In this document: in pieces, positions 1 to 64,000 of the stretch
Layout of the letters: every line of letters begins with the position of its first letter
How positions within the stretch are numbered: position 1 is the first letter of the stretch
Source: an uncultured Phycisphaerales bacterium
Lineage (GTDB): Bacteria > Planctomycetota > Phycisphaerae > Sedimentisphaerales > Anaerobacaceae
Assembly (NCBI GenBank): GCA_963718665.1
Contig: OY970359.1
Coordinates: forward strand, 1,536,001 to 1,600,000
Reading direction: 5' to 3'
Length of the DNA stretch: 64,000 bases
Position numbers and translations under genes: made by a program
The notes under the pieces: model-generated
What the model was told of the DNA's origin: nothing
Seen by the model: only the letters and a program-made list of their open reading frames with translations
Database searches by the model: none

Positions 1-2608
1 TTATGACTAATTTGCAGCTGTTAGATTTGCCGTTAAAGGTTGCTGTTACCGTGCATTGCTGGTAGTTGTTGACGTCGGCGGCGGTAATTAGTCCGTTGGC
101 GTCTATTGTCGCGTAGTTCGAGTCCACAGTCCAGGTTGCCTGTCCTGTTGTTAAATTTTTCGTGCTGCCGTCGTCATAATGGGCGATGCAGGTGAATTGT
201 GCGGTAGCTCCCTCCGCTAAATTATCAGGCCCGGCAACCTCGACGGATTCGACAATCAGCTCACAGGGCTTGTAATCTGAAACGTCTGACTCCAAAAAGT
301 CGGTAGGGATTCCTGTGCCTTCAGAAATGCCGACCAAGCCTGCCTGTGAGGCGACGGACAGCCAGGACAGACGAATCCGACCATCGTAAAACATCTCGAC
401 CTGGAAGGTATTTGAATTATTGACGTTGTATTCCGGAACACCCTGCCAGGTAACAACAGTGCGGTCGTCAAGCTCCTTGTATCGCACGAGGCCGGCGACG
501 GAAGGGTCAAAGTCGTGGAACAGAGCCGAGATGCGTTTGGCCGCGAAGTGGTTGGATAAGCTCTCGATATAATCGGTATCGGCGGCGTCGAAGGTGATAT
601 GGCCGTTGGCGTTCACATAAAAGGTATTGTAGCTTTCGCCGTAAATTTTAATGCTGTGACCGGTAAGTGTAACGGCCTGTGAACCATCGTCGCCCACGGT
701 AAGATTTGTGCTGCCGGCGGGGTTAACGGGAAGTTCGGTGATTTTTTTTAAACAGGCCGAATACCGCGACGACGATTCATCCGGTGTAAGAAGCAATGAT
801 TTGTCTGAAAGGTCGAATTTGTCTGAGGTGCTGCTGAATAATTGCGTGAAATAATCGGTCCGTGTATCGCTGATTGCGAAGTTGACATCGCTTTCGGCGG
901 TGTTTACGCCGTCGCTAATCCATATTCTGTAATCCGAACCGACGGGTACTGTGCTTAGTATGTTCCAGGAAAATTCGCCGGTGTTGGAGACGCCGCTTGC
1001 CAATTGCAGATATTCAGCTCCTGCCTTGAGCAGATAAATGTCAACGGTATTTGAGCCGCCGATAGACATCCACGTAATGGTCCAGTCGAATCCCTGAACC
1101 AGGGTTTTGTTGGTATTGGGAGCTATTACCGTCAATGACGGCGAAGCCGTAAGAGCGTTGTAGGCGTTAAGCCGTCTTCCTGTAATTGTCTTGTCGGTCA
1201 GCGAATCAACGGGGTCGCCCGTCCAGATAAGCCGGGCCTTCAGTTCAGACAAGCTCATCGACGGGTTGTATGCCAGCAGCAATGCGGCTACTCCCGCCAC
1301 GTGCGGTGTTGCCATTGAGGTACCGCTGTAGTAAGCATACTCGTTGTTGAGAACCGTGCTGAGGATGCTGACTCCCGGTGCGCCGAGGTGGACGCTGTTC
1401 CGGCCATAATTTGAAAACCAGGCCAATTCGTCGTTGCAATCGGTTGCGGCGACCGCGATTACGTTTGAGATATCATAGCCGGATGGGTAGTGAGCAGAAG
1501 AATCGCAATCGGCGGAATCGTTGCCTGCGGCGGCGACAAAAAGCACGCCGTTATTTTTGGCGTTGGTTATCGCCACGGCAAGCGCAGCGGAGTATTCGCC
1601 TCCGCCCCAGCTATTGCTAAGGATATTTGCGCCGTTGGCGACCGCGTAATTTATGGCTTCTATGGCGTCTCCGACGCTGCCTGAGCCGTTTTCGTCGAGG
1701 AACCTGCACGCCATCAGTTTGCACCGCCAGTTGACTCCTGTTACACCGACGCCGTTATTGCCGCAACCTGCGATTGTGCCTGCGCAATGTGTTCCGTGGC
1801 CGTTTTTATCGATTACGTTGCCGTCGCCATCGACAAAATTATAGCCATGAACGTCGTCTATGTACCCGTTATGGTCATCATCACGACCGTTGCCTGCTAT
1901 TTCATCCGGGTTGGTCCATATATTCGCGGCGATGTCGGGATGCCTGTAATCGATACCCGTATCGATTACCGCTACTACGACATCGTCCGAGCCGGTGGTT
2001 ATGTCCCATGCTGAGACGGCGTCGATGTCGGCGTTTGCGATACCGCCTGTCTGGCCTGTATTTCTCATCGCCCAGAGCTGCGTAAAATACGTGTCATTGG
2101 GAACACCCAAAGCCCGCACCCTGTAGTTTGGTTCCACGCGGACAATACGGGGGTCTTTTTTAGTTTTTTGCTCTGCGATTGCCTGTTTGACGGATTTACC
2201 CTTGGACAGTTTTACGCGAAGCACCTGATTTTTGATTGTCTTCGACGGTCCGGTGAGGAGTTTGGTTTTTCGCGAGGGCACAAACGACATTCTCTTTTTC
2301 ACAATTCCGCCGACCATTGCGCCAACTTCTGCGTTATCTGCATTTGCATCGTTGGCCAAGATTACCAGAACTTCATCGGGGACGTATTCTTGTTTGTCGT
2401 CAGGCGTCGCAAAAGTTGCGATGTCGGCGTATTCGCCGGCATTGGCGGTTTGCAGGACCTGCCCGCCGGCAATAGCCCAAAATGCCAGCATTGCCGCAAT
2501 CAAAAATAGATGATTGGTATTGTGGGCGGGGTAAATATCTAACGATAAATTGCGTTTGCCTTTAATAAGGCATACCCATAGTGCGGGAAAACGCAAAAAA
2601 GCTGCCAT
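1..2608 (-). CDS. Secreted S8 subtilisin-like serine peptidase with C-terminal beta-sandwich/Ig-like domains; 3' end runs off the window
   Basis: Manual translation from ATG 2608 (GGAGG RBS upstream) gives the catalytic motifs VAVIDTGID, NGHGTHCAG, AAAGN and SGTSMATPHVAG. The frame is still open at base 2, so it is absent from the ORF track. Confidence 0.9.
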   Translation of the reverse strand, partial: MAAFLRFPALWVCLIKGKRNLSLDIYPAHNTNHLFLIAAMLAFWAIAGGQVLQTANAGEYADIATFATPDDKQEYVPDEVLVILANDANADNAEVGAMVGGIVKKRMSFVPSRKTKLLTGPSKTIKNQVLRVKLSKGKSVKQAIAEQKTKKDPRIVRVEPNYRVRALGVPNDTYFTQLWAMRNTGQTGGIANADIDAVSAWDITTGSDDVVVAVIDTGIDYRHPDIAANIWTNPDEIAGNGRDDDHNGYIDDVHGYNFVDGDGNVIDKNGHGTHCAGTIAGCGNNGVGVTGVNWRCKLMACRFLDENGSGSVGDAIEAINYAVANGANILSNSWGGGEYSAALAVAITNAKNNGVLFVAAAGNDSADCDSSAHYPSGYDISNVIAVAATDCNDELAWFSNYGRNSVHLGAPGVSILSTVLNNEYAYYSGTSMATPHVAGVAALLLAYNPSMSLSELKARLIWTGDPVDSLTDKTITGRRLNAYNALTASPSLTVIAPNTNKTLVQGFDWTITWMSIGGSNTVDIYLLKAGAEYLQLASGVSNTGEFSWNILSTVPVGSDYRIWISDGVNTAESDVNFAISDTRTDYFTQLFSSTSDKFDLSDKSLLLTPDESSSRYSACLKKITELPVNPAGSTNLTVGDDGSQAVTLTGHSIKIYGESYNTFYVNANGHITFDAADTDYIESLSNHFAAKRISALFHDFDPSVAGLVRYKELDDRTVVTWQGVPEYNVNNSNTFQVEMFYDGRIRLSWLSVASQAGLVGISEGTGIPTDFLESDVSDYKPCELIVESVEVAGPDNLAEGATAQFTCIAHYDDGSTKNLTTGQATWTVDSNYATIDANGLITAADVNNYQQCTVTATFNGKSNSCKLVI

Positions 2609-2797
2609 GATAATTTCCTCCCTTGTTACAAAATGTAGGGCAGACCAACAGAAAACCCTCTCTCTGAATAAAATTATGGAAAATGGCAGACCGGAAACCA
2701 AAGGATGACTGTTAATTTAAGATGGGTTTCTCAAAAATGCAGACAGGAGGCGTTTTTTATGAGACCAGGAGAAGATATTGTGGCTTATGCTGCCGGT

Positions 2798-3943
2798 TCA
2801 GGGCAGCATTGATGCGGCGATTTGGGCGACGGCATTGCCCGCTTTTTTGGAGGTCAACGGCCCGACGAGCGCAAGCAGGTCGGAATTGGTTTGCGCCAGC
2901 CGGGTTTGGTCTTCGAGCAGGTTTCGAATTGTTTCGGTAATCGGCTCAATCGAACGGAAATAAGGCATATACTCCGGCACAAGCTCGCGGCCTGCGAGGA
3001 TATTGACCAGCGACAGGTATTTAGTGGTAACTAACCATCGGCCGACGAGATGCCACAGCATCGGGCTGGTCTGATACATAATCACCATCGGACATCCCGC
3101 GGAAGCCACCTGCAAAGTTGCGCTGCCGCTTGCGACGAGAGCGAAATCGGAATTTTTTGTCGTCTGATATACGGAGTCAATCGAGTAATCGGTTCGAAAT
3201 CCCATAAGACGGGTCGAATCCAGTGCGCCCCTGGTTGCCTCATCGACGGCCACTGTCGTAAAAGTCGCGTTGGGGTATTTTTTTCGCAGTGCAATCGCGA
3301 TTTGTTGCATCGGTCGCCAAAGTGTTCCGACTTCGGCGGTTCTTGAGCCGGGGACAATTGCTATTTTGGCGTTGGCGGGATTGAAGTTGCGGTAGTCACG
3401 CTTGGCCCTGTTCAAATCCGACTGGGTCAGCTCATCGAGCAGGGGGTTGCCGACGAATTCCGCGGGGACACCCCGAGTTGTGAACCATTCCTGCTCGAAA
3501 GGCAAAAGACAACATAGTTTGTCGCAGCATTTTCGAAGTTTGCGGATTCGCCAGGGAGCCCAGGCCCAGAGTTGCGGCGCGACGTAAAATAGCGTTTTTA
3601 TTCCTGATTTTTTGGCGGCCTTTGCGATATGAAAGTTGAAAGCGGGCGAATCACATACAATGACGAGATTCGGCCTTTTGGCTGCCAGGAAATTCGCTGT
3701 TTGTTTTATAAGCCGGTAGTAGTGAGAGACGTGCGCGAAGGCGTTGTAAGTCATCGCTGCCCGGCCGACGGTGTCTTCGATTAGTGTGCAGCCGGCCTGG
3801 GCCATTTTGGGGCCGCCTATGCCGACAAATACCAAATCCCGATTTGCCTGTCGCATAATGCGTATCAGGGCTGCGCAATGTCTGTCGGCGCTTGGTTCGG
3901 CAGCGCTGATAAAAATCGTCTGTTTGCTGTCCTGGCCGGTCAT
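2798..3943 (-). CDS. lpxB: Lipid-A-disaccharide synthase
   Basis: 381 aa; ISAAEPSAD, DSPAFN, YVAPQLWAW, LPFE, VGNPL, PGSR and SGSATL motifs of LpxB. Confidence 0.92.
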   Translation of the reverse strand: MTGQDSKQTIFISAAEPSADRHCAALIRIMRQANRDLVFVGIGGPKMAQAGCTLIEDTVGRAAMTYNAFAHVSHYYRLIKQTANFLAAKRPNLVIVCDSPAFNFHIAKAAKKSGIKTLFYVAPQLWAWAPWRIRKLRKCCDKLCCLLPFEQEWFTTRGVPAEFVGNPLLDELTQSDLNRAKRDYRNFNPANAKIAIVPGSRTAEVGTLWRPMQQIAIALRKKYPNATFTTVAVDEATRGALDSTRLMGFRTDYSIDSVYQTTKNSDFALVASGSATLQVASAGCPMVIMYQTSPMLWHLVGRWLVTTKYLSLVNILAGRELVPEYMPYFRSIEPITETIRNLLEDQTRLAQTNSDLLALVGPLTSKKAGNAVAQIAASMLP

Positions 3944-3949
3944 AACTGC

Positions 3950-4876
3950 CTATGTTGGCTGAACGCTGAAAACGTCAAATTGTGTCCCGAACTGGCGAAG
4001 GTAAAAGAGCGAATACGCCCGTTTGAAAGCGAAAAGAGGCAGCAGAATCACTGTCCCCACATACGGCAAAGCGAAAAGCACGAGAAGGCAGCAGCAACAA
4101 CAGCAGGTGACTAAGCAAATGGTCAAAGCGATAAATGCTATGGCCAAACATATCACAATCTGAAACAGGATATACAGAAGCATTTGTGCTTTGTTGCCGC
4201 TAATGAGCGCGAGACATTGTTTCCAGCCGGCGACGCAACTGTCGGTGTTCAAAAACATAATCGGCACGACGAAATCAGTGGTGAATTTGGCGATTAAGCC
4301 AAATAAAATCGCGACAACAACAGTAACAAAAATGGCTCCGGTCAAACCAATTATAGCCGCCGGATTAAAACCCGTTGCGCACATAACAAAACCGGCGAAG
4401 ACGGAGGCCGCAACCGGAATTCCTATTATCAGGAATCCAATAAACCCAAGTACGATGCGGAACAGGAATAGCGAATTGCCGTGTCGGGAGAACTTGTTCC
4501 ATGGAACGGCGGCTTCGGCTTTATTGCCCGCAACGCAGTGGACGAACATAAACTGGCCTCTGCTTCGAAGCCAGCAAAGAACCACCGCTATAATTATAAT
4601 TATCGGGACGACTATCGCGGCAACGAAAATTATAACTACCAGATGAGCGAGTATGCCGTCTTTTATTGCGTGAAAGATGGGCTCGTGACCATCCGCTCGC
4701 CATCCGTTGCCCCCGCCGCCGCCACCGCCTTGGCCGAGTTGTGCCAACCAGGCGCAAAAACCAATTGTCAGCCATTTTGACAAATCAAACGGTTTGAAAA
4801 GCATCAGCCGGACGTGCTCAATAGCCGGGCCGATGGGGTCGATTACGCTGACGCGTTGTGGATTTTCTAATCCCAT
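3950..4876 (-). CDS. Multi-pass membrane protein of unknown function with a Gly run and a six-Cys run
   Basis: 308 aa; several hydrophobic segments; AGGAG RBS; GGGGGGG and CCCCCC tracts. Confidence 0.75.
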   Translation of the reverse strand: MGLENPQRVSVIDPIGPAIEHVRLMLFKPFDLSKWLTIGFCAWLAQLGQGGGGGGGNGWRADGHEPIFHAIKDGILAHLVVIIFVAAIVVPIIIIIAVVLCWLRSRGQFMFVHCVAGNKAEAAVPWNKFSRHGNSLFLFRIVLGFIGFLIIGIPVAASVFAGFVMCATGFNPAAIIGLTGAIFVTVVVAILFGLIAKFTTDFVVPIMFLNTDSCVAGWKQCLALISGNKAQMLLYILFQIVICLAIAFIALTICLVTCCCCCCLLVLFALPYVGTVILLPLFAFKRAYSLFYLRQFGTQFDVFSVQPT

Positions 4877-4912
4877 AGGATAACTCCTTTAACTATTTTT
4901 TAAGAGACGGAG

Positions 4913-5203
4913 TTAGGTTGCCTGTGTCTTGGCGGCATCTTTCAGCCGGCGAAGCTCTTTGCGTACGGGCCAGTCGCCCAGCGCAAGAACAAACGGCAGA
5001 ATTATGTTGGCAATCGGCACCAAGGTCAGCAATCCCCACGCCCACCCATAACCCGCCTTGTGGAAAATCATGCAGTTAATCCAGGTTTTTACCAGGAGCA
5101 CAACAAGGGAAAGAAGCAGCGCCAGTGCCACAAAGGTAATAACAAAAAAAGGCAACACATCGTTAGGGTTCATATTGGTGCAGTGCATATCTTCTCCTTT
5201 CAA
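4913..5203 (-). CDS. Small membrane protein
   Basis: 96 aa (ATG 5188 after AGGAG is an alternative start); hydrophobic helices and an IFHKAG..W....L..P pattern; co-oriented with its neighbours. Confidence 0.65.
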   Translation of the reverse strand: MKGEDMHCTNMNPNDVLPFFVITFVALALLLSLVVLLVKTWINCMIFHKAGYGWAWGLLTLVPIANIILPFVLALGDWPVRKELRRLKDAAKTQAT

Positions 5204-5281
5204 TAAATTTTGATAAAGGATATACTTTCGACAATGAGTTTACCCGTTTCGTGGTTGTTTGGAAAGACCTGAGAAAATAAA

Positions 5282-5989
5282 ATGCGAGATGTAAAAACCG
5301 AGACAAAAAAGAAGTTCTCATACCGGAGGACGATGATACGCTCCTTTATCAGTATTATTGCGATGGGGGTCGCAATCTTCGCATTGGCGGGCCGGCTGGA
5401 TTACTGGCAGGGCTGGCTTTTCTTTTCGATTTTCCTGATTTTTATGATAGCAGCCAGCGTTTTTTTCGTCAAAAAACCGGACCTTATACAGGAACGCATC
5501 AGGCCCGGTCCCGGCGTCAAGTGGTGGGACAAAATCTTTTTAGCTGTTCATATTCCCTTGTATTTTTCCGTTAGTTTGCTTGCTGCCCTCGATGCGGGCC
5601 GGTTTCACTGGTCTCCCCAGTTACCCATTTTCCTGTATCCGGTGATGTTTGTTTTGATTCTGATCGGCTCTTGTATTATCTGTTGGGCGATGTGGACAAA
5701 TAACTTTTTTTCCAGCGGGGTCCGCATCCAGACCGACCGAGGCCATTATGTCGTTACCGAAGGGCCATACCGTTACGTTCGTCATCCCGGCTACGTCGGG
5801 GCAATTATTTTCACGCCTGCTTCGGCGCTGCTTCTCGGCTCAATTTATGCTCTTATTCCGGTAGCGATAGATATCTTCCTTCTTATCATTCGCACATACC
5901 TTGAAGACCTGACCCTTCAAAAAGAGCTTCCCGGCTATGCCGACTACACAAAACAAGTCCGCTTCCGCCTCATACCCTGTATCTGGTAA
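5282..5989 (+). CDS. Isoprenylcysteine carboxyl methyltransferase (ICMT/PEMT) family membrane protein
   Basis: VVTEGPYRYVRHPGY motif and EDLTL..ELPGY..Y C-terminus. Confidence 0.88.
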   Translation: MRDVKTETKKKFSYRRTMIRSFISIIAMGVAIFALAGRLDYWQGWLFFSIFLIFMIAASVFFVKKPDLIQERIRPGPGVKWWDKIFLAVHIPLYFSVSLLAALDAGRFHWSPQLPIFLYPVMFVLILIGSCIICWAMWTNNFFSSGVRIQTDRGHYVVTEGPYRYVRHPGYVGAIIFTPASALLLGSIYALIPVAIDIFLLIIRTYLEDLTLQKELPGYADYTKQVRFRLIPCIW

Positions 5990-6163
5990 TTTCGATTTAG
6001 TGGTTACAACACCGGCTGCGCAAGAAAGGTGTTATTAGACAGTGCTTTGGTGGTTCAGTTGATAAAACAGGACATCGTTTTGTTAGTCGTAGCCCTTGCC
6101 AATGGCGTTAAAAACAGCTATCATTAGCGGATAGCATATAGGGAATAACAAGAGGTTAGCGAA

Positions 6164-6961
6164 ATGAAACCAAGACTGATAATTTGCGGCGCTGCGGGTC
6201 GAATGGGCAGACGTATTGTGGCCCTGGCGGCTGAGGAAGGCGTGTTTGAAATCGCGGGAGCGGTTGAAAAAGCGGGCCATCCCGACTTAGGCAAAGACGC
6301 GGGCGTTCTGGCGGGAATGCCGCAACTGAATGTTAAGGTGGCGGATGGTTTCCCCGCAAAGGCAAATGTTGTAATTGATTTTTCACTGCCTGAGGCGGCG
6401 GACAAGTCGATTGATTATTGTTCGGGCAATAAAACAGGTTTGGTCCTGGGCACAACGGGCCTGAGCGACAGCCAGCGAAAGAAAATTGAAATCGCGTCCT
6501 CGAAAATACCGATTGTCTGCGCAACCAATATGAGCGTGGGGATGAATACCTTGTTTGCCCTTGTCGGTAAAGTGGCGTCGATGTTAGGGCCTGACTACGA
6601 TATCGAAATTGTCGAGCAGCACCATCGTTTCAAAAAAGACGCGCCAAGCGGCTCGGCCTTGACGCTTGCGGAAAATATCGCCAAGGTAACGGGCAAAAAA
6701 TTTCCCGATTGCCTCACTCACGGCAGGAACGGCAAAGATGCTTTGCGTGATAAAGGCACAATAGGTATGCATGCCGTACGGGCAGGCGATATCGTCGGGA
6801 TTCATTCCGTGATTTTTTCGACCTTAGGCGAGACGGTAACGCTGAATCATACCGCGCACAGCAGGGATACATTTGTCCGCGGGGCGCTTTGCGCGGCGGG
6901 CTGGCTCATAAATAAAAAACCCGGCCTGTATTCAATGGCCGACGTATTAGGATTAAAATAA
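6164..6961 (+). CDS. dapB: 4-hydroxy-tetrahydrodipicolinate reductase
   Basis: GAAGRMG, IDFS, GTTG, NMSVG and EQHHRFKKDAPSGSA motifs. Confidence 0.96.
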   Translation: MKPRLIICGAAGRMGRRIVALAAEEGVFEIAGAVEKAGHPDLGKDAGVLAGMPQLNVKVADGFPAKANVVIDFSLPEAADKSIDYCSGNKTGLVLGTTGLSDSQRKKIEIASSKIPIVCATNMSVGMNTLFALVGKVASMLGPDYDIEIVEQHHRFKKDAPSGSALTLAENIAKVTGKKFPDCLTHGRNGKDALRDKGTIGMHAVRAGDIVGIHSVIFSTLGETVTLNHTAHSRDTFVRGALCAAGWLINKKPGLYSMADVLGLK

Positions 6962-7017
6962 CGAGACGGCAGGGATGCCCCGAAATTTGGTATCAAACAT
7001 AAGAAAGGAAGTGAGAT

Positions 7018-7209
7018 ATGAATATTGTATTTTCATTGATAGCAATAATTGGGGGCGGGCTGTTGTCGCTGATTGCATATAACAAGGTGCAGTTGGATAA
7101 GTTTATAAGCCCCGATGAGGCAGAGAACTGGCACAAGAAATTCGGCAAGATAGCCAAGATTTTAGGCCCTATAGTGGTTGTCATCGGGATATGGTTTCTG
7201 CTGTTTTAG
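7018..7209 (+). CDS. Small two-helix membrane protein
   Basis: 63 aa; two hydrophobic segments; purine-rich RBS; fills the gap between dapB and the ABC genes. Confidence 0.55.
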   Translation: MNIVFSLIAIIGGGLLSLIAYNKVQLDKFISPDEAENWHKKFGKIAKILGPIVVVIGIWFLLF

Positions 7210-7223
7210 TCAACTAACTATTT

Positions 7224-7283
7224 ACCGCTGAGACCGCGGAGAAAAACAAAATTTTCTCAGCGTTCCTTGTGTGTTCTGCCCGG
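7224..7283. repeat. Nonamer repeat family (ACCGCWGAG-like), forward pair plus degenerate inverted copy
   Basis: accgctgag-accgcggag at 7224-7241 followed by ttctcagcgttccttgtgtgttctgcccgg. Confidence 0.6.
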
Positions 7284-7303
7284 GAAACAGCCACTCGACT
7301 AAT

Positions 7304-8236
7304 ATGTCCCCAGTTGCGATTACAGTCAAAAATGTAAGCAAGAGCTTCGGCAAGGTGAATGCCGTCCGCGACCTGAGTTTCGAGGTCGAGGCCGACACCT
7401 GCTATGGTTTCCTTGGCCCAAACGGCGCGGGCAAGACAACGATGATGAAGATGCTCTATGGCAAATGCACGAGGGGAAAAAACAACTATGGCTCGATAAG
7501 CGTCTTGGGCTATGACCCCGCGAGCAATGAGCTTGCAATCAAATATCTTTCAGGCGTCGTCCCACAGGAGAATAATCTCGATGAAGAGCTTGACGTAATA
7601 AGCAACCTGATGGTTTATTCGCGGTTTTACGCATTGCCGCGCAAGGCCGCCACGAGCAGGATTGATTACCTGCTTGGTTTTATGGAATTGTCGGACAAGC
7701 GAGCCGCAAGAATCAGGGAGCTTTCGGGCGGTATGCAGCGGCGATTAGTCATCGCACGCGCGCTGATGAATAATCCTAAGTTATTGATACTCGATGAGCC
7801 GACAACCGGCCTTGACCCGCAGGTGCGACACCTGATATGGGACAAGCTGCGGCAGCTCAAAAGGCACGGGACAACGATTCTTTTGACGACGCACTATATG
7901 GAAGAGGCGTTTGCGCTTTGCGATACGATTTTGATTATGGATAAAGGGGCGGGCATACTTCGCGGGTCGCCCGCTGAGCTGCTTACGCAAAATGTCGAGA
8001 AACACGTCCTTGAAATTACCGGCAGCCATTCGCTCGAAACTATCGCGGACAGCGCGATGCTGCAAAAGATTCGGATAGACCGCACGCAGGAGACAACACG
8101 GGTGTATTGCGATGACGACCAGCTTCTGCGGCAGATTGCGGGTCGGTTGCAGAACGCACATTACTTTTTGAGACAGACAAACCTCGAAGACGTATTTTTG
8201 AAAGCGACGGGCAGGGCATTGAATGAAAAGCAATAA
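7304..8236 (+). CDS. ABC transporter ATP-binding protein (NodI/DrrA-like)
   Basis: GPNGAGKTT Walker A, LSGGMQRR signature, ILDEPTTGLD Walker B; ATG 7304 preferred to the track start. Confidence 0.92.
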   Translation: MSPVAITVKNVSKSFGKVNAVRDLSFEVEADTCYGFLGPNGAGKTTMMKMLYGKCTRGKNNYGSISVLGYDPASNELAIKYLSGVVPQENNLDEELDVISNLMVYSRFYALPRKAATSRIDYLLGFMELSDKRAARIRELSGGMQRRLVIARALMNNPKLLILDEPTTGLDPQVRHLIWDKLRQLKRHGTTILLTTHYMEEAFALCDTILIMDKGAGILRGSPAELLTQNVEKHVLEITGSHSLETIADSAMLQKIRIDRTQETTRVYCDDDQLLRQIAGRLQNAHYFLRQTNLEDVFLKATGRALNEKQ

Positions 8237-9014
8237 GCCGTATCTCTATCCGCCGCTTGCGAGGCGTCTTTTCGGCGTGTGGTTCCGGCATGCGCGGGTT
8301 TATACCAAGAATATCTTCAGTAACGGCCTGCCTCCTTTTTTGGAACCGCTGATTTTTTTGGCGGGCGTCGGCTTAGGTCTGGGCAAATATGTAACCCAGT
8401 CGATGGAGGGACTTACCTATATCGAATTTCTGGGTACAGGGCTTCTTATGACGGCGGCGATGTTCACCGCGTCGTTCGAATGCACCTTCGGCACGTTTAT
8501 CCGGATGGAGTTCGATAAAGTTTATGACGGAATGTTGGCTGCGCCGCTGACCGCCAATAACCTGATTATCGGGGAAATTATCTGGGCGGGGACAAAGGGA
8601 TTTTTCTTCTCGTTTGCCGTACTGTGTGTGCTGACCTGTTTCGGCATCATATCTTTGCCTCGCGGTTTGCTTGCGCCGTTTATGGGGTTTTTCACGGGGC
8701 TGATGTTTTCTGTTATGGCGTTATTGGTTACGTCTTTTGTCAGGACGATTAACCATTTCAATTTTTACTTTACGGGTTTTATATCGCCGATGTTTTTCTT
8801 TTCGGGCGTGGTCTTTCCGATTTCCAACCTGCCTGCTTATATTCGTCCGTTCGCCGAGGCCATACCCCTGACGCATTCCGTCCGGCTTACACGTGCCTTA
8901 TGTGCAGGCCAATATCACTGGTATCTTCTGCTCGATATGCTTTACATAATAGTATTCATTTCTGTCGTTGGCTTTTTCGCGGTCAAACGGCTCAAAAAAC
9001 GGCTGGTATTCTAA
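8223..9014 (+). CDS. ABC-2 type permease (NodJ-like)
   Basis: About six TM segments; FFSGVVFPI..LP and PLTH motifs; overlaps the ATPase gene. Confidence 0.9.
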   Translation: MKSNKPYLYPPLARRLFGVWFRHARVYTKNIFSNGLPPFLEPLIFLAGVGLGLGKYVTQSMEGLTYIEFLGTGLLMTAAMFTASFECTFGTFIRMEFDKVYDGMLAAPLTANNLIIGEIIWAGTKGFFFSFAVLCVLTCFGIISLPRGLLAPFMGFFTGLMFSVMALLVTSFVRTINHFNFYFTGFISPMFFFSGVVFPISNLPAYIRPFAEAIPLTHSVRLTRALCAGQYHWYLLLDMLYIIVFISVVGFFAVKRLKKRLVF

Positions 9015-9018
9015 TTGC

Positions 9019-10047
9019 TTATTGAAAAAACGACTCCTGCCCCCCTTTTTTATACGCTTTGTTTAGTATAACAAAAGGCTCGATGTTCGCCCCTTCTGTA
9101 TAAAAGCAATATATCGGATAAGGTTGTCCATCAGAAAGAGTATATGGCCAGTCGTCAGGCGGAGGTGCTGGTTTGCATCCCCTCTTCCACATGGTGTGAA
9201 TGTTCTGGTATGCAACATAGCCTAGTCGAATCTCGCCCGGCGAAGCAGATGCTTGAATCTTGCATGACATGTTTAATGTTTTGCCGATCAAATCGCGTTG
9301 TTGCTTGGAAGATGAATGTCCGATAGTTAATACTACCGCAGCTCCAGATTCGATGCCGATTCGTACATCGATTGTCGGCAAACTTACCTCTTGGAGAGCG
9401 GGGTTCACAGCTTGGCGAATCAGACCCCGCATGGTCAGCGCACAGTCAATTGCGTTGTCATTGGCGGTCAGAAACGATGGGGGCGGAATATACGCCAAGA
9501 TGCCATCGCCCGTGAATTTGAGTATCTTGGCATGAAAGAATGGGGCTACCCGTGCTAATTCACTGAGAATCAAACTAATCGCTCTTGCATTAGCTTCTGG
9601 GGCAATGGAGTTTGACAACTTCGTCGAGCCAACTATGTCCAATGAAAGAATTGCAAAGCCTCGGACACCATCTGGCGAAGATTTCAGGAATTCTTCCGAG
9701 TAATCCACGGATTGGTAAGGTTGAGAATGTGTGCCTTTCAGTATCTGAGCGATTTTGGCTCGACGATCTGCAATATACTCGCGAGCATTGCCTAAATACT
9801 GACCTTTGCCTGTTGGTTGTCGGGATAGCCCCTCGGCAATCATTTTATAAACCAGTTCTACGGACATCCTCCAGTTGTCGAATTTGTCATAGAGGAATTG
9901 CTTATTCTCAGATTCTTTGATTTCATAACGAGCGGGATCGAAACGGACAAGGAGAGATTTGTGTCCTGTAACTTCATCTTTGACGATCTCCGTTTCTATG
10001 TCGAGTCGTAACCGCTTCTGATAGTCATGATTCTGTGCGTCAGACAT
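9019..10047 (-). CDS. Class III nucleotide (adenylate/guanylate) cyclase domain protein with an unrecognised N-terminal region
   Basis: LSLDIVGST, LKFTGDGIL, VRIGIESG and DLIGKTLNMSCKIQ motifs. Confidence 0.88.
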   Translation of the reverse strand: MSDAQNHDYQKRLRLDIETEIVKDEVTGHKSLLVRFDPARYEIKESENKQFLYDKFDNWRMSVELVYKMIAEGLSRQPTGKGQYLGNAREYIADRRAKIAQILKGTHSQPYQSVDYSEEFLKSSPDGVRGFAILSLDIVGSTKLSNSIAPEANARAISLILSELARVAPFFHAKILKFTGDGILAYIPPPSFLTANDNAIDCALTMRGLIRQAVNPALQEVSLPTIDVRIGIESGAAVVLTIGHSSSKQQRDLIGKTLNMSCKIQASASPGEIRLGYVAYQNIHTMWKRGCKPAPPPDDWPYTLSDGQPYPIYCFYTEGANIEPFVILNKAYKKGGQESFFQ

Positions 10048-10264
10048 ATCCCAGCCCCTCCAGATTCTTTCTTGTTGCCTTATTCATCTTTGCCAATTCT
10101 ATTATTTGCAGGGCAGTATGTGTTTTTAAGTTTATATTTAGCACACATTTTTTCCCAACCGCCCTTAACTGTCAATCCCGCCTTGGGCAAGAATAGCTTT
10201 CTCGCCCTCAATTTATTCAGCAACGTAATCTCGACCTGTTCTGCCGAGACGATATCTATAAAAA

Positions 10265-10855
10265 TTATTCTCCAATCCAAAACTCATACCACTGCTTCAA
10301 TTTCTTGGTTTGAGCCATTTGCCGGATAATAGCCAAAGTAGCGAGGCAGTCGCCAATAGCGGTGTGATCTCCGCTTTCCAACTTGTGCCATCTGTAATTC
10401 CCATGATAATCATCCCACTCGCCTATGAATCGAGCATATTCGAGCATAGCACAATGCCAGTTTCCTTTAGGGGAAAATCCACCACTGACTTTATAGCTTT
10501 GTTTGTATAATCGAAGGTCAAATTCGGCGTTGTAAGCAATAATACCCTTGTGGCTGATAGTTTGCTTCAGTATGTCCTTGAGTTCCGAAAAGACAGGGCA
10601 ATTAATAAGTTCGTCCATAGTGAGCCCATGAACATTAGTCGCATCTCTCGGGATAGTTTTTCTTTTCTGAGGACGAATGTTCTGGTTTAGAAGAGTATTG
10701 CCATCAAGATCTATAATTCCTATCTGGATGATTTCATCATTTCTACCGATGCCGGTTGTTTCGGTATCTAAGATTACGAACCGTTCCTTGTTTGCAAGAA
10801 CCATCCTCGCCCAATCGATAGCCGCTCTTTGGTCTTTGTAACATGGGTGGAGCAT
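10265..10855 (-). CDS. DEDDh 3'-5' exonuclease (DnaQ/RNase T-like)
   Basis: ILDTETTG (ExoI), AYNAEFD (ExoII), HTAIGDC (ExoIII); ATG 10855 downstream of AAGGA. Confidence 0.9.
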   Translation of the reverse strand: MLHPCYKDQRAAIDWARMVLANKERFVILDTETTGIGRNDEIIQIGIIDLDGNTLLNQNIRPQKRKTIPRDATNVHGLTMDELINCPVFSELKDILKQTISHKGIIAYNAEFDLRLYKQSYKVSGGFSPKGNWHCAMLEYARFIGEWDDYHGNYRWHKLESGDHTAIGDCLATLAIIRQMAQTKKLKQWYEFWIGE

Positions 10856-10987
10856 ATTTGTTAATGAGTCCTTTAAGATTGTGCGAATCCGATCACCCTC
10901 GGCAATTATACACCGGATGGCCCAATTATACCTTTTCTCTCCTAAAGCACAAATTTTTTGCGGCGAACAGCTCAAAAAACGGCTTGT

Positions 10988-11854
10988 TTACTGATTCAAC
11001 GCGGCGAGGACGCTCATCGCGTTGAAGAGTGCGTGGACGAAAATTGAGCGGAAAAGCGAGCCGCTTTTTTCGTAAGTATAGCCGAGGCAAAGCGACAGGG
11101 CGAATAGGGCGAGCCAGTGCTCCGGATTTGCGTGGAAAATAATGAAAACAAGCGAAGTCACAAAAATCGCGGGCCAGGGTCTGACGATATATGACCGCAG
11201 CGCAGTTTGAATCATCCCGCGGAAGATAAGCTCCTCCACAAACGGCACGACCACAATCGCGGTGAAAACAATCAGGGCACGCACCTGCCACTGGGAATAG
11301 GCGATTATCTGCTTTAATTCTTCGTGCTGCGGCATTTGAAATTTGTCGCCTAAGAGCAATTTGCCGATTATGGTCGTCAGGATAATCGCGCCGAGGACGA
11401 CCGGCATAACGGCGAGCAGATTGAGCAGAGCAGCGACAAAGTCACGTGGAATGGTTTTCGGATTAAGCCCCAGTCCTTTGAGGCCACGGGCAAAAGTGAG
11501 CCGTGCTATCATAATGCTCGTTACGATTGCGGGGATTACGCCAAGGCAAAGCGATAGGTTGTCCGCTATAGCATCCTGCCAGTCGGGCAGGCCCGCCAGT
11601 AATTTTTCCTTGATGAAATATAATACCGATACCATCCCAAACCACAGAAAAAACGGTATAAGTGCCCAAAGGGGGGGCATAATATTTTCCCGTGCCGGCG
11701 CGTTGTCGAGTGCCTTTGTGCCCAGGGATGTCCGGATTGCCCAGACCAATAGCACCAATATGCCGCCTACGCATACAACCAGGTCGGCTATGGTGGCTTG
11801 GCCGCCAAGCTCTTCGAGAATACTCGTTATCTTTGCGATATCCACAATTGCCAT
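10988..11854 (-). CDS. CPBP family intramembrane metalloprotease (CAAX/Abi)
   Basis: EELIFRG, FIIFH and HALFN motifs; multiple TM segments. Confidence 0.9.
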   Translation of the reverse strand: MAIVDIAKITSILEELGGQATIADLVVCVGGILVLLVWAIRTSLGTKALDNAPARENIMPPLWALIPFFLWFGMVSVLYFIKEKLLAGLPDWQDAIADNLSLCLGVIPAIVTSIMIARLTFARGLKGLGLNPKTIPRDFVAALLNLLAVMPVVLGAIILTTIIGKLLLGDKFQMPQHEELKQIIAYSQWQVRALIVFTAIVVVPFVEELIFRGMIQTALRSYIVRPWPAIFVTSLVFIIFHANPEHWLALFALSLCLGYTYEKSGSLFRSIFVHALFNAMSVLAALNQ

Positions 11855-11927
11855 TGCCTCACTTGATAAAAACAGTCGTTTGTATTACCATATACGAACT
11901 CGATTTAGCTTTTCAAGGAAAATAGAT

Positions 11928-13203
11928 ATGGACATATTTCGAATCGAAGGACCGGTTCGTCTTTCGGGCACGGTCTCCGTCAACGGGTCGAAGAACGCGG
12001 CGTTGCCGATTATGGCCGCGGCGATACTTGCACCGGGCAAATCAATCCTGAGAGGCGCTCCCCGGCTTTCGGATATTTCGGTCTTCGGACAGTTGCTCGT
12101 GGACATCGGCTGCAAGGTCGCGAGAGAACCCAACGGCGATATCAGCATCGACTCGACCACGATAGGTAAACCCGTGGGCGAATACGACATCGTCCGCAAG
12201 ATGCGCGGGAATCTGCATTCTCGGCCCGCTTTTGGCGAGATGCGGCAAGGCGCAGGTCTCGATGCCCGGCGGCTGCGCGATTGGTTATCGCCCGGTCGAT
12301 ATTCACATTCGTGGGCTGCGCGAGCTTGGGGTTCAGATTGACCTCGAAAACGGCTACATCGTCGCGGACGCGACCAAGGGATTACGGGGCAGGGAGATAT
12401 TCCTGGGCGGGCCTTTCGGCTCGACCGTTCTGGGTACGGCAAATGTGATGATGGCGGCGACATTGGCCAAAGGCACGACGGTAATCGAATCCGCCGCCTG
12501 TGAGCCGGAAGTTACCGACCTGGCGAACTGCCTCAATAAAATGGGCGCGAAAATAACCGGCATCGGCTCGCCTCGTCTGATAATTGAGGGAGTCAAGCAG
12601 CTTAAGCCATTCGAATACGATGTTATACCCGACCGAATTGAGGCGGGGACATTTATGGCGGCGGCAGCGATTACCAAAGGTTGTCTGCACATACAAAACT
12701 GCCGGCTCGGAGACCTGATGGCGGTTGTTGACAAGTTCCGCAATATAGGCGTTACCGTTGAGGCCGAAAATTCGGGTTGTATCGTCGCCTGCTCAGGGCA
12801 CGTCAGGCCGACAGATATTACCACCCAGCCGTATCCCGGTTTCCCCACCGACCTTCAGGCACAGTTTATGGCGTTGCTCGCGTTGGCGGAGGGAAACAGC
12901 ATCATAATAGAAAAGATTTTCCCGGACAGATTTATGCATGTCGCGGAGCTTGCTCGAATGGCAGCCGACCTGCGAAAAGAAGGCGCGGCTGTAATTGTAT
13001 CGGGGGTCAAGAAGCTTGTCGCTGCACCGGTTATGGCGTCGGACCTGCGCGCGTCGGCTGCTCTTGTCATAGCGGCGCTGGCAGCCGAGGGAACAACCAT
13101 AATCAACAGGGTTTATCATATCGACCGCGGCTACGAAAAAATCGAGGAGCGGCTCAACCCCGTCGGCGCAAAAATCACCCGCGAAGGCGACGGTTCAGTA
13201 TAG
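11928..13203 (+). pseudogene. murA: UDP-N-acetylglucosamine 1-carboxyvinyltransferase, split by an apparent 2-nt deletion near 12204-12210 (real lesion or sequence error)
   Basis: The 5' frame gives GSKNAALP...VRKMR; the +1 frame continues ICILGPLLAR..MPGGCAIG.RP.D.H...DLRASAALV. Adding 2 nt gives 425 aa. Confidence 0.9.
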
Positions 13204-13206
13204 CAC

Positions 13207-13231
13207 GAAAAAGGGGTCAGGCCCCTTTTTC
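13207..13231. terminator. Bidirectional hairpin directly after murA
   Basis: gaaaaagggg-tcagg-cccctttttc perfect 10-bp stem. Confidence 0.65.
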
Positions 13232-13251
13232 ATCGAAATGTGGTTTTGATT

Positions 13252-13806
13252 ATGAAAAAGATATTAGCCGTAATAGGCAGTCCGCGCAAGGGCGGTAATA
13301 CTGATTTGCTCGTCCGTAAACTGGCGGAAGGGGCCGCGTCGAAAGGCGCACAGGTCGATACGATTATGCTTGCCGGCCTGAATATCCGCGAGTGCGACGG
13401 CTGTCACGTTTGCTGGAAGGGCAAACCCTGCTGCAAACGCGACGATATGCTTGGGCTGTATCAGAAAATAAGCGAAAGCGACGCGATTGTATTCGGTACG
13501 CCCGTTTACTGGTTTGGGCCGACGGCGATTATGAAGGCGTTTATCGACCGCTTTGTATATTTCAACTGCCCCGAAAACAGGGTAAAAATCAAAGGCAAAG
13601 GCGCGGCTACGATAATACCTTTCGAAGACGATACCATCGACACCGCGAGACCTCTCATCGAGCTTTTTGAAAAGTCGTTTGAATACCTCGAAATGCGATT
13701 GGTCGGCAGTATTATTGCTGGCGGGGTGGGCGAGAAGGGCGATATTCTCAAAAAGCCGGACCGGCTGAATGAAGCGTATGAGCTGGGCAAACGACTGGCG
13801 GATTAA
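13252..13806 (+). CDS. Iron-sulfur flavoprotein / NADPH-dependent FMN reductase family
   Basis: GSPRKGGNT, CDGCHVCWKGKPC and GTPVYW motifs. Confidence 0.88.
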   Translation: MKKILAVIGSPRKGGNTDLLVRKLAEGAASKGAQVDTIMLAGLNIRECDGCHVCWKGKPCCKRDDMLGLYQKISESDAIVFGTPVYWFGPTAIMKAFIDRFVYFNCPENRVKIKGKGAATIIPFEDDTIDTARPLIELFEKSFEYLEMRLVGSIIAGGVGEKGDILKKPDRLNEAYELGKRLAD

Positions 13807-13893
13807 CCGATGTGAGCCGCAAACTTTAGCACCTGTTGCGGCAATCATCCGTATAATAGATAAAAATTTTATTTCTACGGAAACCGTTGCTTT

Positions 13894-14658
13894 ATGAAAT
13901 GGTCGTTAAACGCAGGCCGGATATTCGGCATAAAACTACGTATTCACATAACTTTCTTCCTGCTTCTGCTGTTTGTGTTCTTCTCGGATATAAAGGAGGG
14001 TTTCGGGCAGGCCGGGTTATCGGTGCTGTTTGTGTGCGCGATATTCGCCTGCGTTGTCATTCACGAGCTGTCTCACAGTTTGGTCGCACGACGTTTCGGC
14101 AGGGAGCCGAAGAGCATCACTTTGCTGCCCATCGGGGGCGTAGCTGAAATCGATATGATGCCGACCAAGCCCTCGCAGGAAATAGCTATATCAATCGTCG
14201 GCCCAGCCACCAATATTGTGATAGCGATAGTACTTGCTCTGGTTGGCGGTTTTTCAATGGCTGCCGCCCTCAATAATAACTCCAACTTGAGTGCTTCCCA
14301 GTTATTCATCGCAGATCTTATAGCGGCCAACATAGTGCTGGCGGTGTTCAACCTTATTCCGGCGCTGCCTATGGACGGAGGCAGGATTTTTAGAAGCATC
14401 CTTGCGTTGAAATTTGGTTTTCTGCGAGCCACGTTGTGGGCGGCAACAATCGGCAAAGTAATAGCCCTGCTTTTTATCGTTCTCGGGTTTTTCTACAACC
14501 CGTGGCTTGCGCTGATTGGCTTCTTCATTTACGCCGGCGCAAACAGTGAAAAGCAGCAGGCAATCATACTGATGATGCTCGCTCAAAGGCCGCCCGATTT
14601 GACAATACCGCCCGAATATATTAACTTAAAAGAAGATGACCGGATTACGCGGCAGTAA
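13894..14658 (+). CDS. Site-2 protease (M50 family)
   Basis: HELSH zinc motif and NLIPALPMDGGR. Confidence 0.92.
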   Translation: MKWSLNAGRIFGIKLRIHITFFLLLLFVFFSDIKEGFGQAGLSVLFVCAIFACVVIHELSHSLVARRFGREPKSITLLPIGGVAEIDMMPTKPSQEIAISIVGPATNIVIAIVLALVGGFSMAAALNNNSNLSASQLFIADLIAANIVLAVFNLIPALPMDGGRIFRSILALKFGFLRATLWAATIGKVIALLFIVLGFFYNPWLALIGFFIYAGANSEKQQAIILMMLAQRPPDLTIPPEYINLKEDDRITRQ

Positions 14659-14704
14659 CCGCGAGGTCAGAATATCACCGTTATCGATTTGGAGGTATAA
14701 AGAT

Positions 14705-15955
14705 ATGTCGAGACAAGATGATAAAAGAATCAATCGCAGGAATTTTCTGAAGACAGCGGGACTGGTCGGGGTGGGTGGTGTAGTCGCGGCAGCAAAAGTC
14801 AACGCGGCTGACGCCAGCGGGCCGAATGTGCCGGCGGCGCAGCCCCCAATTCAAAAAGTGCCGAAACGAAAACTCGGCAAAACGGGAGTCGAAGTCCCGA
14901 TATTATCGCTTGGTTTCGGCAGGCCCGGCGAACAGGCGGTTTTGAGGCAGTCGCTCGACTGGGGCGTGAATCACTGGGATACGTCGCTGGCGGCGGCAAA
15001 CGGGGCGAGCGAACTAAGTATCGGCGAATTTATCGCCAAGAATCCCGAACTTAGAAAAGATATATTTCTCGTTACCAAGGAAAATAAATCGAAAACAACC
15101 GATGACCTGGAAAAATGCCTGCAAACGTCTTTAAAGCAGCTCAATACCAGTTACATAGACCTGTATTTCGGCGTGTATATGGTAAATGATATGGTCCGGC
15201 TTACTGACGACGTAAAAAAGTGGGCCGAAAACGCCAAGAAGCGAGGCGTGATAAAACACTTCGGCTTCAGTACCCACGAAAATATGGCTAAGTGCCTTTC
15301 GGCTGCGGCAAAGCTCGACTGGATTGACGCCATACAAACAAAATATGATTTCCGGCTGATGCAGGACGCCCAAATGCAGGATGCCATAGAGGCCTGCCAC
15401 AAAGCCGGTATCGGTCTTATCGCAATGAAGACGCAGAGTATGCGACAACGCAGTGCCACGGCAGATGCCAATGCTGAAGCGGAAGCCGACAAAAAAATGC
15501 TCGCCCATTTCCTCGAAAAGGGCTTCACCGAAGGACAAGCGAAAATTAAGGCGGTTATGGATGACCAGCGTTTCAGCACAGTTTGCTCGGCGATGAGCAG
15601 CACTACAATGCTGATGACCAATATTGCGGCCGCGATGGACAAGACCAAACTGACAAAGGCCGATATGGAAGTGCTCCGACAATACGCACAGGCGACTTGC
15701 AGCGGATATTGCGCGGGCTGTTCGCATATTTGCGAGCCAGTGGCCTTGGGCGTGCCGGTCAGCGACATTATGCGGGCCTTGATGTATCATGACAGCTACG
15801 GCGATATCGCCCAGGCGAAAGCAGTGTTTGCTGAGATTCCGGCTGACGTAAAACAGCGTTTGCTGAGCGTCGATTACAGCGTCGCGGAATCCCGCTGCCC
15901 GAACCGTATGCAGATAGGCAAGCTTGTAGCGGACGCGGCAGCCAAACTGGCGTAA
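14705..15955 (+). CDS. Aldo/keto reductase with a twin-arginine leader and C-terminal Fe-S cysteines
   Basis: NRRNFLK Tat motif; RKLGKTG; LNTSYIDLY; GFSTH; IAMK; CAGCSHIC...CP; GGAGG RBS. Confidence 0.88.
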   Translation: MSRQDDKRINRRNFLKTAGLVGVGGVVAAAKVNAADASGPNVPAAQPPIQKVPKRKLGKTGVEVPILSLGFGRPGEQAVLRQSLDWGVNHWDTSLAAANGASELSIGEFIAKNPELRKDIFLVTKENKSKTTDDLEKCLQTSLKQLNTSYIDLYFGVYMVNDMVRLTDDVKKWAENAKKRGVIKHFGFSTHENMAKCLSAAAKLDWIDAIQTKYDFRLMQDAQMQDAIEACHKAGIGLIAMKTQSMRQRSATADANAEAEADKKMLAHFLEKGFTEGQAKIKAVMDDQRFSTVCSAMSSTTMLMTNIAAAMDKTKLTKADMEVLRQYAQATCSGYCAGCSHICEPVALGVPVSDIMRALMYHDSYGDIAQAKAVFAEIPADVKQRLLSVDYSVAESRCPNRMQIGKLVADAAAKLA

Positions 15956-15975
15956 ACAGTTGCGGGAAGCAAGCT

Positions 15976-16395
15976 ATGATTCGGATAATCGGCGAAACGG
16001 TCATCAGTGAGGGTGATATCGTTTATCGATTCTCCCGCAGCGCCGGGCCGGGCGGGCAGAATGTCAATAAGCTCAATACCCGCGTTACGCTTTTTTTCGA
16101 TATAAACAAAAGTCGATGCCTGACTACTGAACAAAAGCAGCTCCTGTTTGACCGGCTTTCGTCAAGGATTTCGGATGATGGCTTGCTGACAATTGTTTCG
16201 CAGAGGCACAGGACCCAAATCGCAAACCGTAAATCAGCGCAAAACCGTCTCGTTGAATTGCTAAAGTTCGCCTTGAGGGATATACCTGTAAGAAAAGAAA
16301 CCGATGTTCCGCACGCCGAAAAGCGGAAACGCCTTCGTCGCAAGCGGCACCGCAGCGAAATCAAACAGTTGAGAAAATCCGTTGCTTTCGATTGA
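15976..16395 (+). CDS. arfB: Alternative ribosome rescue aminoacyl-tRNA hydrolase
   Basis: RSAGPGGQNVNK motif and a basic C-terminal tail. Confidence 0.92.
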   Translation: MIRIIGETVISEGDIVYRFSRSAGPGGQNVNKLNTRVTLFFDINKSRCLTTEQKQLLFDRLSSRISDDGLLTIVSQRHRTQIANRKSAQNRLVELLKFALRDIPVRKETDVPHAEKRKRLRRKRHRSEIKQLRKSVAFD

Positions 16396-16408
16396 TTTTG
16401 CTGGCCTG

Positions 16409-17029
16409 TTATCCTGATAGTTCAACGTCGATTGGTTTGCCCGTCGCGGGGCCTGCGGCAAGAACCAGTTTCTTTCCAAGTCGAACCGCCTCCTGCATTG
16501 CCTCGGCATTGTCGGCGATTTTGCCCGCATCGTCAGTGTTGCTGATAAACAGGTTGGCAAAATAACCCATATCAATTGCGTCCAAGTAGTATTTCATCAT
16601 CAGCCGGATGCAATCGAATGCTTTGCCTCCCTTTTTTCCTCCGACGGCAATGACCATAGCGAGCCGGCTTATCTCTCGCGGCCCAATGATGGGACGCTTA
16701 AGAATATATTTAGTTGCCCAAAGACACTGGCAGCGGTCGATGAGTATTTTCGCCTGCGAGCAGACGCTCATAAAAAATATCGGCGTCGCAAAAACTATGC
16801 GGTCCGCAGCGAGGATTTTCGCAAGTACCGCTGCGAAATCGTCCTGGAGGGGGCATTCGCCCGTCGTGTAACACGCCCCGCACGCCGAGCAGGGCGAGAT
16901 ATTGAATTTGCAAAGTCGCAGGTATTCCGCCTCGGCGCCCGCCGAGCTGACACCGGACAGCGCTTGGCGCAAAAGCATATTGCTGTTGCTGTTTTCCCGC
17001 GGGCTTGTGGATATTCCGAGCACTTTCAT
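16409..17029 (-). CDS. Iron-sulfur flavoprotein / flavodoxin family
   Basis: STSPRENSNS, CSACGACYTTGEC and ATPIFF motifs. Confidence 0.88.
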   Translation of the reverse strand: MKVLGISTSPRENSNSNMLLRQALSGVSSAGAEAEYLRLCKFNISPCSACGACYTTGECPLQDDFAAVLAKILAADRIVFATPIFFMSVCSQAKILIDRCQCLWATKYILKRPIIGPREISRLAMVIAVGGKKGGKAFDCIRLMMKYYLDAIDMGYFANLFISNTDDAGKIADNAEAMQEAVRLGKKLVLAAGPATGKPIDVELSG

Positions 17030-17050
17030 AATCGTTTGCTTAATATCAGG

Positions 17051-18310
17051 CTAATTGCGTTTCCTTGTTTCCCTTAACGCGTTTTCGTAGGCGGCGTTTA
17101 TCGAAGTCAATTCCTTCTCAACGGATTCAGTATCCAGGTGCAGGTCGGGATATTTTTTCGCAAGCGTCTTGAGGGTTTCGACGTCGGTCTTGGCCTCGCG
17201 CAGCATAGCCATAAATTTCGGCACCGGCTGCTGATATTTCGATTGTTCGACCTTAAGGTCAAAATCCCTGAGCGCTTCATCCATTTTTCGCTGTGCTATT
17301 TGCAGGTCTCTTCTGGCGAACGCTATTTTTTTGTCTATAACAACATTTGCGTCGCTGGCATTAAGCTGCTGAAGCAGTTGTTCTCGTGAGTTGACAAGCC
17401 CGTCGGCTATCGTACATTCGACGGCCTCCTTGGCGGTCAGGGTCAAAAGCGACCCCGATTTGTTCCAGGTTCGTACGACCTGCTGGCCGGGCCTTTTGTT
17501 TACGGGGTCGATGAATAATCTTTTTGCCCCCTGGTCAACCTCAACTACCTCGATACTGCTGTCAACCATCGCTCTTGCGAGCAATCCGGGGCGGTTGTTC
17601 TGTTGCGCCAGCGAGGCCAGATATGCACGCCAGGCGGAGCTCATTTTTTCGTCAATCACGTCTCCGTATTTTCTGTCTTTGAGCTGTTCTTTGTCTTTAG
17701 GCAAAGTAACCAGTGTTGCGGCGCCGATTATTGTGTCTTCCGCCATATAGATTTTGTTGCAGGATAGCGCGACCGCCGCGCCGGCGGATATTGCACCGCC
17801 GTATTTGCCGCCTTTGACAAAGGCGATTACGTTGCAGTCGGCGTTTTTTATGATGGCCGTGCACATCCGCTGGGCCAAGTCAACCCGCCCGCCGGGCGTA
17901 TCGATTTCAACAAGTATGAACAAAGGGCCTTCCTGCGAACTGTTGGCTATCGCTTTCTCAAAGGCGTCGGTTTCTATCTCATACAGTATCGCATCATCCT
18001 CCGGCACAACAATGACCTTGTTGTTCCTGCCGATATTGTCCCGTTTGATTTCCCATTCTTTGGGATTCAGCTTGAGCAGTCCTTTTTCCTGTGTAAAGAC
18101 GCTCGTCGGCCCATTTTCGGCCTCATTGGCTTTCGGAGAGCTGTCATCCTGGCGGGTGCTTTGGACGGAGCCGGGTAATCGGGATGTGATATAGCCGTGG
18201 AGCGTTTCGTTTGTCTGGCGATTGGTAAATGTGTCCGCCGGACAAACGCCGGCAGACAGTATTAGTAACGCCGATGTTAAAGCAACTACAGTTTTAAGCT
18301 TTTTCATCAT
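17051..18310 (-). CDS. Exported NfeD-like ClpP/crotonase-fold protein with a C-terminal coiled coil
   Basis: Signal peptide; EIDTPGG, AISAGA, IGAA and LLTLTAKEA motifs; ATG 18310. Confidence 0.78.
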   Translation of the reverse strand: MMKKLKTVVALTSALLILSAGVCPADTFTNRQTNETLHGYITSRLPGSVQSTRQDDSSPKANEAENGPTSVFTQEKGLLKLNPKEWEIKRDNIGRNNKVIVVPEDDAILYEIETDAFEKAIANSSQEGPLFILVEIDTPGGRVDLAQRMCTAIIKNADCNVIAFVKGGKYGGAISAGAAVALSCNKIYMAEDTIIGAATLVTLPKDKEQLKDRKYGDVIDEKMSSAWRAYLASLAQQNNRPGLLARAMVDSSIEVVEVDQGAKRLFIDPVNKRPGQQVVRTWNKSGSLLTLTAKEAVECTIADGLVNSREQLLQQLNASDANVVIDKKIAFARRDLQIAQRKMDEALRDFDLKVEQSKYQQPVPKFMAMLREAKTDVETLKTLAKKYPDLHLDTESVEKELTSINAAYENALRETRKRN

Positions 18311-18461
18311 AATACCCTGCCATTTTCTTAACGCCGTTATTATATCATAAGCAATCCAAAATAAATATACGCTTCGGTGCCGCACGCAGGGGCTTGCAAA
18401 AAAACGTTACTGTGGTAAAAGATTCATTGCCTCGATTCACCTTTTTACACAGGAATCTGGT

Positions 18462-21400
18462 ATGGCGGTTAGGTTTATACTTGGCAGGAGCGGCACGGGC
18501 AAGACACACCATTGCGTAAAGGCAATAGTGGAGGCATTGTCGCAGCCCGCCCCGAGCGGGGCCGAGGGGGCAGATAATCAGCATTTAGTGCTTCTTGTTC
18601 CGGAACAGGCGACCTATCAGGCAAGCGAGGCAATCCTGAGCGACCTGCGGGTAACCGGGTATAATCGGCTGCACATCCTGTCTTTCGACCGGCTTTTTTT
18701 TCTCGTCCTCGGCAAAAATATCGCCAGGCCCGCGATTTCACGCTTAGGCAGGTCGATGGTAATCCAAAGGATACTCCGCGAATGTGCGGGCAAACTGAAC
18801 GTATTCGCCGATTCCGCAAAACTCCCCGGCCTGGGGCAGCGTTTGGCCGACACGATTAACCAGTTGCAGCAATACGCGAATACGCCTGATGATATTAAAA
18901 ATCTCGTGAGCAATCTGCGAAAACAGCAGGGCGACGCCCTGACAGCGGCAAAATTTGCCGATTTGGCAATCGTTTTCGAGGAATACCAGAAGTTTATCGA
19001 AGGTAAATTTCTTGACCCTGATATACAGTTGGCCTCGGCCTGTAAGGCCGTCGCGGGTGCGGATTTGGTGCGGGGGGCAAAGTTGTGGGTCGATGGTTTC
19101 GCGGGCTTCACCACAGCCGAGCTTGCCTTGCTTACCGAATTGCTCAAAGTAGTCGAAGATGCCCAGATTGCCCTTTGCCTCGACCCCACTACTACCGACA
19201 TAGCCAACCCGGACAAAAACAAAATCGACCCGACGGATTTATTCGGTCATACTGCCGAGACGTATGCCGAGCTTGTCGAGCGGATAAAAAAGTGCAAACT
19301 AAAACTTTCTCCGCCGTTAATTTTGAATAAGCCGATTCGCTTTTCGAATAGTCCCCCGCTTGTGCATATTGAGCAAAGTATTTTTAATCAGGATTCCGCG
19401 GCGATATCCGCTGGCGGCAAAATTCGCGTCGTATCAGCGCCAAACACCCGCGCCGAGGTGCAGTTTGTCGCCCGGCAGATAACAAACTTAGTCAGGCATG
19501 CCGGCCTCAGGTATCGCGATATTGCCGTCATTGCGTCCGACCTCGATTCTTACGAAAACTACATCAAGACCTGTTTCGAAGATTATGCCATCCCCGTCTT
19601 TATAGATAAACGAAGGCCTCTCAATCAGCATCCCGTAATAGAACTGATTTGCTCGGCGATGAACGCGGCAACAAACGATTTTCCCGCGGGCGAGATATTC
19701 GCGTATCTCAAGACCGACCTGCCTGCTGTCAAACGAGACGAAATTAACCTGCTGGAAAATTATTGTCTCGCCTTTGGCATCACGGCCAATGACTGGGAAA
19801 ATGACAAGCCCTGGCAATACGCCGCCCGGAATGCCGAACAATTCGACGAAGAGCGCGTAAACCGAGTCCGCAAAAAAGTAATTGCTCCGCTGTGTGAATT
19901 AAAAAGAAAACTTGATGACGCCGCCGGCGATAAAGTGACAATTGGGCCGGAGCAGTTCACAAAGATAATTTTCGACTTTCTTGAAGCGGTAGAAGTTCGT
20001 AAGCAGTTGTCATCCTGGGTTGAGCAGGCGATGCAGAAGGGCGACTACGCGGCCGCGGACGAGCATCGCCAGTTTTACGACCGGCTAATCGACATCTTCG
20101 ACGAAATGGTCGAGGCGTTTGAGGGCGTATCTCTTGGCTGTGAGGATTATCTTGCGATTCTTCGAAGCGCGTTTTCGCAGATAACACTGGCGTTTATTCC
20201 TCCTAATCTTGACCAGGTGCTCGTCGGCTCGATTGAGCGCAGCCGACATCCCGATTTGAAGGCGGTTTTCCTGATTGGCACAACCGAAAGGCAATTCCCA
20301 TCGCCTGTGGTCTTCGACAACATCTTAAGCGAAGAAGACCGCCTCGCCGCACAGTCCTGTGGCGTTGACCTTCCGCCGGGCGTCCGACAGGAGCTTGCCA
20401 ACAGGCCATACCTTGCTTATATCGCATTTACAAGGCCTTCGGAATTTCTCTGTGTTACTTATCCTGCTGCTGACCAGAAATCGAACGAGGTTGCCTGTTC
20501 GCCCTTTGTCGATAACCTGTGCAGGTTGTTTGACGACCTCAAAGAGGAATCGATTGAGTCCTCGCCGGTTGCCATTGAAGATGTTTGCACCACATACGAG
20601 CTTGAGGATATCCTTTGTTCTTCGCTGCAACCAAACGCGTTATTGGAGAAAATCGTCCGCGATGACCAGTTTGCGGCGATTGGTTCGAGAGCGGCCGATG
20701 CGCTCAGTTATAAAAATGAAGCGACGCTGGATAAAGCTGTTGTCGGGGAGTTTTTCGATAAGCAGTTATCCAGTTCGGCGTCTCGGCTGAGCACCTTCGC
20801 CGAATGTCCCTACAGGCATTTCTCAAGATATATTCTCGGCCTGAATAAACGCGAGGAGTTCAAACTTGAGCCGCCCGACCTTGGCGAGTTTTATCACCGC
20901 GTCCTCGACAGGTTTACCAAAAGGACTGTCGCCGACAAAATCGATTTCGAGACAATAGCCGACGATGCCCTGATTAAAATGCTCGATGATGAAACCGAGC
21001 GAATATGCAGCGAGGATTCATTTATATTGAAATTCGCCGCCCACAGCCCGCACAACGCTTTTATGATTAGCTCCGCACGGGAATATCTGCGGGATTGCGT
21101 GATAGCTGTGTCGCAGATGATTCGCGCGGGTGGTTTTCGTCCGGCGATGTCCGAGATTTCATTCGGCAAATCCAAATCCGCTGCCGTAAGGCATCCTGCG
21201 GAGGGTGATTTAATCGGTGAATTGACGTTAACGCTTCCTGATGGCAGACGACTCACCCTCAACGGTCGAATCGACCGGCTGGATATCGCGAAGATTGACG
21301 GGCGAAAAGTCGCCATTGTCTTCGATTATAAAAAACGCTCCAAAAATTCGTTTGACTGGACGGAATTTTACTACTGTCTAGATATTCAGCTCGCGGTTTA

Positions 21401-21914
21401 TATGCTCGCTGTCCGCAACGCCGGCGGGAAATTCGCGGACGATATAGCTGGCGCGTTTTATATGCCCATTGAGGTCGGCCCGGAAAATGTCGAGCTTGGC
21501 AAATCCATCGACAACACTCCCAAATTTGCCCGCAAAGCAAGAGGGATATTCAACGGCGATTACGCATCTTCACTCGACGGCGCAGCCGCAAAAGACAGCC
21601 ATTATTATAATTTCTACGTTACAAAAGAGGGCGACCCCTACGGAAAGTACAATTGGCTCGGTTCTCTTCGACCGGCGGATTTCGAGGCGTTTATGAATTT
21701 CGGCTCGCGGAAGATAACCGATATTGCCGGGCAAATCACATCGGGCAAAATCACCGCTTTGCCCTATCGCCTCGGCACAGATTCGCCCTGCAAACAATGT
21801 GAATATAAACCCGTCTGCCGATTCGACTGGCAGATAAATAATTACAACCTGCTTACCCGCGTCAATAAGGAGCAGGTCCTTGACTTGATTAAGAACGCAG
21901 ATGAGTCAAAGTAA
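18462..21914 (+). CDS. addB: Helicase/nuclease AddAB subunit B
   Basis: GRSGTGKT, LVPEQAT, ECPY, GRIDRLD...DYK and C-terminal CKQCEYKPVC Fe-S cysteines. Confidence 0.93.
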   Translation: MAVRFILGRSGTGKTHHCVKAIVEALSQPAPSGAEGADNQHLVLLVPEQATYQASEAILSDLRVTGYNRLHILSFDRLFFLVLGKNIARPAISRLGRSMVIQRILRECAGKLNVFADSAKLPGLGQRLADTINQLQQYANTPDDIKNLVSNLRKQQGDALTAAKFADLAIVFEEYQKFIEGKFLDPDIQLASACKAVAGADLVRGAKLWVDGFAGFTTAELALLTELLKVVEDAQIALCLDPTTTDIANPDKNKIDPTDLFGHTAETYAELVERIKKCKLKLSPPLILNKPIRFSNSPPLVHIEQSIFNQDSAAISAGGKIRVVSAPNTRAEVQFVARQITNLVRHAGLRYRDIAVIASDLDSYENYIKTCFEDYAIPVFIDKRRPLNQHPVIELICSAMNAATNDFPAGEIFAYLKTDLPAVKRDEINLLENYCLAFGITANDWENDKPWQYAARNAEQFDEERVNRVRKKVIAPLCELKRKLDDAAGDKVTIGPEQFTKIIFDFLEAVEVRKQLSSWVEQAMQKGDYAAADEHRQFYDRLIDIFDEMVEAFEGVSLGCEDYLAILRSAFSQITLAFIPPNLDQVLVGSIERSRHPDLKAVFLIGTTERQFPSPVVFDNILSEEDRLAAQSCGVDLPPGVRQELANRPYLAYIAFTRPSEFLCVTYPAADQKSNEVACSPFVDNLCRLFDDLKEESIESSPVAIEDVCTTYELEDILCSSLQPNALLEKIVRDDQFAAIGSRAADALSYKNEATLDKAVVGEFFDKQLSSSASRLSTFAECPYRHFSRYILGLNKREEFKLEPPDLGEFYHRVLDRFTKRTVADKIDFETIADDALIKMLDDETERICSEDSFILKFAAHSPHNAFMISSAREYLRDCVIAVSQMIRAGGFRPAMSEISFGKSKSAAVRHPAEGDLIGELTLTLPDGRRLTLNGRIDRLDIAKIDGRKVAIVFDYKKRSKNSFDWTEFYYCLDIQLAVYMLAVRNAGGKFADDIAGAFYMPIEVGPENVELGKSIDNTPKFARKARGIFNGDYASSLDGAAAKDSHYYNFYVTKEGDPYGKYNWLGSLRPADFEAFMNFGSRKITDIAGQITSGKITALPYRLGTDSPCKQCEYKPVCRFDWQINNYNLLTRVNKEQVLDLIKNADESK

Positions 21915-24900
21915 AGTTAATCCGCCTCGGCGGATAAAATGGACGACACAGCAGAGCCGGGCAATCGAAGAGCACGGCAGAAACGTCTTTGTCTCCGCTT
22001 CAGCGGGGACAGGCAAGACCGCCGTGCTTTCGGGCAGCTGCGTAAACGTCGTAACCAACCCGTCCGCCTGCCCCGACGTCTGGAGCATTCTCGTCGTTAC
22101 TTTTACCGAAATGGCCGCCGAGGAAATGCGTTCCCGAATCGCAAAGCAGTTAAACTCCGCGATGGAAACGACCTCGGACACGGACCTTCGCAGGCATCTT
22201 CGCAGGCAGTTGATTCTGCTTGGCGCCGCGGATATAAGCACCATTCACTCATTCTGCAAACGCATTATTACCGAGCATTTTTACGAAATCGGGCTTGACC
22301 CGACCTTTGGCATAATCGACGCCGACGAGGCAAAACTGCTCAAGACCGAGATACTCGAAAAAACAATCGACTGGGCCTGGAAACAAAACAATATAGCCGA
22401 TGCGCTCAGGCAGCTTATGACTCGCCGGGATTTGCGAATGACGGAAGGTTTTCCCGCGACCGTAATCGAAATAAGCGACTTTTTAGACGGCATCGTATCA
22501 CGCGAAAACTGGCTTGAGCGGGCGAAAGTTTTAGCCGAGGCAGTTGACCCGTTCGCCACCGATATCGCCCAGGCCCAAAAGCAAATCGTAACGGATAAAC
22601 TTCAGGATGCCCTTGGCCGGCTCGAATTTGCGATGAAAGTTTATAATGACCGGAACCCGTCGGGCAAGTGGGCTGCGAAATGCAGAAACGAATATATAAA
22701 ATCTGTCCGGCAATGTATCGAGCAATTCAATGCCGGTCGGTGGGAATTTGTCAGGCCAAAAGTTTATAAACCCAACGATGTCCCGCAGGCGGACTTTATC
22801 GGCGGAATTGTCGGCGACGCGCTTGATTCCGTCAGGGAGCTTAAAAACCTCGCGATTTTAAATCCCGAATACCTTAACAAATTCGCCGGGGCAATCGGCA
22901 CACAGGCAAAAGTCCTCGTCGAATTGGTCATGCGTTTCGATGACTCGTACCGCCAGGCCAAAAAAGCAATCAATTGCCTGGATTTCGCTGACCTCGAACA
23001 TTACGCGCTGCGATTGTTGACGGCAGACAAATCCAAGCCGTCGCAAACCGCGTTGAAACTGCGTAAAAAATACAAATACGTTTTTGTTGATGAGTACCAG
23101 GATATCAACGACGTTCAGCAGGCAATTATCGATATGGTCGGTTCATTCGGCAATGTCTTCGCAGTCGGCGACCCTAAGCAAAGCATTTACCGATGGCGCG
23201 GGGCTAGGCCCGAAATATTCATCGAGCATCTTGGCCGAGCGTCGGTAAAGCCAGAATCGGGTAGCGCAGGCCTGCGGGTTGACCTCAACGTCAATTTCCG
23301 CTCCGTCAAACCAATACTTGATTTCGCCAATAAAGTATTCGGCCGGATAATGACCGCCTCGTTTGCCGGCATCGATTACGATGAGTCGGCACAACTTGAA
23401 CCCCATTCGCAGGATGCCGCCGGTGCCGAAATTTCTCCCGCGGTTGAATTGCACATACTCGACGAGGCACAGAACGATTCCGATGCGTCACCTTTCAGCG
23501 ACAGGCAATTGCAGGCGGCGATGATTGCCCGGCGAATAAAGCAGCTCGTTGGCGCCGATTCGAATGAGCAAATCATCGACAAAGAAACAAAAAAACCGCG
23601 ACCTGTCGAATACCGTGACATTGTTGTCCTGATGCGCTCGCTGGCGGGCAAAAGCGATTTTATCGAATCGCTGCGTCTCGCAGGCATTCCCGTAAGCTGC
23701 GACGCTGCCGCTGGCTATTTTGAGGCGACCGAAATCACGGATATGCTGTCCCTGCTGAAGGTTCTCGATAACCCGCGACGCGACATAGAGTTTGCCGCAA
23801 CGCTGCGTTGCCCGTTTTTCCGGTTCACCGATACGGAGCTTGCGAAGATTCGCCTGCACGGCAAAGATACTAATCGCAACCTTGGCTTTTATGATTGCGT
23901 AATATCGATTTGCGAATCAGCAGGTGAACGCGGACTTGCCGACAAACTTGCCAAATCACTCGCTACGCTCGACGAATGGCGAACTGTCGCTCATCGGGGC
24001 CGGCTCGCGGAACTGATTTGGCATATCTATCGCCGGACTGGTTATCTGTCATTCGTCTGCGCTTTGCCTGATGGCCCCGCTCGCAGGGCCAATCTGCTGA
24101 AACTTCACGACAGGGCTATCCAGTTCGAGGGGTTCGCGGGCAACTCGGGTGTCCCCTCGCTTACCCGTTTCATTGATTTTATCGAAAAGCTTATCGCCGC
24201 CGGCGAGGACTGGTCAAAGCCCCAGCCCGAAGCCGGAACAGGCAATACGGTTCGCGTTATGAGCATCCACAAAAGCAAAGGCCTCGAATTTCCCGTCGTA
24301 TTCGTCGCTGACCTCGACAGCCGGTTCAGCAAAAAGGACTTCAGCAAAGATTGCGTAACCGACGAACAATTGACCCTCGGGCTGAAAATTATCGATACCG
24401 AAAGCAACTCCCGCCTCGATTCGCTCGCCTACCAGGTAATCGAGGAGCGAAACCGCCGAAAGTCGCTGGCCGAGGAAATGCGAATCCTCTACGTCGCGAT
24501 GACAAGGGCGATGAATCGCCTCATCCTCGTCGGCTGCAAAGACCGGGATAGCAGCCAAAACATTCTTACCGCTGCCAATTCATTTGCAGGTCAATCAATC
24601 CCGTCCTGGCATCTCGAAATTTACCAAAACCACCTCGACTGGATTTTGTCATCGCTCGGCAGTGAGCCGCTCCTGCATCAGGTATTTCAAACCGAACTGC
24701 CAGCGCAAGCCACGCAGAATAATTTATTCAGCGTCCAGTTTTATGACCAGCCGGAGCTGGCGAAACTTTCCGCCATTATCCAGCCCTCAAAACATACAAC
24801 AATCGACAATCGGCAATCGGCAATCGGCAATTCGAAACCCCTTTCCCGGCTTAAAGAATTGCTTAATTGGCGATATCCATTCGGCAACGCGCCGTCGCTG

Positions 24901-25551
24901 CCCGCCAAAAGAACGGTAACGCAGTGGACACATCGCAATGATGAATTCACGAAAATTGATTATTCGCTTGCCTTCGACCGAAAACCGAAAGCTGTTTTCG
25001 CAACTAAGCAAATCGACGGCAGAGCTGTCGGGACAGCCACGCACTTGGTTATGTCAAAGCTTGATCTGACTAAATCCGTAACGACGCAGGCGGTGGTTCA
25101 ACTTATTGAAAAACTTGTAAAAGACGGCGCCATTATTCGGGAAATCGCGTCGCAAATAAATGCCGAATCGATTGCTAAATTCTTCAAAAGCAAACTCAGC
25201 CAAATAGTCCTCGATAAAAAGACTGTCGTCCGGCGTGAATGGCCCTTCACCTTTGCCGTCCCCGCTTCGCAATGGAACGAGGCGTTTCAGGAAACTCAAA
25301 ACTCAAAGCTCAAAACTCAGGACTTCATTATCGTTCAGGGCATAATCGATTTGCTTATCAAAACCCCTGAAGGACTCGTAATTATAGATTTCAAAACTGA
25401 TGATGTGTCCGCCGATGGTGCGGCAAAACGTGCCGAATTATACCGCCGACAATTAGACCTTTACGCCCAGGCCGCAAGCATAATACTTGGCCAGGAGATA
25501 AAAAGTAAATGGCTCTGTTTCCTAAGGCCCGGCTGCGAAGTCGAGGTCTGA
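21901..25551 (+). CDS. addA: Helicase/nuclease AddAB subunit A
   Basis: ASAGTGKT, VDEYQD, VGDPKQSIYRWR, SIHKSKGLEF, YVAMTRA and QGIIDL...IDFKT. Confidence 0.95.
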   Translation: MSQSKVNPPRRIKWTTQQSRAIEEHGRNVFVSASAGTGKTAVLSGSCVNVVTNPSACPDVWSILVVTFTEMAAEEMRSRIAKQLNSAMETTSDTDLRRHLRRQLILLGAADISTIHSFCKRIITEHFYEIGLDPTFGIIDADEAKLLKTEILEKTIDWAWKQNNIADALRQLMTRRDLRMTEGFPATVIEISDFLDGIVSRENWLERAKVLAEAVDPFATDIAQAQKQIVTDKLQDALGRLEFAMKVYNDRNPSGKWAAKCRNEYIKSVRQCIEQFNAGRWEFVRPKVYKPNDVPQADFIGGIVGDALDSVRELKNLAILNPEYLNKFAGAIGTQAKVLVELVMRFDDSYRQAKKAINCLDFADLEHYALRLLTADKSKPSQTALKLRKKYKYVFVDEYQDINDVQQAIIDMVGSFGNVFAVGDPKQSIYRWRGARPEIFIEHLGRASVKPESGSAGLRVDLNVNFRSVKPILDFANKVFGRIMTASFAGIDYDESAQLEPHSQDAAGAEISPAVELHILDEAQNDSDASPFSDRQLQAAMIARRIKQLVGADSNEQIIDKETKKPRPVEYRDIVVLMRSLAGKSDFIESLRLAGIPVSCDAAAGYFEATEITDMLSLLKVLDNPRRDIEFAATLRCPFFRFTDTELAKIRLHGKDTNRNLGFYDCVISICESAGERGLADKLAKSLATLDEWRTVAHRGRLAELIWHIYRRTGYLSFVCALPDGPARRANLLKLHDRAIQFEGFAGNSGVPSLTRFIDFIEKLIAAGEDWSKPQPEAGTGNTVRVMSIHKSKGLEFPVVFVADLDSRFSKKDFSKDCVTDEQLTLGLKIIDTESNSRLDSLAYQVIEERNRRKSLAEEMRILYVAMTRAMNRLILVGCKDRDSSQNILTAANSFAGQSIPSWHLEIYQNHLDWILSSLGSEPLLHQVFQTELPAQATQNNLFSVQFYDQPELAKLSAIIQPSKHTTIDNRQSAIGNSKPLSRLKELLNWRYPFGNAPSLPAKRTVTQWTHRNDEFTKIDYSLAFDRKPKAVFATKQIDGRAVGTATHLVMSKLDLTKSVTTQAVVQLIEKLVKDGAIIREIASQINAESIAKFFKSKLSQIVLDKKTVVRREWPFTFAVPASQWNEAFQETQNSKLKTQDFIIVQGIIDLLIKTPEGLVIIDFKTDDVSADGAAKRAELYRRQLDLYAQAASIILGQEIKSKWLCFLRPGCEVEV

Positions 25552-25587
25552 ATATGTAGAAAAATATTATTTAATAAGGAGGAAAAA

Positions 25588-26982
25588 ATGATTACCGCAC
25601 CCAAAACCAGGTATCTCATAGTGTCAGCGTTTTTATTTCAGATTGTATTTAGCTGCTCAGCTCTCGCTCATCTCGAAAAGGTCAAATTTTTCCCTTCCGA
25701 CGCCAATGCCGGCGACGGCTTTGGTGTTTCGGTTGCTATCGACGGCAATACCGCGGTGGTTGGGGCATATCAGAATGACTCCAACGGCGGCGACTGCGGC
25801 GCCGCTTATGTTTACGAATTTTCCGGCTCACAGTGGGTTCAAAAACAAAAGCTCATCCCTTCCGACGGTGCGGCCGGCGATAAATTCGGCAAGTCGGTCG
25901 CCATCCAGGATAACACTATTGTAGTGGGCAGTTATGACGACAACGAAGGTTCCGCTTATGTCTTCTCTAATTCGGGCGGTGTCTGGACTCAGCAGCAAAA
26001 AATTGTCGCGCCCGATGCCGCCACAGGCGACAAATTCGGCTGCTCCGTCGCAATCGATAATAACACCATCGTCATAGGCGCTTATGGCGACAACGGTTAT
26101 GCCGGCAGCGCCTCGGTTTTTGTCCTTGCCGGCTCAAGCTGGGTTTTCCAGCAGAAACTCACTGCTTTGAATGCCGAATCAATGGATATCTTCGGCTGTA
26201 GTGTCGCAATCGACAACAACATCATTATTATCGGTGCGCCAAATGATGACTATTCCGGTATCAGCGACGCTGGTTCCGCCTATATCTATCAGCGACAGGA
26301 CGCAACGTGGCTCGAACAAAATATTCTTCGGGCATCCGATAGCGGCCCATTTCATCACTTCGGATACTCCGTCGCCATAGACGGCAACTGGGCTGTCATC
26401 GGCGCGTATGAATGCAATATCGGGAGCATTAATACGGCAGGCGCAGCTTATGTTTTTTCCCAAACTGACGCCAACTGGGTTGAGCGTCAAAAACTGTTCG
26501 ATGCAAATGACCCCTGCAGCGGCGACGATTTTGGCTCCGCGGTCGCCATAAAAGATGACACAATACTTGTGGGCTGTCCTTATGATTTCGTTAATGGCAA
26601 TATGGCCGGTTCGGTATTCGAATTTGTCCGCACGGGCACAAACTGGGTTCAAAGTGACCGGCTCGCGGCAGGCGACGCCAATACAAACGACAGGTTCGGC
26701 TCCTCGCTCGCATTATCAGGTCGCCATACCATCATTGGTGTACCTAACAACCTCAACAATAACAAATCCACCGGCGCAGCTTATATCTTTAACGAAAACG
26801 ACGCTGTGGCCGGTGATTTCGACGGCGATTCCGATGTGGATTTCATCGACTTTACTATCCTCGCTGATGCCTGGCGGCAAAATAATCCTTTAGTGGATAT
26901 TGCTCCAACACCAGCCAGCGACGGTATCGTCGATATGAAAGATTTCGATGTCCTGTGCGATAACTGGCTTGTCGGCAAATAA
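25588..26982 (+). CDS. Secreted FG-GAP repeat beta-propeller with a C-terminal dockerin/EF-hand-like module
   Basis: Signal peptide; seven D.FG.SVAI.....VGA....G.AYV repeats; GDFDGDSDVDFIDF and DGIVDMKDF tail. Confidence 0.9.
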   Translation: MITAPKTRYLIVSAFLFQIVFSCSALAHLEKVKFFPSDANAGDGFGVSVAIDGNTAVVGAYQNDSNGGDCGAAYVYEFSGSQWVQKQKLIPSDGAAGDKFGKSVAIQDNTIVVGSYDDNEGSAYVFSNSGGVWTQQQKIVAPDAATGDKFGCSVAIDNNTIVIGAYGDNGYAGSASVFVLAGSSWVFQQKLTALNAESMDIFGCSVAIDNNIIIIGAPNDDYSGISDAGSAYIYQRQDATWLEQNILRASDSGPFHHFGYSVAIDGNWAVIGAYECNIGSINTAGAAYVFSQTDANWVERQKLFDANDPCSGDDFGSAVAIKDDTILVGCPYDFVNGNMAGSVFEFVRTGTNWVQSDRLAAGDANTNDRFGSSLALSGRHTIIGVPNNLNNNKSTGAAYIFNENDAVAGDFDGDSDVDFIDFTILADAWRQNNPLVDIAPTPASDGIVDMKDFDVLCDNWLVGK

Positions 26983-27058
26983 CTCGCTGAGAAGTAATGG
27001 CAATATGAATTCCCTGCGTTTACCCCGTTAGATGGTGGCTTCACCTATCTCACGGGGG

Positions 27059-27650
27059 CTAATTTGGAAAGTTCAGCGTCGCGAATTCTCCGTGGTATTT
27101 TCTCGCCGCCGCGTCGTAAACTCTCGCCGCCTCGACCTCCGTCGCAAAGCACCCTAAGCTTATTCGTCGCCCTTCGGCGTTGATATAGCTGTCCCACGGC
27201 TTATATCTGCGCGAATTTTTATGAAAGCACACCCCTTTGAATCTCGACGAGCATCCTTTGCGTTTCCTGCAATTGACCGTATTTTGCCCTCTCGTCGCCG
27301 CCCTGAGATTTGTCCTTCTGTTGTCTAATCCGTTATGATTGAAATGGTCAATCAGCTTTCCCTTCGGATTTCCCATTATCGCGTTATGCATCCATACCAA
27401 TCTTTTCTTTGTCTTATCGCTCACCCGCGCATCGCACCGCGTACCACGTTCTTGAGCTGTATCTGGTGCTCCAGTGATAATTTTTCAGCCGCTCGTAATC
27501 ATCCGCGTCAACAATCGCGAACTTGTATCTCGTTAGCGGTATCAGCCGAATCTCGTGCCCGAATCGGCTGCGATAATAGACCAGATATACCGCGTGTAAT
27601 ATCCGTCCCAGCCAGTTTAATTCCTTTGCCTTGCTAATCTTTATACTCAA
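27059..27650 (-). pseudogene. HNH endonuclease-AP2 domain protein, split by a frameshift near 27424-27433
   Basis: The 5' part has IPLT..KFAIVDADD; the 3' part has MHNAIM..IDHFNHNGLDNRRTNLR (HNH) and SRFKGV..LGCF.TE.EAAR.YD.AA.KYHGEFA.LNF (AP2). Adding 2 nt gives 197 aa. Confidence 0.85.
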
Positions 27651-27693
27651 ATCTCAAATTATTATTTCCCGCCCTTGGCGTAATTTACTTCAA

Positions 27694-27750
27694 CATTGGT
27701 TATTGGATATTCGATATTGGACATTCCTATCAGTCATCCGTCTTCTGTCT
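27694..27750. repeat. Heptamer tandem repeats (TATTGGA-like, then TCYGTCT-like)
   Basis: cattggt tattgga tattcga tattgga cattcct, then tcagtca tccgtct tctgtct. Confidence 0.7.
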
Positions 27751-27820
27751 TTACTTCTCCTGCTCACCTGTTCCACTCTCTAACTTCTCGCGCAGCGGCG
27801 CAGCAGGGGACCCAGAATTA

Positions 27821-27890
27821 ACTCAACACTAACAACTATTAACTAACGACTAACGACTAACGACTAACGACTAACCACTAACGACTATAG
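27821..27890 (+). repeat. Heptamer tandem array (ACTAACG)x10, degenerate at the edges
   Basis: actcaac actaaca actatta actaacg actaacg actaacg actaacg actaacc actaacg actatag. Confidence 0.92.
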
Positions 27891-28280
27891 AGGAAGTCGA
27901 ACAATCGACGTCCTCTATAATATGGCGCAATCTTGCGCACTTTTGACGAAAACTAAGGGATTTCCTGATGGGGTCAAAATCGCTAACCCCTTATGCGGCA
28001 AGGAGTAAAAATTTTTTAAGATTTTTGAATCTAAGGGTTTTCGACCTGCGCGAAAATGGATAACAACTGTTTTTATCCAGAATTTAAAACCTTGGTGTAA
28101 AAAGAGTTATGGCAAAAAATAAGCGAAGTAATGTCCCCGCCATTTTTTGTAAGTGCTGACAGATAAAGATTTTAACGCTGCCTTTTCCTCATCCGTATTT
28201 AGCCCCGTCAGCATCGCCGGAGGCGTGTGACGGGGTTCCCCTCGCGAGGTTCGCTTAAAATGTTTATCCCGCCAAATCAC

Positions 28281-28308
28281 TTGACCAAACCCGTTTTTAC
28301 CGTATTAT
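28281..28308 (+). promoter_or_regulatory. Putative sigma70-type promoter for the mod-res operon
   Basis: TTGACC-16 nt-TATTAT, about 30 nt upstream of the start codon. Confidence 0.5.
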
Positions 28309-28335
28309 CTATCTCGTTCTAAACATGGAGAGCTA

Positions 28336-30024
28336 TTGACTATGCCGAATGGTTACTCAGAACTGTCAAAAAATGACCTTCTGAAGGTTATACAAAAACT
28401 TGAATCCCGCAAGAAATACGGTCTTGTCTGGGATGAGGATCGAACGAAGGAGCAGTTCGAAAAAGAATCCGAAAATGCTTTGCCCGTACTGAAGGAAGTC
28501 AAAGGCAAAGAAATCATCACTGAACCGGATAAACCAATCAATATTCTTATCGAAGGTGATAACTACCATGCCCTTTCAGTGCTGAATTATACTCACCAAG
28601 GCAAGATAGATGTTATCTACATTGACCCGCCGTACAACACAGGGGCGAAGGACTGGAAATACAGTAATGATTATGTGGATATAAATGACACCTATAGACA
28701 TAGCAAATGGCTTTCTATGATGTCAAAAAGATTAAGGTTGGCAAAGAATTTGTTAAAAGATGACGGGGTATTGATTTGTGCGATAGACGAAAACGAACTC
28801 AACCGTATAGGTTTATTACTTGAGGATCTTTTCGGAAACTGTGAAATTCATTGTATTACGATAGTTCACAATCCAAGGGGTGTGCAGGGAAACAATTTTT
28901 CATACACACACGAATACGCATACTTTGTATTTCAAAAAGGATTGAAAATAGTTGGTCCAAGAAAAATCAAAGAGGACGACATCTATTGGAGTAATTTAAG
29001 AAACTGGGGTGGCGAATCTTTAAGAACCGATGCGAAAAATTGCTTTTATCCAATTATAGTTGAAAAGGACAACATTGTTGGCTTTGGTGATGTGCCCGAA
29101 GATGACTTTCATCCGGAAAAACAAACCATCGTAAAAGGAAGTAAACATTATGTTTACCCCATCGATGTAAAAGGAACTGAGCGAAAATGGAGATACGCAA
29201 GACAAAGCGTTGAAGAGGTTAAAGAGTATCTGAGGACGCAAAAAAGGAATGGTGGGTACGAAATTGAGATAGGTAAGGATTTCGGCACAGTTAAAACTGT
29301 TTGGCAAGATAGAAGGTATGATGCAAACGAGTACGGAACCAAAATCGTCCGTGCGCTTGTTCCGGAAACCGATTTCGACTTTCCTAAATCCATTTGGAAT
29401 ACGTATGATTGTATAGCTCCTATTTTATATCAAAAAAAGAATGCGACAATTCTAGATTTTTTTGCAGGTTCCGGTACGACCGCTCATGCTGTAATGATTC
29501 TTAACAAGGAAGACGGACAAGAAGGACACCGAAAATTTATCCTTTGTACGAACAACGAAAACGAGATTGCGCAAAAAGTTTGTCATCCCAGAATTAAAAA
29601 GGTTATTCAAGGGCATAAGGATTACCCTGACATTACAGGAATTAAATCTAATCTGAAATACTACAAGACTTCTTTCGTAAAGCGAACTATCAGCAAAGAT
29701 ACTTTGAAGATTCGCATTACCCATGAATGTACCGAAATGCTTTGTCTTCGCGAGGGCATCTTTGACGAAAAGAAGAAGACGGCTGACTATCGCATATTTG
29801 ACCAAAATAGCCGAATCATGGCCGTTTATTATTCGCTTCAACGCGCACAACTTAAGGTTCTCAAGAAGGACCTCGACAAAATGAAGGGTGATAAAATCCT
29901 CTACTGTTTCACCCTTGATCCGCTGGGTCTGGATAAAACCGACTTTCAGGACTGGCAGGGTGTATCTTTAGAACCCATCCCACAGAAAATACTCGATGTG
30001 TACGAGAGCATCTATGAATATTAA
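28336..30024 (+). CDS. mod: Type III-like R-M system adenine DNA methyltransferase (Mod)
   Basis: IEGDN, IYIDPPYNTG, FPKS and LDFFAGSGTT; start TTG 28336 or ATG 28342. Confidence 0.9.
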   Translation: MTMPNGYSELSKNDLLKVIQKLESRKKYGLVWDEDRTKEQFEKESENALPVLKEVKGKEIITEPDKPINILIEGDNYHALSVLNYTHQGKIDVIYIDPPYNTGAKDWKYSNDYVDINDTYRHSKWLSMMSKRLRLAKNLLKDDGVLICAIDENELNRIGLLLEDLFGNCEIHCITIVHNPRGVQGNNFSYTHEYAYFVFQKGLKIVGPRKIKEDDIYWSNLRNWGGESLRTDAKNCFYPIIVEKDNIVGFGDVPEDDFHPEKQTIVKGSKHYVYPIDVKGTERKWRYARQSVEEVKEYLRTQKRNGGYEIEIGKDFGTVKTVWQDRRYDANEYGTKIVRALVPETDFDFPKSIWNTYDCIAPILYQKKNATILDFFAGSGTTAHAVMILNKEDGQEGHRKFILCTNNENEIAQKVCHPRIKKVIQGHKDYPDITGIKSNLKYYKTSFVKRTISKDTLKIRITHECTEMLCLREGIFDEKKKTADYRIFDQNSRIMAVYYSLQRAQLKVLKKDLDKMKGDKILYCFTLDPLGLDKTDFQDWQGVSLEPIPQKILDVYESIYEY

Positions 30025-32344
30025 CTTAAAAGATTATCAGCAAACAGCCGTTGACCAATTAGTCGATGCCGTAAAGGCGCTTTTGAGTAAGGATGGGACG
30101 CAGAAGGTGTGCGTCTTTCAGGCGCCTACGGGAAGTGGGAAAACCTTGATGACTGCGAAGTTTATCGAGGAAATCATAAAAGAATTGCCAGATGAAGACC
30201 TCTGCTTTGTTTGGGTTACTATAGGAAAAGGCAACCTGCATTTGCAAAGTAAGCACGCCCTCGAAAAAATATATACCGGTGCCCCGAGAGTATCACTGGT
30301 CGAGCAAGAATTCACAGGTGGTCGCGAGCGTATCGTCAGAAACGAAATCGTCGTTGTTAATTGGGAAAAACTGCGTACCAAAGACCGGGCATCAGGCGAT
30401 TGGAAGAATATCCTGATGAAAGATGGCGAAAAGATAAACTTCAGAGATGTTCTGACAAGAACACGTGAACAGAGAAAGGTCATTCTTATTATCGATGAAA
30501 GTCATATCGGAGCAACTGCTGAAAGGACAAATGAACTCCGAGACGAAATTGATGCCGATGTTATTTTAGAAATGAGCGCAACTCCAAAGATAGAGCCGAA
30601 CTTGATGGATTTTACAAGAGGCACGGCGAAGGGCGTTCTTGTTGAGCCAAAGGCTGTTATCGATGCTGGTATTATAAAGAAAGAACTAATCATCAATGAA
30701 AAGATTGACAAGATAGCCAAAGGTGAAAGCGATTCGCAGGAAGTTGTCTTGGAGTCGGCATACCAGAAACGCTTGGAGCTTAAGAAGCTTTTTGGAAAAC
30801 AAGTCTCAAATATCAATCCGCTTGTCCTTATTCAGATTCCCACCGCAGAAGCCGGGAAAGACAAAATTGAGGCCGTTAAGGCATTTCTGGCCCGTAAAAA
30901 CATCACCGAACAGAACAGAAAACTCGCTATTTGGCTTGCAGAACAAAAGTCAGAAACGCTCGACTGGATCGCAGAACCAGACAACGAGATTGAGTTTCTG
31001 ATTTTCAAACAGGCAATCGATACCGGCTGGGATTGTCCTCGTGCGCATATACTCGTTAAGTTCAGAGAGTCGCATAGCGAAACCTTTGAGATACAGACCG
31101 TTGGCAGAATATTGCGAATGCCGGAGTTGAAACATTATCCAGAAGAAGCATTGAATACCGGATATATCTATACAAACGTTCAAAGCATCATTGTCAAAAA
31201 AGAAGAATACAACCCGAACATAATTAAGCATCTTCGAGCTGCTCGCAAGGAATGTTATCGAGACATCAAACTGCCCTCATATTACAGGTCAAGAGTTGAT
31301 TACGGCGACATTACGTCGAGCTTCGACCCTGTCTTTGAACAAATCGCCTGCGACTACTTCGGCGTAACAAATACAGAGTTCTTTGAACAGAACAAAAAAG
31401 TAATCGAGAAAAAAGGTGTTGTTCTTGACCTTAAGAAATACCAACAGGAGATTATCCAGGATGCAAAGGTTGAAGCCGAATCTTTCGACGAATTAGAAGG
31501 CCTAATCGATTCCGAACAAAAAGCCCGCCTTACTATCGCCGGAAATGACCTCCAAGCATTGTTTGAACAAGTCATCAAAAACAATCTTGGTTCTTTCAGG
31601 AATATCAAACGGTCTGTGCCAAAGGTAAAAACTACCATTTACGTCTGGTTTCAAAAATATCTCGGCTCAAAGGACTGGCCCGAAGAAACAATGATGGTTC
31701 AAAAAATCTTCGTCCACAACGGTAATAGACCTGTCTTTGAGCGCATTTTGTCTAAAGCTATCGAGGAATATAGACCTCTCCGCGAAAAAGAAATCGAAAA
31801 GCGCAGCGAAGCGAGCGAGCAGTTCTATGATTTCGATATACCCACAGAAGCTTTCTATAATCAGCATACCGATGAATTAGTCCGGGTGAAGAAATATGTC
31901 TATGATCCTTGTTATTTAAGCATTGCCCGTACCAGTCCTGAGGTTGCTTTTGAGCAGTTTTTGGAAGACAAGACGAACAGCAAAAACATAATGTGGTGGT
32001 GGAAGAACGGCGAGAGCAAGAACGATTACTTCGGCATAAAGTATGAGTTCCCCAAAGGCATAATTCACACCTTCTACCCCGATTATTTAGTTCAGTTTGC
32101 TGATGGTAGAATAGGCATCTTTGAAACAAAAGACCAACGGGATCAAGACGGCAGCACTTTTACCAAAGCCAAAGCCGAAAGATTGCAGGCCTACATCAAG
32201 GAGCATAACAAAAAAGGCAGAATACTCTTTGGCGGTATTGCGATTCAGGTCAACCGTATCTGGCGAATAAATCAGAATCCGGTCTATGATTGGGACAAAT
32301 GCCTTCACAATGATTGGTCCGATTGGTCCGACCTGATAATATAA
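30014..32344 (+). CDS. res: Type III-like restriction subunit (SF2 helicase + C-terminal PD-(D/E)xK nuclease)
   Basis: APTGSGKT, IIDESH, MSATP, GWDCPRA, QTVGRILR and FYPDYLV...IFETK; overlaps mod. Confidence 0.88.
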   Translation: MNINLKDYQQTAVDQLVDAVKALLSKDGTQKVCVFQAPTGSGKTLMTAKFIEEIIKELPDEDLCFVWVTIGKGNLHLQSKHALEKIYTGAPRVSLVEQEFTGGRERIVRNEIVVVNWEKLRTKDRASGDWKNILMKDGEKINFRDVLTRTREQRKVILIIDESHIGATAERTNELRDEIDADVILEMSATPKIEPNLMDFTRGTAKGVLVEPKAVIDAGIIKKELIINEKIDKIAKGESDSQEVVLESAYQKRLELKKLFGKQVSNINPLVLIQIPTAEAGKDKIEAVKAFLARKNITEQNRKLAIWLAEQKSETLDWIAEPDNEIEFLIFKQAIDTGWDCPRAHILVKFRESHSETFEIQTVGRILRMPELKHYPEEALNTGYIYTNVQSIIVKKEEYNPNIIKHLRAARKECYRDIKLPSYYRSRVDYGDITSSFDPVFEQIACDYFGVTNTEFFEQNKKVIEKKGVVLDLKKYQQEIIQDAKVEAESFDELEGLIDSEQKARLTIAGNDLQALFEQVIKNNLGSFRNIKRSVPKVKTTIYVWFQKYLGSKDWPEETMMVQKIFVHNGNRPVFERILSKAIEEYRPLREKEIEKRSEASEQFYDFDIPTEAFYNQHTDELVRVKKYVYDPCYLSIARTSPEVAFEQFLEDKTNSKNIMWWWKNGESKNDYFGIKYEFPKGIIHTFYPDYLVQFADGRIGIFETKDQRDQDGSTFTKAKAERLQAYIKEHNKKGRILFGGIAIQVNRIWRINQNPVYDWDKCLHNDWSDWSDLII

Positions 32345-32536
32345 AAATTAATCAAAACTCCCAATCCCTAAAATAAGTCCCGATTTTTTTGAAACATCCG
32401 CATCCCCAAATCGACATTCGGCAATCGACAATAAAAACTTCCCCAAACCCCGTCTTTCGTCAATAATCGCTTTTCCCTGCCTCCCGCCGTTTGGCGTCCC
32501 TCACGGGAGGCGGTATCCTAAATTACGATATACTAA

Positions 32537-32585
32537 ACTAACGACTAAATACTAACAACTATCGACTAAACACCAACGACTAACG
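32537..32585 (+). repeat. Heptamer tandem array (ACTAACG-like)x7
   Basis: actaacg actaaat actaaca actatcg actaaac accaacg actaacg; same family and orientation as 27821-27890. Confidence 0.88.
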
Positions 32586-32603
32586 ACGAGTTAAATCCGT
32601 GTG

Positions 32604-32875
32604 TTTTGCTCGGCTTATACAAAGAAGCCCGTTTTTTCGGGTTTCTGCGGACAAGGCAAAAGGGTATCGCAGATGCTCGTATCGAGAATACTCTTAGCCG
32701 CAGAACGTTTACCCGCCGTGCTCTTTGGCGGGCCAAGCCGAGCAAAAGCAGTGTTAATCAGTGTCTAAGCAGTCAGCTTTATAAAAGGGCGATTAGCCCT
32801 TGTGGATGAAGGCGGGTGGCAAGCACACAAACAACGTTTGGAGCATTGCCTCCGCCAAAAACACAAAGCTGACTG
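32604..32875. repeat. Two adjacent elements each closed by a perfect terminal inverted repeat (MITE-like or structured RNA)
   Basis: ttttgctcggctt 32604-32616 / aagccgagcaaaa 32735-32747; cagtcagcttt 32770-32780 / aaagctgactg 32865-32875. Confidence 0.7.
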
Positions 32876-32877
32876 TC

Positions 32878-33043
32878 CTCTGTGCTCTCTGTGTCCTCGG
32901 TGGCTAAAAAACCGTGAAACCTGTGTAATCTGTGGCTAACAAAAAAACAGCGTTATTTTGCGTTAATCAGCGTCTGAAAAAAAACTCTGCGGTCTCTGCG
33001 TTCTCCGCGGTAAAAAAACAGTGAAATCTGTGTAATCCGTGGT
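32878..33043. repeat. Cluster of nonamer repeats (CTCTGYGNN and ATCYGTGNA families)
   Basis: ctctgtgct ctctgtgtc ctcggtggc; acctgtgta atctgtggc; ctctgcggt ctctgcgtt ctccgcggt; atctgtgta atccgtggt. Confidence 0.85.
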
Positions 33044-33167
33044 TATGAATTCCTTTGAATTTCGCATAAGAGGGCGTTATACTACCAACTTTTGAACGGT
33101 TGGCCCCTTGGGGGGTTTTTCCCGAATAAGCAGCAATGAACATATATAACGGAATAAGGAGAACAGT

Positions 33168-34112
33168 ATGCCATTGGTAACGACGAAAAAGATGTTTGAG
33201 ATGGCCTATAAACACGGCTACGCCGTCGGGGCGTTCAACGTCAACAACATGGAAATCACGCAGGGTATCATCGAGGCGGTAGCCGAAGAGAAGGCACCGC
33301 TGATTCTGCAGGTGTCAAAAGGCGCCCGCGAATACGCCAGCAACAGCTATCTTACCGCGATAATGAATGTGGCGGTGAAGGAAAACCCCGATATTCCAAT
33401 CGCGACGCACCTTGACCACGGCGACAACTTCGAGACGTGCAAGCAGTTCGTCGATGACGGGTTTACATCGGTGATGATAGACGCATCGAAATACCCCTTC
33501 GAAGAGAACATCAGGATGACCAAGGAAGTAGTTGAATATGCCCACAAACACGGGGTAGTGGTGGAGGCGGAACTTGGGCAGCTTGGCGGTATCGAAGAAC
33601 ATGTCGTTGGCGTGGATGACGTCGAAAAGCACCTGACAGACCCCAAGCAGGCGGTCGAATTCGTCGGAAAGACAGGCGTTGACTCATTAGCCGTAGCGGT
33701 AGGAACCAGCCACGGGGCATATAAGTTCAAAAGTGTGCCGAAGCTGGCGATTGGCCGTATAAAAGAAATACAGAGATTAATACCGGGTTTCCCGCTGGTG
33801 ATGCACGGGTCGAGCACCGTTTTGAAGGAATTTGTTGACCTGATTAACAAATACGGCGGCAAGATGCCGAACGCAATGGGCGTGCCTGAAGCAGCAATAA
33901 CCGAGGCCTCTAAACTTGCCGTCTGTAAAGTGAATATCGATACGGATTTAAGAATGGCGATGACGGCGAAGATTCGTCAGGTGTTCGCGGAGAAGCCAAG
34001 CGAGTTTGACCCGAGGAAGTATTTGGGGCCGGCCAGGGACGCTATAAAGGCGATGGTAAAGCACAAACTGCACGTTCTGGGATGCGCTGGCAAGGCGGCA
34101 GAGTGCCTGTAA
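33168..34112 (+). CDS. fba: Class II fructose-1,6-bisphosphate aldolase
   Basis: GAFNVNN, HLDHG, SVMIDAS, EAELG, GTSHGAYK, VMHGSS and KVNIDTD. Confidence 0.96.
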   Translation: MPLVTTKKMFEMAYKHGYAVGAFNVNNMEITQGIIEAVAEEKAPLILQVSKGAREYASNSYLTAIMNVAVKENPDIPIATHLDHGDNFETCKQFVDDGFTSVMIDASKYPFEENIRMTKEVVEYAHKHGVVVEAELGQLGGIEEHVVGVDDVEKHLTDPKQAVEFVGKTGVDSLAVAVGTSHGAYKFKSVPKLAIGRIKEIQRLIPGFPLVMHGSSTVLKEFVDLINKYGGKMPNAMGVPEAAITEASKLAVCKVNIDTDLRMAMTAKIRQVFAEKPSEFDPRKYLGPARDAIKAMVKHKLHVLGCAGKAAECL

Positions 34113-34350
34113 AGTATTTTCGATTTACGCTTTGCGAATGGGTCCCCTGTTGCGGAACCAAACCCCTGCCTACGACTTGCAGGGGCAAGGAAGCTGTTTG
34201 GCGGGGATGACGCAAGGCGTCAATTTATGATTGACGGTGCGGGCTCTGCGCTCCGCTACGTGTGCGATTGATGATTGATTATTAAAATGGGTGTCTGTTG
34301 ATTTTAAGGCGTAGGTCAGGACGCCCATTTAGCTATTGAAAGAATAAATA

Positions 34351-36744
34351 ATGCGGATGAATCGCGGGTTTTGGATAAGGTCGCGGGTTTTATGGCCCGT
34401 GATGATGATTGGGTTTTGCGCTGCGGCGATATGCCTGTGGGCTGCGCCGCACGGAATCGAGATAAACCGTCCGGCGGAAGTTGCTGACCCGTGCGTAATT
34501 GCATCTCCGCCGGCTGATTTCAACAGCGAGCGAGGGGTTGTCGACCAGGTAAGCGGGCTAATCGAGGAGGGTAAGTTCGACGAGGCGGGCAGGTGCATAA
34601 ATGAATCCGGCTGGTTAAAAAAGGGGTCAAAACAGGTCTCGGATTTGAATGATATAGTGGCACAGTGGCAGCAGATGCAGAAGGGCAGGCAGGCGCAGAA
34701 AGAGGCGGCGTATAAGGAGGAATTAGCAAAGTTTGAGCGGCTGATTTCGCCCCGCGGCGTCGGGAAGAAAGGCACTGACGGCAATGATGTAAATGACTCG
34801 AATGAGCCGAATGGGCCGACTGCGGTACTTGCGGCAGCAGTTCGGACGATGGAGTTCGCGGACGAAAACCAGAAGCAGAGGTTGTTGAATGAGCCGTGTT
34901 TGCTGGACGCGATTGTAAAGGCCAAAGCGGACGCTACGGGATATGAGCGGAAGGGCAAGTGGCTTGACGCGTATGTAACATGTTATAGCTGGCTTACCGC
35001 TCTTGAGCCGAACAACAAGGCATATTCGGATTACACGGAGCAATTGATAACCAAGGCGGAGATAGCCGGTTCGTTCCAGGACAGTCCCTGCGAGACGGGC
35101 AAGCAGCGGCTGGAGGGCGTAAAGAGGCGGATATTTGTGCGTGCGGTTGACGAGCTGAGTTTCCGTTACATAAGCAAGATCGACTACCGTGAAATGGCGT
35201 CTAAAGGGGTTCGGCGATGCAAATTGCTTGCGGATGTGGTAGGGACACTGACCTCGTTGCGGGATACGAACACAGCCGGGACAGCATCGGCTGCCCCGTC
35301 CGGAACACTAATCCCCGACACTGAAGGCGACACCGATATTATTGAAGAGCGCAAAGCCGAGCCGAATAACCGGATGGCGGCGCTGGGAGAGAGTTTCAAG
35401 GATTTTAAGCCCGATACCAACGCGATAGCGGCGTTTGGTTTGGCGATGGTTTCGCTGGAAAATGAAATAAACAGCTGGCCCGAGGATGGGAGCAAAGACA
35501 GCTTTATATCGTCATTCGAGAAGGTTTTGGAGCTAAACCTGACGACCGCCGGGATGCCCGAGGGGGTTGTAATCGCTCAGTTTTCAGAGGCGTCATTTTT
35601 GACGCTTGATCCTTATACGGTCCTGGTCTGGCCGAGAGACGTTTCGGAATTTGAACAGCAGATGACGAATGAATTTCCCGGGATAGGCGTAGAAATATCG
35701 AGGCAAAACGGACAGCTTACGATTGGGAGTTTGCTGCCTGATACCCCCGCGTATAGCTCGGGGCTTGACGTTGGAGACGTTATAGAAAAGATTGACGGGA
35801 TGCCTACGAAGGATGTGCCGCTTTCGTGCGTGGTCAGTCGTATAAAAGGGCCGGCGGGGACTAAAGTAACACTGACGATTCGCCGCAACGGCAAAGACAA
35901 GACGCGTGATATAACACTGACTCGCGCCAAGATTGTGGTTCCTACGCTTATGGGGTTGCAGAGGACCGGCGAAGGCAAATGGCTGCGGATGATTGATGAG
36001 CAGAACAAGATAGGGTACATTCGACTGACGAGTTTTGCGGAAACGACGGCCAGCGATACTGAAGCGGCGTTGAAGTCGCTGGAGTCGGCCGGTATGCGGG
36101 GATTGATACTGGATTTACGGTTCAATCCGGGTGGATATTTCGACAGCGCCGTTGCGGTGGCTGATGAATTTCTGGATGACGGTTTGATAGTGATAACGCG
36201 GTCGCGGTTCGGGACGCCGGATTACAAGACGGCTCGCAGCAGGGGGACGCATCCGAATTACCCGATGGTGGTGCTGATAAACGCCGGCTCGGCGAGCGCG
36301 TCGGAGATAGTCGCGGGCGCTCTTGCGGACCCGTCGCACAAGCGGGCGACACTGGTCGGAGAACGGACGCATGGCAAAGGTGTTGTGCAGGGGATATCGA
36401 CATATCCGGGCGAGGGCTCGCAGTTGAAATACACGATGGCAAACTGGTATCTGCCTTCGGGTCAGAAGATAAAAAGCCAGGAAGAGGCGAAAAAAGAGAA
36501 TAAGAGCGACTGGGGCGTTGGGCCGGATGTCGCGGTGTCGCTGCGAAGTGATGAGTTTCGCAAGATGTTCGAGCTGCAGCGAGACAACGACGTGCTTGTG
36601 AACGCGGGGCACGACGACGCCAATTCGCCTTTGAAGAAACACACAATTTCACAGACCGTCGAGGTTGACCCGCAGTTAACGACAGCGATACTGGTGGTCA
36701 AGAGCAAGCTTATAAGAGAACAGGCAGACGCAAATAAAAAGTAA
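34351..36744 (+). CDS. S41 family C-terminal processing protease with a PDZ domain
   Basis: LDPYT, GIGVEI (PDZ), ILDLRFNPGG, SASASEIVAGAL and THGKGVVQ. Confidence 0.92.
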   Translation: MRMNRGFWIRSRVLWPVMMIGFCAAAICLWAAPHGIEINRPAEVADPCVIASPPADFNSERGVVDQVSGLIEEGKFDEAGRCINESGWLKKGSKQVSDLNDIVAQWQQMQKGRQAQKEAAYKEELAKFERLISPRGVGKKGTDGNDVNDSNEPNGPTAVLAAAVRTMEFADENQKQRLLNEPCLLDAIVKAKADATGYERKGKWLDAYVTCYSWLTALEPNNKAYSDYTEQLITKAEIAGSFQDSPCETGKQRLEGVKRRIFVRAVDELSFRYISKIDYREMASKGVRRCKLLADVVGTLTSLRDTNTAGTASAAPSGTLIPDTEGDTDIIEERKAEPNNRMAALGESFKDFKPDTNAIAAFGLAMVSLENEINSWPEDGSKDSFISSFEKVLELNLTTAGMPEGVVIAQFSEASFLTLDPYTVLVWPRDVSEFEQQMTNEFPGIGVEISRQNGQLTIGSLLPDTPAYSSGLDVGDVIEKIDGMPTKDVPLSCVVSRIKGPAGTKVTLTIRRNGKDKTRDITLTRAKIVVPTLMGLQRTGEGKWLRMIDEQNKIGYIRLTSFAETTASDTEAALKSLESAGMRGLILDLRFNPGGYFDSAVAVADEFLDDGLIVITRSRFGTPDYKTARSRGTHPNYPMVVLINAGSASASEIVAGALADPSHKRATLVGERTHGKGVVQGISTYPGEGSQLKYTMANWYLPSGQKIKSQEEAKKENKSDWGVGPDVAVSLRSDEFRKMFELQRDNDVLVNAGHDDANSPLKKHTISQTVEVDPQLTTAILVVKSKLIREQADANKK

Positions 36745-36823
36745 TAAGCAAAAAGGAAAAAGTAAAAAGCGGAAGACCCTGCTTCGCTAAAGCTACGCCG
36801 GGCAGGCAGAAGACGGAAGAAAC

Positions 36824-38296
36824 ATGGAAAATCGAGTATCGAATATTGAACAGGCCCGAGAGGGAAAGTTACGCGCGATAAGAGAAATGGGTATTGACCC
36901 ATACGGCGGCAGGTACGATTGCGCAGAGCCGGCGGCGGATACCAAGGCGCGATATAAAGACCAGAAGACAGAAGACGGAGGACAGAAGACAGAGGACGAA
37001 CAACAAAGGGCGAGGTGTGCAGGCAGAATAGTGCTGTTAAGAGATATCGGGAAACTCATATTTATTACATTGAGGGACAGCTCAGGCCCAATACAGGTTG
37101 GTTTGAGCAAAAGCTTGCTGGATTCGAAGTGGAGCTTTGTGAAGCTGCTTGAGCTTGGGGACATTATCGGGGCGTCGGGCGGCCTGGGCAAGACGAAGAC
37201 GGGCGAGATAACGATATGGGCGGACGAGGTTGTGCTGCTGAGCAAGTCGCTGATGCAGCCGCCGGAGAAGTGGCACGGTCTTGCGGACATAGATTTGCGA
37301 TACAGGCAGCGATACGTTGACCTGTGGGCGAACCCTGATGTGATGGAGCTGTTCAGGAAGCGAATCGCGATATTGCGGACGGTGAGGGAGTATTTGACGG
37401 GCCGCGGGTTTATGGAAGTCGAGACGCCGATGATGCAGACGATAGCGGGCGGCGCGGCGGCGAAGCCATTTATAACGCATCATAATTCGCTTGATATGGA
37501 TTTATACTTGAGGATTGCGCCGGAGCTGTTTTTGAAACGGCTGCTTGTGGGCGGGATGGAGAAGGTTTTCGAGATAAACCGCAACTTCCGCAACGAGGGG
37601 CTGAGCACGAGGCATAACCCGGAATTTACGATGCTGGAATTGTACCAGGCGTACGCCGACTACAATATTATGATGGATTTGACGGAAGAACTGATTTGTC
37701 TTCTGGTGGAGAAATACTGCAAAGACAACAAGACGATGTTCGGCGAAAAGAGCGTTGATTTTGCGCGGCCGTGGAAGCGGGCGAAATACGCGGAGCTTTT
37801 GAAGGAATACGCCGGATGCGATATTGCGGATATCGGCGGTATTCGCAAAAAGGCGGAGTTGTTGAAGATTGACCATAAGAATATGGACGACGCGGTGGTA
37901 ATCAACGAGGTTTTCGAGCAGACGGTTGAGGAGCATTTGACCAACCCGACGTTTGTGATTGATTACCCGGCGGCGCTGTGTCCCCTGACGAAGCGGAAGA
38001 AAGGGCAGCCCGAGGTTGCGGAGCGATTCGAGATGTATATTGCGGGGATGGAATTGGCCAACGCCTATACGGAGCTGAACGACCCGGCGGTGCAGGAGGA
38101 AAATTTCCGGCAGCAGCTTCGGGGACAAAAAGAGACGATGGCGACGATGGACCATGATTTTGTGACTGCGTTGAGGTACGGGATGCCGCCCGCCGGCGGT
38201 CTGGGAATCGGTATAGACCGGCTTGTAATGATATTGACCGGCGCGACGAGCATCAGGGACGTTGTGCTGTTTCCCCTTTTAAAGCCGACAAAATAG
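36824..38296 (+). CDS. lysS: Lysine--tRNA ligase (class II)
   Basis: YRQRYVDL, EVETP, LRIAPELFLK, FRNEG..RHNPEFT and YGMPPAGGLGIGIDRL. Confidence 0.97.
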   Translation: MENRVSNIEQAREGKLRAIREMGIDPYGGRYDCAEPAADTKARYKDQKTEDGGQKTEDEQQRARCAGRIVLLRDIGKLIFITLRDSSGPIQVGLSKSLLDSKWSFVKLLELGDIIGASGGLGKTKTGEITIWADEVVLLSKSLMQPPEKWHGLADIDLRYRQRYVDLWANPDVMELFRKRIAILRTVREYLTGRGFMEVETPMMQTIAGGAAAKPFITHHNSLDMDLYLRIAPELFLKRLLVGGMEKVFEINRNFRNEGLSTRHNPEFTMLELYQAYADYNIMMDLTEELICLLVEKYCKDNKTMFGEKSVDFARPWKRAKYAELLKEYAGCDIADIGGIRKKAELLKIDHKNMDDAVVINEVFEQTVEEHLTNPTFVIDYPAALCPLTKRKKGQPEVAERFEMYIAGMELANAYTELNDPAVQEENFRQQLRGQKETMATMDHDFVTALRYGMPPAGGLGIGIDRLVMILTGATSIRDVVLFPLLKPTK

Positions 38297-38303
38297 TGAA
38301 CTC

Positions 38304-38330
38304 ACCGCAGAGACCGCTGAGCACGCAGAG
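38304..38330 (+). repeat. Nonamer triplet
   Basis: accgcagag accgctgag cacgcagag. Confidence 0.85.
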
Positions 38331-38367
38331 AATAAAGTAGTAAGAGTCAAAAGCGGGAGGTGCCGAC

Positions 38368-39198
38368 ATGTCAAAATTGTTGGTGATTGACAAAAGTGTT
38401 TTTCATAAAAGTGTTCTTCATAAAGATTTCGCGGAGCAAATCTTTGAGTTTGTCCAAAACCATAAAGTTGTTTTTCCTCATGCCTTGATCGCTGAATGCT
38501 TGATGAGCGAAAATAAGTCGGTAGATTTACTCCGAAGATTTGTTGAATGCGTTAAGTGCGGTGGAGTAATAGGATGGGGTTCGCCGAGTATTTTTCAGCA
38601 TGAAAAACAATCGCATAATCCTACGGTTAGCATCATTAATGAACATGAAACCCAGAAGGCGAGGGAAAGTAATTTGTGTACAGACGAGGGACTTTTAAAA
38701 AGTGAGGCCCGGTTATGCCAACAGCATTATAAACCTCATATTGATTGGTTGCGCAAAATTTCTAAGGCATTCTTCAGTAACGTTAAGACAAAGAAATTAA
38801 TACAAAGATTCATCGGAGAATCTCCTAATAATTGCCAGTTGAGGCGTCTTAAAGATTATGTTGACGCAGTGGATACGTCAAAGTCGAAATTCCTTAGTCA
38901 TTTCGTACCCTATTTGAGTCAGCATACTGAGTTGGATTGGTTTACATGGCACTTGATAAGACTTCATTTTGCTTGGGGTTTGGAGTGGACTTGCAAAAGA
39001 GTGGCAAGCGGGGTGTCATTTGAACGGTTTGACATTTCAAACGATTTTTGGGATATAGAGTATGTCGTATCTTTGTCTCGTGCTGATGGGCTGTTGTCGG
39101 CTGACAGTAGATTGGTCAGACCGTTGGCCAAATCTGCTTATCCTGAAAAAGATGTATTTTCCTGTCTTGAGGAGGTGACGGAAGATTATCGGTGCTAA
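38368..39198 (+). CDS. Hypothetical protein, possible divergent PIN-like nuclease
   Basis: 276 aa, AT-rich; N-terminal LLVIDKSVF, a central E, and C-terminal NDFWD...GLLSAD resemble PIN acidic motifs. Confidence 0.6.
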   Translation: MSKLLVIDKSVFHKSVLHKDFAEQIFEFVQNHKVVFPHALIAECLMSENKSVDLLRRFVECVKCGGVIGWGSPSIFQHEKQSHNPTVSIINEHETQKARESNLCTDEGLLKSEARLCQQHYKPHIDWLRKISKAFFSNVKTKKLIQRFIGESPNNCQLRRLKDYVDAVDTSKSKFLSHFVPYLSQHTELDWFTWHLIRLHFAWGLEWTCKRVASGVSFERFDISNDFWDIEYVVSLSRADGLLSADSRLVRPLAKSAYPEKDVFSCLEEVTEDYRC

Positions 39199-39217
39199 AG
39201 GCGGATTTTTTTAATTT

Positions 39218-39244
39218 CTCTGTGGTCTCTGTGTGCTCTGTGGC
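39218..39244 (-). repeat. Nonamer triplet, inverted relative to 38304-38330
   Basis: ctctgtggt ctctgtgtg ctctgtggc. Confidence 0.85.
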
Positions 39245-39269
39245 TTAAAATAATCTCTGTGGCGGAAAA

Positions 39270-39590
39270 ATGGTAGCGATTAATGAGATAGAACTGTTTG
39301 GTAGGCGGATCGGCGAGGAGTTTGGGGCCGAGAAGGTGATTTTGTTTGGCTCATACGCACAGGGCACGGCCAAACAGGATTCGGATGTTGACCTGCTTAT
39401 AGTCGCTTCATTTGAGGGCAGAAGCGTAGATAAGTCGGTTGAAATCCGGCTCAAACTTCGACCATCGTTTCCCGTTGACCTGCTTGTTCGCACGCCCGAA
39501 AAGATACGTCAGCGTTTAGAGATTGGCGACCAGTTCATAAAAGACATTCTCAAGTGTGGGAAGGTTCTCTATGAAGCCGACAACCTCTGA
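39270..39590 (+). CDS. Minimal nucleotidyltransferase (MNT) antitoxin-like protein
   Basis: ILFGSYAQG....DSDVDLLI motif; 106 aa. Confidence 0.9.
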   Translation: MVAINEIELFGRRIGEEFGAEKVILFGSYAQGTAKQDSDVDLLIVASFEGRSVDKSVEIRLKLRPSFPVDLLVRTPEKIRQRLEIGDQFIKDILKCGKVLYEADNL

Positions 39591-39957
39591 ATGGATTGAA
39601 AAGGCGGAAGGCGACTTTGCGACAATGCAGCGGGAGTCCCGCGCAAGGAAGAATCCCAACTATGACGCAATTTGTTTTCACGCCCAGCAATGTGCGGAGA
39701 AATATCTTAAAGCGCGATTGGCTGAAGCGGACATCTCTTTTGGCAAAGTTCACGACCTCGTAGCGTTACTTAACCAGGTATTAGTTATTCAGCCGGATTG
39801 GGAGGTTTTCCGTGAAGATTTGGCTTATCTTTCTGATTTTGCAGTGAGTTTTCGCTATCCAGGTGAGTCGGCCAATAAGGAATCTGCTCTCGATGCTGTT
39901 AGGAGATGCCGGTTCTTCAGAAAGATTGCTCGCAGTGTTCTTGGTTTGCCGACATAG
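39571..39957 (+). CDS. HEPN domain protein (MNT partner)
   Basis: W...AE.D, FHAQQCAEKYLKA, HDL and RYPG; overlaps the MNT gene. Confidence 0.9.
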   Translation: MKPTTSEWIEKAEGDFATMQRESRARKNPNYDAICFHAQQCAEKYLKARLAEADISFGKVHDLVALLNQVLVIQPDWEVFREDLAYLSDFAVSFRYPGESANKESALDAVRRCRFFRKIARSVLGLPT

Positions 39958-40100
39958 ATACGAATATTGTTATTCGACAACGATTAGTGGTATATTACGG
40001 CCAAATAGTAGTTTTATTGATTTCTCTGTGTCCTCTTGCCGAAAGGCGTCCCTTACGGGAGTGGCTAAAAAAAATTGTTATTCTCTGTGGCTAAAATAAG

Positions 40101-41465
40101 ATGCTGAAGATATTTTTATGGCTGCGATACCTTAGGAAGAGGAGGGTAGTGCTGCTGAGTATCGCAGCGGTTGCGCTTTCGACGGCGCTTCTGGTAGTTG
40201 TCGCCAGCTTATTCAACGGGTTCATAAACGCATTCGAGCAGAGCGCGGTTGACGGCATGGGAGACGTTGTTTTGTCGCCTGGGAAGAATTTCGCGGGATA
40301 CGCAGAGCTTGAAAAGCGATTGGAGGAGATAAAGCAGGTTGAAGCAACAACTGCGACGCTGTCTGCGCAGGGGCTTTTGCATTTAGGCAGAGGTAATGTT
40401 CGGGCGGCGGAGATTTGGGGGATTGAGCCGGCAAAATTCGGCAAGGTGACGGCGTTTGACAAGTCGCTGCTGAAAACAAAACAGGCGACGTCTGCCGGCA
40501 GCGGAGACATTACGGGTTATGTCGGAATAGGGGTCCTTGCTGAGCCGAATGAGAAAACCGATGAGTATGATGTCAACGGCGCGGAAAGGATGATTGGACA
40601 ACAATTCGTAATTACGACTGGTTCGACTTCGCTCACCACGAGCAGTTCGGCGATTGAAGGGAAAGACAAAGAACCCATCGATTCCACTCAGGGCAGGCAG
40701 AAATTCAGGCGCAAGACCATACAGTTTACGATGGCGGACGCCGTATTTACGGGGATTTATTATTTTGACAGCCGGCTGGTGTATTTGCCAATAGAGCAAT
40801 TGAGCAGGGCGATTTTCCCGGATTCGCAGGAACCGGTTGCCGGCAGGATTCAGATTAAACTTCACAAGGGGGCTGACGCGGCCCTTGCGATAGCGCAGAT
40901 TCGCGGCGTGTGGAAGGTTTTCGCTTCGGAGAAACTCGGGTGGGAGGATTACGACATTCGAGCAACAATGATAGAGACCTCCAGGCAGATGCAAAGCCGA
41001 TACATTGCGGAAATTCGCAAGCAGATGGGGGTTTTGCTTTTGATATTCGGCGTGGTGAGCTTGAGCGCGGTGCTTTTGATATTCTGCATTTTTTATATGA
41101 TTGTCGAGACACGCCGCAAAGACATCGCGATAATGAAAAGCTGCGGGGCCGACAGCGGGTCTATCGCGATGATTTTCGTGGGGTTTGGCGCGTTTGTCGG
41201 GATATTAGGGACATTGCTGGGGACCGCAGCCGGGTACGTAGTTACGAAGAACATCAACGGGGTTGAGGGCTGGATAAGGGTTGCGTTCGGCCTGAAGCTG
41301 TGGAAAGCGAGCGTTTATATGTTCAGCAGAATACCGGCTGAAGTTTACTGGCAGGCGGTCTGGTGGATAGTTTTATCGGCGATACTTGGAGCGATGATTG
41401 GCGCGATTATACCGGCATTGTCGGCAGCGATAACGCGGCCCGTGAACGTTCTCAGATACGAATAG
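40101..41465 (+). CDS. LolC/E-like (FtsX family) ABC permease
   Basis: N-terminal RYL plus TM, large periplasmic loop, DIAIMKSCGA and RPVNVLRYE terminus. Confidence 0.88.
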   Translation: MLKIFLWLRYLRKRRVVLLSIAAVALSTALLVVVASLFNGFINAFEQSAVDGMGDVVLSPGKNFAGYAELEKRLEEIKQVEATTATLSAQGLLHLGRGNVRAAEIWGIEPAKFGKVTAFDKSLLKTKQATSAGSGDITGYVGIGVLAEPNEKTDEYDVNGAERMIGQQFVITTGSTSLTTSSSAIEGKDKEPIDSTQGRQKFRRKTIQFTMADAVFTGIYYFDSRLVYLPIEQLSRAIFPDSQEPVAGRIQIKLHKGADAALAIAQIRGVWKVFASEKLGWEDYDIRATMIETSRQMQSRYIAEIRKQMGVLLLIFGVVSLSAVLLIFCIFYMIVETRRKDIAIMKSCGADSGSIAMIFVGFGAFVGILGTLLGTAAGYVVTKNINGVEGWIRVAFGLKLWKASVYMFSRIPAEVYWQAVWWIVLSAILGAMIGAIIPALSAAITRPVNVLRYE

Positions 41466-41469
41466 GAAT

Positions 41470-42825
41470 TTGGAATTGTATAAGCTGATATTGGCATCTC
41501 GTTATCTTTATCGCAGGCGGATAAGTTTCCTTGCGCTTGCGGCAGTTGCGCTGTGCGTTTTTATCGTCGTCGTAGTAATGACTGTAATGGACGGGCTGGT
41601 CGGCGATTTCAAACGGAAGAACCATAATTATACGGGCGATTGCGTGGTTGGAACCGAATCGCTTGTCGGGTTTACGTATTACGAGGACTTCGCGGGAATT
41701 ACGGAGAAAGCGGATTACGTTGAAGCCGTAACGCCTGTGATTAAAAGTTACGTTCTTGTGGGAGCGGAAAGCTCATCGCGGAATATCGGTGCGGAATTGA
41801 CGGGGGTTGATGCGGCGGGGTTCAGCAGGGTAACTGGTTTTGGGCGAACGCTGCATTATCATAAAAATGACCCGTCGAAGGCGTTTAATATAAAAGGCGA
41901 CGCGAATCTTCCAGGTTTTGTAATTGGCGTGGACATGTGGATTGGGCGGAACGAAAAAGGCGGATATTATTATGACCCGAATCCCGCGGCGACGGCATTG
42001 TCTGTAACTTGTTTTCCGCTGACGGCCAAGGGCGCGCTCGCCAAGGCAGGGACGGATATGGCGAACACAAAGACGTTTTATTTCAGCGATTGTTCGCAAA
42101 GCGGGCTGGCGAGGGTCGATGGAGCGATTATATATCTGCCGTTTGATGAGGCCCAATTGCTTTGCGGGATGACTGAGCCGGTCAAAAGGGCGTCGTGGAT
42201 TCATATCAAGTTCAAGCAGGGGACAAACATTGAAGAAGGATGCCGGCAGGTTCGCCAGATGTGGGGGAAATTCTACGATGAGTATAAAGGGAAGGATAAC
42301 GCGGATTTGCTTTCGCAGGTGAGCGTGCAGAGCTGGAAGGAGCACAGGAGAGAAAGTATCGCCGGGATGGAAAAAGAACAGGCGATGCTGATGATGATGT
42401 TCGGGCTTGTGGGGCTGACAACGGTGTTTATTGTTTACGTGGTCTTCTATATGATTATCAGTCACAAGACCAAAGACATCGGCATCCTCAAAAGCATAGG
42501 GGCATCGTGCGGCGACGTGATTGTTTTGTTTTTAGGTTTTGCGGCAGGACTCGGCGTTATTGGTTCGGCGGTCGGTGTCGCGGGCGGGATGCTTTTCCTG
42601 CGGAATATAAACAGGATAGAGGGCTGGCTGTTTGAGCGGTTCGGTTTTCAGTTATGGGACCGGACGATTTACGCGATAGGCGAGATACCGCATCGATTAG
42701 ATTTGACGATGTTGGTGGTGGTAACAGGTTGTGCGATTTTGGCGTGTCTGGCGGGCGCTGTGCTGCCCAGTGTTGGAGCGGCGAGGGCCAGGCCGGCGGA
42801 TGTTTTACAGGTGAGCCAGTTATGA
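41470..42825 (+). CDS. LolC/E-like ABC permease (second copy)
   Basis: RYL..RR, VMTVMDG, DIGILKSIGA and RPADVL. Confidence 0.88.
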   Translation: MELYKLILASRYLYRRRISFLALAAVALCVFIVVVVMTVMDGLVGDFKRKNHNYTGDCVVGTESLVGFTYYEDFAGITEKADYVEAVTPVIKSYVLVGAESSSRNIGAELTGVDAAGFSRVTGFGRTLHYHKNDPSKAFNIKGDANLPGFVIGVDMWIGRNEKGGYYYDPNPAATALSVTCFPLTAKGALAKAGTDMANTKTFYFSDCSQSGLARVDGAIIYLPFDEAQLLCGMTEPVKRASWIHIKFKQGTNIEEGCRQVRQMWGKFYDEYKGKDNADLLSQVSVQSWKEHRRESIAGMEKEQAMLMMMFGLVGLTTVFIVYVVFYMIISHKTKDIGILKSIGASCGDVIVLFLGFAAGLGVIGSAVGVAGGMLFLRNINRIEGWLFERFGFQLWDRTIYAIGEIPHRLDLTMLVVVTGCAILACLAGAVLPSVGAARARPADVLQVSQL

Positions 42826-43517
42826 GCAAAGATGAATTTATAATAGAGGCACAAGGGGTTCATAAATCATACCGGATGGGAGCGGCGCAGGTGCAGGTTT
42901 TGAAGGGGGCCGACATCGCGGTCAAAAGAGGTGAGTTTGTGGCGATAGTCGGCGCGTCGGGCAGCGGCAAAAGCACGCTGCTGCATATACTTGGCGCTCT
43001 TGACAGGCCTGATAAGGGGGTTGTGCGGTTTGAAGGGCGGGACCTGAGCGGGATGGGCGGGGGTGAGCTGAACGAATACCGCAATAAAATGATTGGGTTT
43101 GTCTTTCAGTTTTACCATTTGTTGGACGAATTAAATGTGTTGGAAAACGTGATTTTGCCCGCGATGGTGCCCGCAGGTATAATTGGGTGGATGTCAAAGC
43201 GGGCAGGCGTTAAAAAGCGGGGGCTGGAGCTGCTGAAAGCAGTTGGTCTTGAACAAAGGGCGACGCATAAGCCGTATCAGTTATCGGGCGGGGAACGGCA
43301 AAGGGCGGCGATTGGGCGTGCCCTTATCAACGAGCCGAGGTTGCTATTGGCGGATGAGCCGACAGGTAATCTTGACTCTGCTACAGGAAATGGTATTCTG
43401 GAGTTGCTGGAAAGATTGAATCGTGCGGGTCAGACGATAGTTATGGTAACGCACGATGAAAGGGTTGCCCGGCGGGCGGGTCGGACAATAACGCTGGCTG
43501 ACGGCAAAGTCAAGTGA
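42822..43517 (+). CDS. lolD: LolD-like ABC ATP-binding protein
   Basis: GASGSGKST, GFVFQFYHLL, LSGGERQR and ADEPTGNLD; ATG 42822 overlaps the permease stop. Confidence 0.85.
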   Translation: MSKDEFIIEAQGVHKSYRMGAAQVQVLKGADIAVKRGEFVAIVGASGSGKSTLLHILGALDRPDKGVVRFEGRDLSGMGGGELNEYRNKMIGFVFQFYHLLDELNVLENVILPAMVPAGIIGWMSKRAGVKKRGLELLKAVGLEQRATHKPYQLSGGERQRAAIGRALINEPRLLLADEPTGNLDSATGNGILELLERLNRAGQTIVMVTHDERVARRAGRTITLADGKVK

Positions 43518-43559
43518 TTTTGGCGATTGTGGTCGCCGCAAAATACTGGGAAAAGATGT

Positions 43560-44426
43560 ATGGCATTAAAGATTTGGCTTGGCGATAAACTTGTTGATGA
43601 GCAGGACGCGAAGATATCCGTCTTCGACCACGGGATGCTTTACGGAGACGGTGTATTCGAGGGGATACGGATTTATAACAAGAAGATATTCGAGTTCGAG
43701 GCGCATATCACGCGTCTTTACAACTCTGCGAAAGGGATTCGCCTGGATATACCGATGAGCCGGGAAAAGCTTATGGAGGCGACGCAAAAGACGGTTGAGG
43801 CCAACGGGGTTATCGATGGCTACATCCGGCTGGTTGTTACTCGCGGCGTGGGGTCGCTGGGGCTGAATCCGTTTACCTGCGAGACGCCGATGGTGTTCAT
43901 CATCGCGGACAATATCCAGTTGTATCCGCAGGAGCTATATGAGAAGGGGATGAAGATAATCAGCGCGACGACGGTGCGCAATCATCCGCTGGCAATACCG
44001 CCGCAGGTGAAGAGCTTGAATTACCTGAATAACATCCTCGCGAAGATTGAGGCGCTGGATAACGACGTTCCTGAAGCGATAATGTATAACCACGAGGGAT
44101 ACGTTGCGGAGGCGACCGGCGACAACGTGTTTACGGTGAGGAAAGGCGTTGTATATACGCCGCCCGCGGAGGCAGGCGGTCTTGAGGGGATAACGCGAGA
44201 AGTTGTTATTCGACTGGCGAAAAAAGAAGGCATCGAAGTAATCGAGAAGAACCTGACGAGGTTTGATTTGTATATCAGCGACGAGGTATTTTTGACCGGG
44301 ACGGCGGCGGAGGTCATCGGCATAGTTGAGATAGACGGCCGGGTAATCGGCGACGGCAAGCCGGGACCTGTCACGAAACATCTCAGGGACAAGTTCTTCC
44401 GGTACGCACACGGAAAGGAGAAGTAG
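43560..44426 (+). CDS. ilvE: Branched-chain amino acid aminotransferase
   Basis: YGDGVFEGIR, KSLNYLNNI, EATGDN, LEGITR and FLTGTAAEV. Confidence 0.93.
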   Translation: MALKIWLGDKLVDEQDAKISVFDHGMLYGDGVFEGIRIYNKKIFEFEAHITRLYNSAKGIRLDIPMSREKLMEATQKTVEANGVIDGYIRLVVTRGVGSLGLNPFTCETPMVFIIADNIQLYPQELYEKGMKIISATTVRNHPLAIPPQVKSLNYLNNILAKIEALDNDVPEAIMYNHEGYVAEATGDNVFTVRKGVVYTPPAEAGGLEGITREVVIRLAKKEGIEVIEKNLTRFDLYISDEVFLTGTAAEVIGIVEIDGRVIGDGKPGPVTKHLRDKFFRYAHGKEK

Positions 44427-44481
44427 TCCCTGCTGTCCCCCTGCTTTCTTGCGAAAGCAAGAAGGGGGCAAGACGCGGGGG
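44427..44481. repeat. Nested palindrome between ilvE and the prenyl synthase gene
   Basis: ttcttgc-gaaa-gcaagaa core (44446-44463) enclosed by ccccc/ggggg. Confidence 0.6.
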
Positions 44482-44496
44482 TTACGGGTCGGCGCA

Positions 44497-45519
44497 ATGC
44501 AATCATCTGCAAAAACGGGCGTCGCTTCGGCGAAGGGTTCAAACGCTGCAGGTCGTTCACCTGGCGTTTTTTCTGTTATCGAATCCGAGTTATCGCGCGT
44601 GAAGACGCTTATTGAGAGGGATTTGTCTGATTGCGGCGAGCCGATTCATGGTCTGGTTGCCTGCGTGAATGCCGGTAAGGGCAAGATGATAAGGCCGGGG
44701 CTGGTGTTGCTGTCTGGTCTTGCGTGCGGGGGGGTAACGGAAAAGCACATTCGGTCGGCGGCGATATTCGAGATTATACATAACGCGACGCTTTTGCATG
44801 ACGACGTTGTGGATGAGGGTAAAAGCCGACGCGGAGTCCCCACGGTTAACAGTATTCACGGGAATGAGTCGGCGGTTTTATTAGGGGATTTTTTGCTTGG
44901 CCGGGTCATCAGGATGTGCGTGGGGCTGGGAGACCGGGTGTCAGAAATAATAGCCGTGGCGTCGATGCGGACCTGCGAAGGTGAGCTTAGGCAGATATCA
45001 CAGAGGGGCAACTGGTTGCTGAGCGAGCCGGAATATATCGAGATAATAGCGGGAAAGACGGCGGCGTTGTTTGAGGGGGCGTGCGCGGTGGGGGCCGTTC
45101 TTGCGGGGGCGGATGAATTGACGGTGCAGGCATTGGCGTCTTATGGACGCAACGTCGGCATCTCGTTTCAGATTACCGATGATTTGCTTGATTTGGTCGG
45201 CGAGCAGGACAAGACGGGTAAGCCCGCGGGCAATGACCTTGACCGCGATAAACTGACGCTGCCGCTCATTCATTTATTAAAAACCGCAGGCGAAGCGGAA
45301 AAACTAAAGGTAAAACAGATTCTGTCGCGGCAAAATGGAGACGCCGGCAGAATGGATTTAATAGAAAAGCTAAATACCTGCGGAAGTATCGAATATGCGA
45401 GGAAACGTGCGGAGGAGTTTGTCGGGCAGGCGATTACGGCAATAGCGGGAGTTGGGGATAACAGGGGCAGCAAGTCGCTTGTCGAAACGGCAAGATTTAT
45501 CACCAGTCGGACATCCTGA
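44497..45519 (+). CDS. Polyprenyl diphosphate synthase
   Basis: GKMIRP, LLHDDVVD..RRG, GKTA and FQITDDLLD. Confidence 0.92.
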   Translation: MQSSAKTGVASAKGSNAAGRSPGVFSVIESELSRVKTLIERDLSDCGEPIHGLVACVNAGKGKMIRPGLVLLSGLACGGVTEKHIRSAAIFEIIHNATLLHDDVVDEGKSRRGVPTVNSIHGNESAVLLGDFLLGRVIRMCVGLGDRVSEIIAVASMRTCEGELRQISQRGNWLLSEPEYIEIIAGKTAALFEGACAVGAVLAGADELTVQALASYGRNVGISFQITDDLLDLVGEQDKTGKPAGNDLDRDKLTLPLIHLLKTAGEAEKLKVKQILSRQNGDAGRMDLIEKLNTCGSIEYARKRAEEFVGQAITAIAGVGDNRGSKSLVETARFITSRTS

Positions 45520-45540
45520 GAGATTTATCAGCTTTAAATG

Positions 45541-45572
45541 AAAAAGGCCGGCTTGTTTAAGCCGGCCTTTTT
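45541..45572. terminator. Bidirectional rho-independent terminator
   Basis: aaaaaggccggctt-gttt-aagccggccttttt between convergent genes. Confidence 0.9.
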
Positions 45573-45597
45573 GGTTTTGAACACAGAGAAGCTGTTT

Positions 45598-46458
45598 TTA
45601 GAATTTGTACTTTATGGTCAAGGTTGCCCATGTGATGTCATGTTTGGGGGAAACGCCCTTGTTCCCGTCATCTTCCATAGTAATCTGCTCATTGATTCCC
45701 GGTGTGAATATGAAGTTGCTGCCGAGGTCGAAGTCGGTCGAGACGCCCATTACAAAATCGGTCCAGTCACTGCTGGTATAGCCGCCGTATGGTCTGGGGT
45801 CAATATGGTTATTATAGACCAACTCTGTATGGAAGTCGAGGTTCTGCTTGGGAATTTCAGGAGTGATATTCTCGAGAGGCAGGGCATAGTTGAGCATAAA
45901 GACGTGGGCCCAACCTGAAGCGGAGCCGCCGTTAGGATTGCCGGCTCCAACCACTGTATCGCTCATTGAGGGCCACACCTTGATGATGCAGTAAGCCGGG
46001 ACGAGGCCTTTTATGCCTGTGATGTCAGGCCAGGAGAACAGGACGTTGAATTCCTGGAGGTCGATGGATGTAGCGGAGTGGCGTGCGTCCGTATCCGGAA
46101 AGTTGTAATAGACATAGCTAACTTTGTAATCGGTTTCTAATGGATCACCAGCGACAATCTTGTTCTGATAGAACAGGGTGTAATCGGTTCGTTGTTCTTG
46201 CGAATAGCCGAGGGGGCCGTTGTTGCCGGTTCCATTGGCCATATGATCCTCGATGCTCATACCAAAGCCAGAACCAAAGAAGTCGAGGTCGACAAATAGA
46301 TTGCTGCCACTATGTTGCCCCCATGTCATGAAACCTCTCCAGACTTGCATACTGTTGTATGTGTAACCGAAATCGCCGTGGAGGTCGCCTTCCTGGGCGA
46401 GCACCGGGGCAACCATACCAAACAGAATCGCAACTACTAACAAGACACACTTTTTCAT
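45598..46458 (-). CDS. Probable outer-membrane beta-barrel protein
   Basis: Signal peptide MKKCVLL...VLA; aromatic beta-strand pattern; C-terminal IKYKF; AGGAG RBS. Confidence 0.75.
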   Translation of the reverse strand: MKKCVLLVVAILFGMVAPVLAQEGDLHGDFGYTYNSMQVWRGFMTWGQHSGSNLFVDLDFFGSGFGMSIEDHMANGTGNNGPLGYSQEQRTDYTLFYQNKIVAGDPLETDYKVSYVYYNFPDTDARHSATSIDLQEFNVLFSWPDITGIKGLVPAYCIIKVWPSMSDTVVGAGNPNGGSASGWAHVFMLNYALPLENITPEIPKQNLDFHTELVYNNHIDPRPYGGYTSSDWTDFVMGVSTDFDLGSNFIFTPGINEQITMEDDGNKGVSPKHDITWATLTIKYKF

Positions 46459-46707
46459 TGTATTGGTCTCCTTAAAAAATACCCTCAACATACTTATTTT
46501 ACTATGTTTTCGTCCGTTCCGTCGGCACCGCACCGAGGGCGATAAAACAGTATATCAACACTGATAAGTGAGGCAAGCACAAATTCATTTTTTTTGCCTG
46601 CATTCCCATAAGAGCCGTAATTCCGTTCAGACGGCCTTACAAACAACTATATTATCGGGCTATTCCTTGAAATATCTTTAATTTAGCTGTTTACGCTGTC
46701 AAGGAAA

Positions 46708-48096
46708 TTACCATTTTCCGGTTTTTTTCGCCTCTGCCTTGGGGAAGTTTTTCAGTGGAGCGGTGAATTTTTTGAGGTCTTCTTCGGGCAGTTCGTAATC
46801 GGTTAGTTTTCCAGACAAAAAGGCGTCGTAGCCGGAGAGGTCCATAAGGCCGTGGCCGCTGTAGTTGAACAGGATGACCTTTTCCTTGCCTTCTTCCCTG
46901 GCTTTGATGGCTTCGTCGATTGTAGCGGCAATCGCGTGGCTGGTCTCGGGTGCGCAGATAAACCCTTCGGTTTTCGCCCAGGTAAGCGCCGCCTGGTAAC
47001 ACTTGGTCTGCGGATATGCCTTTGGTTCGAGCAATCCCTCTACGATTGACTGACTGACCAGAGGCGCCATACCGTGATAACGGAGACCACCAGCGTGAAT
47101 GGGGGCGGGGATAAAGGTATGGCCTATTGTGTACATCGCGAGCAAGGGTGTCGTTCCCGCCGTGTCGCCGAAGTCGTATGCGAAAGGTCCGCGCGTCATA
47201 GAAGGGCAGGAGCTTGGTTCAATGGGCATAATTTTGATGTTTGCGCCGTTGATTTTGTCTGTGACGAACGGGAATGAAAGGCCGGCGAAGTTTGAGCCGC
47301 CGCCCGCGCAGCCGATGATGATATCGACTTTCTTTTCGCCCGCGGTTTTGAGCTGCTGTTTGGCTTCGAGGCCGATGATTGTCTGATGGAGCAGAACGTG
47401 GTTTAAGACACTTCCGAGCGAATAGCGTGTTTTACCTGACTTATCGGTTACGGTTTGCTCGATTGCTTCGCTGATGGCGATACCGAGTGAGCCGGGGGTA
47501 TCGGGCATTTCTTTGAGGATTTTTCTACCGGCGTTTGTTTCGTTACTCGGGCTTGCGACGCAATTAGCGCCCCAGACCTGCATCATAAGTTTTCTGAAGG
47601 GCTTCTGGTCGAAGCTGATACGTACCATAAAGACCTTGCATTCGAGACCAATCAACTGGCAGGCAAAGGCAAGCGCGCTACCCCACTGGCCTGCGCCTGT
47701 TTCGGTGACGAGCCGTTTTATGCCGAACTGTTTATTATACCAGGCCTGCGGGACAGCAGTATTTGGCTTGTGGCTACCCGGGGGGCTGGTGCTTTCGTCT
47801 TTGTAGTATATGCGGGCCGGGGTTTTGAGGAACCTTTCGAGGTAAACCGCCCTTCGCAGCGGTGCCGGTCGCCACCTGTAGAGGATATCGAGGATTTCCT
47901 CGGGGATATCAATCCAGCGTTTTGTGCTGACTTCCTGCTCGATGAGGTTCATCGGGAAGACCGGCGCCAGCATTTCGGGGCCGATGGGCTTGCCATCAGG
48001 GCCCAGAGGCGGCAGCAGCGGGGTCGGCAGGTCGGCGGCGAGGTTGTACCATTTGCGGGGTATGTCTTTTTCTTTCAGATGAATTTTAACTTCCAT
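46708..48096 (-). CDS. trpB2: TrpB2-type tryptophan synthase beta-like PLP enzyme
   Basis: [44 protein letters not shown] and SGHG. Confidence 0.93.
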
Positions 48097-48212
48097 TTTT
48101 ACTCTCCTATCGGACTGCGGTTACGTTTAATAACACGGGTAAGTGCCTTTATTGCTAAAATATTAGGGTCCATCTGTCAAGAAGATTTATTCGCGATTTT
48201 TTGGGGTTTTCG

Positions 48213-48236
48213 CTTGCCCTGAGCATCGTCGAAGGG
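48213..48236 (-). repeat. Short palindromic repeat (CCCTTCGA-n4-GCTCAGGGCA family)
   Basis: Reverse complement cccttcgacgatgctcagggcaag matches cccatcgattccactcagggcagg at 40674. Confidence 0.75.
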
Positions 48237-48277
48237 TCTGAAAATATGTCGTCGAATTGAAGTTGAAAAAGTCATTA

Positions 48278-48306
48278 TTGACAGCGAAGCAGCGATTACC
48301 TATAAC
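48278..48306 (+). promoter_or_regulatory. Putative sigma70-type promoter for the R-M pair
   Basis: TTGACA-17 nt-TATAAC. Confidence 0.65.
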
Positions 48307-48414
48307 CATTGAAAAAGTAAGTTGCAATGGTGTGTGGGAATACATATACACCGATAATGAAATGCTAATCTTTATAATCTGTGATATGCTTCCGTAAAAG
48401 AGAGGATAAGCGTT

Positions 48415-49182
48415 GTGAACAGAATAACCCTGAAAATACCGGAAGAATCGCCCGACTATGGTGAGTGCTCTGATTTCGTAGTTGGTCAAATTTCCAATAT
48501 CATAAAAAATGCTATAGACACTAAGAACAACCGCATTTTTATTCATACCAACTTAAAGCGAGGCCTACCCTTGGAGAATATCAACAAGGTTGCCGGTCCC
48601 TTTGTTGAAGCGTGGGCACTAGAGAAGTTTGAGGATATCGTTGCTGATCCAAAGAATCAGTATCAACTGATTAATGTCCAAGCAGGTCGAAGATTAGACC
48701 CCTTTGACATTATTCTACAATTCAAACGAAAGAAGAATAACAACCAATACGCATCAGCCAATATCGATGTTAAGGCGACATCGGAAGATATCAAGACATC
48801 AGGCCGAAGCCCCAACATTACCTCATATGCGAGAATTCGGACCGAATACTTGGGGGACCCTGATTATATTTTTGTGATCCTTTCACTTAAACATAGGGTA
48901 TATGGCGAGAGAGAGCCGAAGACTGGGATGACGAACGGTATTATGGAGGTTGTGGGGCAGTCGGTCTATGATTTGAAATTCATCGGTAAATCCGACATTA
49001 GTTACAATCCTGCTTTGGGCACAGGTCAGATTCAAATTCGTGATATCCATTACGTGGAAATTCAACGCCGCACTGCCCGTGAATTCATTAAGATACTTGA
49101 TGAGAAATTCATTCGTTCTCAAGGCAAGGATGTCTGGCTTGAAATGGCACGTAAAAACGAATGGGTTAAAGAGACGGAATGA
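48415..49182 (+). CDS. Probable type II restriction endonuclease (PD-(D/E)xK)
   Basis: GPFVE, DPFD...NIDVK..S...SPN motif spacing; ATGA overlap with the MTase gene. Confidence 0.75.
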   Translation: MNRITLKIPEESPDYGECSDFVVGQISNIIKNAIDTKNNRIFIHTNLKRGLPLENINKVAGPFVEAWALEKFEDIVADPKNQYQLINVQAGRRLDPFDIILQFKRKKNNNQYASANIDVKATSEDIKTSGRSPNITSYARIRTEYLGDPDYIFVILSLKHRVYGEREPKTGMTNGIMEVVGQSVYDLKFIGKSDISYNPALGTGQIQIRDIHYVEIQRRTAREFIKILDEKFIRSQGKDVWLEMARKNEWVKETE

Positions 49183-50042
49183 TCAAAACTAACCAGCTTA
49201 TTTGCGGAGACGCTTGTGTTGAGCTTGGTAAACTGCCAAGTGAAAGCGTTGATCTTGTTATCGCCGATCCCCCTTACAACCTTGGCAAAGATTATGGCAA
49301 TAATATAGATCTGAAGGCTTGGCATGAATACGAGGATTTTACCCGTAAATGGTTGTGGGAAATAAAACGCATACTAAAGTCCACAGGGACACTATATGTA
49401 TTTATGGGAGTACGATTCATTTCCAAATTATTTCTGATCCTTGATGAGGAAATGCATTTTATTTTTAACGGATGGATTACATGGCACTACACACAAGGAA
49501 TGGGAAGAAAGCAGGGATTTTCACCTCGCCATGAGGATATTTTATATTTCACTAAGACCGACGATTTTGTTTTCCACTTGGATGACGTAAGAATACCTCA
49601 GAAGTACTATCGCATGCGAAACAATATGCAAGGCGCAAACCCAGGTGATGTATGGGAATTCTCACATGTGCATTTTTGCAGTGCCGAGCGAGAGAAACAT
49701 CCAACACAAAAACCAGAGGCGCTTATCGAGCGAATGATTCTCGCGAGTTCCAGCAAAGGGGATATAGTTATAGATCCGTTTGTCGGGAGTGGAACTACTT
49801 GTCGCGTTTCACAAATTCTTGGTCGCAAATGGGTCGGTATTGATATCAATCCAGCTTATATCGAAATGACAAAAACGAGAATCTCAAAGCCTTACGATGG
49901 GTTTGATTCTTATGATCCACGCACGGAAAGAACTCCTCGCGATCTGCCTTCAATTACGGCCAATAAGCAGATGGTTTTTCTTGAGGAACACGGGAGCAGC
50001 CATTCACACTTCGCTCACAAATCTACGCAGGGCAAGCAGTAG
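49179..50042 (+). CDS. N4/N6 DNA methyltransferase (beta class)
   Basis: IADPPYN, HPTQKPEAL and DPFVGSGTT in beta order. Confidence 0.93.
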   Translation: MIKTNQLICGDACVELGKLPSESVDLVIADPPYNLGKDYGNNIDLKAWHEYEDFTRKWLWEIKRILKSTGTLYVFMGVRFISKLFLILDEEMHFIFNGWITWHYTQGMGRKQGFSPRHEDILYFTKTDDFVFHLDDVRIPQKYYRMRNNMQGANPGDVWEFSHVHFCSAEREKHPTQKPEALIERMILASSSKGDIVIDPFVGSGTTCRVSQILGRKWVGIDINPAYIEMTKTRISKPYDGFDSYDPRTERTPRDLPSITANKQMVFLEEHGSSHSHFAHKSTQGKQ

Positions 50043-50251
50043 GAAGGCGACAAAATTCGCTATGCGCTAGATGCTGTCCGCGGTCCTATCTTTATCTGGC
50101 CAGCACAAAATCTTGTCCTACTTTGTCTAACAACGTTTTTTAGCTTAAAAATGATACTTAGGCATACTTAGACATAGTTAGACAACAGTATTGAATGAAT
50201 AACTTGGCAGGTAAGTCGACAGCAATAGGAGGCAAGCGTATAATAGCGGCA

Positions 50252-51643
50252 ATGGTAATGGGCAGGGATGACAAGACGTTGTTTGCGAAAGGCGAGCAGG
50301 CGAAGTTAACGGCTGCTGCGCCGTTGGCGGTTCGGATGAGGCCAAGGACCCTCGATGAGTTTGCGGGTCAGCAGCACTTTATCGGCGAAGGGAAACTGTT
50401 GCGGAGGATACTGGAAGCCGACGCATTAAGCAGTTTGATATTTTACGGGCCGCCGGGGGTGGGAAAGACATCGCTGGCAATGGTGATTGCCAACCAGACA
50501 AAGGCGGAATTTCGATATATCAGCGCACCAGCGGCGAGCGTCAAGGATATTCGCGACGTTATAGCTGAGGCGAAAGACCGATTAACATCATCGAGCAAGC
50601 GAACCATATTGTTCATCGATGAAATACACCGTTTCAACCGGGCACAGCAGGACGTGCTTTTGGATGATGTGGAATCGGGGATAGTGATATTCATCGGAGC
50701 GACGACGGAAAACCCGTTTTTTGCGGTCAATTCGCCATTGATAAGCAGAAGCACGGTGTTTTATTTTGAGCCATTAAGCGAAGATGATGTTGTTGGATTA
50801 TTGAAGCGGGCGATAGCGGACAAAGAGCGCGGGCTTGGCAAATACGAGATTGAAGCGGAAGAAAAGGCGTTGAAGTATCTCGCGGCGGTATGCGATGGCG
50901 ACGCAAGGAAGGCGTTAACTGCCCTGGAAGTCGGGATTTTGTCGCAGAAGACAGTTAAAAAGATTAAATTCGATTTTCAGACGGCCAAGGACTCCATTCA
51001 GGGCAAGACAATCGATTATGACCAGACGGGCGATACGCATTATGATTTGGCGAGCGCGTTTCAGAAGAGTATGCGGGGGAGCGACCCGGACGCGACGGTT
51101 TACTGGCTCGCCAGAATGATTGCGGGCGGGGAGGACGTGAGGTTTATCGCCAGAAGAATCGCGGTTTGTGCCGCGGAGGACGTGGGTAACGCGGACCCGA
51201 TAGCGACGGTTTTAGCGGCATCTGCGTTTCAGATTAGCGAATTTGTGGGGCTTCCTGAGGCGCAATTAGCGTTGGCTCAGGCGGCGATTTACGTGGCTTG
51301 TGCGCCGAAATCTAATGCTTCCTCATCGGCGATTGGCAGCGCGATTGGTGATGTTCAAAATGAAAAAACCGTGGCGGTTCCGAAGCATTTGAAGGACAGC
51401 CATTATGCCGCGGCGAAAAAGATGGGTTTTGGCATAGATTATAAGTATCCGCACAGTTTTGAGGGCGGATTTGTGGTGCAGGAATACCTTCCGGGCGGTA
51501 TAAAGAAGAAGTACTATAAGCCGACAGAGCGGGGGTATGAAAAAAATATACGGGGTTATTTACAAAAGCTCGAAATACTGATAAAAGATAACAAGGCCAA
51601 AAGGATTGAAAGTAGCGGCCAGGCGGAGCAGGGTAACGGTTGA
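50252..51643 (+). CDS. rarA: Replication-associated recombination protein A
   Basis: PLAVRMRP, YGPPGVGKT, DEIHRFNRAQQD, GATTENP, KSMRGSDPDA and EDVGNADP; start uncertain (50252 or 50258). Confidence 0.95.
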   Translation: MVMGRDDKTLFAKGEQAKLTAAAPLAVRMRPRTLDEFAGQQHFIGEGKLLRRILEADALSSLIFYGPPGVGKTSLAMVIANQTKAEFRYISAPAASVKDIRDVIAEAKDRLTSSSKRTILFIDEIHRFNRAQQDVLLDDVESGIVIFIGATTENPFFAVNSPLISRSTVFYFEPLSEDDVVGLLKRAIADKERGLGKYEIEAEEKALKYLAAVCDGDARKALTALEVGILSQKTVKKIKFDFQTAKDSIQGKTIDYDQTGDTHYDLASAFQKSMRGSDPDATVYWLARMIAGGEDVRFIARRIAVCAAEDVGNADPIATVLAASAFQISEFVGLPEAQLALAQAAIYVACAPKSNASSSAIGSAIGDVQNEKTVAVPKHLKDSHYAAAKKMGFGIDYKYPHSFEGGFVVQEYLPGGIKKKYYKPTERGYEKNIRGYLQKLEILIKDNKAKRIESSGQAEQGNG

Positions 51644-52279
51644 ATGGAGTACCGTAGTATGGACAAGGCGCAGTTACGGCAGGAGCTTCAAAAGAGTTTA
51701 GCCGGGATATCGGCTGAGCAGCGGAAGGAAAAAAGCCGGAGGGCGTGTCGAAAGCTGATTGCGACGCCTGAATTTCAAAACGCTCCCACGGTGATGATGT
51801 ATCTGTCACTTCCTCACGAGATTGATACGTCGGAGGCGATACTTTCCGCGTGGCAGATGGGTAAGACCGTGGTTGTGCCTAAGGTGTCCTGGCAGCAAAG
51901 GCATATGATACCTGTGCAGATAAACTCATTGGAGACGGGTTTTTCGGAGGAGGTAGGCGGGTTGCGAAATCCGACGACCGGTGCGCCTGTGCCGTTTGAA
52001 GATATTCATCTGGTGGTTGCGCCGGGTCTTGGGTTTGACGGGAAGGGCAATCGGCTTGGACGCGGTGGATCTTATTACGACAGGTTTTTCTCCAACAAGG
52101 ATTTGAAGGCGATGAAATGCGGCTTCGCGTTCGCCGAGCAGGTAATAGAAACGGTGCCGGTTATGGAGCACGACGTGCCGGTTGATATGCTGGTTAGCGA
52201 TGAAGAAGTTTTGTATTTTGGCAAAGATAAGCCCGCAGCGGGCACAAAAATAAAAAAATCAGGAATGAGCAGTAAATAA
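51644..52279 (+). CDS. 5-formyltetrahydrofolate cyclo-ligase
   Basis: KAQLR, EIDT and VVAPGLGFD..GNRLGRGGSYYDR. Confidence 0.93.
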   Translation: MEYRSMDKAQLRQELQKSLAGISAEQRKEKSRRACRKLIATPEFQNAPTVMMYLSLPHEIDTSEAILSAWQMGKTVVVPKVSWQQRHMIPVQINSLETGFSEEVGGLRNPTTGAPVPFEDIHLVVAPGLGFDGKGNRLGRGGSYYDRFFSNKDLKAMKCGFAFAEQVIETVPVMEHDVPVDMLVSDEEVLYFGKDKPAAGTKIKKSGMSSK

Positions 52280-52289
52280 GGAGATTGAA

Positions 52290-53273
52290 ATGGCTGTTAA
52301 TCCGGGTGGTTATGGAGAGCATCGTTCGGCTCAGGTTCGCAGAATTCTGTATATATCTATAGTTGTGATTGTGGTGGCCGTGGTCGCAATAGCGGGATTT
52401 ATTCTTAAGCGCAGCCGGGGCGGCTCGCAGGAGGTTACGCCGGAGCCGCAGGCGAATACGACTGAGCAGGGTCAGCCGGCGTCGCCTGCGGTCGCAGCGA
52501 TGGATGCCAATGGTTCGGTTGTATCGACGCAGATTGCGCAGGCGATGGAGTTGTTGAATCAGCCGACGCCTAAAATTATCGAGGCGAGAGACCGGCTTAA
52601 TGAGCTTTTGCCCATGGCACAGGGACAGGAGCTTGTGTTTATCAAAGGCAAACTCGCAGAGTTGTCGGACAAGTGGCTGTTCAGCAAGCTTGTTTACCCG
52701 GAGGACAAGTTGACAGCCAGTTACAAGGTTGCTCCGGGCGATATGCTTTCGACAATCGGAAAGAAGCGCAATGTGCCCTATGAGATTTTGATGCAGATAA
52801 ACAATATGGCCAAGCCGGAAGCGCTTCAGTCGGGCGTGGCGATAAAGGTAATAAACGGGCCGTTCCACGCGAGGGTCTATCGCTCAACGTTTACGATGGA
52901 TTTGTATCTGCAGAATACTTATGTGAAGAGTTTCTCCGTCGGGCTTGGTAAGCAGGGTATGGAGACGCCGACGGGGCGATGGCGTGTGAAAGAGGGCGGC
53001 AAACTGATACAGCCAATCTGGACGGACCCGGTGAGCGGCAAGACGTATCATCCTGAAGACCCGGATTATCCGCTTGGTTCGCGGTGGATAGCGCTTGAGG
53101 GAATTGAGGGTAATGCAGTGGGCAAAAAGGGTTTTGCGATTCACGGCACGAAGAACCCGGAGCAAATCGGGACACCCGGTTCGCAGGGTTGTATCCGGCT
53201 GCACAACGGCAATGCGATACTGGTGTATAACCTTATGATGCCGGGGCAGTCGCTGGTGGATGTGGTTGACTAA
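52290..53273 (+). CDS. Membrane-anchored LysM + L,D-transpeptidase (YkuD) protein
   Basis: YKVAPGDMLSTI (LysM) and IHGT......G..GSQGCIRL. Confidence 0.92.
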   Translation: MAVNPGGYGEHRSAQVRRILYISIVVIVVAVVAIAGFILKRSRGGSQEVTPEPQANTTEQGQPASPAVAAMDANGSVVSTQIAQAMELLNQPTPKIIEARDRLNELLPMAQGQELVFIKGKLAELSDKWLFSKLVYPEDKLTASYKVAPGDMLSTIGKKRNVPYEILMQINNMAKPEALQSGVAIKVINGPFHARVYRSTFTMDLYLQNTYVKSFSVGLGKQGMETPTGRWRVKEGGKLIQPIWTDPVSGKTYHPEDPDYPLGSRWIALEGIEGNAVGKKGFAIHGTKNPEQIGTPGSQGCIRLHNGNAILVYNLMMPGQSLVDVVD

Positions 53274-53281
53274 TTATTATT

Positions 53282-53308
53282 ACCGCAGAGCACGCTGAGA
53301 CCGCAGAG
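53282..53308 (+). repeat. Nonamer triplet
   Basis: accgcagag cacgctgag accgcagag. Confidence 0.85.
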
Positions 53309-53340
53309 AAAAAATAAAAATAAAATCCGCGAATCAGGCG

Positions 53341-54354
53341 GTGAAAAAGGAATCCTGCGTTGTGAGCCAGGGAACGGTAAAAAACCATCGGAGGATAAAG
53401 TTATACGCACTGGGGGTGTCTGTTTTTGCGCATATCGTGGCGTTGTCGGTTTTCGCTGCGATAAAAATTTCGCAGTCGGCTCCTGTGCCGCTGCAAACGA
53501 CTACAACCGTGAGCATCAATCAGGCGATCAGGCTCGCTGACAGGCAGGCGGTTACGCCCAAGCCAAAGGTTAATCCCGTCGATAGCAAACCATTCGATTC
53601 TTCCGGCTCGCTCAAGGCGGACATCGTTCAGGGCAGACCAATAGTTAAAGCGGACGGAAAAGGAACACAGGCGAATGTTCGGCCTGTATTTGATGCGCCG
53701 AAAGAGGATAATCGGCGACAGGCGGAAGATGTAAAGCCGCCGATTCAGCAGGAAGTATCAAATGCGGCAGGCAGCGAGGAGTCGGCTGGCAATATCGAAT
53801 TTTTCGACAGCCCGGCGCAGGGCAGGAGGATTTGTTACGTCGTCGACTGCTCGGGGAGTATGCGGGGATTGTGGAATCGTGTGCGGGAAGAGCTTATTGA
53901 CTCGATAGGGAAACTGCCGCAGGATTATTATTTCTGCATGATTGTTTTTGGCGGGGGGAGCATACTGGAGACGGGCGGCGGGAAAATGGTGCGGGCAACC
54001 GAGCAGGCGAAACAAGAAGCATACGAATTTATCGCGGCTGTTGAGCCGAGAGGGGGGACAAACGCGGCGGATGCGCTGGAACGAGCGATTATGATTAAAG
54101 ACAGGACCGGCGTCGGGGCATCGGCGATATATTTTCTTACAGATGGTTTTGAATTGAGCGAGCAGGATGGTTCGCGTTTTGCGCACAAGGTCGCTACAAT
54201 ACACAGGAGTTTTGCGCCGAAGACGCAGATAAACACGATTGGCTTCTGGTGCACCGAGCAGGACGGCAAAGTGCTTGAGACAATAGCGAAAGAAAGCGGC
54301 GGAAAATTCGTGATGGTCGGAAATACAGGCGAACAAAAGGACGGGGACAATTGA
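53341..54354 (+). CDS. Single-pass membrane protein with a Pro-rich linker and C-terminal VWA (MIDAS) domain
   Basis: TM with SVFAH; YVVDCSGSM, GGTN, FLTDG, INTIGF and L..IA.ESGGKF. Confidence 0.88.
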   Translation: MKKESCVVSQGTVKNHRRIKLYALGVSVFAHIVALSVFAAIKISQSAPVPLQTTTTVSINQAIRLADRQAVTPKPKVNPVDSKPFDSSGSLKADIVQGRPIVKADGKGTQANVRPVFDAPKEDNRRQAEDVKPPIQQEVSNAAGSEESAGNIEFFDSPAQGRRICYVVDCSGSMRGLWNRVREELIDSIGKLPQDYYFCMIVFGGGSILETGGGKMVRATEQAKQEAYEFIAAVEPRGGTNAADALERAIMIKDRTGVGASAIYFLTDGFELSEQDGSRFAHKVATIHRSFAPKTQINTIGFWCTEQDGKVLETIAKESGGKFVMVGNTGEQKDGDN

Positions 54355-54369
54355 GGCGGGGATGCGGTA

Positions 54370-55218
54370 ATGAATAAAGGAATTTTGTTAAAGCTGTTTT
54401 TTATGGCGGCAGCTCTTGTTGTGGTTGTGATGATACTGATAACGGCCGCGAAGACAGATTTCAACGGCGCATCGGCGGGGCTGGCCAGGCCGAAAACGTA
54501 TTTCGAGCAGTTTTTTGTGGCGGGCGGACCGGTCGTCTGGTTTGTTCTTTTGCCGATGTCGATGGTTACGGTTTATCTGGCGACGGAGTATTGTTTTATC
54601 ATTCGCCGGAAAAAACTTTTGCCGGACGATATTTGCGGGACAATCGCCGATATTACGCGGCAGGCGGGCCTGGCTCAACTGCCAGGGCGGCTTGTCGAAA
54701 AGAGCGATTTTATCAGTGTTGCTGTTTCGGGCGCGGTTAGCAAGTGCGGCGGCGATTTGAATCGAATGCGGAGTATGGTTATTGAATCGCTCCAGGAGCA
54801 GGCGATGGCGCTATTACGCAGAATCGAGTGGATGAACATCATGGGCAATGTTTCGCCGATGGTGGGTCTGTTCGGGACGGTCCTGGGGATAATCAAGATG
54901 TTTAACGCGATGGCGGCGGTCGGCGGCCAGCCGCACCCTTCGCAATTGGCGGGCGGAATTTCAATCGCACTGGTAACAACATTGTGGGGACTGATGATTG
55001 CGATACCGGCGTTGACCATTCACGGCGTCTTCCAGAACCGAATTGAAATGCTCGCCAGTGAATCGGCTGAGCAGGCGGAAAAAACCCTTTCGCAAATAGC
55101 TTATACTTTAAGAGAGCAGAGGCGAACAGAGCAGCCCAAATCGGGCCTGGGACAGCCGATTGCCGAAATTCCGCCAAAATCGGGCGGGACAATTCGGACA
55201 TCGACGCTGTCGTCATAA
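54370..55218 (+). CDS. exbB: MotA/TolQ/ExbB proton channel family protein
   Basis: GGPVVW, SPMVGLFGTVLGII and GISIALVTTLWGL.IAIP. Confidence 0.9.
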   Translation: MNKGILLKLFFMAAALVVVVMILITAAKTDFNGASAGLARPKTYFEQFFVAGGPVVWFVLLPMSMVTVYLATEYCFIIRRKKLLPDDICGTIADITRQAGLAQLPGRLVEKSDFISVAVSGAVSKCGGDLNRMRSMVIESLQEQAMALLRRIEWMNIMGNVSPMVGLFGTVLGIIKMFNAMAAVGGQPHPSQLAGGISIALVTTLWGLMIAIPALTIHGVFQNRIEMLASESAEQAEKTLSQIAYTLREQRRTEQPKSGLGQPIAEIPPKSGGTIRTSTLSS

Positions 55219-55236
55219 TTTTTGCGGAAAGTATTT

Positions 55237-55710
55237 ATGGCTTTTGAGGTCCCAAAAAAATACCGCGGCACGGTTCAGACACTAAACGTGATACCGTTCG
55301 TGGATGTTTTGTTTCAGCTTATTATATTTTTCGCGCTGGCCTGCCAGCTCATCGCGACGGAGAATTTACAGGTTTACGTCCCCGACAACTGCAATTTTGC
55401 CAGTTCCGACGACCAGCGTGAGGCGCAGATTACTACCGTTACAGTTATGAAAGATGAGCGGGGCAAAAGCAGTTTTGCGGTAGGTTCTCAGAAAATTGCG
55501 TTGTCGAATTATGACCAAATGGCGGAGAAAGTCGCCGAACTATTGGATGCCCGGCTCAAAGACCTGCCCGCCAACGGCAGGGTCGTAACGCTGCGGATTG
55601 ATAAGGATATTCCATACGCTGAGGCCCAGTATGCTCTGGCCGCGGTTGCCAAAAGCACCGCAACTGACATACGCTTAGCGGCGATAAAAGAGTTCTCTGT
55701 TGCCAGATAG
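55237..55710 (+). CDS. exbD: ExbD/TolR family protein
   Basis: LNVIPFVDVLFQLIIFF TM with the conserved Asp; LRIDKDIPY. Confidence 0.88.
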   Translation: MAFEVPKKYRGTVQTLNVIPFVDVLFQLIIFFALACQLIATENLQVYVPDNCNFASSDDQREAQITTVTVMKDERGKSSFAVGSQKIALSNYDQMAEKVAELLDARLKDLPANGRVVTLRIDKDIPYAEAQYALAAVAKSTATDIRLAAIKEFSVAR

Positions 55711-55730
55711 TCCGCGTTCAAATCGCAAAC

Positions 55731-57005
55731 TTACGCGGATTCTTTTTTAGCGGGGAGTTGTCTTGCTGCGGAGAGCGGCACTGTTCCTTCGACGATGTCC
55801 TTTGTAATGACGTATTTAGCGGGTTTTGGCTCTTCGGGCAGTTGATACATCAAATCAGTCATCAGCGTTTCGGCAAGCGAACAAAGCGCACGGGCGCCGG
55901 TGGCGTGCTTGAGGGCCTTTTTGGCCAGCGCGTGCAGGGCGTCTTCGGTAAACGCCAATTCGGCGTTTTCCATTTCGAAGAATTTCTGATACTGCCTGAT
56001 GAGCGCGTTTTTGGGTTTTGTCAGGATATCGATAAGGGTGTTTTCATCGAGAGGCGCAAGGACCGTGATAACGGGCACTCGGCCGACAAATTCGGGAATC
56101 ATTCCGAATTCGATAACGTCTTCGGGGATGACCTGTTCAAGAACATTGGTCAGCTCGGCCTGCTCATCGGGCAGTTGCGACATTTCCGAACCGAAGCCAA
56201 TCATTTTTTTGCCTAAGCGTTTTTTGATGATGTTGTCGAGGCCGACGAACGTTCCGCCGCAAATGAAGAGGATGTGCGAGGTATCCAGCTGGATATAGGA
56301 TTGTTCGGGATGTTTTCTGCCTCCCTGGGGCGGGATATTGGCGATTGTGCCTTCGAGCATTTTCAACAGGGCCTGCTGGACGCCTTCGCCTGAGACGTCC
56401 CGTGTGATTGAGACGTTCTGGTTGGTCTTGCCGATTTTATCGATTTCATCGACATAGACGATACCTCGCTGTGCGGCTTCGAGGTCGAAGTCGGCGTTTT
56501 GTAAAAGGCGCAGGAGAAAATTTTCGACGTCTTCGCCTACGTAGCCGGCTTCGGTAACGGTGGTGGCGTCGCAGATTGCGAAGGGGACATCGAGGAATTT
56601 GGCGAGCGTCTTGGCGAGAAGCGTTTTGCCTGAGCCGGTGGGGCCAATGAGCAGGACGTTTGATTTATCGACTTCGACTTCGCTGTCTTTGCTGTCAACG
56701 TGAAGCAGGCGTTTGTAGTGGTTGTGCACGGCGACGGCGAGATATTTTTTGGCGTGCTCCTGGCCTATGACGTACTGGTCGAGGTATTCTTTTATGCCTC
56801 TGGGGTTCGGCAGTTTTTTGCTGCCGAAGGCCGACCGGCTGGCCTGCTTTTTGTTTTGCCTGATAATGTCGCCGCAAAGCCCGACGCAGTCGGGGCAGAT
56901 ATAGACCTTGTTCGGGCCTTCAATAAAGGTGTCCTGCTGGGTGCTTGCCCTGCCGCAGAAGCTGCATACGGCCCTTGGTTTATTGATATCATTTTGTTTT
57001 GCCAT
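55731..57005 (-). CDS. clpX: ATP-dependent Clp protease ATP-binding subunit
   Basis: CSFCG...ICPDC zinc finger, [28 protein letters not shown] and the IGF loop. Confidence 0.97.
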
Positions 57006-57082
57006 TGGTTATTCCAAGTCAGATTTAAGTTTCAGTGTTGTTATAGTTATATATTCTAAATCGGCTGAAGGTTCGTTGCAAC

Positions 57083-59143
57083 TTAATTGGCTGCGCAGTA
57101 TTGTTTCAGGATATCGAGTTTTTCGGCCCAGGGGGCGGGAATTTGGGGATAACTGCCGCAAAGCACGTCGATAGCATGGGCGATATTTTGCTTATCTGCC
57201 TGCGGTGATTTGGCAAGGCAGTCGAGTTCATAAAATTTGGCCTGCCACCAGTGCCAGCTTTTTTGAGTTTGTGCGGGTGTTTCGTTTCGCCGAAGCTCAG
57301 CGATTTTTGCCCAGAGTTTGGCGGATTGTTCGAATTTTTCCTGTGCCATCAGCAGTCGTGCCTGCACACGCAGCCAGGTTACGTCGTTTTCGTCAGGAGA
57401 AAAAGGCGTCAGGAAGATTTTTCCCTGTAAGATTGACGTCTCAGCAAAAAGCAGGTTGGTTTGGATATTATTGTTGGATTTGTGGGCAAATTCGGCAAGG
57501 GTGTCGCAATTTAGCAACAATTCGTTGAAGTCGTTGGCATCCTTTTGCCAGAGTTCGATTTTATCGATTGTGTCGGAAGCGATTTGAGCAGCCAATGCTG
57601 TCGATGAGTTACTGTCCCCGATTACGGCTTTCGACATATACCGAGCCGATTCTTCAAGTCGTCCCAATTGGTGCAACGCCTGTGCTTTGAACAGGTCATA
57701 TCGCAGTCCCGGCGTTTGTTCTGCGGTATCGAGCAGGTTCAGGACCTGTGCTGCGGAATCGTTGATGTCGCTGCCAAGAATTGTCCGGCAGTATATATCC
57801 ATCGCTTCGAGGCGAAGTAAGCGTTTTTGCTCATCCTGCCCCGTGCAATTGAGAACAAAGTTTCGCAGTTGTGGAATCGCCTCTTTGCGGCCTGCGTTAA
57901 TTTTTATTTTTAGAAGTTCGAGCGATGCCTTATCGTGCCAGATTGTTTTCGGGTCATTGGTCAGCCGGGTGAATATTTCGGATGCTTCCTGAGTTTTGCC
58001 GCAGTCGAATAAAATTTCACCATAAAGATACTGCATCTCTTCGGCCATTTTATCTGAGGTGATGTGGGCGTAGTTATCGAAGGCGGCGATTGCAAGATTG
58101 CAATCGACATTTTTTTGAGTGAAGCTGTCGTAAGCAAGCCGGGCGGCATATTCAGCGGTTCCGCGGACGTCGATATCGAGCAGCGGTTCTTTTTGCCGGA
58201 GCTGCAAATTGCTTGATTCCATTAAAAGTTCGATGGCTTTTCCCGGATCGGATTCGATGACTGACCTGCCCGTGATACAAAGGGTGCCGGGCGTTTTTAA
58301 TTTGTCGGCGTCAGCAATGGCAAGCAGCAGTTCTTTGTGTGCGGGAAAGTTTGTTGTCGAGGCGGCATACGCGACAAGCTCGGCGGTGAGGGGATTTAAT
58401 GAATTGAGGTCGGAGCCGGAAGAAAGGTCCGCGAGGATGATTTTGCCGAGGAAATTCCCTGTTTGCGAAGAATGTAACAAGGTATTTTGCAGTGTATCGG
58501 GAGCGTATTTATTCTGGAGGATTGCAAGCGTGAGGAGCATTTCGGGGTCGTCGGAACAATCACTTTTGGCAAGCGAGTCGGTGATATCATCAAGCTCGTT
58601 TGGTCCAGATGGGCCAAGATATTTTATTTTTTCGAGTGAGGCCTTGAGGAGAGCGCAGTGGCTCAAGTCGGATTTGGCCAATATTTTGAAAAGCTGTTGT
58701 TCGGTTTCGCGGTTGCCGGCTATTTGTGCGAGATAGTAGTCGATTTCGAGTTTACCGGTTTGTGTATTAGTGAGGTCTGCGGCGAGTTTACGCCACAGGC
58801 CCGTTTGGCCGAACAGGGTTTCCCAGTCGTCTTTCTGGTATGACTCGATTGCCTGTTTCATAGCGGACTGGGTATTCGCGATTTGCTCAAGGTCGGCTGA
58901 CGTCTGCTGTGCGACCTTGCAGAGTGCATCTTTATCCTGCGGATTCAGAAATCGGCCTGAGTATTCATACTGCATTCGTATTATGAAGGTCTGCGTGAAG
59001 AACGAGTTGTAAGTTTGTTTTGCCTTTTGAGCGGCGTCATTTATATCCTGAACGGTCGGCAGAGAATCGGCGGCAATGGCAGGCAGGGAGATTGTCAGCA
59101 GCACAAGCGGCAGAAAATATCTTTTGCTAATCGGACTTATCAT
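57083..59143 (-). CDS. Exported alpha-helical (TPR-like) protein
   Basis: Signal peptide; Ala/Leu-rich helical repeats such as QYLYGEILFDCGKTQEA; WWQAKFY near the C-terminus. Confidence 0.7.
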   Translation of the reverse strand: MISPISKRYFLPLVLLTISLPAIAADSLPTVQDINDAAQKAKQTYNSFFTQTFIIRMQYEYSGRFLNPQDKDALCKVAQQTSADLEQIANTQSAMKQAIESYQKDDWETLFGQTGLWRKLAADLTNTQTGKLEIDYYLAQIAGNRETEQQLFKILAKSDLSHCALLKASLEKIKYLGPSGPNELDDITDSLAKSDCSDDPEMLLTLAILQNKYAPDTLQNTLLHSSQTGNFLGKIILADLSSGSDLNSLNPLTAELVAYAASTTNFPAHKELLLAIADADKLKTPGTLCITGRSVIESDPGKAIELLMESSNLQLRQKEPLLDIDVRGTAEYAARLAYDSFTQKNVDCNLAIAAFDNYAHITSDKMAEEMQYLYGEILFDCGKTQEASEIFTRLTNDPKTIWHDKASLELLKIKINAGRKEAIPQLRNFVLNCTGQDEQKRLLRLEAMDIYCRTILGSDINDSAAQVLNLLDTAEQTPGLRYDLFKAQALHQLGRLEESARYMSKAVIGDSNSSTALAAQIASDTIDKIELWQKDANDFNELLLNCDTLAEFAHKSNNNIQTNLLFAETSILQGKIFLTPFSPDENDVTWLRVQARLLMAQEKFEQSAKLWAKIAELRRNETPAQTQKSWHWWQAKFYELDCLAKSPQADKQNIAHAIDVLCGSYPQIPAPWAEKLDILKQYCAAN

Positions 59144-59714
59144 TTTTCGGCGACTCGGTCCGGCTGCGGCTCGGCGTCGCTATTACTCCTGTAACCTCAT
59201 CGGTGCCTTCGCCGAGACGAGTCATCTGGAACGTGATATCGGTCAGGCCCATTCCGTAAAGGACGTTATAAATTTGGGCGAGGTTTTCCCATTTGACTTT
59301 GCCCGCACATACGATTTCGACGGGGTCGGCGGCGTATCGCTTTTGTTCGAGCAGGCACTCTCTGGTTTGCTCCATCAGCGAAGCGAGGCCCCGTTCGGGG
59401 TTTTGGGAGGATATATTGACGGCACGGGATAAGCCGATTTGCACACGGCAGCCGGCGTTTGTCGGCGTGATTTGAATTGTCAGCGGCTCCGGCCTGATGG
59501 AGGTTTGGGTGACCGTGCCCGCGCTGGCTACGGGCAATTGAAGCGGGAGAAAATCCTCCTGCGGACTCCATCTCGCGGCGACGAGAAAGAAAATCAGCAG
59601 AAGGAAAATCATATCAATCATCGGCGCGATTCGCAGGCCGATGGCCGACCGGCGCAGACCGACTGTCCTGCTTAGTATGCTTTTGTCTTTATTTGTGCGT
59701 CCAAGGATTTGCAC
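59127..59714 (-). CDS. exbD: Second ExbD/TolR family protein
   Basis: IAPMIDMIFLLLIFFLV TM; GGAGG RBS; overlaps the TPR-like gene. Confidence 0.85.
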   Translation of the reverse strand: MQILGRTNKDKSILSRTVGLRRSAIGLRIAPMIDMIFLLLIFFLVAARWSPQEDFLPLQLPVASAGTVTQTSIRPEPLTIQITPTNAGCRVQIGLSRAVNISSQNPERGLASLMEQTRECLLEQKRYAADPVEIVCAGKVKWENLAQIYNVLYGMGLTDITFQMTRLGEGTDEVTGVIATPSRSRTESPKNDKSD

Positions 59715-59743
59715 GCCTAACCTCCGTGTCAGCGTCGCCGGTA

Positions 59744-60316
59744 TCAGCCGACGGATTCTTTTACGAACTGAGCGCCTTTTTGCATCGCCTTTTTATTTAA
59801 CGGTATTATGACGTGGTATCGTTCCGCCAGCACATCCGGCAGTGATTCGGCTGCCTCGTCGGGGCTGAAGGTTCCTCGTTTTTGCAGGTATGCGCCAAGT
59901 GCCACCATATTTGCGACTTTGGCGTTGCCAAGTCCCACCGCGATTTCGTCGATTGGTATTTTCACAACCTCGACGGAGTCATCGACTTTGGGCTGCACGT
60001 CTATCTGCGAGCTGTTTATTATCAGTGTTCCGCCTTTTTTTACGGATTTTTCGAATTTAGCAAGCGCGGCCTTGCTCATAGCGATTACGCATTGGGGATT
60101 GCTCACTACCGGCGAAGGAATCGGCTGGTCGGAAATGACGACCATACAATTGGACGCGCCGCCTCGGACTTCCGCGCCATAGGATGGCATAAAGGTAACT
60201 TCTTTGCCCGCCTTCATCGCGGCCTGCGCGAGGAGTTTGCCCACGAGGATAATCCCCTGTCCGCCGAACCCGGCTATTGTAACTTCTTCGTAAAGATGGT
60301 TAGTTTGTTTTCCCAT
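59744..60316 (-). CDS. 2-oxoacid:acceptor oxidoreductase gamma subunit
   Basis: AGFGGQG, PSYGAEVRGG and ANMVALGA. Confidence 0.92.
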   Translation of the reverse strand: MGKQTNHLYEEVTIAGFGGQGIILVGKLLAQAAMKAGKEVTFMPSYGAEVRGGASNCMVVISDQPIPSPVVSNPQCVIAMSKAALAKFEKSVKKGGTLIINSSQIDVQPKVDDSVEVVKIPIDEIAVGLGNAKVANMVALGAYLQKRGTFSPDEAAESLPDVLAERYHVIIPLNKKAMQKGAQFVKESVG

Positions 60317-60611
60317 GCGAGCTTAGATATTCACGAATATAAGTCCTAACCACCGATGTAATGGTTTGGTTCAATATAACACCACCTATGAAGCATCCTA
60401 TAACTGCGCAAAGTATTCTCCAATGAATGCCACCAAATCTCATACCTACGGCCTGCCCCAATGCAAAGCAAGCACAAAGAACAAGGATCGCAATCCAGGT
60501 TTGCCAGTGGCACCAAGCTTTCCGATAGAATTTCCTCCAAACTTCTGTTTGTTCCTGTTCAGATAGGTCTGTCAATTCTGGAATCGATTTAAGCGACCAG
60601 TATAGTTTCAT
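60300..60611 (-). CDS. Small membrane protein inside the oxidoreductase operon
   Basis: 103 aa; SIPEL..L motif and two TM segments; AT-richer; tightly packed between the beta and gamma genes. Confidence 0.65.
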   Translation of the reverse strand: MKLYWSLKSIPELTDLSEQEQTEVWRKFYRKAWCHWQTWIAILVLCACFALGQAVGMRFGGIHWRILCAVIGCFIGGVILNQTITSVVRTYIREYLSSHGKTN

Positions 60612-60614
60612 AGG

Positions 60615-61349
60615 TCAGCCCTTTAACCTGCCAAAGGGGAATACCTTGGTCATTTCATTTTGAATATAGAGCATAGCATCAGGCGACGATAATCGCCAGT
60701 AGGTCGGGCAGGGCGAGAGAAGCTCGACTAAGCTAAGACCCTTGGCGTTATTTATTTGCAGTTCAAACGCGTGTTTGAGAGCGGCTTTCGCTTTGCGGAT
60801 ATGGGCTGGGCTGCAAAGTCCGCATCGCTCGACATAAATTGCCCCGGGCAGAACAGCCAAAAGTTCTGAAACATTTAATGGGTATCCCTGGCCGTCAGCT
60901 TTTCTTCCATTCTGGGTGGTGGCGGTGATTTGGCCAAGCATCGTTGTCGGGGCCATTTGTCCGCCCGTCATACCGAATACGGCGTTATTGATGAAGACGA
61001 CTGTGAGTTGTTCGGCACGATGGGCGGCGTGGATAATTTCGGCTGTTCCGATTGCCGCGAGGTCGCCGTCGCCCTGGTATGAGAAGATGATTTTGTCGGG
61101 GTTGGTTCTTTTCATTCCTGTCGCGACCGCGGGGGCTCTGCCGTGAGCGACTTCGACCATATCGACGTCGAGATAATCGTAAGCGAGAACCGCACAACCC
61201 ACCGGTGCGATGCCGATGGTTTTGCCGTGGATGCCTAATTCGTCGATTACCTCGGAGACGAGCCGATGCGCGATGCCGTGGCCGCAGCCCGGGCAATAAT
61301 GCGTCGGGCAATCTTTAAGCGTCGGCGTTCTTTTAAATACGGTCTGCAT
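60615..61349 (-). CDS. 2-oxoacid:acceptor oxidoreductase beta (TPP-binding) subunit
   Basis: YCPGCGHG, HGRA, YQGDGD, NNAVFGMTGGQ and SPCPT. Confidence 0.93.
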   Translation of the reverse strand: MQTVFKRTPTLKDCPTHYCPGCGHGIAHRLVSEVIDELGIHGKTIGIAPVGCAVLAYDYLDVDMVEVAHGRAPAVATGMKRTNPDKIIFSYQGDGDLAAIGTAEIIHAAHRAEQLTVVFINNAVFGMTGGQMAPTTMLGQITATTQNGRKADGQGYPLNVSELLAVLPGAIYVERCGLCSPAHIRKAKAALKHAFELQINNAKGLSLVELLSPCPTYWRLSSPDAMLYIQNEMTKVFPFGRLKG

Positions 61350-61354
61350 CGGCT

Positions 61355-62434
61355 TTATTTCTTCGCTTTTTTAAGCAACTGTTCGATTTTTTCGAGGACT
61401 TTTTCAACGGTTACTATTCCGCCGCCGGGCCTGCCCCAGAATACAACTGGCGATTTGCCCGCGACTGCCAAACGGACGTCCTCTACCATTTGGCCGCAGC
61501 TCATTTCGACGACAAGGAAAATTGGTGACTTATCCGCAACCTTACTTATCTGCTCGGCTGGGAAGGGCCAAAGCGTAATCGGCCTGATACAGCCGACTTT
61601 GATTCCCTGCTCCCTGGCTTGTTGTGCGGCGCGTCGGGCGATTCTGGCGCAGATGCCATAAGCGACGATGATAATATCAGCGTCATCAATATCTGACTGT
61701 TCGCAGCGTGTTTCATTTTTTTCGATTTGGCGATACTTGGCCTGGAGGTCGTAGTTATGCTGTTCGACCGCACCATCCGCCAGCCACAGCGAGCGGACGA
61801 TATTTTGTTTTCTGCCGTCGGCTCCCGTTAAAGCCCAGTCCTTCTTTGGCAGTTTCGAGTTTTGAGTCGTAAGTTTTGAGTTCGTTGGTATCACGACGGG
61901 TTCCATCATTTGGCCGATTATGCCGTCGGCGAGAATAATAGCAGGTATTCGATATTTGTCCGCCAGGTCGAAGGCAAGCGGCATAATATCGGCAAATTCC
62001 TGGACGCCCGATGGGCCGAAGACGATGCAGTGGTAATCGCCGTGGCCTCCGCCTTTTACGGACTGGAAGTAATCACCTTGTGATGGGGCGATATTGCCCA
62101 GGCCGGGGCCTCCCCGCATAACATTTACGATTACACAGGGCAGTTCCGCGGCGGCGAGATAGCTTATGCCTTCCTGCATCAAACTGATGCCCGGGCTGGA
62201 AGAGCTGGTCATAGCTCGTTTACCTGTCGCTGCTGCGCCGAAGACCATATTTATCGCTGCCAGCTCGCTTTCGCTCTGGACGAAGACCCTTTTTTCTTCG
62301 GGCATTCTTTGCGACATATAGGCGGTAACTTCATTCTGTGGCGTGATGGGATAGCCGAAATACGCATCAAGCCCGGCCTGTATCGCCGCCTCCGCCATCG
62401 CTTCATTACCGCACATTAAAACTCTATCGCTCAC
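61355..62434 (-). CDS. vorB: 2-oxoacid:ferredoxin oxidoreductase alpha-type subunit (VorB-like)
   Basis: GNEA, YFGYPITPQ, QSESE, TSSSSPG and RGGPGLG. Confidence 0.9.
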   Translation of the reverse strand: MSDRVLMCGNEAMAEAAIQAGLDAYFGYPITPQNEVTAYMSQRMPEEKRVFVQSESELAAINMVFGAAATGKRAMTSSSSPGISLMQEGISYLAAAELPCVIVNVMRGGPGLGNIAPSQGDYFQSVKGGGHGDYHCIVFGPSGVQEFADIMPLAFDLADKYRIPAIILADGIIGQMMEPVVIPTNSKLTTQNSKLPKKDWALTGADGRKQNIVRSLWLADGAVEQHNYDLQAKYRQIEKNETRCEQSDIDDADIIIVAYGICARIARRAAQQAREQGIKVGCIRPITLWPFPAEQISKVADKSPIFLVVEMSCGQMVEDVRLAVAGKSPVVFWGRPGGGIVTVEKVLEKIEQLLKKAKK

Positions 62435-62721
62435 TTCGATTCTCTGGCTAAGTTATTTATTTCGTTTTTTTTTATTGGGTTGACGGACTTTATGTCAATT
62501 TTATCAGAGCCGGCTTTGTCCCGATATACCTCGATGGCACAATCCGGGCAGATAATCGCACAGTTGGCGCAGCCGGTGCAATTTGGCCCTGTGGATTCAG
62601 CGGGGAAGTATCCCTTGCTGTTGGACTTCTCCGAAATGGTTATTACGTTGTTGGGGCACGCGGTAACACAAAGGGTGCAGCCCTTGCAACGTTCGATATC
62701 GATTATAATTTTTCCGGTCAT
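62431..62721 (-). CDS. 2x[4Fe-4S] ferredoxin-like delta subunit
   Basis: CKGCTLCVTACP and CTGCANCAIICPD; ATG 62721. Confidence 0.92.
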   Translation of the reverse strand: MTGKIIIDIERCKGCTLCVTACPNNVITISEKSNSKGYFPAESTGPNCTGCANCAIICPDCAIEVYRDKAGSDKIDIKSVNPIKKNEINNLARESK

Positions 62722-62897
62722 TTGCGTCTCATTCACCGCAGAAAACCCTCCTTCGCCCATACAACGGACTACGGAGGGCAGGCAACGGAGAACGCTGAGA
62801 AAATTTTTAAATAATGCCCGTGGTCTCCGCGGTAATTGTCGCAACATTATACCGAAGGAGCCAGCGGTTGTAAAGAATAATGAGGCGTATCAACCGC

Positions 62898-64000
62898 TCA
62901 ATAACCGGGCTTGAGGAACAGGTAATATAGTCGGCCTTCCTGGTATGTTTGGCCTGCGAGTTTGCCCGCCGAGTCGCCGATTCCGAGGTAAATATCGCAT
63001 CTGCCTGCCGCGCGGATAGCGCCGCCTGTATCCTGGTCGAGGGCGAAGCCGGCGAACGGGTCGGTATAAGTCATATTGCCTATCTGGCGGGGGAGATTTG
63101 TTGTGAAAAACGTAAGAGCACCGCGGGGGAAGATGGATTTGTCGGTGGCTATGCTTCTGTAAGCGATGACCGGCTCATTCAGACTGCCGTGAGGTCCGCC
63201 TTGTTCTGCCTGCCTGAAAAATACGAAGCGGGGGTTAATCTGGGTGTATTGGCGGACAAGCGCCGAGTTGGCTTTGAAATAATCTATAAGCGATGCCAAA
63301 CTGACACGGTCCGCTGGTATTTTCCCTTCGTTGATGAGCTGTTTGATGATGCTTTTATATTCGTAGCCGTTGTTGGCGGCGTAGCCGTAAGTTACAAGCC
63401 GACCATCGGGCATGCGAATGACCGCTGAACCCTGAACGTGGGCGATATATACCTTGAAGGGGTCGTCGAGCCAGACGATTTCGTTTCCGGCGAGTATATT
63501 GGAATTTTCGATTTCAGCGCGTGCCGGGTATGGTGTAATTTGGCCGTCGGCGCCTTTTCTGCCGAGAATTTGGCCGTTTTCGCCTTTGACTAAGTCATTG
63601 GGCTGGCGGTAGAGGGGATACTGATATTGTGCTGTTTTAACGGTTGAGCCGGAGAAGATGGGGGTGTAGTAGCCGGTGAACAGAACGGTGCCTGCGTCAT
63701 CGCAGCCGACGGACATATAAACGTCGAATTTCTGACGGATGGCGTCGTTGAGCTGACTGCCCGTCAGACCTGATTTGAGCAGGTCTTTAAAGGCAGTAAG
63801 GGATTTGACGACCTGTTCGTGTGTGATGTCTGCGTATGGATAAAATTGGTTGCTCGACGGTTTTTTAAGGTAGTCGAGCGAATTATCAATGGCTGTGGAG
63901 AGATTGGCCAGATTGTGACAGGCGCTGGTGAAATCCGGGATTTCAGCGGGATTGGTAATTTTTCGCAAGGCGAGCTGACCCGGGGCAAGGGGCTTGTCGT
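62898..64000 (-). CDS. mltA: MltA-family lytic murein transglycosylase; 5' end off the window
   Basis: FTGYYTP, HVQGS, NPRFVFF, SIATD and DQDTGGAIR..GRCDIYLG. Confidence 0.92.
   Translation of the reverse strand, partial: DKPLAPGQLALRKITNPAEIPDFTSACHNLANLSTAIDNSLDYLKKPSSNQFYPYADITHEQVVKSLTAFKDLLKSGLTGSQLNDAIRQKFDVYMSVGCDDAGTVLFTGYYTPIFSGSTVKTAQYQYPLYRQPNDLVKGENGQILGRKGADGQITPYPARAEIENSNILAGNEIVWLDDPFKVYIAHVQGSAVIRMPDGRLVTYGYAANNGYEYKSIIKQLINEGKIPADRVSLASLIDYFKANSALVRQYTQINPRFVFFRQAEQGGPHGSLNEPVIAYRSIATDKSIFPRGALTFFTTNLPRQIGNMTYTDPFAGFALDQDTGGAIRAAGRCDIYLGIGDSAGKLAGQTYQEGRLYYLFLKPGY

Follow-up and report, generated by a model that had tools for sequence, protein, structure and literature searches.

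A predicted VWA-headed force transducer and its ExbB/ExbD motor genes form a co-inherited five-gene module in an uncultured Phycisphaerales bacterium

The locus lies in a stretch of 64,000 nucleotides (the window; contig OY970359.1, positions 1,536,001 to 1,600,000) of the genome of an uncultured Phycisphaerales bacterium, which consists of a single contig and is 94.6% complete. It is composed of two halves that face each other, vWA-exbB-exbD1 on the forward strand and exbD2-TPR on the reverse strand, with clpX in the middle (Table 1). An ORF check and Pfam returned the same open reading frames, gene order, and strands as a preliminary description made from the sequence alone. That description had recognized the vWA gene, exbB, and one exbD; a further exbD and a TPR gene, both also in the window, had been overlooked. 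Scans of the locus for promoters (12 versus 9.4 by chance) and terminators (24 versus 14.7 by chance) gave numbers close to chance, a tblastn search against plasmids yielded zero matches, and no RNA holder is listed for the one stretch searched.

Table 1 Features of the module and its neighbors, in positions of the window
Feature	Position	Strand	Basis
LysM + YkuD membrane-anchored L,D-transpeptidase	52290..53273	+	Pfam
VWA-headed transducer, 337 aa	53341..54354; alternative start 53362	+	ORF, Pfam, AlphaFold2 + Foldseek
S27-x3-H31, predicted motor-docking motif inside the TM helix	53419..53433 (helix 53407-53463)	+	Sequence, conservation
Linker, 111 residues, low-confidence; candidate motor box T53-I59; conserved PKPKV 53557-53571	53464..53796	+	Model, alignment
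VWA domain with complete MIDAS D169, S171, S173, T240, D268	53824..54324	+	Pfam, Foldseek, alignment
ExbB/TolQ-family (MotA/TolQ/ExbB) motor subunit	54370..55218	+	Pfam, conserved S64, T170, T204, P213
ExbD1 with channel Asp	55237..55710; ORF open from 55222	+	Pfam, alignment
clpX, unrelated, between the two module halves	55731..57005	-	Pfam
TPR-like protein, 686 aa, all-helical, signal-peptide-like N terminus	57083..59143	-	Pfam, model
ExbD2, heterologous second ExbD with channel Asp	59127..59714	-	Pfam, alignment

The VWA protein consists of a single hydrophobic helix (residues 23-41), a linker, and a C-terminal VWA domain. The helix contains the sequence S27-V-F-A-H31, as described before. 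Among the 340 ORFs of this genome that have at least 250 aa and an N-terminal hydrophobic helix, the VWA protein is the only one with S-x3-H in that helix; hence, the motif is not a product of chance. In an alignment of 131 relatives reaching down to 24% identity, H31 is conserved in 130/130 rows having a residue at this position and S27 in 125/130. Out of the 131 relatives, the MIDAS residues read initially from the sequence are retained by 130 (D169), 129 (S171), 130 (S173), 115 (T240), and 130 (D268). Pfam and an AlphaFold2 model compared by Foldseek both confirm the VWA fold. The linker had been characterized as an extension of about 110 aa rich in proline and charge; its length and its charge (28 residues) agree with this, but its proline content is just moderate (11 of 111). 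Within the linker, the PKPKV stretch is well kept, with K74 in 119/131 and P75 in 129/131 relatives. The candidate motor-box stretches are conserved as well, and the AlphaFold2 monomer model shows no strand there.

The motor subunits keep the channel residues noted earlier: T170 and T204 of ExbB are invariant in 17/17 aligned sequences and the channel Asp of ExbD is present in 29/29. S64 and P213 of ExbB are also invariant in the alignment; the conserved Trp of ExbB TM1 is absent here. In intact operons, a long TPR gene follows exbD-exbD; the TPR protein of the present locus is homologous to its product, and its model resembles generic helical solenoids only (TM-score ≤0.30).

In the whole genome, profile searches matched one ExbB-family protein and two ExbD proteins, and neither TonB_C nor a separate MotA-type stator gave a match. 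All TonB-receptor, PD40, and OmpA-domain matches lie outside the window, in line with the reported absence of tonB, tolB, pal, and receptor genes from it. The search with PF13103 returned no match even in controls. One TonB-receptor barrel match exists, located within a YfiR/histidine-kinase cluster; its split reading frame resembles an assembly error.

This combination had been proposed as a new motor, but the class is already known: for Planctomycetes, Williams-Jones et al. 2025 (PMC12204202) reported vWA transducers that have an SxxxH anchor and whose genes accompany tolQ, two tolR, and a TPR gene, with Tichowtungia aerotolerans as the type example. There, the class was modeled by AF3, the TM helix being predicted to contact the motor via its His and the linker to contain a motor box (β-strand), and it is a computational prediction with no phenotype known. 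The present locus is a further member. It shares the TM helix with Ser/His, the linker of about 100 residues, the C-terminal vWA domain, and the gene set of one tolQ-like, two heterologous tolR-like, and one TPR gene, all within 53341-59714. In contrast to the published class, the vWA gene lies upstream of exbB, the set is split into facing halves across clpX, and there is one transducer instead of two, belonging to the only motor of the genome. The shorter TPR gene, which in other Phycisphaerae sits between vWA and exbB, was likewise not found here, the genome giving generic TPR matches only. The SHLS motif reported for "many" class members (PMC12204202) fits the anchor in its first half alone, with F38 at the Leu position and K42 at the position of the last Ser; relatives have F or L at the former in 121/130 cases and mostly K/R at the latter. 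Membership in the other vWA family that this paper describes, characterized by a trans-pore helix Asp and no syntenic exbD, is excluded, as the TM helix here has Ser and His without Asp and two exbD genes are present.

The five genes (vWA, exbB, two exbD, and TPR) are co-inherited as one unit. In a family survey of 40 genomes, 21 with and 19 without the vWA gene, an ExbB orthologue occurs in 19/21 vWA-positive and 0/19 vWA-negative genomes, the latter not being independent kin, as 12 of them make up one clade. At least two ExbD proteins follow the same distribution (19/21 versus 0/19). At four loci, clpX is retained but vWA-exbB-exbD1 on one side of it and TPR-exbD2 on the other are both gone. 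A search that recovered its positive control at 1.7e-293 did not find the TPR orthologue in any of the four vWA-negative genomes examined (4/4); with a single-protein query, the TPR gene was also not found in 8 of 20 motor-keeping genomes of the order. The losers of the module are scattered over several places on the trees (the concatenated tree carries no support values and the ExbB tree contains no Ton or Tol outgroup). The whole module is absent from many family members, six of these genomes being at least 90% complete, and it is therefore not universally essential. The evidence for joint loss, from the ExbB distribution and from the two-sided loss around clpX, is new to this analysis, as are the persistence of the upstream L,D-transpeptidase in most vWA-less genomes and the mapping to Planctopirus limnophila, both given below. 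Linkage of the vWA gene to exbB, named in the preliminary description as a check, stands for 18/20 loci of the own family and 14/18 loci of two sister families, where vWA lies immediately upstream of exbB; it does not extend to the other four sister-family loci, in which vWA is apart from exbB and the exbB-exbD1 orthologues are located elsewhere.

Conservation, gene order, and joint loss support the earlier proposal that the VWA-headed protein couples to ExbBD through an anchor of the TonB/TolA type, and on these sequence-based grounds coupling of the arm to the motor is highly probable. In such motors, an ExbB pentamer surrounding an ExbD pair conducts protons via an Asp/Thr ring. Here, the pair would be formed by ExbD1 and ExbD2. 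By analogy with TonB and TolA, S27/H31 would dock on S64 in TM1 of ExbB and signal to P213 in TM3, and a strand of the linker (T53-I59 or PKPKV) would thread onto the periplasmic dimer of ExbD. An acidic residue of the target may complete the coordination of the MIDAS metal and thereby stand in for the β-strand addition of TonB/TolA. The TPR protein may serve as a periplasmic adaptor or scaffold rather than as an obligatory target. The least certain step is the output, which could be a Tol-like upkeep of the outer membrane. Taken as a whole, the locus probably encodes a five-gene proton motor whose membrane-anchored arm would pull an outer-envelope protein via a metal-binding VWA head, most likely serving envelope upkeep over nutrient uptake.

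Envelope upkeep as the output, considered by itself, is a serious possibility of somewhat less than even probability. It is favored because 2/20 order genomes have the module but lack any TonB-receptor plug match, and because an SxxxH-vWA homologue and an ExbB/ExbD set map to essential genes of Planctopirus limnophila. The published transposon screen of this species includes a vWA gene, one ExbB, and one ExbD in its essential list; by gene order and exact length, the vWA gene maps to the SxxxH-vWA homologue, a mapping built on orthologues. This suggests that a related vWA arm is essential in P. limnophila. The Planctopirus-like homologue has only 28% identity over 178 aa, and the tree leaves its orthology undecided. 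The cluster that contains the essential exbB/exbD genes in this Planctopirus-like genus has no vWA gene, and no homologue of the fourth gene of this cluster type was found in the present genome. In Verrucomicrobium spinosum, the one exbB row found is non-essential. Tol-Pal (TolQRA, TolB, Pal, CpoB) offers a parallel for such an output in its type of motor, its possible role in envelope upkeep, and a TPR partner recalling CpoB. In contrast to Tol-Pal, the arm here has a VWA head and no TolA C-terminal domain, no tolB or pal is linked, and the PD40 and OmpA-domain matches, including OmpA-domain lipoproteins, are encoded elsewhere. Since 3/3 losers tested retain these lipoproteins, they are discarded as the only target of the arm.

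Alternatively, the motor-coupled arm could assemble, extract, or secrete one particular structure of the surface or outer membrane that is required in certain lifestyles only. Repeated clean loss within one family fits such a dispensable, specialized output, and MIDAS domains are established holders of protein ligands; no candidate substrate gene, however, accompanies the module in the loci examined, and the mapping to an essential P. limnophila gene also speaks against this explanation, which is unlikely though the best placed of the alternatives.

An engine for surface motility or adhesion, as suggested in PMC12204202, would have the same parts list as the Agl-Glt system of Myxococcus xanthus, in which a VWA domain and TPR proteins occur together with one TolQ-like and two TolR-like subunits, and the lack of a separate MotA-type stator match in the genome is compatible with it. 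However, CglB is an outer-membrane lipoprotein adhesin, whereas the VWA protein here is fixed in the inner membrane as the arm itself. No further Glt-like genes recur in the loci examined, and essentiality would be unexpected for a motility gene. Hence, such an engine appears improbable.

Slightly less probable still is a VWA arm that replaces TonB and energizes TonB-dependent receptors. The module shares with the Ton system the ExbB/ExbD families, the channel Thr/Asp, the Ser-x3-His anchor, and the extended linker, and differs from it in having two different ExbD proteins. This genome combines one receptor-barrel match with zero TonB_C, and plug matches occur in 5/7 TonB_C-less genomes of the order. 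Against this, the VWA and TonB C-terminal folds are unrelated, and 13/20 order genomes hold the vWA gene plus a separate true Ton operon. The two plug-less genomes and the placement of the only receptor in a YfiR/histidine-kinase cluster likewise argue against a TonB substitute.

The preliminary description had taken the upstream L,D-transpeptidase as a hint of function, and a motor that drives or positions this enzyme for wall remodeling would explain its position directly upstream of vWA in 17/18 sister-family and 19/20 own-family loci, here on the same strand at a distance of 67 bp. This hint was not borne out: the gene is retained in 17/19 family genomes without the vWA gene, belongs to a conserved rarA-ygfA-ldt run, and in the remaining sampled families of Phycisphaerae is not adjacent to vWA. 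Because of its presence in the vWA-less genomes, it is probably a mere neighbor outside the module, and its involvement with the motor has little probability. That the vWA protein itself is a genomic neighbor only, with no coupling to ExbBD, as the unlinked sister-family loci and the incomplete SHLS motif might suggest, is very improbable, given that the His is invariant and that the vWA gene is lost together with exbB and the two exbD genes.

For a computationally predicted class, the locus supplies evidence from evolution that the five genes function as a unit, as they vanish from two separate sites while the intervening clpX stays, and the transpeptidase is dropped from the short list. Tentatively, the vWA-armed motor could join Ton and Tol-Pal as a third energy system spanning the envelope, which in planctomycetes, lacking Pal, would carry out a core outer-envelope task, with a metal-dependent catch in place of β-strand addition; in Planctopirus limnophila this task would be essential and would fall to Plim_3001 with the Plim_3131/3133 motor. 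Because the arm maps to an essential gene of a planctomycete that is open to genetics, the target of the arms becomes directly testable, and comparing sister genomes that have or lack the module by profiling is a route to it. The vWA motor may also bear on how planctomycetes without Tol-Pal manage their outer membrane.

The locus encodes a further member of a class that has already been predicted (PMC12204202). Its members carry SHLS in a transmembrane helix and a vWA domain as the head, with ~100 residues of linker between the two. In that paper, an AF3 model docks the transducer on the motor via the His, and no deletion phenotypes are reported for the class. No other paper on vWA transducers was found in literature searches, most subscription papers being outside their reach. 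The preliminary description concerns a real system and is correct in outline, but the class is not new, and a second exbD and a TPR-like gene were overlooked. The four ORFs it named are present as described, with the Pfam matches listed in the table.

Features of the vWA motor locus (positions in the window)
Feature	Position	Strand	Remark
Restriction-modification-like pair	48415-50042		nuclease-like and DNA methylase-like ORFs, judged from translation; upstream of rarA
L,D-transpeptidase	52290-53273		LysM + YkuD
vWA arm	53341-54354		VWA
exbB	54370-55218		MotA_ExbB
exbD1	55237-55710		ExbD
clpX	55731-57005	minus	between both module halves
TPR-like gene, 686 aa	57083-59143	minus	faces operon across clpX
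Second exbD (exbD2)	59127-59714	minus	faces operon across clpX
MltA lytic transglycosylase	62898-63968	minus	same strand as exbD2; upstream of kor genes

In relatives, methylase-like ORFs turn up repeatedly beside clpX (loci L129, L135, L141, L144, L149, and L152).

The vWA protein (337 aa) contains one hydrophobic helix (residues 23-41) with S27-x3-H31, followed by a linker of 111 residues (11 Pro, 28 charged) and the VWA domain. S-x3-H in such a position is unique to it in this genome: 340 ORFs of 250 aa or more have an N-terminal hydrophobic helix, and none of the others carries the motif there. The protein was aligned with 130 relatives (12 of 120 listed close and 118 of 150 listed distant matches, short fragments excluded). 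Relatives carry a Sedimentisphaerales label from their sources. H31 is conserved in all 130 rows with a residue there and S27 in 125, as the proposed SxxxH anchor demands; the MIDAS residues are kept in 115-130 of the 131 sequences, and so is the PKPKV motif of the linker (K74 in 119, P75 in 129). Compared with SHLS as defined in PMC12905483, the anchor has the Ser and His, F instead of the Leu, and K instead of the last Ser. By the same definitions, TM1 of ExbB keeps the Ser and lacks the Trp.

In ExbB, S64, T170, T204, and P213 do not vary across the 17 aligned sequences, nor does the Asp of either ExbD in its own alignment. In the genome (G000; a single contig of 2.61 Mb, 94.6% complete), MotA/ExbB is matched once and ExbD twice, both ExbD matches lying inside the window. 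ExbD2 clusters with the second exbD of unsplit operons, and an iterated profile ties the TPR protein to a long TPR gene 3′ of exbD-exbD in such operons of related families. Its predicted model is an all-helical solenoid, for which a structure search returned no specific match.

Within Anaerobacaceae, the parts of this module are inherited together. A vWA orthologue (E < 1e-60) is present in 21 of 40 other genomes (positives) and missing from 19 (negatives). An ExbB orthologue (E < 1e-70) occurs in 19/21 positives and 0/19 negatives; in both positives lacking it, the vWA gene lies at a contig end. At least two ExbDs are found in 19 positives, and any ExbD in three negatives: two of Ton type, and one in G162, whose contig stops at the expected start of the vWA block. 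The other 16 negatives (loci L118-L135 for the negatives as a whole) are diderm-type planctomycetes apparently without a Ton/Tol-type motor. All four negatives searched with the TPR alignment lack a TPR orthologue (control, 1.7e-293). The L,D-transpeptidase, once taken as a functional hint, is kept in 17/19 negatives. Loci were compared for 20 positives and 18 negatives: the full facing arrangement occurs in 12 positive loci, and in nine negative ones the transpeptidase faces clpX, separated from it by no more than one ORF. Four of these nine (L126, L129, L134, and L135) have kor genes past clpX and neither TPR gene nor exbD2, amounting to two deletions that flank a retained clpX. Twelve negatives form a single clade and others adjoin positives in the trees (G179 with G195, SH support 99), suggesting about three to five independent losses, with a second tree carrying no support values. 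Completeness is 90% or higher in six negatives; many genomes of the comparison are incomplete.

Two sister families were sampled with 18 genomes. In all 18, the vWA gene that matches best encodes S/T-x3-H, and the transpeptidase precedes it in 17. The proposed gene order recurs in part: exbB directly follows the vWA gene in 14 genomes, the other four having their orthologous exbB-exbD1 pair at a different place. In genomes of one sister family, there is an additional exbB paralogue on a long branch, without an exbD beside it (L049:11445, L090:7080, L091:6713); it is absent from G000. Among 20 genomes of the order, 13 have a separate exbB-exbD-tonB operon besides the vWA gene, and seven have no TonB_C match. 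Receptor plug matches occur in 18; the other two retain the module regardless. A single-protein query detects the TPR gene in 12/20, and the eight genomes without a match form one branch of the ExbD2 tree; hence, this gene can go or diverge while the motor stays.

G000 combines a receptor-barrel match with no TonB_C match anywhere in the genome. This only TonB-receptor barrel is split into two ORFs (L001:7646-9944; G000:C1 ~231.6-233.9 kb), followed by YfiR and histidine kinases. Since the site has two extra bases in contigs from three runs, an assembly error probably accounts for the split. Two lipoproteins that combine a coiled coil with a wall-binding domain of OmpA type (G000:C1:306086-306865 and 2278804-2279463) are possible Pal substitutes and are retained in genomes without the motor.

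TraDIS data exist for Planctopirus limnophila (PMC10632474), where the main text, as far as accessible, does not mention ExbD, TolQ, or vWA. The accessible part of its Fig. S3 places one COG0811 (Plim_3131), one COG0848 (Plim_3133), and five COG2304 vWA genes, including Plim_3001, in the essential set; polA is Plim_3011. These genes were mapped by gene order and length in relatives, namely a MAG titled Planctomyces sp. and genomes from the same, Planctopirus-like genus. Two genes of this genus match the vWA alignment. One, ~10 kb upstream of polA, encodes 365 aa, in which the TM contains S-G-C-L-H, and a linker and DCSGSM are also present; the gene after it is a TPR gene of the kind adjoining vWA in Phycisphaerae. 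With 28% identity over 178 aa and a reciprocal best match in G000, this vWA homologue is a candidate orthologue. The insertion indices (insertions/gene length) of Plim_3001 resolve to 8/1097, which gives a length of 365 aa, and neighbouring lengths fit too (369, 114, 434 aa). Its neighbours carry many insertions (0.107 and 0.148), so polarity does not explain essentiality. From this mapping to the accessible figure, the SxxxH-vWA homologue appears to be the essential gene Plim_3001. The essential ExbB and ExbD (274 and 170 aa) map likewise to an exbB-exbD-exbD-X cluster that is linked to plsC and has no vWA gene. The ExbB of this cluster falls together with the TPR-linked one of the genus (100/98, tree without Ton outgroup). 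The essential arm may work with the essential motor. In Verrucomicrobium spinosum, the accessible data (PMC12283558) contain one exbB row, which is non-essential.

Two Planctopirus-like clusters have a Pfam-less membrane protein 3′ of exbB-exbD-exbD (L107:10222-11415, L109:10040-11074), one of which maps approximately (392 versus 393 aa) to the essential Plim_3134. Behind a lone exbD of the same genus, L111:7233-9518 joins the SxxxH anchor to a squalene-cyclase-like domain, that is, another head on the same anchor.

Most likely, proton flow drives rotation in an ExbB pentamer around an ExbD1-ExbD2 pair. The vWA helix would dock at the motor rim via Ser/His, the linker would engage the periplasmic ExbD dimer, and the MIDAS metal, with its integrin-like chemistry, would catch an acidic side chain on an outer-envelope protein, the TPR protein being a putative adaptor. 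The parts list of Agl-Glt serves as a comparison.

Beyond the class prediction, the analysis adds a five-gene module defined by joint loss, from which the transpeptidase is excluded, and a concrete lead to an essential gene. Two observations favour envelope upkeep as the motor output, namely that the homologue seems to be essential and that the occurrence of the module does not follow that of TonB receptors. Some lineages of the family manage without the module, as shown by its repeated loss.
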